The position numbers and the translations under genes are program-made. DNA of 64,000 nucleotides from Monocercomonoides exilis PA203. Its lineage: Eukaryota > Protista > Preaxostyla. The DNA lies in assembly GCA_001643675.2 (NCBI GenBank), contig LSRY02000010.1, positions 930,001-994,000 on the forward strand. Direction: 5' to 3'. Under the pieces are notes generated by a model. The model did no database searches and was not told where the DNA came from. It was given only the letters and a program-made list of their open reading frames with translations. Positions 1 through 64,000 of this stretch are shown piece by piece; positions within the stretch are counted from its first letter, which is position 1, and every line of letters begins with the position of its first letter.

Positions 1-1
1 G

Positions 2-2671
2 TCATACAACATCACTCCTGACAATCCAAATGATTTTTCTTCAGCTTCAACAAAAGCGAAACGGCAGACAATTGCTCTTTCTTCGCCAATTTCTGTTTCT
101 TCGTCAATTGCAGATCTTTCGAAAACAACACAAGATTCTTTAGCATCTTCTGGCACAAGCAGGAAAACTCTGCTTTCAACGCATTCTTCTTTGCCCAATT
201 TGCACCAGCCAAACGCTCCTCCTTCGTCTTCTCTCTATTCTGACCCGCCGCCAACGTTTCCTGAGAGCTACCCGCCGCCTTCCCGTCTCTCTTTCAAGCA
301 AGTTGTAGCTTCTGACCATTCGCCCATCACATACAACTCGTTTACTCCTCCTTCTCCTCTTTCGTTTGTTGAGAGTGCCATTCAGATGTTCTTGTCAAAT
401 GCAAAGGAAAGATTCTCATTGAACATTTGGACTGCTGAATGGTGGGCAGATGTGAATGCTCAAACAGAAAAAGAAGCAAGTTCAATAAGTAATGCTCAAG
501 CAAAGACAATTTCACCAAAGGCCGAAGAAGCTGTTCCAGTACCTCCTCCGCCGTCAAATGCAATTTGTGAGTGCAATGATTCATCAACAACTTCTTCTTC
601 TCAAGCTCCAAAAGCTCTTTCCATTTCTTCACCACCTCCTCCTCCACCTCCGCCACCTACCCCAAAATCACTTGATTCTTCTTCTCCGATGTGCAACTCA
701 ACCTCTCCGTCTCAGGCAACATCTTCTACTTCTATTGTATCTGTTCAATTGCCGCGTGTTACTTTTTCAAGTGATTCCAGCAAGAAAGCTCAGGATGAAT
801 CTGCCAAGTTGAATGAGATGAATCAAAGCGAGACAAAAATAAATAAACCTTCCATTTCAGTGGGTGATGAAGACAAAGGAGATGATGACACATCAAAATG
901 TGAGCAATCTGATACAAGCAAGAGCGCTGGAGATGAAGTTGTTGAAGACAAAGCTGAGAAGCAAAAGGAACAAAAAGAAACAATTCACTCAACGCTTAAA
1001 GTTAGTGAAAGCGAGTGCAGTAGCCCTGTTAGGCGGTCCACAGCATCAACAGACAGAACACGAACATTATCTTCTGTTTCCTCTTTGGCTTCGAATTTCT
1101 CCACTCGAACTCGTCCGCTTCTCTTGCAGCTGTTTGCAAAGGAGAATATTGGGCATATCAAACGCATTCCGAATGCTGATTCCCTTTCAGTCAATGAAGA
1201 AACAGATTTTGAACAACAAACAAACAAAGCCAAAATTAATTCGCAAATTGAACTTCAGTCAAAGTTTCTGGGAAAAGCGCTGAGGAATTTGAAGCGATCG
1301 AAGGCAGCATTCCTCTCGCAACTGCGATTGATTGTGCCAGGTGTTGGTGAAACATTGAGAAAACAGCTTCTCAGCTCAAAAAAACAGATGAAGAATGCAC
1401 CATCTCTTTGCTTGAGACTAACGTTTTTAGAGGTTTGATACCCTTTTTAATAGATTGAAAGTTTTGATATGAAAATTTTTAAATTTTTTCTTTTTCATTT
1501 TGACTTGTTATTTATGTGCACATTCACAATTAAACAAATAAAGATGAAAATGGATGGTAGCCCCAGCAGCAAAGTGACAGACTTGGCATTCAAAAGCGTG
1601 TACTATCTGGCAGCTACAGCGATCCCTTATTCCACCGATTATGGTGTGTCGCCTCAGCCAGGAAGGAACTCCACATTCGATCGAAAAAGAAGAGAAGCGA
1701 AGGAATCCAGCAGAAAAAGCATTCTGTTTGACAACAAAGTGTTTAGCTCTTTCAATCCAGCAAAGAATACCACAAGCAGACAACAGCTGGAAACAGAAAT
1801 GAGCGATTTATTCTCACAGGTGGCATTAAGAAAGAGAACAGCTTGTCATTCTTTCCAGTCGCCTTTGTCGTCCACACTGCAAGAAACGCCAGTTCTTCAG
1901 ATCTCTCTCATCTGCGACGAAGGGAAAGTCGTTGATTTGAGTCAGCCAGACGAGGTAGACTCGCAAAAGACGACAATTACGACGTTCGAATCACGCAGCT
2001 CTTCGAGTGAATCAGATGGCTATTGCTTTGTTGGCACTGAATCACACGACCAGCAAAAGACTTCTTCTTTGACTTCTCCAACTGCATCGACTTCTCCTTT
2101 GCTTTCTCCTTCTCCAAACGAACAAGCGCTTTCTGCACAGAGCAAAAGCGATGCATCAGACAAGTCAGTTGCTCCAACAAGTTCCCAAAATACTTCTGTT
2201 CCTGCCTCGTCTAATTCACCTACTCAGACTGAAAAACGTTCTTCATCTTTGACTGATCCATCGGCTGATATATCTCCAGTCTCATCTTTGCCTTCATCTT
2301 CATCTGCTTCTGCTTCCTCTTCTGCTTCCTCATCAACTTCCTCTTCTTCTTCTCGCGATCCCTTTTATGGCCTTCCAGTGTTAAAGACGTTTCGAGCAGC
2401 CAATTTGACTGTGCAAGTTATCACAAGAGAAGAATACAGCAACTTTTATGAGGAGTCTCTGTCACAAAGCAAACTCTGCGCTCTTGTTGGGTCTGATGAG
2501 CAGATTGCTTCTGTTAGCGCTGTTTCTGCTCCGTTGAAGTCTCCTTCGTTCAGATTCATGCTCGATAACCAAAGCTATGGACCGTGCAATAGATTGAGGC
2601 TGACGCTTTTCCAGCCACAAAATTCGAGAATTGATAATTCAATGAAATTTGCGATGTTCAATCCGATGTAA
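2..2671 (+). CDS. Uncharacterised Ser/Pro-rich protein, 5' end outside window; exons <2-1432 and 1544-2671
   Basis: Frame is open from base 2. Phase-0 intron 1433-1543 (GAG|GTTTGA...AAG|ATG) joins ORF 191..1438 to ORF 1469..2671 in frame. Contains a poly-Pro run and Ser-rich tracts; no recognisable domain. Confidence 0.7.
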
Positions 2672-3844
2672 TTGCTCTTTTAGAATGTTAATTAGGATGA
2701 AATACAGCTTGGATAAAAAGAAGGTTCTTCAAATGACAGTTTATTTGGTTGATTCTAATCTGATTTCAGTTTATTTTGAAGAATTATTCTTAATTGTAAA
2801 ATGATATATAGAGATCATTTTTGTTGTTTTTAGCTTTCAAAAAAAAATATGTAAATTGTATTAGTTAAAGCATTTTTTTGATATTCTTTTATTACAAAAT
2901 TTTATTATTCTTTTTTAACACATTAGTGATATGTCATTATGAGCTCACTCATAATCTTTTTTTTTTAACATTTTTGGAAATCAATTTTGAAATGGTTTTT
3001 GTTTGATTTTTTTATTTTTTAATTTTTTACAACAAAATTTTAGCTTTGCTTTTTAGAGATTCATTCTAATTGCTTTCTTTTTGAAAAAAATGATTATTTT
3101 TCAGGTTAACTTTGTTGATTGTCTGTTTTTGAAACAAACAAAATTTGGCATTTTTGATTATTATTCTTTTATTGTGTTTATTGTATTTTGAGGAATATTT
3201 CTTTCTTTCTTTTTTTTTTTTTTTTCCCTCCACCAATGGATTTTTAAATGATCCATCATCTTCTTTGTTGTCTTTACCGAGATTATTATTTGACATTTTT
3301 TATTCATTGTTGCTGTTTTTATAATAGCAAAGTTTTTGTATTTGTTTTTATTTTAAAAAATATTTTTTTTAATTTTTATATTTTATTTTTTTATAACTTA
3401 TTCATCGTTAAGTTTTGAGTAATTTTGTTCTGTTAGAAATGATCATCGGAAATATCAACGTTTTGGTTCAAATTTCCTTCTGTATTTTGAAAGAATATGT
3501 TTTGGTAAAAAAATAATTTGGTTGACTTTGTATGTCATTTTTGATTTATATTTTTTTAATATTGACTGATCTTTTGTTTTTTTCATGATTTAATGTTAGT
3601 CTTTTGATGATATTTGCCTTTCACCAATGCAATTCATCAAGAGGTTTTCTCACAAAAAATTTATGCTATTTTTTGTCAACAAGAATATCTACAAAAAATA
3701 TGATTGAAATGAATACTCACTTCAAATTCAATAACAAATGATAAAAATAAAACTGAAAGCACAATCCCAAAAAACCAAAAGGAAATAACCCAACCATTGA
3801 AATTAATACAATATGGTCATTTTGATCATTTCATATTGAACCAA

Positions 3845-6800
3845 ATGCAAACTCAAGTAGAAACTCCTTCCGAAAAGGAGCAAGTGCCAACAAATTCAAC
3901 CAAGTCTCAAAATAGCGTTCATTTCCCAACAATTCTTTTAGATGCAGAGGCTTTAGAGAAGGCATTTGATCTTGAAATAACAAAAATAAAACGATGCTCT
4001 GGTTTGTATCTAAATAATTTATCTGTTTTCAATCATTCATTTTATTGTTTTTAAATGTAATAAAACGATAGATATGCATCTTTCTCAGCAATTGAATTCA
4101 ACTTATCAACTTATTCTTTTTGATGTAATCGATACGCTTCCACAACTTCCAATTCGTTCTTGGCACATTCTTTTTAAATGCTTACATAAAATATTTTCAT
4201 ATTTTAAACGACAACAGTTTGCTTTTTCTTTTCTTTTCTTTTCTTTTTTTTAATTATTCCGTGTTTGAATTTAGTAATTACTCATTTACTGATTGGAGTA
4301 AAATACAACCAGCACTTCACAAATATGTAGTGTTTGTAGCTGATGTGTTTTTAAAAAATCCGTTTTTGCCTCATTGTGCAAGAGCCTTGGCTTCTTCTTT
4401 TTCAATTAAAGCTCGTGGTTTCTGTCAAAATTGCGAGTCATATCAACCTCCCAATATTCCCGAAAATCTATTTTATGCAGTCCATTATAATAGATCCATT
4501 ATTTGTTCAGGACAGCATCAAATGTCTGCATTGGCATATTTTATTGAGTCTGGTTTATTGCAACTTTGCACTGATTTACTGAAAAATGCAAAAGACAATT
4601 TCAAACCTGAACGAGTCTTAAAGGGAGAATCACTTTTGCACGACTTCCACTCCGTTCTGAAGGTTCCTGCGCGTATGTGCTATCTTCTAAATCCGGATTA
4701 CTATGTGATTGCCGTGCCATTGGAAGCTCTCGATGGTGCTTCTGAGTTTTTATCCACCTTCGATTTCGACAAACACAGTAAGTTAAGCGGCAGTGCTGTC
4801 AGTCGCTGGATGACGTCATATTACGCTTTTGGCGGAGGTGGTGGTGCAAAAAAAGGGGAGAAAAAACAAGTGCAGCGATGTCTTTATCGAATGGACATCA
4901 TTGCGCACAAAAGTGTTTGGTGGTCATCCACCGAGACGCATGCCAGGATGGAGATGGTTCTGTTCCAAGTAGCGTTGCAGCTGATGCGGTGCCGGTCGCT
5001 GGAAAAGCGTCTGGAGGGAATTCGATTGCTGCGGCTGTTTCTGGGGGCATCTCCAGCTCGGGATTCTCTTTTGTCGAACATTTCGATTACAAAGCAGTAC
5101 GAAGAGATAATGAAGATGGTGAAGGAGTTGAGAGAAGGCAAAAGCATAGATGATGATGAAGAGGAGAAGAAGAAAGAAGAAAAAGATGATAAAAATAACA
5201 ATAATAATAATAATAATGTTGATGAAAAGAAGAATAATAAAGAAACAAGCGACGATAAATCTGAACCAGCAAAAAAAGAGTCCAAATTTGAAATAGACAA
5301 TAATGTATATACTGTTCCCAACAGACGCCAAAGGGAAAGCGACGGAAATACCAATAGCGCAAAGAAACCTTCACGCAGGTATTCAATCGCCTATCGTTTG
5401 AAGTCGTTGGCAAAGTTTCTGTCTTGCTTTGCCGACAACTCGTTTTTCATTCAAGACGAGACGCAAACGTGGGAGACGCACAACGAAGAGCCCAACAGCT
5501 CCGTCGTAAGCTCAGCCTCTGCCACCACCCCGCAGCGGTTGTCGCAGCTTCTGAGCTCCGAAAACCTGCTCAACACGCTTTTTGGCGTCGGGGCGCATCT
5601 GGAAGTGATGCGGCAAGGGCAAGGCGTGCTGCAGCTGCTGATGAAAGGGCACGCGATGAATGACGGGATGATTGAATGGGTGTGGCGGATGAGCGGACTG
5701 CATCAAGGGAGATCAGAGACGCTGATGAACTCGATGCTGGAGGAGATGGCGAGCTCAATGACGGACAGAGAACTGGAGGTGTTTGCATGGATCATCCTGA
5801 CGAGGAGGAGAGGAGGAGGAAGTGGGAGTGGGAGCGGGAGTGGAGAGAAATCGGGGAAGAATGGAAAGAAGGAAGGGAAAAAGATGAGTGCGGATGAGTA
5901 TGATGAGGAGGATGACGAAATGGATGACGGAGAAAGTGAAAGCGAAAGTGAAGCTGATGAAGAAGACGAGAAGCTAAAAGATGATACAGAAAAAGAGAAA
6001 AGCCCAACCAAGAACAAAGCCATCACTTCATCTTCATCTCAATCTTCATCTTCATCGTCTTCATCGTCTTCTTCACAACCACACACCATCCCTCAACTGT
6101 CTGACTTTAAGAAGATCAGCGATCCGCTTCCGTTTTCGTATCCGCAAGGCACATCTCCAAGCGCAATGCAGCAGATGCAGCAGACAGGAAGTGAATCTCT
6201 TTCTTCTTTTTCTCTGCCACCTGATTTCACTCTGCCTTCACCTTTGATAAACCACGTGACTGTTCCTATTGATGAAACAGTTATTTCTTTGATCACCACA
6301 ATTTTGTCCCGGGCGGAAAAGGAGAAGAACAGAAACCTGGCAGACAAGCTCTTTCTATTCCTGTTGTCTCTTGTGCTCGATCGTGATCAGAATATCTCAC
6401 TCAGAAGGAATGTTATGCAGAACTTGGCAAAAGTGAAAGGAAAGAATTCATCAACATCATCTTCTTCTTCAAGTGATTCGGCATCCTCAGCAGAACAAGA
6501 AGCCGATCCACAGATGATGACTGCTGTGCCAGCACAAAAGCTGACCCCAGCCATGTTCGACTTCACTCTGAATCACTTATGTTTGTTCTGCCTCAAAATC
6601 ATAAACGATGCAACTGCCGAAGACTACGCGTACTTTCTGAACAGGCACCTCGAAGCACACAACTCTGTTGGTGTTGTCTCGACGCTGCTGATGAAGATTG
6701 CGCAGTCATTCGACACAAACTACATGAAGCGTGCAGATATTGCATACACAGCCAGAAGGCAGGTACCAGTCAGACCGCGGACGACACAGCAGTTTCTGAT

Positions 6801-9800
6801 GGATCTGAGCGAAGGAGGTTCGGTTGGGCTGTGGCTGGTGGAAGGTTTAGTGGAATACAAAAAGGGAATGAAGAGAGCGATTGCAGAGAGCATTGCGAGG
6901 GATTCGAGAGTGAGAGAGTGGAGAGAGAGAGAGAGGATGCTGAAGGAAGGCAGTGGAGATGGGGAAATGAAGGAAGGCAATGGACAAGAGGGAAAAGAAG
7001 ATTCAAATGGAGGAGATAATAACAAATGTTCGTCGTCATCATCATCATCTTTTTCTTCTTCAAGCAATGGAGAAGTTGTATCTCCATTTTGGGACATATT
7101 TGAGCGGCAGCTTGTGACGCCAGTGCCGGCAAAGCAAGCGTCGAGTCTTCTGATCAACCGTGTTGAGTATGAGAAAGACAAGATTCGAATGGAAGAGATG
7201 AAAGAAGATCTCGAAGAGCGCATCTGCAACGCCTCAAGCATTTCTCAGAAGGAGTATTCGGAAGAGGAACCACACAAACTGGAGAAGGCTGCTGCTGAAA
7301 GAGCTTCTCAGATGCTTTCGCTCTCAGACATCTTCACTCCCATTGCTATTCTGCCTCCTCCCAGCTCCTCTTTCATTGACGGATATCGCTTTCCCTCAAT
7401 GCCCCATCTGCGGTATGTGGGGACTTGTCTCGATTTCCTGTTCAAGATCATCTCTTCACACGCTGCTGTTCCTTCTCGCAAGCTCCTGTTCGAGCTGTGG
7501 GACGCAGTTGTGGCTGGCGCAGTGACGAGAGGAGAGAGAGAGAGAGGAATCAACTTGTTCTGCCAGTTTGGAAAGGAAGGGTTTTGCATCCCTCTCCAAT
7601 TGCAGGACAACTGCTTGAAGCTGTGGAAGAAGAAGTTTATGTTCCATTCGGTTGTTCCTGCGAACGAAGCAGATGAAAGAAAGAAGTACAGAAACAACTG
7701 GAAGGCGCAAATGAGCAAGATGTTTGATACTTATCAGCACAAAATGAGAGATTCATTGCAAACGTTGGAGAAAGATGGCGACAGAGTGATTGACTTCTCG
7801 GAGGAAGAGATGCAAGACATGTTTGATAAGGACATCCACCCGCACGTGAATAAGAGCCAGTTAGAGCAGAAGGCGATTCTGCGAGAAGGCAGCGGAAATC
7901 TGCCAGATGTCCCGCTTTCCTCGCTGTTTATGACTGAGTCTGAGTTTTCGCTGTTTTGCGAAGGGTTTGTGGTGATCAACAAGAAGGACAAAAACCTGTC
8001 GCATGATGCTGCCTTGAAGCGATATGAGATTAAAACAAATTCTCTCAGCGGGTCAAGCAGCTTGTGGGACATTGCAATCAACAACGGAGGAATGACTGAT
8101 TGGAGAAAAGTGGAGTGGGAGAGACTGCGCAGAAAGTATTTGAGAAAAGCACAGAAGGAGAGGAGACAGGGCGAATATACTTTGAAGAGTGGGAGTGCAG
8201 CTGGAAATGAAGGAAGCAGAAGCGGAATGAATGAAGATTATTGTGATGTTTGTGGAGAAGATGACAATGATGATGAAATTGATGATGAAGCACTTCCTGT
8301 TGAGCAGGAGCGTTGGGCGTGGCAGTTCTTGAGGCATTTCATTGCGAGCGATTTGGTTTCTCTTGATTCGCAAACTGTTTTGCCACCAACCTCAACAACC
8401 CCACCACCAATGAAGGCGCTTACACCTGCGATTTCATATGCACCTTCAATCACATCTCCTGCTCCTATTGCCTTTGGAAGCCTTTCAACATCTTCATCTT
8501 TGAATACAACTTCAACTTCAACAAATTCTGCTTCAAATTCGAATAATTCTTTGGGAACTATTTCGTCTTCTTCCATTTTACATTCACCATCTGCCTCTTC
8601 AATGAGCTCCAATGCAACTGCTGGCTCCTTCGCTTCATCTTCACCTCCGCCTTCATCTCAAACACAATCTTCCGATCTTTACAAGTCTCCTTTCTACTCT
8701 TCGTTCTTTTCGCTTTCTTCGCAGCTTGAAAGCGAATGGAAAGAGGCTGAGGCTGTTGGCCATCGTGCAAGAGAGTTGTTAGTGTCGCTTCTTCAGCCTT
8801 CTTCAAAGAACGGAGAAGTCGACAGCTATTGGCGCCGCATTTCGATTGAAAAGCTGACTGGAATTGTTGCAGCATACGTGACAGCAGCCGAGGAAGCTAA
8901 GAAAAGAAAAGAAGAAAGATTGAAAAGAAAGCAAACAAACATGGAAAAGAATGAGAGTAACGAAGAGGAATCTCATTTATCTTCGTCTGCGTCATCGTCT
9001 GCATCAAACGAACAGATGGTACTTGTCAATGGACATTCTGTTCCCAACACATATGGCTTTCCTCTTTCATTCCTGTTGTGTCGAGCCGAAAATGCTGTGA
9101 GGATGCTTGTTTCACTCCTTAACACATACGACTTGTCTCTTCCTCCTCAAAAACGCAGTCTATACACAGAAACCTGCCACGGCCCATTGAAAATGATTTC
9201 TCCTGCGCTGACAGTCACCACGTATGGCACACTGACTCCTCCCTTGGTATTCACAGAACGTGACTGCCCGCAAGCCGTCAGAGATGCTGTTGCAAAAGCG
9301 ATGCGCCTGCCAAATGCAACACACATCAGTTTGATGCTTGGAAGCCATTCAATCACAGACAAAGTGAACTTCCTGGGCAACTTGAACATTTCAGATGGGA
9401 CGAAGATTGTGGCGAAGAGGCAGATTCCATATTCGCCAACGACTATTGACACGACAAAGGGGAAAGCAGCTAACGTGATGGCTGCAGGCAACAAAAAGCT
9501 CGCAGATGTCATTAATGATGAAGAGCTTCCTGAAGACAAACGCCCTCTGGCTAAAATTGTTAACCAGATGTATGACAAAGGAACATACAATGACCCAATG
9601 CTGTTCCCTGACGATGTGTTCAGCGCATCCAAGCTTCCATCCACGTCTCATCCAGGCACCATTCTAAGTTCGATGAATGCACACGAGCTGTTTTTCAAGG
9701 CAATGAGCTTGTCTTCGGCTCAGTCAGCGGATCATTCAACTTCGTCTGCGAGCGTCTCTTCATTGCCAGACAGCTGCAGCACACTGCTTCGCCTTCTGCC

Positions 9801-12800
9801 TTCTTCTTTTGCACTGAAGAAGGAGATTGCCTGCTGCGATGCTCAAACAGAGTGGGAAGAGGTGTTTGGAGTTGGAGAACGCTTCAAAATGACTTATTCG
9901 ATGAGGCTTGTTGAAGGATTGGTGAAGAAGACAACAAAATGTGGAGCAGCAACTGAAATGAAAGTGAAGGAGAAGCTGAAAGCAATTGGAAAAGGAAATG
10001 AAAGTGGAAGCGGAAATGAAATGGAAGAAAAAGAGAGCGAAGGAGACAAAGCAGAAGAATCGATAAATGAAGAAGATGTGTGGGAGGAGTTCACGCAGCA
10101 GGGGAAGGAAACATTGAAATATTCAACCAGTTCAAAAGAAGCGGAACAGCCAAAGTTGACAGAAAGAGTGAATTTGAAGGATTGGCGGTATCGCTTCATC
10201 ATTTCTGGTGGGTTGAACACTCTGGTGACTTTGTTTGTGAATGCTGCAATGCAACCGACTACATCTTCATCATTATCATTATCGTCATCATCTGCTTCTT
10301 CTTCTTCTTCTTCTTCCTCATCATTAGTTTCATCCCCCAATACATCTGCTTCAATCTCCTCTTTCCTTCCAGTTGTGTCCATTCTGAGCTCCTTTTTGCT
10401 TCAAAGCGAAGAATCAGAAAATAGCTCAGAGAAGAACAGCAGCTCGTCTGCTTCTTTTGTGTCTCCCTCTTCTCCTCTCTGGTCAAATGTGTTCCATTAT
10501 GCCTTGTCTGCCATCAACGTAACTGTCTTCATCTGCGCCCAGCCTCACTCAGCTTTTGCTTCTGGGCTGAATCGTTCGCAGCCACAGACTTTCACAGCAG
10601 TTGAGCAGAAACTGAAGATGGATGAGACGTCGTCGCGTGTCGTCTACTTCTTCCTCATTCTGCTGCAGCTGGCTATTTACACTTGCACTGAGCTTGCCCT
10701 TCCTCTTCCTTTCTCTGTCTCTGGAAAATCGTGTGGTTATTCTTCGTCTGAAGCACATAATCAACATACATCTGAAGCACCTTTCTCTTTATCGTCATCG
10801 TCTTCTTCTTCTTCTTCTTCAATTCATTCTGCTCAGCAAAATAACTCTTCTCATTCAAACGAGATATGTCTGTGCTGTCTCAATAACAATTCTCGTGTTT
10901 CTTCTCCACTATATTCTCTTCTTTGTATTTCAGACTCAGATTTTGATAAAGTTCTTCACGAAAAGGACAAAATAAGGCAGATTTTTGAAGGAGAAGATAT
11001 GTCTGCGCTTCCTCAGGTATCGAGCTGTTGTTCAAAGGAATGCAAAGAGAATGATATGCATTGTGATGCTCTGACAATAGATGATGTGATTAAGTTGGAT
11101 TCCAACAGAAATCTGTTGGGTGCTTCTTCTCAATTATCATCTTCATCAGAACTATCCAGTTCTCTTCATTCGCTTTTCAGAATCCTTCTTTCTATCGCTT
11201 CTTCTTTCCCCTCTCTTCTTCAGCCCCTTTTGTGCTCTCCATCGTTCCATCCTTATCTGTTTGCCCTTCTATTCTGCACTCCTTCAAGTGACGCTGAACG
11301 CGAAGCCTCAGTTTTCATCAAAGGAATCGCAGAGCTTGTGCCGTGTGACGACACCTGCACACAGGAAGCGGTTTGCACAGCTGTTGAAACTACCTCTGAA
11401 GAGGATGTTGAGGCTGTTCTGTATGATAAAGTGAAGCTGAACATTGAGGGGTACGCATTTGACAAGATTCTAAGGGGAAACCCGAAGCTCTGCGCACCGC
11501 CTCGTTCGCACCAGCTGATGCGTATGTCGCTTCTGTCACTGTTTCCATATGCTGCTAAATATTCTGAGAAATGCAGCTGGTATTTTGTTCTGCTGTCGGT
11601 AATGTTTGTCAATCAACTGATGGAGAATGAGCTATATTACTGGAACAAACAAATGAAAAAAATGAAAAAATCTAAGGATGAGAAAAATGGATCTAACAGT
11701 ATAAATATTTCTCTCACGCCTTCGCTTTCGTCATTTGATCCGCTTGCACCTTTGCATCTGCAAGTGATGCATTCAGTCAAGAGAATAGCAGCAGCTGTTG
11801 CGCAGGTCATTCGAACACATAGATGCACCGAGCTATTCGGGAAGGATGAGATCGTAGAAGACACATATCTCTCCTGCTTACTTGTGTTTATGCGAAATCT
11901 GTTGAGACAAATCGGAGAATTGAACAGAATCGCTGATATGTTTAACAGAATGAAAAACTTACGAGCAGAATATTTTGCGACAACATTGTTGAAAAAAATG
12001 AATTTGCAAAAACTTGGGAGTTTGACTGAAGAAACAGTCAAAGAAGGAGGAAATGTATTGGAGACTGCTCTTGCGTTGCCAACACGCAAAGAAATCAAAA
12101 GCGAAATTGATGCGGTTTTCTCAGGAAATGAGTCAGCCTCTTCAAGTTTGGATTCAACAAGCACGAATAACACAATAACATTCCCCATCTTTGATATTCC
12201 CACAGAAATTGGCAGTGAGTCTCCATTTAATCTTGTGGAGTTTATCTTCCATTCCATGCTGATGGACATAACAGAGCGTGACGTCTTTGACAATTCGTGG
12301 ATTTCGCCATCATTAAACTTGAGCAAAGAGGTTGTGGCGAAATTAGTGCACTTGAAAGAAAAGAGCGCAAGGACGTTGAAGCGCAGAGGTTACTTGGAAG
12401 AAATCAGCGAAGAAGAAGAAGAAAGTGAAAACGAAAATGGTGAAGAAAAAGAAAAAATGGATGTGTCAGATACATCAGAAATACAAATTGTCGAGTGCAA
12501 CAAATCGAAGACGCAATTAGCGGCTTTATCATCCACGTCGGAGGATCAAATTTTCCCTATTTGCAAGCATCGCAATACAAGAGCTCAAGCTTATAGCCTT
12601 CTGTCCATTCTTTGCCGCTATTCTTCCAAAAACAAGCAGTTGCTTGTGAAGATGCTGTCAAAGCACTTCTCAGTTGTTGGTGCAGATGTGATGGAAGCAT
12701 CTGATTGTAAGCCTTCAGTTAGCTATTCTGAGCATCAATTGTACATTAATCACCTTCTTCGCACACCAAACTTCATCCATTCATTCAACTTTTCTCCTTC

Positions 12801-15800
12801 ATTTGCTTCTGAAGATCGCATTCGAACTGGTTATGCAGGGCTTATTAACCCTCGTAATGTCTGTTATATGCTGTCCTTCTTGCAGCAGCTGTTTATGCAT
12901 CTTCCATTCCGATATACTGTTCTTTCATATCCAATGCAGGTTGATCTTCTGATGCAGAAAAAGGGATTGTCGCTTGAAGAAGCAAAGGATTATCTTGAAT
13001 TGAGAGAAAGAAAATATGCACTGAGAGTTGAAAGAGAGAAAAAACGAGATCAGGCCAAGCAAGAAAGAAGGAAATTGGAGAGAGAACGCGAAGAAAAAGC
13101 GAAGAAAAGACAAAAACGAAGAGAAGCGCAAGCAGCCGCTGCAAATGGAGGAGCAAATCCAGCCAGTGACCAAGCTGCTGCCTCCTCATCAGCTGCAACA
13201 AGTGTGTTAGTTGTGCAAAAGGATCCCGAAAGAGAATTCCGCTCGAAGACTCGAGATCAGCGCAGACGCAAGCGCATCAAGGAGCACACCGATGCTGCTA
13301 CGTGGGAACATCTGCGAATGCTGTTTGCACAGATGCAGGAGACAACTCGTCCGGCAGCAGACACGCGAGATTTCTTGCTTCATTACACACAGCCTGGCGG
13401 AATGAATGTGGTGAATGTGAGCGAGCAGATGGATGTGGAGGAGTTTCTGGGGCAGTTCTTCGACAAGCTGGAGTCGTTTTTGTCTGTGCAACAGCTGCCA
13501 AATGTTGTTCAAGTATTCTTTGGAGGGCAGTTTACTCATCAGTTTATCTGTGAAAAAGGTCATGTGAATGAAAGAGAAGAGCCATTCTTTGTGCTGAGCT
13601 GCGATGTGAAGCAGAAGAAGTCGCTGGAAGAGTCGCTTCGTCTTCTTGTCGAAGGAGAGACACTCGACGGTGACAACAAGTATCAGTGCGAGAAATGCGG
13701 AGAGGCTGTGAAGGCTGTGAAAAGAATGGTGATTTCGTCGCTTCCCAATACGTTGTTTGTGCATTTGAAGCGTCTTGATTTCAACTACCAGCAGATGATA
13801 AGGGTGAAAATAAACGATCGGTTTGATTTCCCATTGAAGGACTTGAATATGGCACCTTACTCGAAAGAGGTGTTTACTGCGAGAGAGTCTGCAATTCCAA
13901 AAGAGAAGCTGTTTGAATTTGTGCAGAGAAAATTAGCAGAGCAGGAGAAAGAAGCAGAAGGAGATGCTAAAAAGGATAAAGAAAATGATAAAGACAAAGT
14001 TGAGAGCAAAGAAAGTAATGATCCAAAATCTCCTCCACCATCTTATTCTCCGTTCCAATCAATGACACCTCCGAATGGATCAAGTTCTGGTTCGAGTTCG
14101 GGCTCAAGTTCGTCTTCTTCTTCGATAAGGGACAACTCGTATTACACGTACAATCTTGCGGGTGTTGTTGTGCATAGAGGCACAGCAGAAGCAGGGCATT
14201 ACTACTCATTCATTCAAGAAAGGCAGCCACCATTCAAATGGCTGTGCTTCAATGATTCTCACGTTGAACCATTTGATCCAGCGGATATTGCGGATTCCTG
14301 CTTTGGAGGAGAAGAAGTTTTCTCTTCTGAAACTTATTGGAGTGCAGGTGGGATGGCTGAGAAAGATGCATCGGCTTATTTGCTGGTATATGAGCGAGTG
14401 CATCCACTGAACGAATGGGAAAAGAAAAGAAAGGCAGAAGAGGAAAGAATGGAAGAGGAAAGGAAACTCAATTCGGAAGAATTGACTTTTGGAGAGAAAG
14501 GATCTGATGGTGCATCCGAAAAGGAAATAAAGAAAAAGAGGCAGATGGAAGAAAAGGAAAGAGTTGTTCAGAAGACTGAAGAGGAGTTCAAAGCAAGGCA
14601 GCTATCAAAGGAAAAAGATGCAGCAAGTTCTAATGATGCATCATCGTCATATGCAGGAATTTCTTCTTCTTCTTCAGTTGATGTTGGCTCTTTATCTCCA
14701 ACATCTGTTCATAGTGTGTTGGAAGGTGGCAGCGGGGAAGAAGAGGATGGCGAAGCCTTAGGTGCGACTGACTTGACCAAGTTGCATCTTTCGCGCGAAA
14801 TAGGACCGCTTCTTCCAGATCCTGCCACTGAGCAGCCGAATGCAGCAGCATCTTCTTCTTCTTCTTCTTCCTCTTCCTCTGATTCATTGGCAGGAACATT
14901 AATCACAAGCAAAATCAAAACTCCTGGGTGGGAGCAGAATGTTTACTCTGACGACTCTTACAGAGACACAGCGCTGACAAACAATGGATTTGTTGAGGAT
15001 GACGAAATAAGCAACAAGAATGAGATGGACGGAGATCTCGGACTGGATGACCCATTCGGCATGTCTGCCTTTGGCGATGACATGGACTCTGATTTGCTTC
15101 TTGCACTGCAGCTGAGCATGCAAGATCAGCAGACAAGCAGCACTTCCTCGTCTTCTTCAGGTTCTGAAGGAACAGACGCTGGAAAGGGAGATGATGAGAA
15201 TGACGACGAAGAGGACGAGCCACTTGAGGAAGTGCCAGAGTCTGAGTTGACAGAAGATTCAGAAGATCCAATTCCTGAAGAAGCGCTGATTAAAGAAGCA
15301 AAGGAAAAAGAGAAAGAGAAAGAGAAAGTGGATGACGAAGATGCTGATAAAGAAACTCCATATCAAAAGTTGCTGACCGCTTATCTCCCTCATTTTTCGT
15401 TGACTCATCCTTCGCTTTCAGCATCAGAAGCAAGAAGGCTCATTCCAACATACATTTTAGATCCAATTGAAGCAGACAACCGTCTGCTTAACAGAGAAGC
15501 ATACTTCTTATCTCTTTCGTATGCAAATGCTTTCCATGATGCATTTACTGTGCTGAATGCTGCTGATGTGATGAATGTGAAAGAAAAGTTGGAGAAAAAG
15601 GACAAATGGAAGAAAATGTTGTTGCAACTTGATAAAATCAAATCTTCTGTTGATATGAAGGAGTTAGCTGAAAGTCTGGATTCGTCTGAAGTCAGTGGGA
15701 ATAATGTGGATCAAGAAACTGACTCATGTCAAAGCAAAAAATCCAATAAAAGAGAAAGAATTGAGTTTGCAAAGCAGAGGATTGCAGAACATGAAGCAGA

Positions 15801-18800
15801 GCTATTGGATCTTTCTGAAGAGTTAAAAGGAATGATCAATGCAGAAGTGACGGAATGGAATGATTTAGACTGGTCTTCGTTTAACTTGTGCTCGCTTCCA
15901 GACTTGCGCAAATTTGATGCAAAGAAAAGCAATAAAGCAGGAAATAAAATGGAGGAAGAGCCAGTTTGCAGTGAATGTTCATCTGATGATTCTCACACAA
16001 CAACTCCTGCATCGTTCTTTGTGTCTTGGCTTTTGTTTTTGCTTCGCATTCATGCCCATGCGAAAGAAAAGCCGCGATTCATTGAATGGATGATGGAGTG
16101 CGAGGGTCTATTTGCACGTCATCCTTCTGTCTCACTCAGCTTCCTTGCAGAGCTGGTGAATGAATGGATTGACGAGAAAAGAAACAAAGCAGTTGAAGCT
16201 CAATTGAAAGAGGAAGAAAAGAAAAAGAACTCCTCCACTGGCTCGTCTTCTCTGTCAGTTTCTATCCTCACTCAACAAAATGATGAAGCGCCTCCTTCGC
16301 TTCTTACGCAGTTCTTGTTCGACTGCCATTGCATTGCCACTCGTACTGCTTTCTGTCGACTTCTTCTGAGTGCACTGGCTTCAACACTTGAGATTGTAAT
16401 TGAATCTGAAGAAGCAAAGAGATTCGAAGCTGAAGAATTTCAAGAGATCGAAGAGACAGAGAAAATGGCAAAGTTGATGGATCAAGCAGAGCGGATGACC
16501 GAGGAAGAGAGGCAAAAACTTATTGTGCGTTCGCGATTGTTTGTTCATTTTCAGCTTTATCCAGACGAACTTGAATGGGCAAAGGAGAATCCAAAGAGAG
16601 ATTATCCTGCTCTTGACAAAGACCGAAGAGAAGGGCTTTGTGAAATGCTTTCAATTACACCAGAGCAATTGAAGGACTATTTCAATGAATTAGAAAAGGA
16701 GAAAATGGAAAGAATGTCAATGGAGTTGGAGTCGTCAGAACACAGCCAACAAATTTCAAAGATTGATGACAATGGAGCAGATGTGAATGAAGATGATGAA
16801 GCAGAAGATTCCCTTTCGCCTATTAAGATTCCAGACCCATCAGAAAAGAGCGAGCTTGCTGTTGTGTCGTTGTTTGTGCTGGTTCTTCTTGATCTTTTGG
16901 CTGGTCAGCAGCAAAATGCACCGTTGTGGGTGCCTGTGATTATAATGTTCAAGGACTTTGCATTGCTTTCACCACACGCAGCAGGCATTCTTGTTTCGCA
17001 CTTCTTCACGCAGCGTATTTCTGACTTTTTGCAGGGAGATAAGTCTTTCTATCCGTGGGGCAAGCAGAAAGTGAGCTCAATGTCATCAACTGCAGCAAAG
17101 CAGGTGCTATCGATACCTGTTACTGGAAATGAGCACTTTACGACACTTCTAGCTGAAAGTGTGGCTGCTGTCTGCTGCTCTGCTTCTGCTGGACTGCCGG
17201 TGTATTGGCAGAAGCGTTTATTGTCTCTATCAGCACATCAAATGGAAGATCTTTCCATTCCGACGATAAACAGAGCATATCAAATACCTTCACCTTCAAT
17301 CAACAACTTGTATTCATCGACGAATATGCCAACTGAGATTAAAGGCGCCTCCCGGCTGCCTCTTTTGCATCCATATTCTCTTTTGCCAATGGACTCATTT
17401 GTGGCAGATGTTCTTCAAAGGCTAAATATTGAACGAACTGTTTCAGTAGCAATTGTATGTGCCTGCAGGAGTCATCCAAAGGAAATGCTGAAGTGGGGAC
17501 AATGGATGATTCACCTGATGGACGCTATGAGGTATCCGATCCACTATGTCAATGTTTTCTTAGATCTTCTTGTAACTCCATGTTTGAAACCTATATATTT
17601 CAGTGATGAAGAGAGAGAGAAAGAAGAGGAGGAATGGAGCAGAGAAAAGAAGAAATGGGAATATGTCAGATCTGCCAGAAAAGAAAGAAAAATGGAAAAG
17701 GATTCATCGGAAGAAATAATTGTAACTTCAAGTGAAGATGAATGTTTAGATTTAAACTGTGGAGCTGTTGATGAAGAGGAGGAAGACAAAATGATGATTG
17801 GAGAGTTTGATAAGAACTTGCTGAAATGGTGGAAGACCAGCAAAGATATCCGAAAGAACGAAGAGTTAAATGAAAAAGATGAGAGTGAAGACGAAGAATT
17901 GGACAGATTGCTCTCAAAATTGACTCATAATGATGGAAATAACGGTGAAATGAATAGTAACTCCTCGAATACTGAAGATGATGACTTGCCAGATTTATCT
18001 TCAATCACGTCTTGTTCTTCAAAAACGGATAGATGTACCAAATCTGATGAAGGAAATTTTGCAACAAAAGAAAAAGAAGAAGATCCTGAGCATTCCATCG
18101 CATCTCCATTCACGTCAGCTCTTGTTTCGCTTCAGACACGCCTCTGTCACTACTATCCCCTATTTACAGAACTGAAATATTTCCTAACAACTATTTGCAA
18201 ATCTGACTGGAGTCCCATTGTAAGCCATCCGCTTAATGCGTTTTCTGCTATCTGCAGAGAAAACAGCACTTTTTCACACTTTATAACTGGTGCATGCGAA
18301 AGATTTCTCAAAGATCCTGAAGAGAAAAGCAACTCAAGTGACGATAAAGCACAAGAAAGAGAGAAAGTTGAAGGGAAAGCACTTAGCTCAACAGAATCTG
18401 CAGATGTCAAATCAAAGACAGACGGTGCTTCATCTTCAACTGACAAGGTTGAACTTTTCAAAAATCCGTTTGACACAAAGTCACACACGCCATTCCCTCC
18501 GTTGATTACAACATCATCGTGTAAGTCTGCATCGAATGGAACAGAGCAGTCTGGCAATTTTGCTGATCCCCATTCTGTTGGAGTGGAGATACTAACATTG
18601 CTTGCTCAGGCCACTTTTGAGCAGAATGGCTTCAATTTGAGAGAAGCAGCTGCCCGCTGCCTTCGTGTGGCAGTGCTTGCAACAAATGGAAAGGAGAATG
18701 AAGAAGATGTGATGTGGGTAATGAAGCTTAAAGAAACACATTTGAAGGAAAAGGCAAAGAATATTAAGAGAAAAGAAATGAATTTCCAATCTTGTACACA

Positions 18801-21800
18801 AGGTGGATCTGAAGCAACATATTATAAATCTGTTTCGACAATTCCAACGCTATCAGAGGTAAAGAAGCAATGGGCTTCTTTGCTTCCGTTCCCATTGCGT
18901 TCATCTTTTCTGCATCCAGAGGCATATTCATTTGAGCCTTATCTTATTAAAAACGAAGAAAAGGAGGAAGAAGACAAGAACAAAACTGGAAAGAATAGCA
19001 GCGATCAAGATGAATTTGATAATTGTAGCGCTTCTTCAAAGAAGCCACTATTTGATTCTGAAGTTCTGTCTGTACAAGACGAATCTGGTATCACTCTTTT
19101 CCGAATGAATGAGAAAAAAACAATGAATGAATATCTCTTTTTGAACAATCCAATGCTTAATGCATATTCAACATATCCAAGAGTCATTGATCAGCCATAT
19201 TATATGAGAGAATTTGTTGAAAACCAAAAAACAACCTCATCAAAGCGTTTCTCTTTTGAACCATTTTCTCATGTTCCTCTTGTTGAATCATCAAAGTCGA
19301 CTTCGCTGCCCCCTCCTTCAAATGATGTGTCTCACCTAACTCAGAATGACTATCCGTGGAATGCATTCTGCCTTCAGACATTCAACAAGGAATCGGCATA
19401 TCAAAACTGCGACAAGGAACTTGTTGATGACAGAGCACATGGCTCGTTGATGATGCTTTATTCAACACCATTTGACTTAAAGCCGACAGCACACTATGTT
19501 TCTCCAATTGACATACTGCTCAGCCATTTGCCTGATGCAAAGCAAGGCGCAGAGAAGGCATTAGCAAAGCAATGGCTGGATGCAAACAAACAGGTTAGTC
19601 AAAAAGATGCTGCAACTATGATGAAAGCTTCAACTCCCCTAAACATTAATTTGGATGGAAACTCGCATGTGGATTCTGCAACCAATGAATATCCAATCTT
19701 TGAGCATTTGGTATTTAATGTACTTTCTGTTTTACTTTCACAGCTTGATAGCAGAAAGGTGATGGAGGTGCGTGATCAAAGTGATTTGAGAAGAGATCAG
19801 TTGTTCTACAATGATACGACAGAAGTTGTTATTCGCAGCAATTGGAAGATGACTTCATTTTTGGCGCTTCTTATTTGGTTTGCGCGCGACATTCCTGAAG
19901 AAAAAGATGCAGAAGATACAGCAAAAAGCAAAGATGAATCGTGGAAGAAGTGCTTGGATATCGTGAAAAATCAACCAGGCTCCGAGAAAGAATCCACATT
20001 CCTTTCAGAAGGCATGGGAATCAATCCGTTTGCTAAGTTTGTTACACCTAAAGCTCAGACAACGAATCAGTCGTTGTCGTCATGCTTGTCAGTGCAGCCA
20101 GCACAAAAGCGAAGAATAGGCTTCCAGGCAGTTGCCGCTCGCCTTCCGCAAATTGTAGAGCTCATGCGGAAAGTGAATCGCTCTGACAACTCTGCAAACC
20201 TCAACGTTCTTTCTGCCGTCCAGTTGGTGGACATGATCACTGGAAGAGAAGCGCGCTGCTGCGAATGGATGCTGCGTGCGTCTCCGTTGCTGTTTCCTGG
20301 TTTCAGCTTCAAAGAGCTGCCTGTGCTGTCATACTTCGCCGCAGACAATGATAAAGTGTTGCTGCAGAGTGATGAAATGTTTTATGCTGCATTTGGGATG
20401 TTTACAAATCTTGTTTTGTATTCACAATACAAAATGAAGAACGATTCAGCTGCACATGGAAATCAATCAACAGCAGATTCTCAAGATTCGCTGTCTCCAC
20501 AGCAGGCACTGGAAACATTGAAGCAAACACTTACTGATACTACACCATTAGAGCAGCTTGTGATACATAATTACACTTGCTTCGCGTTTGGTCGAGTTTT
20601 TGGATATCCTCCTTCATTCCCTCGTTCTTATCCGATTGTGAAGGCATTCTTCTTGAATGCCATTGAGCAGAATGTTGGAGCACTGGGCAGGGAAATTGAG
20701 ATCCTGAAAAAAGACAATGAGAGAAAGCAGTCGAAGGATAAAGGAATCTCAAAGGCTGAATCAACAAAGAATGGACAGCAGAAGACTGCTTCCTCTGATA
20801 ACTCTCAAAGTTCCTCCAGTTCATCGCAATCCTCTCTTGACGATAAAGATTCTTCTTCCTCTTCATCTTTGACTTGTTCTCAGCTTGATAAAAAATATGA
20901 AAATGCCTCTTCATTTCTTCAGTACACCATTGTTAAACTTTCTGATAAATTTATGTCGTTGAGATGCCAGAAGATATCTGTACCAATTACAATGTTCTTT
21001 AAAACACTTCTTTCTGAGCAAGCACCAAAGCTTTATTCATTGATTGCATCGTCTCATCGCTCGTATGTCCAAATTCCTTCAGATGCAATATGCCCAGTAT
21101 TTGCTCTGTCGCCCTCAGATGCTGCTTCAATCACTTCGCCTTTGTTTAGAATTCCTTTCCATAATTCATCTCTTCTTCATCTCCTGATTTCATCTAATGC
21201 TTCTTTACAACAAACATTACGACCATTTACGTTGCCTTGCTCTGATTCATTGCGACGGGCATTTGTTACGACTCTTCTTTGCGACTCTCGCAAGATATTC
21301 AAACGAATTATTACCAGAGCAAATGATGAGGCGTCTTCGTACTGGCTTGCATACAACTGTTGGGAAAAGAGCACGATCCATCACGCTGCTGTGTTCACTG
21401 CAGATGTGATTGATACAGTTGTCAAAGAATGGGCGTTGATGCAAAGAGATGTGAATCGTTCAGCAGACGCTTCAAAAATAGAGGCAACAAGCATTGGATC
21501 AAAAGAGAATGAAGCACAAAATGAAAGAAAAGCAAACGAAGACAAAGATTTGACAATAGCATTTGATTCGATTGTTCATTATAATTCTGTTCAAAATGGA
21601 AACGCAATTGAAGTTGAGCACGGTGTGATCACTGGAAGCGATTTGGTGAACAGATTGTCTTCGAACGATATTAAAGATATTGTGGAACTGTGTCTGAAGC
21701 TTCTTTCTTCAATATATCCGTTGCAAATGCGTCTTCGTAGTTTGCTTAGTCTGTCAACCATTTTCTCGGCTATGCCTTCTATTGCTGATGATGTGCTTGG

Positions 21801-24288
21801 TGCACTGGCTGAATATCTTTCGTGCACGTATCATGTAAAGATCACTGAAAAAGGATTCATCTCAAAAGATGCAAGTTATTCTTCTGAAAGCAACACTCAG
21901 TCTAGCGATGCTTCAACAACAGAAGAGCATTCTACTCACTCTTCTGCTTCTGAATCTTCATCTTCGTCCTCTTCATCTTCGTCATCATCTTCTTCATCGT
22001 CTATTTCTTCACAACAATTCACTCGATCACCATTTCATGCTCCACATACAAAGGGAGGTGAAATAGATGCTGTTCCTTTGCCAAGTATGGAACAATCTTC
22101 TGATTTCTCATCTTCATCAGTCTCAGAGCATATGTCTTTCTTAATGCAAAATGAAATGCCTAATCTCTCGCTGATTGCGGACGCAATTAATGAAAATTTG
22201 CCTTCAGGTGCTCCTCCTCCTCTTCCTTCATCAAGCAGCGCATTGGCATCTGTGATGCATCATCCCGGAAGTAAAGAGAAAGTCGAGCGATTGAGTGGAG
22301 TGAATGGCATTCTTAATGCACAGTCTCGCAGTCACAATCAATATGCTGCTTCTGGTTTGGCGCAGAGCCCAGAGCCGATTGAACAGGAAACGCAAGACTA
22401 TGACATGGTGGTTCATAGCAAAGGTGATGCGTTGCAGCATCATGGCACTGAAGAAGAAACAAAGAATGGCAATATTTCAAAAGGAGGGAATAAGAATGTT
22501 GATGATAAGTTTGGAGCATCCTCTTCGCTGAGTGATAAAGACAAAGAAATTCTGAGGTTAACAGATCCGAAGTTTATCGAAGGAAAAGGATTATCAATTC
22601 CAAAGGATGTTATTTCAGATGAAAGTTCTGTTTCTTCTGAAGATGGTGACAAACATCATAACGGTAAGGATAAAGAGGAGGAATGCTTAATTCCAGGATT
22701 TGTTAAAGCATCAGAAATAGATAAACAACATTCATCTTCTAAAACATCTTCTTCTGCTTCTTCTGCTTCTGCTTCTGTATCGTCTTCAATTTGCGGAAAG
22801 CCATGCTTTTCTTTGGATGTATCGATGCCGCCTGAATCAGTTGCTATTATGATTAATCCAACACATCACAGCCTTTCTGACTTCGTTCAAAGTGTATTTG
22901 AAGCTCTATTCGCTAATGACTCAAAATGTAATCAGGACGAAACAGATAAGAAATCTATTTGTGTTCCTCTTTTGTCTCATCTTTTGTACGATGAATCAGA
23001 AGCCAACATCATTAACAAAATTGAAAAATTCTGTGATCTTTCTTCTGTCCCTTCGTCCCTTACAAGTGTTCTTGATTCATTAATCTCCTCGCCAGAAATT
23101 TCCAACTGTTTCTTCATTCATCCTTCAACTCCGATTCTTTCTGCTCCAAAATCTCTTCAGACACCTCAATCGACATGCAACTGCAGCAATTCTAAAAAAT
23201 GCTCTCTCCACAGCATTTCTCCGTTTATAGAAAATATTAGTTCTGTTTTCAATCCTGTAAAGAATGAACAAACTTCGTTTTCTTCTTCAACAGCTGAAAA
23301 ATTGCAATCCACCGAATTGAGCGAGCTGCCTTTCGCTACTTTAATGGAGTCAGATTGTGAATCACTGTCGTTTGATATTCGTCTTGTTGCTGCTTATGTC
23401 GTGTCGACTACAGCTCTTTTGCGTGCAGTAATAGGACGTTGGTATGCAGATCGTGAAAAAACTGCTCGGCTGCGAAAGATTATGGAATCTATTGCTGCTA
23501 TGAGAGTGCAGAGAGACGAAAAAGAAGGTGCTTCAAAGAATGATGATTCGAATGCGAGCCAGTTACTTGCTCAGAATGCAAGAAAAACCATTGCAGTTGG
23601 AGTCTGTGTATGTGAGTTGCTTTTGGTGCATTTGTATCAGTTTGCGTCTAATGTTGTGAAAGAATCAATATACAGCGACTTCAAAAAAGAGCTTGATGAA
23701 GAAGAAGATAAAGTTGGTGGATATGAGATGAGCGTACCACAAAAAGAAGACGAAGATGAAAGCAGCAGCGAAAGCGGCACAAGCACAGAAAAGGATTCAG
23801 AAGAGTATGACGAGGAAGAAGACATTGAAGAGATGTTTAGATTTGAATCTAATGAAGAAAAGATGATTCGGATAGCAATCAAAGAATCTTTAAAAGAAGA
23901 GAAAATCAGAAAGAGAAAGGAAAAAGCAGAACAGAAAAAGAAAGATAAGGAAATGAAAAGGAATGGAGCAAATGAAACACTTTTCAAAAATCCAGATTTT
24001 GAGTATCACAAAAACAGAAGAGATTCGTTATTGATTCTTCTTTCACTAATCTCTCAACAAGCGTCACGAATGGATTCTTCCGGAATTAGTAATGAAAAGT
24101 CGTTTAACATGAAAAGCCCAGCACAATTTCCATTCCCTCAGGCTGTTGCTGACTCATTAATTAAGTATATTCAATCCACACTTTCATCACAAGTGAAGAT
24201 AAACATGCTAAAAGGGATCAATATCTCAAATGTTCAAAGTTCCTCTCCTGAAGCCAAATTACAAGACCAAAAGGAAATTGAACATTAA
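3845..24288 (+). CDS. Giant ubiquitin-specific protease (peptidase C19, USP9/USP24/USP34-like), ~6771 aa; exons 3845-4001, 4072-4216, 4275-24288
   Basis: Cys box GYAGLINPRNVCYMLSFLQQLF (Cys codon 12862-12864), QMDVEEF box, zinc knuckle C..GH...CEKC, LPNTLFVHLKRLDF, His box VVVHRGTAEAGHYYSF (His 14197-14199), WLCFND and AYLLVYER. A ubiquitin-like segment lies at ~9208-9420. N-terminal LEKRLEGI motif resembles USP24/34. Two GT-AG introns keep the frame and the summed length is 20316 nt (divisible by 3). Confidence 0.9.
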
Positions 24289-25085
24289 CATTGTGATTCA
24301 AATGTTTCTGCTCTTTTTTTTTCTTTCTTTCTTTTTTCTTTTTCTTTTTCAAAAAATATTCCAGTTTCAAAATGATTTTCAATGAAGTTTTTTATTCGTG
24401 GTTAAAACCTATGCTGAAATTTAGTGTATTGTTGAGAATTTTAAATTTCAGTACTTTCAATTGTATTTTATTTATGTATCACCAAAGATACTGATGTTTC
24501 CAGATTTTGAAGATTTTTTCTGATTAAAGTTACTTTTTTATGTCAAGTTGCAATTTGGAATTTGAATATTGTTCTATCCATTGGCTGATATTTCATAAAG
24601 AACATATTTCTTTTTCAAATTTTGCTGCTTAAAGAAAAAAATTTTTCCTTTTATTTTCGATTTGTTGTTCTTTATAATTTCTTGAGACTGTAACTGTTGA
24701 TGCTTCGGATTATTTTCCTTGCATGTTTCTCGTCATTTGTATATTTGTTTGAAATTTTTCTCAATAACCATGCATATGGAAATTGACTTACAACATCCAT
24801 GACTTTTTGTTCCATATTTAAGTAATTTCTCAGCCAGTTAATAGAAGTTTCAAGAAAAGAAACGAATTTGAAAGGATCAAATTCAAAATTGAATCTGTTT
24901 TTCCACCAAATAATGATTTTGATTTTTGAAAAACAAAAATTGTTTGATTGACTATATTTCAATCCTCTCTTTCTTTCTTTCTCTTTGTCTTCTTCTTCTT
25001 CAATTGATCAGAAGATATAATAATCAAATGCAGAAAAACAATTTTGAAAAACCTTTCAATTCGAATAACCTTATTTTCATTATTA

Positions 25086-26093
25086 GGGTCAACTTTTTAA
25101 TGGGACTTTTTCCCTTATTGGCACTTTTTTTGTTTTTGACTGCCAACTTTCAACAAACGTTGATTGGCTTTCAGTACTTCAAAAAACCTTTTTTACAAGT
25201 TTAACACAATTTATTTACAGTTTGCTTTTTAATTTTTGCTTATTACACATTGAGAAATTACGTTTTTTTGTTAAATTTGAAAGGACTTTTACCAGCCAAC
25301 TAGGCAACGTCCAAGAAATTGGATACATGTTTTGAATAGCAAATACTATTATCTAACTACTTTTAAATTCTTTTTTTTCATAAACATTTTTTTCTTGTTT
25401 TTTTCACATTTCATTTTTTTAACAACATTCTAACATAAAACCGATTATTTCTTTGTTCATATAATGAAATGAAAAAAATAAAAATTTGATATGGAAAACA
25501 AATACTTTAATAATGAAGTGCAGAAAAAATAAAACATTCTCATTTTCTATGTGTCCCTAACAGACAAATGGTGCAAACTCAAAATGATTTTCGATCAAAC
25601 TTATGTAACGAAGCTAAGTTAGAGACAAATAGAAAATGAGAATGTTTTATTTTTTCTGCACTTCATTATTAAAGTATTTGTTTTTTATATCAAATTTTTA
25701 TTTTTTTCATTTCATTATATGAACAAAGAAATAATCGGTTTTATGTTAGAATGTTGTTAAAAAAATGAAATGTGAAAAAAACAAGAAAAAAATGTTTATG
25801 AAAAAAAAGAATTTAAAAGTAGTTAGATAATAGTATTTGCTATTCAAAACATGTATCCAATTTCTTGGACGTTGCCTAGTTGGCTGGTAAAAGTCCTTTC
25901 AAATTTAACAAAAAAACGTAATTTCTCAATGTGTAATAAGCAAAAATTAAAAAGCAAACTGTAAATAAATTGTGTTAAACTTGTAAAAAAGGTTTTTTGA
26001 AGTACTGAAAGCCAATCAACGTTTGTTGAAAGTTGGCAGTCAAAAACAAAAAAAGTGCCAATAAGGGAAAAAGTCCCATTAAAAAGTTGACCC
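25086..26093. mobile_element. 1008-bp foldback/palindromic non-autonomous DNA element; 476-bp inverted arms, 56-bp spacer, TA on both flanks
   Basis: 25086-25561 is the reverse complement of 25618-26093 with ~4 mismatches found by eye. Termini are TA|GGGTCAACTT...AAGTTGACCC|TA. No internal ORF. Confidence 0.85.
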
Positions 26094-26615
26094 TATTTAA
26101 AATATTTGTTGATATGTGAGATATGCAAATTTTGATCTTTATTATTATAATATGAGTTTTTATTTGTTATTTTCACTTCAAATATATTTATTCAACAATT
26201 GAATGTTCTCTTTATTATATGATTGAACAAAAATTTATTTATTTGTTTATGAAAACTACGCCAAAATATGAAAGACTTTATAGAATAATTAATGATGAAA
26301 TTTTAATTTTCATTAGTAATCTCTTTAAGACTCATATGAATCTTTATCATGATAATTATATTTTCGATTATTATGTTCAATAAAATTCAAAACGGTTCCT
26401 TATTATTTTTTTTTTCGATTTTCATGAAATAATTTTTATTTAAATGATGCACCAAATGGTTTTGTGAACATTCTTCCAGAAAAATCAACCAAATAAGTTA
26501 TAATATTCTATTTTTATAATGGAAAAATAGAATATTTTTGTTTTGAACAACAAAAGTGTAAATGATCATGTAAACCATTGTTTTGTTTTAATAAAAAGGC
26601 ATTGTGCAATTAAAA

Positions 26616-27005
26616 ATGCAAACTACCGCTTCTACATCTTTTCCAGCAGCAATGCCCGATTCTTCTGCATCACTAAAAGCGTCTCCTTTTGCTTCGGCTG
26701 ATTCATCATCTTTAATACCAGATTCAGAAACTATCCTTAGATCATTGGATGTACCAACTGATGGTTTAACAACCGAACAAATGAACCAAATTGTCAACTC
26801 CTTGAGAGAAAATGCAGCAATGCTTAACATCATGCTTGCTTCTGATTCAACTGCGCCATTTGAACAATCGTTAATGAAATCTTTGGGTATTTCAAAATCT
26901 GCAGCTCAAACAGCGATTAATTCATTGGTTGGAGTCTCTGGTATGTGTTTTTTTTTTATTTTTGCAGTTATTTTTTACAAAAATTAACTTTCCTTTTTAG
27001 AGTAA
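26616..27005 (+). CDS. Small uncharacterised protein (~109 aa); exons 26616-26940 and 27001-27005
   Basis: Coding-like composition from ATG 26616. Intron GTATGT...TTTTAG 26941-27000, after which G|AG TAA closes the frame. Confidence 0.55.
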
Positions 27006-27439
27006 AAAGAAAGTTTGTTCATCGAAGAATGATGAATGATTCTTTTTAATGAAACATAATATGATTTGATTTTTTTTAAATCTTCAAAAAGTAATTTTTT
27101 GCTAAAATTCTATGCACAACATACGTTAAGTTATTTTTATTTGATAATGATAATACATACTGTACAAATGATAATTTGGTTTGTTTCAGATTGTTTCCAA
27201 CTTTCATGAAAGCAAAATCAGATGAATAAATAAGCTATTATTGATAGTAATTTAAAAACAAAAAGCGATGTTAACAATTCAAAAATTAAAAAGCTACAGA
27301 ACGAAACAGCGAAATTATTCACTTCTTCAAAAAGTTATTCTGTGACTTATAATTCCGTCTGCTGACGAAAAGAATGAATAATCACTTTAAAAATATCCTA
27401 CGTGCATTTTAATTGACTATACATCATCCACAAGCGTGA

Positions 27440-27746
27440 TTATAGTCCGTCTATTCTCACATTTAATGGATTCATATATAAAATCTCCTTTGACATATCA
27501 CCTGCACAAACGCAAGGTAAGGTTGAAGTTGCAACTCTCACCGCATATCGTAAGCATTGATCAATCGTCCAATTTTCATATACTCCACACAAATATCCAG
27601 CAAGAAGTGCATCGCCAGCTCCAATAGTTGATAAAACTGGTACAGTAAACTCTGGCTCAAACTGTGAAATAATGCGTATGTTTTTAATTGTTGTAAAAAA
27701 TCATACACATTTATAAAATGGAACGGAAAGGTTAAAAAAAAAATAG

Positions 27747-27784
<38 letters not shown>

Positions 27785-28821
27785 CAATTGCACAAAAAGT
27801 TATTTGACATAATATTTTTCAAACCAAGGCATGTTTTCTTCCTTGCGAAGAAATGAAATAGCATCCATTTGCCCCATCTGAAATTAATATGTCCATCCCA
27901 GGGTGACGGTAACGCAGTCTATCAGCAGCCTTGTAAAATCATTTATCATTGGTTAGATTCAACAGAATAAAGATATTTAAAATATAATTTTTTTATCCTT
28001 CAAACTTGAGTAATTCCATATGTTTCAAATTTCTCTTCGCCTACTAACTCCTTTAATTCTTCTCTATTTGGTTTTATTAAATCTGGTTCAGCTTGGACAG
28101 CCTCCCGTAAAGCATCTCCTTCAAATCACCAAAAACAAATGGTGCAATATAAAGAATAAAATAAATAACTTAAGTTGAAATTATAGAAAACAGTCAAACC
28201 ACTTGAATCGACAGCAACTTTCATTCTTTTCTCTTTGCATGCTCTAACAAAATCTCCGAGAAGCCTTGGTGGAATTCCTGGTGGCAATGCACCTGACAAG
28301 ACAACCCATTGGCCAGCCTCCCCTGCACTAACAACCTTATCGATCAAGGCTTTTAATATTGACAAATGGTTAAAATGTTTTAATATTTCTAAAAATACAC
28401 AAACCAGTGAATTCTGATTCATCAATTTTGGTACCACTTTCTCGGATATGCGTCTCTGGAAAAATAAAACATATTAATATTACTTTTTTAAATGGGTTTT
28501 ATTTCAACAAAGAAAACCGGTTTTTCTAGTTTTATCAATAAGAGTGATGTTTACTCTGGTCCTAAGTGGCAAAACTTCCAAATGACGAGTAACTCGATAC
28601 AACCGTTTTTCAAATAATTTTGTGCAATCATCTCCAACGAATCCGTATATTGCACATGGTAATCCAAGATAACTTAAAATGTAAGCAATGTTTACTGCTT
28701 TTCCAGCTGCTTGTTCAGAAACGTATATGGCTTTATTCTGTCCTCCTGTGTGAAAATTATCAACTTCTAAAGTTCTATCAACACAGCAGTTGTACGAAAC
28801 ACAAATAATTGGTTTCACCAT
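27440..28821 (-). CDS. PfkB/ribokinase-family kinase of the 1-phosphofructokinase/tagatose-6-P kinase/Pfk-2 group; 6 exons
   Basis: Spliced translation gives IICVSYNCCVDRT...AAGKAVNIAYILSYLG...GFVG...TRVNITL...ETHIRESGTKIDESEF...VVLSGALPPGIP...VAVDSSGDALREAV...PDLIKPNREEL...ILISDGANG...STIGAGDALLAGY. Both PfkB signature regions are present, across five GT-AG introns. Confidence 0.9.
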
Positions 28822-28891
28822 GTTATGGAAAGGGATCAAAACCTCCAATTTTTTCTTTTTATTTCAAGAAGAGGTTGGATTGTTTCAACTG

Positions 28892-30819
28892 ATGTATGAA
28901 AGACCTTCGCAAACTCAAAAAAGGAAGCAAAGATTGCATTCGCAAAAGGTATGGCAATTAATTAGATTGTTGAAATTATATTTAAACTTTTGTGAATGAA
29001 TATTTGATGAAAAAGGGGTTTTGTTGGATTTTAACTTCGCTACCTACATCTGGTAAATTGTTTATTGTGCTTGGTATCATTCAGATGATTACTGTTCTTG
29101 TCTGTGCTGGATGTATGCTTTATTATGGATCAACTAAAAGCAACGGAGACAAAGATACTTGTGGTGGATTGCTTTTTATCATTCTATCATTGACACAGGA
29201 AATTTTTAATTTAATTGGGGTATTTAGTGGTTTGTGGGTTTTATTTTATTTTGATGTTACAAAAGTGTTATCAAATTCACAGAAAATGTGATGTGTATAA
29301 TTGCATATTTTTTGGGAAATGCTATTACACTAATTTTTGCAATAGTTCGTGCAGCTGAAAGTGGCGGTGTAATTCCTGGATGTGTGTTGTGAGACTTTTT
29401 TTTATTTTTTGGCTTTGAAAAATGAAAAATCAAAGATATTTTTGTTTTAATCGGAGTTACCGCATTGGAATTGTTATTATGCTTTATTTGTGGATTATTA
29501 TACATTAAACGTATTGGATGGAGAGCAACGGTTGAGGTTTGCATTTGTCTTTTGATTGACGCTTTTTTTAAAAAAAAATCATTAATATTGAAATTATTTC
29601 ACAAACAAAAAAGTCAAAAGGAAAATTTGGGAAATGTATGTTGCAAATTCTTTTTTGGTTGATATTTATTTAACAATTTTTGTATTGTTATGATGTCAAT
29701 GTTTTGAAATTCAATGACTTCAAAACAAATTATTCATCACTATTTTGAATGAATGTACCAAAGCACTTCACTACTTGAAGCAAACATTTTATGCGACTGT
29801 CTCGTATTTTCTTGTGCTGATAGTGATGTGGATCATTCTTCTGTGGTTTTTTTTGACGAACAGATCACCTGAATTTTGGATTATTTTGGTATATCGAAAA
29901 CTATCACAAATTTTTTTTTCAGAAAAAGGAAGAAAAGAAAAGAAAGAATCAATATTTTTTTTCTAATTTAAAGAAACGTTAAAATTTTTATGTTGAATAT
30001 TGATTTTATGAAATGTTTTGAATGGATCATTTGAAGAATTGATTTTTTAACATTTTTATTTTATTCTTCAATATTTATATTTTGAAACAGATATCATTTA
30101 TATGCTATTTAATTTGGGGGCCGTTGTCGTCATATTTTGTATGCTTTTTAGAAATTTATGTTTTTATATATTTAAATTCATTTTTTTATTATAATAATAA
30201 TACTTTTTCTTCTTGCTTTTTCTTCTTCGTTTTCAATTTTCTTTTTTCAATTCTTTATGGGAATTAATAATTTTATTTTCATTAACATGATTTATTAACT
30301 TTTCGTATTATTTGATGTAGTTTTTCCAAAGTCGGCATATTCTTCTTATGTTGATGGCATTATTTATAATTCCGCCTGTTTTCTACACAGTTTATTCCTC
30401 CATTGTGCTGCACACTTCAGTACCACCGAAATTTTCTGGGTTGCCTTTTGTCGAAGCTCATCTTATTCGTATGCTTGAGTGAAAGAAATTGGATAAGAGA
30501 GGAGTAATATTTTTGTTTGTATTTTATGTTGCATAATTATTCATTGTGAAAATGTATTTCATTTTTTATCTTTTATTGATTTATGTTCTTTTTTATTCTC
30601 TCCCTTTTATCTCTCTCTTTCTAACTCTCATAAAAATTTATATTATTTTGAATTTTTTATTATTTCATAGTTTCAATTCTTCTCGTCTATGAGTTTATTC
30701 TTGCGGTTGTGATGGTTATCGGATGTGTTGTGATTATAAAACAGAAGAAGGCTCCTGTGCAACCCACCGAAGCTTATACATCTACCCAAACTGGTAAATA
30801 TTACTCAACTGGAATCTGA
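28892..30819 (+). CDS. Multi-exon multipass membrane protein of unknown function
   Basis: A series of hydrophobic exons (LFIVLGIIQMITVLVCAGCMLYY; ENVMCIIAYFLGNAITLIFAIV; LELLLCFICGLLYIKRIGWR; FLVLIVMWIILLWFF; ILAVVMVIGCVVII) separated by AT-rich GT-AG introns. TGA at 30817-30819. Internal exon boundaries are only partly resolved. Confidence 0.65.
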
Positions 30820-31808
30820 ACATTTGGAGTAAAAGCCAAAAAAAAGAAAGAAATCGAGCAAACACGATATTTTTTGATTGAAAAATTGAAGAACTGCAGA
30901 GAAAGAACAGAAATCATAGCTTCGTTTGAAGATTTCCACAAGCCTTTGATGCTTGTTGTGGAGCGGGGCGAGTTCGATCCAATCGGAAATGCATATTTTA
31001 TGTACATAATATTTTAGTTGTTGATGTTGCTGAATTATCCATTTATTTTTGCTTTTTCTATTTGATTAAGATGAAACTTTGGTAATTCTTCTATGAATTG
31101 TTTTGTTGTGTTGTTGTTTTTTTGTTTTGTTTTTCAAAAAGTTTGTTATTGATTTTCAAATATGTACTCATCATAATGGAGATAATCGTTGAGTAATGTT
31201 TTGTTGTTATCTGTCTATGATTAATATTGTTTGAGTGTTTACATAACTGTTTTTTTGGAATGTCTTTTCGAAACTGCCAGTCCATTTGAACAAATTTTCT
31301 GCTATTCCATCGTGAGTGTAATTTTTTTTTCACTAAAATATTATGTTTTCTCTATTTTTCAATAATAATTTTTTATTTAAAAATTATTATTAAAAATTAA
31401 TTACAATAATGAATGTCATGCGCATATGAACACTTTGAAATTCGTTCACAGTAATTTTTATTCGAATAACGATTTTAATAAAGTAGTATTTAAGGATTAA
31501 TGGTTTTCAATGTATATTTGATGTGAGGGAACGAAAACATCTGAAGTTATTCGGATAGTCATTAAATATCGGTTTTCGTTAAATGATGAAAACTTAAAAG
31601 AGAAATTTCTATTTGTATTTAAAATGTTTTTTTTTTTGTTGTTGAAAAACTTTATTGTATTTTATCTTCATTGTCTTTATTATCAAAATGAAAAATATAT
31701 TTATAAAAAATAAGGTGAAATGAACAGAGAAGGGAAGGTGTTTAAAAAATAATATAAAGAGAATAAAATCTACACAAAAATAGTTTATAACTGAAGAATC
31801 AATCTTTT

Positions 31809-34171
31809 TCAAGTTATGACTTTTTCATCTTCAATCATATCAGCGTTGTCAGTTATTCTTCTACCTGTGTTTATGTCGGAGTAATTTCTTGCTTTAAATT
31901 CAATTCCTTCACCTCTAATTTCATTTTCTTCCTCTATCACTTCTTCTTCCACAACAAGGACATCCTCTTCTTTTCGGAAAACTTCATTAACGTAAAAACT
32001 TAACTGCCCTCTGAAAATTGGTATGAATCCGTTTTTCATCATCCGTTCTGGTTTTATTCGCACAGCAAGTTGCTCTTCGACAAGAAGAGGCAATTCATCA
32101 ATAATTGTCCTATCCGGCTCGTAAAGAACTTCTCCAATGCATGTTTCAGGAGTAAGAGCTGAGCTGCGATAGAGCAAGAGTCCATTAAAGCCTGAAATAT
32201 TCATATACAAAAAATATTCAAATTAAAAATTTTCGATTTCTAAGCGAACACACATCTCTTTCTTTTTGACTCCATATTAGTGACTTGTTCATATAATTCA
32301 CTCAGTGTTGGCGCGGGCAAAGGCGAAGCAATAGAAGATGACAATGAAGATGGAGTTGTATTCTGTGCAGGAAAAGATTGAGCAGAAACTGTACTATTTC
32401 GTCTTGAATGACTTGTGCTTTGCTTTCTGATTAAAGGATAAATAGATATATTCATAAATTGTTTAAAAGATAAGCAATATAAAACATCGTTTAGCTGAGT
32501 TTCACAAATTTATAAAAGTACACTCTCAAACAAATTTGCCATTGATAAAAAAATGCAAAAACAATGTAAAAATTGTTTCTTTATGGCAAGCGTATTTCTC
32601 TTTGCAAATTTTAACACGTATCCTCATTCATTCAATCCAAAAATAACTTTATAAGAGTTGAACATTTCATACTGTGGTAAAGACGGCTGCTTTAAACTTC
32701 TTTGATGCGTATTTGTGTTTGATAAATGTGAGGAATAAGGAATAGAAGATGAAATGGATGATGATTGGCCCGATGCAGAATTAACGCCATTTGAAATTGA
32801 CGAGCCTGATACTGATCCACTTCCATATCCATCTCTTCCAATCTTCTTTTTCTCTTTTATGTCACCGCGCCATTCTTTCTCTTTCTCTTTCTCTGCTTTT
32901 AATTGGCATACGCCTTCATGCTTCTCGATACGATCAGGGAAAAATGAGCGTCCACAGAATTTGCATTGAACAAGTTGCGGAGTTTGCTTAAAGCGAGATG
33001 CTAAAATAAAATGAGAGAGAGAAAATAAACCAAAAGAAATGAAAAGAAATGATCCATTTGTTAAAGATCATAACGCTCACAGTTAAAAATAATTTGTGTC
33101 AGCTCGAAATAAAAATTACGAAATTAATTCTAACAAATTCCCTTTCTCACAAATACAAACCGACATTCGTTGGACTTTTCAGCGTATTTGAGGAGCGAGA
33201 AGAAAGTGCTCCGGATTGGTTGTGTTGAGCATGGGTTGGAGATAAAATAGTTGAAGAGAGATTTGTTGAAGTGAGATTTCCTAATGCAGAAAGTCTTGTT
33301 GTTTGACTAACATTAGAAAATTCGCTAACGTCTTCATCTTCAATTTCAGTTGATTTTATTGCAAATCCTTCTCGACTTTCAATTTCTTGACGTGTTCTCC
33401 TTTGTGGTTTGTAATCATTCTCGGAATTATCTGGTAAATCACTTACAGTAAACGGACTTGCATATTCAATTTCCTGATCCGCATAATTATGTTGTATGGG
33501 CAAGTCCTCTTCATTTTGGCTTATATTTCGTTTTGCAGAAGAAGAATAAAAAAGTGGTGTTCCTCCTGATTGAATTTTTGTGTATAGTTTCTTTTAACAA
33601 ATCAAAAAAATAACCAGAAAAAATGTAAAAGGCGTTCATGAAATAGAAAAAAGCCGTGCAAACAGGTTGAGAATTATTTTGAGTTTGCGATATGCTTTGA
33701 AAGTTATCTGATCCAAAACTATCATTTTGTTGCATCTCTTTAGTAGTTTGCTCTGTTTGAATGTTATGTTTCTGCATAAAATGGAAAAAAATTCAAATTC
33801 ACAATATGCTTTTTTAATAAATAGTTCAAAAATAAATTATCATGCTTGTTCGATAACTGCATTCTGATTTGATGGCGCAATTTGTTTTAAATGTTCCAAT
33901 TTTTCTCGTTCTTTCAATGCTCTTTTCAAGCAGACCTTTCACAAAAAAAATTAAATATAAACAAAAATAAAAATAAAAAAGTTTTCTTAAAGAATGAATT
34001 TTCAAAATGTAAAACCCTTTGATGAACTTCAAAACGATCAGATGCAATGCTTTTTTGGCACGAAGGGCAAACTGTCGTTTCAATAAGCGTTGGAGCAAGG
34101 CCCACTTCGTCATAATTAACTCCTAATGATCGAACAGGTTCGTCATCCCTTCTAAGGGTTGTTCTTATCAT
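31809..34171 (-). CDS. Multi-exon protein with two C2HC zinc fingers (zf-C2HC_2/ZC2HC1-like)
   Basis: Finger 1 is CPSCQKSIASDRFEVHQR|VC (split by an intron). Finger 2 is LVQCKFCGRSFFPDRIEKHEGVC (~32900-32975). Both fit C-X2-C-X11-H-X3-C. Low-complexity linkers; last exon is ORF 31809..32210. Confidence 0.75.
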
Positions 34172-34644
34172 GTTTAATTTTGAATAAGAATATTATTCAA
34201 AAATTATTATCCGAATTTTGATCCGAAAACATATGGAGCGAAAACAAAAAAATTTTAATATTATACATTGAAATAACAATTATTTTGATATGTTCATTTG
34301 AAAAAATCATAAATTGTTTTTCTTATGACAGGAAAAAAATTTTTTCTTTTTTTAAATAAAGAATTATTATCTAATAGCATTTCATGAGAATAGATTTGTT
34401 TTTGAATTAAAATAATAATTTTCTTTGTTTTTTCTTTGGAAAAAATAATAAAAAGAAAAAAGTGGTGAATTGAAAGGAAAAATGTGATACGATTTGTGTT
34501 CAATAAGCTTTTCCTTGAAAGAAGAAAAAAAAAAATACTCCCATTATTTTAATATTAAACAATTCTGCAATTTCAAGCTAAAAATAAGGCAGGAAATTTT
34601 TGGAAAACAAATTGTTCATATGTCAAAATTTTTTGAAAACATAT

Positions 34645-34899
34645 GGGTGATTATTTTTGAAATCATAAATTTTTTCGGGGAGCTTATTTTTCAAATTATG
34701 TTTGTATTTGGTAAAAGATTTTGTATTTGAATGCTGAATTAATCACAAATGTGTAATAGACAAATGTTTTTGCTCAAATAAAGATAATGATGTCATTTGT
34801 TTGTGTTTTCATTTTTCAGTATTTTTCTTTTTATGTTCAAGTTAAATTTTTGAACCGAAAATTTTGAAAGAAAAAATATGCTTTCAAAAATAATAACCC
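34645..34899. mobile_element. MITE-like family A copy 1 (255 bp), ATAT target-site duplication
   Basis: TIR GGGTGATTATTTTTGAAATCATA / TATGCTTTCAAAAATAATAACCC (2 mismatches). ATAT on both sides. Diverged copy at 36288-36540. Confidence 0.8.
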
Positions 34900-34903
34900 A
34901 TAT

Positions 34904-35172
34904 GGGACAAAATATTTGACTTCAGGCATTATCATTGAAAAATGATGCTCTATTGTTTAACTTTTTGTGATTAAAAAAATATGAAAAAAATTGTTTCATT
35001 ATTTTTAGACAAGTGAGATCAAAAAAACATAATGATATAATATCTATGATACTTGTTCACTTATTTGAAAATCTAATTTATTTTGCAATCTGGCTATGTT
35101 CAAAAATGTTGAAAGTGAGACATTTTTTTCATGCTTTGTGCATTAAAAGCTTGAAAGTCCGTATTTTTCCCC
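34904..35172. mobile_element. MITE-like family B copy 1 (269 bp), ATAT target-site duplication
   Basis: Imperfect TIR GGGACAAAATATTTGACTTCAGGC...GCTTGAAAGTCCGTATTTTTCCCC. ATAT on both sides. Homologous to 36910-37555 and to a fragment at 36637-36706. Confidence 0.75.
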
Positions 35173-35397
35173 ATATGTTTGTTGAATTTTCAAATGGAAT
35201 AAAAATTTCAATTATTTTTTCTAATATCTGTTTCCATTCACTAAATTTTTTTTGCAATTAAAACAAAATCTTGATAATGAGACTATTTCCGTTTAAGCGA
35301 AGTTTTTTGAGTGGATCAGAAATTTGGAAAAAAAATGAAATATTTATTCTATTTGAATATTCATCAAACTGAACTTTTCAAGAAGCTTTAGACATAT

Positions 35398-35638
35398 GTC
35401 TAAATTTTTTTGAATAGTTCCTTTTGTTTAATTTTCAAATAAAATAAAAATTACATAAGTCAATCAAATTTTTGTATCCACAAACGATAATTTCACAAAA
35501 AATGAAATAATAACATTGTCAAGATTTTGTTTTCAAAATAGCAAAATTTTGTGAGTGGAAATAGAAATTTGATCGAAACAGGAAATTTTTGTAATATTTG
35601 AAAATAAAACAAATGGAACTTTTCATAAAAATTAAGAC
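35398..35638. mobile_element. MITE-like family C copy 2 (241 bp)
   Basis: ~44-bp TIR GTCTAAATTTTTTTGAATAGTTCCTTTTGTTTAATTTTCAAATA / TATTTGAAAATAAAACAAATGGAACTTTTCATAAAAATTAAGAC (~5 mismatches). Flanks ATAT/AAAT. Confidence 0.75.
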
Positions 35639-36287
35639 AAATGTGAAACTGCTTGAGTTTATAATTGTTTCTTCACACAACCTGTGGTTTGTTATTATCT
35701 TTTTTTTCTTTTTCCTTTTCTTTTTTTTTTTGTACACAAAAATTTGATTAATCTGAACCGAATTCAATTTGCAACTTTCATCACAATCATGAAGGTTTTT
35801 TCAGTTTGATTCTCGCTTCAACGATATTTTTCAAACACTCTGGAGATATCAAATTCTGATTTCATATCAATTTTTTAATTTTTTTTTTTTGATAATGTTT
35901 TTGTTGTTGAAAATTTTATTCTGGGAATATTTTCTTCTGATGGAAAAACACTTATCTGACTGCAAACCAAAAATGTTCGATCGTTCAAAACTAGAAAATA
36001 ACACTGGTTCAGAATAAATAGAGATAAATATTTAAAATCATATCATAAACAACATTAAATAGTTTGAAGGAATTTTGATTATTGAAAATGTGATCAATTC
36101 AGATTTGAATTAAAATTCTATATTTATAAGAACTGCTTGTCTGAATGATATTTTAAACTTGAAACACAATCACAATTATTTGTTTTGTGTGTTCAAAAAA
36201 ATTGAGTTCAATAAAAAACAAAGATTCAATAATTTATAATCTTTTCGGAAAAAGAAATTTCTTTCAAAAAGATTTGTGAAAACATAT

Positions 36288-36540
36288 GTGATTTTTTTTG
36301 AAATCATAACTTTTTTCGGGATGAGGATTTTTCAAAGATTGTTTTCATTTGGGAAGAAATTTTCCATCCAAGTGCTCAAAAAGTCACAACTGTTTCAAAA
36401 ACAAATGCATGATCTGAAATATAAATAAAGAGGTCTTGAATATGCCTGTTCACTTTTCGGTGTTCAATTGTGAACATTTAAAAGAAATTTTCGAACCGAA
36501 ATTTTTGAAAGGAAAAATATGAGTTCAAAAATAATCACCC
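36288..36540. mobile_element. MITE-like family A copy 2 (diverged)
   Basis: Collinear similarity to 34645-34899, including the end TATGAGTTCAAAAATAATCACCC. Left terminus has lost GG. Flanks ATAT/ACAT. Confidence 0.7.
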
Positions 36541-36636
36541 ACATTTATGATTTCTTGAGGGAAAGTGTTTATTTTATTGAAAAATGAAAATTTGAGAAAG
36601 TTAACTTAGAAAATAAATATGGCTATCTAATTATTT

Positions 36637-36905
36637 GGGACAAAATATTTCACTTTAAACATTTTCATTGAAAAATTATGTTCCTTTGATGAACTTTTTG
36701 TGATCAATATGGGTAATTCTTTTTGAAAAGTCACAAGTGTTTAATTATCATATAATGCAAATATTTCATATTTTGCTCAAATTACTGTTTCCACTCACGA
36801 ATCTTCTTAAGAATGAGTGAAATAACATTATCCAGAAATAGATTCCATATTAGTAAAGTTTTGTATTCTCAGACATAAATTTCATTAAAAAATTAATTTT
36901 TTGAC
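36637..36905. mobile_element. Degenerate MITE fragments: B-family left end (36637-36706), ATAT, then a C-related unit (36711-36905)
   Basis: GGGACAAAATATTTCACTTTAAACATTTTCATTGAAAAA matches the B left end. CTGTTTCCACTCAC matches the C interior. ATAT junctions at 36707-36710 and 36906-36909. Confidence 0.5.
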
Positions 36906-36909
36906 ATAT

Positions 36910-37555
36910 GGGGTTAAATATATCACTTCAAGCTTTTTCATTGATAAATTATGCACTTTTCATTGACTATTTCATATCAACAAACACTATAAAAATGTCA
37001 TAAATTTGTCATTCGTGTTATATTGGAAAACTTAATGTTTTTATTTCAACGATGCCTGTTGAAGGAAATGAAAATCAAATTTACAGTTTGTGCATAAAAT
37101 ACCAGACGTCGCAAAAAATACCGGACAAGATCGATTTCACAATAATTGCAAGAGGAATAATTCTGATATTTTTCCTCAAATTATATCTCATAAATACAAA
37201 TTCATTTGATATTCAAATCTTTCAAAATAGCTTCATTTGTGCTCAGAGAAAATTATTTTTTAAAATCCAAGAGAAATAGGATTTTGAGTTTCTCCGAGGT
37301 TTTTACAGTTCTTTTTTCTGAGCACAAATGAAGCTATTTTGAAAGATTTGAATATCAAATGAATTTGTATTTATGAGATATAATTTGAGGAAAATCATCA
37401 GAATCATTCCTCTTGCGGTTATTGTGAAATCGATCTTTTCCGGTATTTTATGCACAAACTGTATTTTGAAATCTGATAAAGTTTAAAAATGTTATTAGAA
37501 AAACAACTTTATCATGCTTTGTGCATAAAAAGCTTGAAAGTCCATATTTTACCCC
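36910..37555. mobile_element. MITE-like family B copy 2 (266 bp once the nested insertion is removed)
   Basis: Termini ATAT|GGGGTTAAATAT...ATATTTTACCCC|ATAT. The right ~45 bp is nearly identical to the right end of B copy 1. Confidence 0.75.
37084..37461. mobile_element. Tc1/mariner-type foldback MITE (378 bp), TA target-site duplication, nested in B copy 2
   Basis: Termini TA|CAGTTTGTGC...GCACAAACTG|TA with ~150-bp inverted arms and a ~60-bp spacer. B copy 1 has a single TA at the homologous position (AATTTATTTT). Confidence 0.85.
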
Positions 37556-37732
37556 ATATATGAAAATAAAACTTTAGCTTCTTTTTTAAAAAAAAAACCC
37601 ATAAATTTATGATATCTTGAAATATAAGAAATTAAACAGAGAGAAATAAAACTTTTTTTATCTTTTCGATGTTTTGTGTTTTTTAATTTAATTAATTATA
37701 AATTAATAAAGTTTTTCCTTTTCAAACAAGAA

Positions 37733-37806
37733 GTCGCGATGGTGTAGTTGGTTATCACAATTGCCTAACACGCAATAGGTCTCCGGTTCAATCCCGGATC
37801 GCGACA
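37733..37806 (+). tRNA. tRNA-Val(AAC)
   Basis: Acceptor stem GTCGCGA/TCGCGAC+A, D arm TGGTGTAGTTGGTTATCAC, anticodon arm ATTGC-CTAACAC-GCAAT, T arm CCGG-TTCAATC-CCGG. Followed by a T-rich Pol III terminator-like run. Confidence 0.97.
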
Positions 37807-37989
37807 TTCTTTTATGTAAACATTTCTTTTTATAACTATCTAATCTAGGTTTGATCAGTTTGTTTATTTTTTTCACAAAATATTCATTTTTTTTATAATA
37901 GAAATAACCACAACAATTTGCTGGGTTTATCAAATTCGAATAGAAAAAAATTTTTTGCCATTTTATCTTGAATCCATTATTAATGTTCA

Positions 37990-38531
37990 ATGAATAGGTT
38001 TTTGAAGCAACCACAAGAATTTTCCGAATCGAAGGAAATGAAATTGTTAAGTTCCATTCGATTGTTCATAGATATAAAATGCATACAAGAAATAATACAG
38101 ATAATTGTACCTTCAGATTCGACAGTTATCGATATGATAAGTATTTTTTCTGAAACTTTTAAAGAAGAGCCAGGTATTCATAATATTTAAACAATTATGA
38201 TTATTTTTTTATAGAATGATTTATTTTCACAGCTTTATCCATGTACATATTACCAAAGTCAGAGTCGCTTTTGTTTTCTTTTAGGAATAAATCACTCCCA
38301 AAAGATGAAAGTAAACTTCAAGAACTCGGAATACAAAATCAGGGATCTGTTATAACCCTTCATACCCCTCTTTGTCTAAAAAGCGATGAGAATTTTCATA
38401 TTTCGGAACAAAATCAAACTTGCTGCTCTTTGTTGTCGAAGCTGTTTTGCTTCTGCCATCATCACTCAAACAGCAAAGAGAGAGGACGAAATGATTATAT
38501 GATACTACAAAATGTTGATGATAATCATTGA
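37990..38531 (+). CDS. Small ubiquitin-like-fold protein with Cys-rich C-terminal segment; exons 37990-38173 and 38233-38531
   Basis: Intron 38174-38232 restores the frame. The pattern IRLFIDI...IIVPSDSTVIDMI...LLFSFRNKSLPKDESKLQELGIQNQGSVITLH fits a beta-grasp/Ubl fold. Confidence 0.6.
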
Positions 38532-38903
38532 AATATTAAGGATGTTACTAACCATTTGATTGAAATTAGAATGTTTTCATTCTTTATTTAGAAAATTTAG
38601 ATTTAGGAAATAATAACTTTTTATCAATTATTTCTACAACAGTTTTTATTGTGCTTGATGACTATGTAATTTAATAAATTTCTTTTAGTAATTTTAGTTA
38701 GTCTTTTTATTTTTAATTTATTTTAATTTTATTTTTGGTTTAGTTATTCTTTCGGAGAGTTATTTGAATGCTTAAAAAATACTTTGTTTTATTAAAGTTT
38801 GGGGGAAATTTTTTGACTTAAAAATTTCAAACAAATTAAATAAAACAAAATGAAGATATTAATAATATAATGGGCCAATTGGGATAATTTTTTAACTATT
38901 TTG

Positions 38904-39997
38904 ATGTTTGGAGCTACGAATCCTTTCGCATCACCATCTACAACCACAAATCCTTTTGCTACAACAAACACTTCCACTAATCCATTTGCTACGGCTGCTT
39001 CCACAAATCCATTTGCAACGCCATCAACATCAACTAATCCTTTTCTTTCCACTACAACAAATCCTTTTGCATCAAACTCTACTACAAATCCATTTGCACC
39101 TCAAAAAAGTCAGACTCAACTTCCATCAATTCCACTTGGAATGTTTAAAGTCCAAGATCTTCAAGATAAAAAATTAATTCTTGATACTCATGCGAAACTT
39201 AAGCAACAGCTTCAACTTTCTATTGAAATTGATGAAATGCTGCGACAAGAGAGAAAGATAGCTGATGAAGTGGATGAGCTAATGGGGCCGATTGCAACAG
39301 TTTTGTCATTTATTGAATTATTTTTGTTCAAGTAATTTTTGAATATTCTAGAAAAGTGCCACAATGAAAACAGACGCCAAAGGAGAAAAACAGAAAATAC
39401 GGCAACTGGAGAGATTAATCCATGTTGAAAATAAAAATGTCGATGGTATTTTGAGAATTCTTGAAAGAATGAAACAACCAAACTTTCACGACGAAATTGT
39501 GCGGAATGGTACAAGCCAAGCAGTTCAGTATGAATTTTTATTATTGTCTTTTGCTTTTTTGCGGAATAAGCGTTTTTTATTTTACCATTCTACTTCACAG
39601 ATTTTTTGTTGAACTTACAAAAATATTTGAAAAAAAGATGAAAACTTTTCAATCTGATTTGCAGGGTCTTGAACAACAAATTACCGATGCGGAAGACGGA
39701 GATTTTCAACACAGCGGAGATGGTATGGAGCGATTATTTTTTCTGTTTATAATTTTTTGAACACTATTTTCTGCTCATTTTAATACATAATATTTCTATT
39801 TTTCCTAAGATTTATCACATCTGGTTGAAAAAACAACAATGAAACTTGTTAATGTAGCATCATCAGTTGCAACACTTCACGAATCCGTCTCTGTCGAGAA
39901 AGAAAGACTTATCGTGATGCTGAGGAAACATTGGAAAGGAACAAGCGTTCAACTTGTGAAAATGCTGGAGGAACTTACAGACGACGATAGCATTTAA
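38904..39997 (+). CDS. Nup58/Nup49-like central-channel nucleoporin; 4 exons; N-terminal (T)NPF repeats
   Basis: Exons 38904-39299, 39352-39527, 39601-39722, 39810-39997. Thr/Ser-rich repeat N-terminus followed by coiled coils. QFFVELTKIFEKKMKTFQSDLQGLEQQI and MKLVNVASSVATLHESVSVEKERL resemble the two conserved Nup58 helices. Confidence 0.65.
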
Positions 39998-40448
39998 GCA
40001 CAGAAACAAAGAACTCACAGCAACGAAAAGCCGTTTTTTCTGAATATACACACCCAATTTACTTCACTTCACGTCATTTCACTTTGCTTATTTATCTCTT
40101 AATGGCTAAAAGATAATTTCATTTCATTTCATAAATATTCATTTCAATTTTGCACTGATTTTTTCTTTTGTTAAGCATTTTTATTTGGAAACAAAAAGAA
40201 AAAAAAAATCGATGCAAACAAAACAGTTCACAAAATAATATCATTTTTTCTATTTTTCAAATAAACTTATTTCACACTGAAAGCAAACTGAATGACATTT
40301 CCCATCAATTCAAGAAAACGGAAAAGGCAATCACATTTTGTTGAAAAAAACAAAATATAAAACAATCAAAAAACTTACAATTCATTTCAGTAAGAATAAC
40401 AATCATTTTAATTTATCAACATAAAACGACAACGTCCCCTTTAACAAT

Positions 40449-41639
40449 TCATCCAACAGTATGAAAAGCCAGCACTTTCAAACTTCCTGCAGCAAATGAA
40501 AAATCCACAGATGAGAGCAAAGGATCGCTCTGCCCATTGATAAGTTGAATGGAAAGATTCTTTTGCCCTGAAAAGTTTGACAATGTTGGAATATCAAGAC
40601 CGCTTCCGATAACGTGCAACGATTGCTCTGAAAGCTGATCACATTTGTCCGTCGCATGATCTGTTGGAAAGATATTAATCCAAAGAAAAAATTATGTTTG
40701 ATAGAATGTGATTTTGATTCATAAAATTTGAATGCTGTTAAAAAAAAATGCAAACCTTTAATTATAAAAACAAGCGGAATCCAATTCGAATAAATATAAT
40801 AATTCCTCAGAGTAGCATCATATGGAAGGGTCTCAGAAATTATAAACTTCACATCTGGAATTCTCTTTTTCAAGGTTGAAAAAGATTTTTCCGCCATGCA
40901 CTCAGATTGTAAATAACAATCAGATTCCGCATTATCATCAATTCTAGAATGCTCTGAAACTGCTTCTTCTTTTTCTTCTTTCATTGCAAATTCTTTTGAG
41001 GATTGATCCTCAGAACTTTTTTGGAATGAAGCTTGCTTGTTAAGAAATCTAGTTGTGTCTTCTAATAATCCTAATGTTTTTGCCATTTTTGCATTTTTCG
41101 GGGAAAATCCTTGATATCTTCTTGAGGAATGACTTCCGGATTTCCCAAAAGTTGGTTGGATGCCAGAACTTTGATCTTGAGAAAATAGATACGAAAAATC
41201 ATCAATTATAATTGTTGAAGGTAATAATTCCTCTGGAAAGTGCTGAAGTTGTGAAAGAAATTCTCGTAGTTCAGTGTCATTTTGTATGTAATATATAAGT
41301 ATTTTTGACAAAACATCTGAATCCAGTGGAATACCTTCAGATAAGCTTGGAGGATAATAATGAATAGATTTTGTTGGAGAAATGAAAACAACAACTTTGC
41401 CTTCACGAGCCATGTTAATTGCTAATTGAAATAACAATGATGTTTTACCACTTTCAAAATTTGCATTTATATTAAAATTCTAAAATATTACTTTTAAAAA
41501 CAGTTTTATAAAACCTCTTTTCGCAACCATACAAAATTGCTCCATGTGCTGCATATCTGTACATAGCATTTTCTTTCAATGCATCAGAAAGTAATTTGTC
41601 ATTTGTATAAAAAAATTCGCTCAAACAAAAACCAGACAT
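40449..41639 (-). CDS. RecA/RAD51-paralogue ATPase, SWSAP1-like; 3 exons
   Basis: Splicing reconstitutes Walker A ILYGCEKSGKTSLLFQLA. It is followed by VVFIS, LDSDVLSKILIYY...ELREFLSQL and Walker B PSTIIIDD, collinear with SWSAP1. Confidence 0.75.
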
Positions 41640-41953
41640 AACATTTATGTATTTATGGGAATGGCGTATTCAAAAATTTTAATTATTTTTTTATTTTCGA
41701 ATTGAACTTTTTTTATTCTCATTCGTTTTCGCAGAGATGATTAAATGTTCTTTTGCGATTTAAAAAAAAGTTGAACCAAAATACATAAATTATTTAATTT
41801 ATTGTTGATTTTCTTTTTGAATAGGTTTGTTATTTGGGAAACTGTACATTTGCCAAATTGTTAATTAATTTATTTTTATAAATTTCTTTGTTTTTTATAA
41901 AATTATTCTTTGCCTTTTTATCTATCTCACCGCTTTTATAAGTTCATTTGATC

Positions 41954-56039
<14,086 letters not shown>

Positions 56040-56963
56040 AATTCTTGTTTTATTAAAAAGAAAGAAAGAAAGAAAAGTTGATAATTTGTGTTTTATGTTT
56101 ACATGGGAACTTATCAAATTTGAATAATAGGACAATTTTATTTTATTTTTTTTTTCTAAACTTTAATTTTTGATGATATTGTTTTAAATCTTTTTTTGAT
56201 TGATTTTATATGCTCTGTTCTATTATGATTATGATTATTACTATGTTGGTTTGTATTTTTGTATAGATGTTGTTGTATGTATGAAGTGCTAAAACCAGCA
56301 TTCCAAAAAGAAATCTTTTTTTAACTGATCTTCGTTATCCTTTTTATTTTATTAACTTTTAAATTTTTGATTTTTTTTTTACCTTTTCATTCCAAATTCA
56401 AGGTGTTTTTTTTATGTGTTATTGTCTTTTATTTTCAACGATGTATTATTTAATCATCAGATCACTGTTTTAATACTTTATCAGCTATCAACTTTTTTTT
56501 CATTACTTAATAATTTTTTTATTTTATTTTATTTTTTTTCAATTGCTTTTATGTTTCTTCAGTTATTGTCAAGGCAATTCGATATCTTTTTTTAATTGAG
56601 ATGGCTTGTTACATGTCTCTTCTATTGTATTATTATTTTTTGATGCCGTTTTATCAACTTTGTTTCGATTGTGATTTGAATGTGCAATTAAGTGATCCAA
56701 AGTCCTCTGATATATAATTCTGTTTTTTTGTATAAAACGAGAAAACAGAGTTATGGAACCTTTTTTTATTAAAATTGAAAATTTTCGAATTTAACAAGTT
56801 CGTTTTATGGCAATTCTAGGTTAATTTGTCTTCTTCGCCTGCCTGAAAGCTTTTCTTTTTCCCCAATTTCCGTTTCCATGTATTATTTTTTCAGAGCATC
56901 TTAGACAATTTTTCAAATCATTTTTTAAAACTTCTTTCATTTTGTTTCAATTCATCTTGTTCG

Positions 56964-57008
<45 letters not shown>

Positions 57009-57425
57009 GGATCATTCTGCGAAAATAGCAGAAAACAGTCATATTGCATTCCTTTAAAAAAAAGTTCATTTGAATATAAAAAAAGAATAAAATTTATCTT
57101 TGAAAAGATTCTCTATAAACAACAAATAACAAGCTCTTAATCTGTCTAAACTATTGGTAAATGATGCACCGTGCAATGTTTACAAAACACAAACAAGTTG
57201 GTAAAGAGGGGAGAAGGCTTGAGCTCAAGAAATAATTAAAAAAACTACAACAACAAAAACAAAACACAACAACAACAAAAAAAAAAAAAAAAGAGGCGTA
57301 TGTTGAATAATAATTCTCAAAATAATAGAAAATGAAAAATAAATGACAGAAGAAAAATTTGATTAACAACAAAAAGAAAAGAATATAAAAATCAATGCGA
57401 GCAATCTCGTGTAAACTCTAAAAAT

Positions 57426-57972
57426 TTAAGGCACATATGTTTGCCCAGGCTGATAATTGCCATAAGAATAAGAAGGAGCACCCGAATAGTACTGTCCAGA
57501 ACCTTGCTGTGCAGGGTAATGCATTGTCGCTGGAGGCGCGCTTGGGTCAATCATATTCGACACATACGAAATGGTCTGCGGAATGTACTGCATCGAGGAT
57601 GGATCTTGTGGCAGCGTCGGTGGGATGAACCCGTTCTGACAGTTTGGATCGTTAAATCCAACATTCTGCGCTCCGTTCCCAGGATGTATATCTTCTGGCT
57701 CATCTTTCTCAGAAGCTGGATCTCTTTCATCTTCTTTGTTTCCTTCTGCACTTGGGAATGGGGTTGAAGGATGTGCAGCATTATTTGGAATGTTGTTGAG
57801 AGGAACGCTCGGAGGATACTGTGGTTGCTGTTGCATCTGAGATGCATTCATTGGTGCATTTGAATCGTTACCTCCTCCATTGCTTCCAGTTGATGCGTTG
57901 TTTGCTGGTGGAGTGTATGTTGAAGGATAAGAGGATGTAACCATATTACTTGTGTAAGAAGAAGAAGAAGAA

Positions 57973-58004
<32 letters not shown>

Positions 58005-61001
58005 CATTGGCGTATACATGTTTCTTTGTCTGGTGCTGTTCAGTTTTGCAGAGCTTAACGAGGCGCAAGTGCAGCGCAGAGCAATGCAACTGATAATAAA
58101 GCAGATGATCAGAACAACCAGCGCCACAATGTAGGCTGAGTTGACTTTGGCAGGATCTCCTTTATTCTTTTTGCTTTCACTCGGATCATCTGGAACAACC
58201 GGCCCTGTTGAGTTCAAATAGGCTCCTGTGCTATACCACTTATTACCTATTCCATAATAAATCGAAACGCCGATGCGATCATCGCTATTTCTGAGGTTCA
58301 AAGCATAATGAGAAACAACAGCTTCTACATGAGTCAGGTCATGATACTTTGAAATATCAAATCTGTAGGCGCCATCCGTTTTATTATCCTTGTTTATCCT
58401 TCGAATATAAGCTTGAGTTTTGCATGGATAGAAATCGTGCCCATAAATAGACAACAAGTATTCTCCTGAATCAAGCTCAGATACGTTGCAGCTTGTTACG
58501 ACTGGCTCAAAGAAAGAATTAGAAAGCAGTTTTGGATCATCTGAACTTGTTGCATTCACATCTCCTTTGACATTGCAAGAATAGTCATAGATCCACAAAT
58601 TTGTGCCGTTTGTACCGTCTCCTGAAATCGGCTTGTAGATGTATATGTCACCGGTGTTCGAGTAACTCACTCTACACACTATGTTACGTCTCATCATTGG
58701 ATAACCTGGAATACCTGGATTGTTGTTTTCCATGATGCATTGCCTCATTGTCAGGTTTCCCTCAAAGAATTTTAACGCTCCTTTTGAGCAGTTTGTGAAT
58801 GAGGATGAAGTGATAAGAGTATTGGAGTATTCCAATGAGATCAATCCTGTACCCCATTCGCACGTTTCTTCTAAAGCAGAACCGCTTGTCAACTCTCCAA
58901 CAACAACAGAATCATGGACATTCACAGACGCTGAATATGCATAAACCAGTCTTCCATTATCTGTTGTTATTGAACAGTTTTTCATGGTGCATCCTTCGAG
59001 GGATAATGTGCTTTTCTGTGATGCTTCGATCATATATGTAGAACCTTGAACAGAAAGATTACAGAATAAGCATCTGGAGAACTTAGCAATTGAGGAATAA
59101 GTGTTAGCTATCATTGTTTTTGTCCAGGAGCACTTATTAATTGTGCTATCTGAGATCTCCAAATTCCCATCGTTTTCGATTAATCCAGTGACGATGCAAT
59201 TTTCATCATTTATAACACTTCTTGCAGAGATTGGTTTTGAATAACTTGATGAAGCAGATGCAATCAATGACTGAGAAGAACCAGATGAAATAAAAGTACA
59301 GTTTTGAATGTTTAGAGATCCGTTTATTTTCACTTGAATTAAATAGGCTCCATAATTATTCCCGGCGCCATCTTTAAATGAAGCAGAAATAGACATTCTG
59401 CGAACTGTTGAGCTGCCATTGATAATCAATTTACCGCGCGAATCTTCCGCGTTGAAATAAAAGTTCAATGTCGCTCTTTCAAAAGATTTGGAACTGAGAA
59501 TATCAACATTTCCGAGCGAAATGTTGGTTTTGCACGCAATTGTGTTTTGAGCCACAATTGCAGGAGATCCTTGCGAAGCTGCAGCGAAGACTGCGTTGTT
59601 ATCGAGTGAATTCGAGTTTGACGCTGATGATATTTGCCTCAGAGCAAATGTCAATGATTGACACGCAAGGTTTGCGTCCCCACATATGGCACTATCTATT
59701 CCTGTTTCCTCATCGCAAAAAACGGTTGTTCTTTTTGGTTTTATTAAAGCAAGCAGATCAAAAGAGGTGTTGGTGGCTCTGCTCTTCCCCATAACTGCTG
59801 TTGCATAATTTCTTTCTCCCTTTGCATCAATGTCCAGTTTCCACGAAACAATTGTGCGATTCAAATCGTTGCATTCAATAAAAACTGCTGAGCCATAAGT
59901 TGCATTATTACCACTAAATGTTGCTGAATTGAAGCAAAAATCTCCTGTTGGATCATCAAACCATAAATAAACTCCTCCTCCATAAGTGTTGTAATAATAT
60001 CCTTGATTCACAACACAATTTGTCACTTTGCTATTCGTCATCTTAAATTCTGAAAAAGGTTTAAGAATCAAAAGCATTCCTCCTCCATACGTTGTGTTAC
60101 TGCTTCGTAATTCTGATAATGTGCAGTTTTTGATATCTGCATTTATCTTTTCTTCTGATAAACTTTGAGAAGGTTCATCTTTTGAACCAAATAATACTCC
60201 ACATACAGATTTTGTAGATATGCTTGTTAAAATCGTATTAACAAAGGTTAAGCTAATTGAAGAAATATTAGATGAAGTAGTTTCAACGATATGTTTCCCA
60301 GATAAATAAAAATTCTTAATTGTTGAGTTTTCTATCTTTAATGAACCACAGTTCATCAAAAAAAGCGGAGTTGAAAAAGGTGTAGATTCGTTATGTTGTT
60401 CATTTGATTTAATTGTAACAAAATTGAGATCTACTGATCCAAATTCAGTTGTTGATGGAGATTCGATTTTAAACAATACCGAAGTGCGTGCCGCTACTTC
60501 AGTAGAATCATGAACAATAGTCAAATTCGTTGCAACAAGTTTTCCTGTAGTTATATTAAACAGAGATGTTGATGCTTTCTGATTTAGTGTGGATATCACA
60601 ACTTTCGACTGGGCTTCTCCTTTCACCAAAACAGATTTTGCTAATATTTCAATAACAATTTCTTCTTGATAAGTTCCAGAGTTCACAATTAATGAAATAT
60701 CTTCTGATGTTTCTGTATTCTGAACTGCAAATGTAATTGTTCTGCATGGTGAATTTTGCTGGCCACAATTGCTATTCACATCAGATCCACGAGATGAATC
60801 AATAACTTTTGTTAATTCATTTGATGGATGTAGATTCGTAAATGTGTCAACATAAACTTCTTCAAAAGGAATTGTGAGAGAGACGCAATTTGAAAAAGGC
60901 AGTGTTTCTTTGAACTTCGTATCATTTTCGTTTTCTAATGCAAATATGTTGTTCAAAGCAAAAAGTTGTACAATGAGATATCCAAATATCCGAAAGCCCA
61001 T
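57426..61001 (-). CDS. Type-I membrane surface protein with pectin-lyase-like/parallel beta-helix ectodomain, 1191 aa, single exon
   Basis: Signal-peptide-like N-terminus. Two G-x-D-x(3,4)-CG-x4-C-x-T caps (GSDVNSNCGQQNSPCRTI; GIDSAICGDANLACQSL) and YGGG/FxxN motifs. TM segment AYIVALVVLIICFIISCIAL, then a Pro/Gln/Tyr-rich cytoplasmic tail. Confidence 0.8.
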
Positions 61002-61666
61002 TCGTTTCAGATGAAGATCTAAATACTGCGATAATAAATATTATTATGGGTAAACTTTTTGAGTTTTGTGAATTATTCAAATAAAAAAATTGCGAAGGAA
61101 AATGGAAGATTGAATTATTTCTTTAATCTGTCATATTTATCAAAACCTACCATCTTATTTGGAGTTGAAAATCTAGTTTTCAATTTTGCTTTTCATCATT
61201 TCTTTTTTTATTTATTATTGTTATTTATTAATTCATTCTTTTCTTTCTTTCTTTATCTATTATTATTTGATAAATTTTATACACAAAAGTGTTTTGTCTT
61301 TTTATTCAAATAAATGTTCATTAGAAATAATGCTTTTTGAATGATATTTCGTCTTCTTTGATATCAAATTGGTAATAATGATCAAAAAGCTGAAATAAAG
61401 TTGACGAAACTCATTTCAAATAAAATTGAAATGGCACCATTAAAAGAACGGAATCAAATTGCAGAATTGTTTGAAATAAATTTATTCCAGACGTTCCCAT
61501 ATTTTCCTGTCTTGCCAATATGTGATGTTCACTAAATGTTCTCTTATTTTTTAACAATGAATAATTTATCTTCAAATATATTTTTCGATCATGGAATCCA
61601 TTACAAATTAAAAGGAAAATCGAAAAAGCGTTGTTTTTTTTCTAAATTACTTATAAAAAAATACAA

Positions 61667-63239
61667 ATGCAAAAAATGAAGGTATGAGTGCACATATCTT
61701 CACTATTGTTTTGAATTAAAAATACACCCACGTCTTTTCAAACATATGCAAATTCAATGTGAATATCAAAATCATATCGTTTTCTTTCCGAAATACGTTT
61801 TCGAGAAAGCAGGAGACGAATAACACAAAAAAGTTCACTGGTATGCAGGGATAGAAGATGAAAATTTTTGATGGTTATGACTTTTCAATTTTCATTTGTT
61901 TTCAGAGTTGTTTTCCCAGTTGGGCAATGACTCAGCCGATGATCAGAAACAGAAAGTCGAAGAAATGAAAGAAGTGATTAATGAAATGGATGAAGAAGAG
62001 TTCAAATCTGTTTTCACGAAAGAGCTGCTCAATGAAATGGACAAAATGATTAAAGAAAGGATGCTTTTGATGGGGAATGCAATTTTGCTACTGAAGCGTA
62101 TTAGATATTGTAATGTGCTGAAAAATATATGGATTCCATGCTTTGAAGAATCTTCATTGAATAAAAGATTTAAAAAGATGATTATTGAAGAAGATATGAA
62201 AAAAGATGGGAAAAATGAGAAGCTTCTTGTTGATCTTTGTGAATGCTATCTAACTCTTGATAAATGCTTCTCATATGAATTGCTTTTGATTTGCATGCTT
62301 TCTATTCTGAAAGCTGCATCAGACAAAGAGGAAACCGACGAAGTTCAAAAAGAAGTGGAAATGGCTTTGTTGGAACTGAGCAGTCTTGGGATGTGGAAGG
62401 TTAGATTTATTTGTTGATTGATTTTTAAATTGTCATTCTTCATTTATTGATATTTTTCTAATTTTTATTAGAAAATAGATCAAGAGCTGTATTTGAATGA
62501 GATCAAAGAGATAATCCAATATCATCAAGAGCACAGAAATCTCACTTATCTTGCCTATCAATCTGCTTGGGAATTTTTGATAAAAAGATTACGTCTCAAT
62601 GAAAATTTGAATGAAGTTCTTGCGAATGAACTGCATTCTGGAAGAGAGGCAGCAAGAGAATTGGAAGAGCTGTCAAAATGTGTCGACTGGAAGAGAAAAG
62701 AAGAAAAAAATGGAAGAATAGAAGCGAAAGAAGTGATAATAATTGGGAGATGGATTGATATTGTTGACAATTACTTGACCTGGTCCGCATTGTGGAACGA
62801 AGAACTTGCTGGACTTATCAGCAGCATTGTTCAGTTATTTCGAGCTTCAAGGGATAATTACAGAGAAATTAGCTATCGATGCATTGTGTTGTTCAAAAAT
62901 ACTGCAACAAACGGAGTTGTGAAAATTGAAGGATTATTGGAAAGTGGTGCTTTTGATCTCATTTTGGAGGAGCTTCAACAATCAACAATGGATTTCATAA
63001 CAACATTTAATGGATTGTTATTTTTTATTAAGTTAACGAGGAGATTAAATGAAGAGGAGGATGAAAAAATGGAAAAAGAGAAAAGAAAAGAATTGAAAAG
63101 AAAAGTGCTTGAACGGATGGAAGAAGAAGGATACGAAGACATCATCATCAGCTTTCATGAAGTACTGAATTTTCATATATATCAACGTTTTTATTACGGA
63201 TTATCGTTGAATATTTCTGATTATTTTGTGAATGTTTAA
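61667..63239 (+). CDS. Uncharacterised helical protein of a lineage-expanded family; exons 61667-61681, 61813-61840, 61906-62399, 62472-63239
   Basis: GT-AG introns give MQKMKETNNTKKFTELFSQL...EEVQKEVEMALL-like...YLNEIKEIIQYHQEHRNLT.LAYQSAW...ERMEEEGYED. From memory it resembles a large hypothetical family of Monocercomonoides. The two 5' micro-exons are less certain. Confidence 0.7.
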
Positions 63240-63540
63240 GAAAATGAAATTTGAAGAATTTCATAACACAAAATGTTTATTTTTCTTTTTATCATGTTGC
63301 AAAATCGAAAATAATCATATGAATAAATTATTTTCAAATTAATCATTGTCTCACTTCATTTTGATGAAATGCAGGAAAAAAGAGAATTAAAATGCCTTCC
63401 ATTCTCTTCTTTTTCAAATGGTTTGTTTGTTCATCAAGTTTCACGAGGCAAAAATCAGTGGTCACTTTTTCATTCATCTTCTCCAGCAGCCTCTTCTCTG
63501 ATTCTTTGGAAGATTAGTTGCTATTCATCTTCTTCCTTCT

Positions 63541-63575
<35 letters not shown>

Positions 63576-64000
63576 TAATAATACGTAATATCAAAGAAAC
63601 AAAGATGTGATATCAAAACGCACAGATAAAATAACTGGTTTTGTGAGATTAACGAGGTTGAAAAGTGAAGTTAATTTCTTTTTTCAACCAGTAGGCTTGT
63701 TGTTGCTTCTCGACCGCATTAGCTAACTTTCTCTTTCTGTTTCGCCTTCCAATGAACATCGTCAAATAATCAACAGAAATATAACATTTATAGACCATTT
63801 CGAATAAGCTAGAAAAAAGAAGATTTCACCAAAAATGAAGATTACTATGAAATACCTTTTACGAAATTGTCTGAAATATTCAATAGAAAAATATTTTCCT
63901 ACCCTTTTCATTATTCTTTTACTGTTTTGCTTCTTCTGAAAACAAAAATACGTTTTGACAGGAGTTTAAAAAACTATTCTTTTTAAAATTCGTAGACACA

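Follow-up and report, generated by a model that had tools for sequence, protein, structure and literature searches.

Two groups of Sola transposons provide the closest described parallels to the elements considered here. A target-site duplication of the form AWWT or AWDT is the hallmark of Sola1, and the ends of Sola1 MITEs, known from insects (Sola1_NA of Bombyx mori, Rhodnius prolixus and Heliconius), start with GG (PMC3845634). Dictyostelid Sola2 elements (DFa-1/2/3 and PPa-1/4/5; Bao and Jurka 2013, PMC3627910 and its supplement 11) have AWWT duplications (ATAT, AAAT and ATTT) together with G...C ends. A precedent for the crowding of such small elements comes from the Tourist and Stowaway multimers of maize, rice and mosquito, whose members insert into and beside each other independently; as summarized in PMC5172404, which cites Jiang and Wessler 2001, of 6600 rice MITEs, over 10% occur in multimers that arose by independent insertions.

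A similar crowding of short elements is found in the metamonad Monocercomonoides exilis. The material analysed here comprises a 64,000-nucleotide stretch of the PA203 assembly (contig LSRY02000010.1, positions 930,001 to 994,000), hereafter the window, 90 further loci of the genome, and genome-wide scans of the 82,301,135-bp assembly (101 contigs). The M. exilis units resemble dictyostelid Sola2 in their AWWT duplications, G...C ends and short imperfect inverted ends, and insect Sola1 MITEs in their target (AWWT/AWDT) and MITE size (248-709 bp in the insects). Yet dictyostelid Sola2 elements run to kilobases and encode a transposase and/or Fanzor, whereas the units described here are non-coding and only 240-270 bp long; and while insect Sola1 MITEs number in the tens to hundreds, those of M. 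exilis reach about 1000 or more per family. Tourist and Stowaway, as described in the summary cited above, belong to other superfamilies (with TA or TAA duplications) and other hosts, but their habit of independent insertion into or beside each other is mirrored in M. exilis, where, of 76 sampled copies, 15 (20%) sit inside or directly against another element.

Anatomy of the nest and chain

The pile-up lies inside a 17.6-kb stretch of 28% G+C that has no ORF of 150 aa or more, bounded by a 6689-aa ORF on one side and by the next genes on the other; a search of 24.3-40.4 kb of the window for ORFs of at least 150 aa found none. The bounding ORF is uninterrupted (4219-24288, plus strand) and includes a UCH/USP domain at about 12835-14391, and a second giant uninterrupted frame of 2761 aa (41948-50233, plus strand) has no Pfam match. 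USP-containing open frames of 4000-10000 aa are numerous in the genome, and a genome search for UCH (PF00443) located multi-copy ORFs of about 1000-1200 aa.

Read directly from the letters, the region is ordered ATAT-(C1 stub)-ATAT-(A)-ATAT-(B)-ATAT-(rest of C1)-ATAT-(C2)-AAAT, and each of A, B, C1 and C2 begins with G and ends with C. The features, in window coordinates, are as follows.

34618-34621, no strand: ATAT, left target-site duplication of C1 (letters read directly; the 4-bp duplication is family-wide)
34622-34640, minus strand: C1 left stub, 19 bp, from a 240-bp C-family MITE that A and B interrupt (healed sequence best matches the C profile on the minus strand)
34641-34644, no strand: ATAT, one copy of the site inside C1 into which A and B inserted (letters read directly)
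34645-34899, plus strand: A, a 255-bp MITE, GGGTGATT...AATAACCC (34-nt TIRs 88% complementary; 89% identity to family consensus)
34900-34903, no strand: ATAT common to A and B, a CCC-ATAT-GGG junction (letters and genome junction count)
34904-35172, plus strand: B, a 269-bp MITE, GGGACAAA...TTTTCCCC (85% identity to family consensus)
35173-35176, no strand: ATAT, third copy of that site inside C1 (letters read directly)
35177-35393, minus strand: C1 remainder, 217 bp (79% identity to the C consensus; oldest element and nest host)
35394-35397, no strand: ATAT common to C1 and C2, a GAC-ATAT-GTC junction (letters and junction counts)
35398-35638, plus strand: C2, a 241-bp foldback-like MITE, GTCTAAAT...ATTAAGAC (arms of about 100 nt (102), 77% complementary; 88% identity to consensus)
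35639-35642, no strand: AAAT, right duplication of C2, one substitution away from ATAT (letters read directly)
36286-36540, plus strand: further A-family copy flanked by ACAT/ACAT (79% identity to consensus)
36637-36706, plus strand: B-family fragment covering consensus positions 1-71, with ATTT before it and truncated at an ATAT (profile search)
36711-36905, plus strand: 195-bp D/C-type element, GGGTAATTC...TTTTTTGAC, between ATAT 36707-36710 and ATAT 36906-36909
36910-37555, plus strand: 646-bp B-family copy interrupted by a foldback of about 376 bp, between ATAT 36906-36909 and ATAT 37556-37559

The C1 stub, one ATAT and the C1 remainder add up to 240 bp. Healed in this way, C1 matches the C-family profile over positions 1-239 (score 118), compared with positions 1-215 (score 111) for the interrupted form, and it is this end-to-end match that establishes the nest as real. 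The parse into nest and chain is genuine, far beyond chance. C1 also has the lowest identity to its consensus (79%, against 89% for A, 85% for B and 88% for C2), as would be expected if it is the oldest element and hosts the nest. The sequence-only reading of this region had placed A and B within C1, with C2 abutting it, and its parse, coordinates and unit lengths (A 255, B 269, C2 241 and healed C1 240 bp) proved exact, as did its description of all units as roughly 240-270 bp, starting with G and ending with C.

A second chain with shared ATATs, made up of the B fragment, the D/C-type element and the 646-bp B copy, lies 1 kb downstream of the first. The foldback within that B copy (37084-37459) belongs to a family whose members measure about 298 bp and have GATC bordering their perfect GATATCTCAATAA-type ends; at least 8 of 80 loci contain it (other copies at L025:2081-2378, L053:2001-2298 and L054:68-365). 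Upstream of the pile-up, a 538-bp element at 25321-25858 combines an AATT duplication with inverted ends (GGATACATGTTTTG) that are perfect over 14 bp, and may represent another G...C/ANNT family. A tRNA-Val (AAC) gene is located about 180 bp downstream of the second chain (37733-37806, plus strand); an Rfam search of 33.0-38.5 kb found nothing beyond it. One sampled locus, L027, is the only one with a tRNA gene and also carries a chain. Targeting of tRNA genes was considered and set aside, a tRNA gene being found within 1.5 kb at only 1 of 60 loci.

Our preferred account, to which we assign a probability of roughly 0.8, is that four non-autonomous cut-and-paste MITEs with Sola-type ends and duplication have formed a nest and chain here, in an AT-rich spacer free of genes, and that no homing or self-amplification is needed to explain it. 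A transposase encoded elsewhere, which we infer to be of Sola type, would bind the inverted ends and excise the element, and its integration with a 4-bp stagger at ATAT-like sites would leave a copy of ATAT on either side, each of them open to later insertions. C1 would have arrived first. A and B would then have entered, one after another, a single ATAT within C1, the exact order of the two being assigned by inference, and C2 and C1 would have ended up sharing the ATAT at the end of C1.

The element families and their target-site duplication

Each of the three units is found well beyond this locus. Genome sequence searches returned between 800 and 990 first-look candidates apiece (A, 802; B, 987; C, 949), with varied flanks, and the 40 matches scored per family were all full-length and had unrelated flanks. 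The 23-nt A-type end, allowing up to 3 mismatches, occurs 3261 times in the genome and its reversed control not once; in metagenome contigs, exact matching to the A-type end found none. A young A subfamily has copies that are 94% identical, and a 1.2-kb element with A-type ends lies at G000:C6:316637-317811. Copies within the sampled loci were annotated by profile searches of the families in place of a de novo scan for duplications and inverted ends, which produced 314 hits but also 222 on reversed sequence, too much noise to be useful. Copy lengths are narrowly distributed, at 252-258 bp for A, 264-273 bp for B and 237-243 bp for C. The units thus have the attributes of MITEs: they are 240-269 bp long and non-coding, with TIRs, a duplication of fixed length, and high copy number with uniform length. 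The three are distinct families of MITEs, each high in copy number and each shown to move independently.

The consensus ends are GGGTGATT for A, GGGACAAA/GGGGGAAA for B and GTCTAAAT for C, along with GGGTRATTC. It had been proposed that three different TIR families are involved, and this is true of B, whose end is distinct past GGG; A and C, on the other hand, share 14 of their 22 terminal bases, leaving B as the sole distinct family of the three by its ends. A fourth family, D (GGGTRATTCTTTTTGAAAAGT), has a C-like interior and matches A at 16-17 of 22 terminal bases, and C to the same extent.

An exact 4-bp duplication surrounds 77 of 112 non-redundant copies, compared with 25 when left and right flanks are paired by shuffling, and a further 19 copies differ by a single base. 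The proposed 4-bp ATAT duplication was therefore borne out, ATAT being the commonest of the exact duplications (39 of 77), followed by ATTT (14), AGAT (6), AAAT and ATGT (4 each), ATCT and AATT (3 each), and single cases of AGCT, ACTT, GTGT and TATG. Identical left and right 4-mers are also seen in 38 of the 73 copies that lack ATAT on both sides. The consensus is ATAT and the general form ANNT, with A in first position in 93% and T in last position in 92%. The outer bases co-vary between left and right: where the first base is not A, the two sides agree 4 times (GTGT/GTGT, GGTT/GGTT and two T/T) against 0.25 expected, which argues that the duplication is of 4 bp and not of TA. The duplicated inner pairs include GC, AT, TT and GA (as in AGCT, AATT, ATTT and AGAT). 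Duplications of 5 and 6 bp are unsupported, with only 0 and 3 copies, respectively.

Target preference is strong. In the sampled neighbourhoods, ATAT took 12.1 insertions for every 1000 sites; the mean was 0.33 per 1000 positions, so that ATAT is used about 36 times as often as the average 4-mer position, and the next preferred targets are ATCT, ACAT and AAAT. Outside the 4-mer, the neighbouring bases show a slight, palindromic bias: G adjoins the duplication in 27% of cases against a background of 14%, and T occupies the following two positions in 47-48% against 35%.

Frequency of shared-site junctions

The sequence-only reading had gone further, and held that the transposase targets C-ATAT-G, so that each insertion of a G...C element doubles the preferred sites and a self-amplifying hotspot arises that builds cassette-like arrays. 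Several observations lean this way, among them the excess of G directly outside the duplication, the presence of two chains less than 3 kb apart in the window, and the counts of shared-site insertions and A-A junctions given below. Taken as a whole, though, we consider the idea unlikely. Its central premise fails at solitary copies, as just 1 of 23 solitary ATAT insertions lies in C-ATAT-G, whereas CATATG makes up 3.1% of the ATAT sites in the loci as background. CATATG is not the target; the elements themselves supply the C and G of the junctions, as their terminal bases.

Whether copies abut each other more often than chance was examined both locally and genome-wide. For the local test, 76 deduplicated focal copies with good duplications were each excised in silico, the healed locus was re-annotated with the A-D profiles, and the landing place of the copy was scored. 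Eleven had landed within another element, 4 exactly at another's duplication, and 61 elsewhere. A local null, in which any 4-mer within 1.5 kb may be used and is weighted by observed 4-mer use, predicts 8.4 nested, 0.63 shared-site and 67 elsewhere; the shared-site figure becomes 1.09 once the bias in flanking bases is included, and narrower neighbourhoods give 0.7-1.2. Nesting is as frequent as the local nulls expect (11 seen, 8.4-11.7 expected), which counts against the hotspot. Shared-site insertion, by contrast, stands at 3.3-6 times the null, from four events only (Poisson p=0.004 against 0.63, and p=0.025-0.036 against 1.09-1.23).

Junction frequency was also counted directly across the genome. 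CCCATAT occurs 7802 times and its reversed control 1312 times, a six-fold skew that places the number of element ends of the CCC|ATAT kind at about 6490 above control; in the loci, 64 of 85 CCCATAT sites are annotated ends, and several of the others are ends of unannotated relatives. The full CCC-ATAT-GGG junction, CCCATATGGG, is found at 45 genome sites against 8 for its control, so that some 1.4% of CCC|ATAT ends adjoin another GGG-type element. The number expected is N²/X, where N is 3245 ATAT-type insertions choosing uniformly among X ATAT sites. With the ATAT density estimated from the window and the loci, this gives 21 junctions if X is taken from 0.0060 per bp over 82.3 Mb, or 34 if insertion is restricted to the non-coding 37% (coding fraction from PMC8767320) at 0.010 per bp. 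Observed over expected is thus 1.1-1.8, far from a self-amplifying hotspot.

Junctions between members of one family were counted with longer, both-sided probes. There are 12 A-A junctions (18-mer, up to 1 mismatch) against about 3-5 expected, and 2 C-C junctions (16-mer) genome-wide, one of them the window's own, against 0.26-0.4 expected. A strong C-C excess had been suspected from GACATATGTC, with 30 sites against 9 for its control, and was dropped: the both-sided 16-mer occurs at only 2 sites, so most of that excess consists of one-sided chance matches.

Overall, the counts are consistent with a junction excess of about two-fold, equal to the G/C bias measured beside the target. A runaway process is excluded, because each insertion contributes one ATAT to a pool of roughly 0.5 million, which new copies enlarge by about 1%. 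Pile-ups therefore occur at about the expected rate, explained by the strong preference for ATAT, the approximately two-fold bias for an adjoining G/C, and crowding into limited non-coding DNA. With around 7000 or more elements in the genome, a few trains with several junctions are to be expected, and the one described here naturally drew attention as a conspicuous case. Other chains are present among the sampled loci (L015, L027, L005 and L078), and two CCCATATGGG junctions lie 259 bp apart at G000:C1:2322504 and G000:C1:2322763, where one A-sized element is abutted on both sides to form a train of at least 3 elements.

That copies abut above chance was borne out in part. Genome-wide the ratio of 1.1-1.8 gives it little room, while the 4 shared-site insertions of the local test (0.63-1.2 expected) do exceed the null, and together with the A-A junctions they leave some room for a modest extra attraction to resident ends. 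That the transposase, or a transposase-end complex, is truly drawn to resident elements, with end-adjacent ATATs used several-fold more than equivalent nearby ATATs, seems to us doubtful; if true, such attraction would create trains able to move later as composite units. Nor do the units form cassette arrays of the integron kind, as they are TIR elements with their own duplications, scattered singly over the genome, and a search for an integrase-like ORF near the pile-up found none.

Superfamily assignment and place in the genome

The 4-bp duplication and the ends support a probable assignment of the A, B and C families to Sola-type (Sola1/Sola2) MITEs. The spectrum of duplications is of the AWWT type (ATAT 39, ATTT 14, AAAT 4 and AATT 3 of 77), and the sequence-only reading was apt in linking AWWT to Sola1, whose hallmark it is called (PMC3845634); it is also reported for Sola2 (PMC3627910). 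The G...C ends agree with those of published Sola1 MITEs and Sola2 elements, a resemblance rather than a formal criterion. Closer likenesses in the ends serve as leads only: the 5' end of the PPa (Polysphondylium Sola2) elements, GTT(T)AAATTTT, resembles the C-family end GTCTAAATTTT, a weak similarity in AT-rich DNA, and the insect Sola1 end GGACCGTTTATTTTGAAAGT... agrees with the A, C and D ends in its GG and in the position of a TTTTGAAA block, with 12 of 22 bases matching the A end, a weak likeness that AT-rich DNA could yield by chance.

Four-base-pair duplications are made by several superfamilies, so mobilization by a non-Sola superfamily such as Ginger, CMC/Chapaev, Academ or one as yet undescribed deserves consideration. 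We judge it a slim prospect. The AWWT spectrum and G...C ends fit published Sola1 and Sola2 ends, and TTAA, the target of piggyBac and Kolobok, is missing from the exact duplications listed, which rules out both. Ginger2 ends are TG...CA, which were not seen. Its target preference, TATA (PMC3845634), differs as well.

The window itself was correctly said to contain no transposase: long ORFs are absent from the AT-rich spacer and Pfam searches of the large ORFs were negative. Across the 90 loci, ORFs near the MITEs belong either to the host (MyTH4, Mtr4, kinases) or to a pogo-like DDE_1 transposase (PF03184), the sole transposase found there, with about 970 first-look candidates genome-wide. 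Copies of this pogo-like family are often within 300 bp of MITEs, and many have intact frames of 403-425 aa (examples at L078:2032-3233, L051:58-1179, L083:3-1148 and L085:189-704). Its presence is one argument for a rival reading, in which the units would be MITEs of the Tc1/mariner or pogo type whose ends are TG...CA and whose duplication is the 2-bp TA, so that ATAT would consist of TA and a single terminal base at either side; a further argument is that the sequence at CATATG is identical under both parsings. Elsewhere the two part company. The concordant outer bases (4 against 0.25 expected) and the duplication of GC, AT, TT and GA as inner pairs both contradict a TA duplication, and the pogo-like element's end, which starts CAGTTATT/CAATTATT, is unlike the MITE ends and unrelated to the 4-bp duplication; this possibility is very improbable.

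That the block is one fixed composite repeat or segmental duplication has only its tight packing to recommend it and can be given almost no weight, since each unit is found alone hundreds of times with its own duplication, the whole block was not found elsewhere, and neighbouring A and B elements at other loci vary in order and orientation (B-A at L015 and L042, A-B at L078).

The paper describing the M. exilis genome assigned 35% of the assembly to unclassified repeats (PMC8767320). Under the Sola-type account favoured here, part of these would be a large population of Sola-type MITEs. The skew in CCCATAT, due to GGG...CCC elements with ATAT duplications, implies several thousand of them, or about 2% of the genome if all are MITE-sized, and because these MITEs sit close to genes, the families belong in the repeat library. 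As for the A/B/C pile-up, it is ordinary transposon behaviour: a strongly preferred 4-bp target that is duplicated on insertion gives end-to-end and nested trains of elements without any special mechanism.
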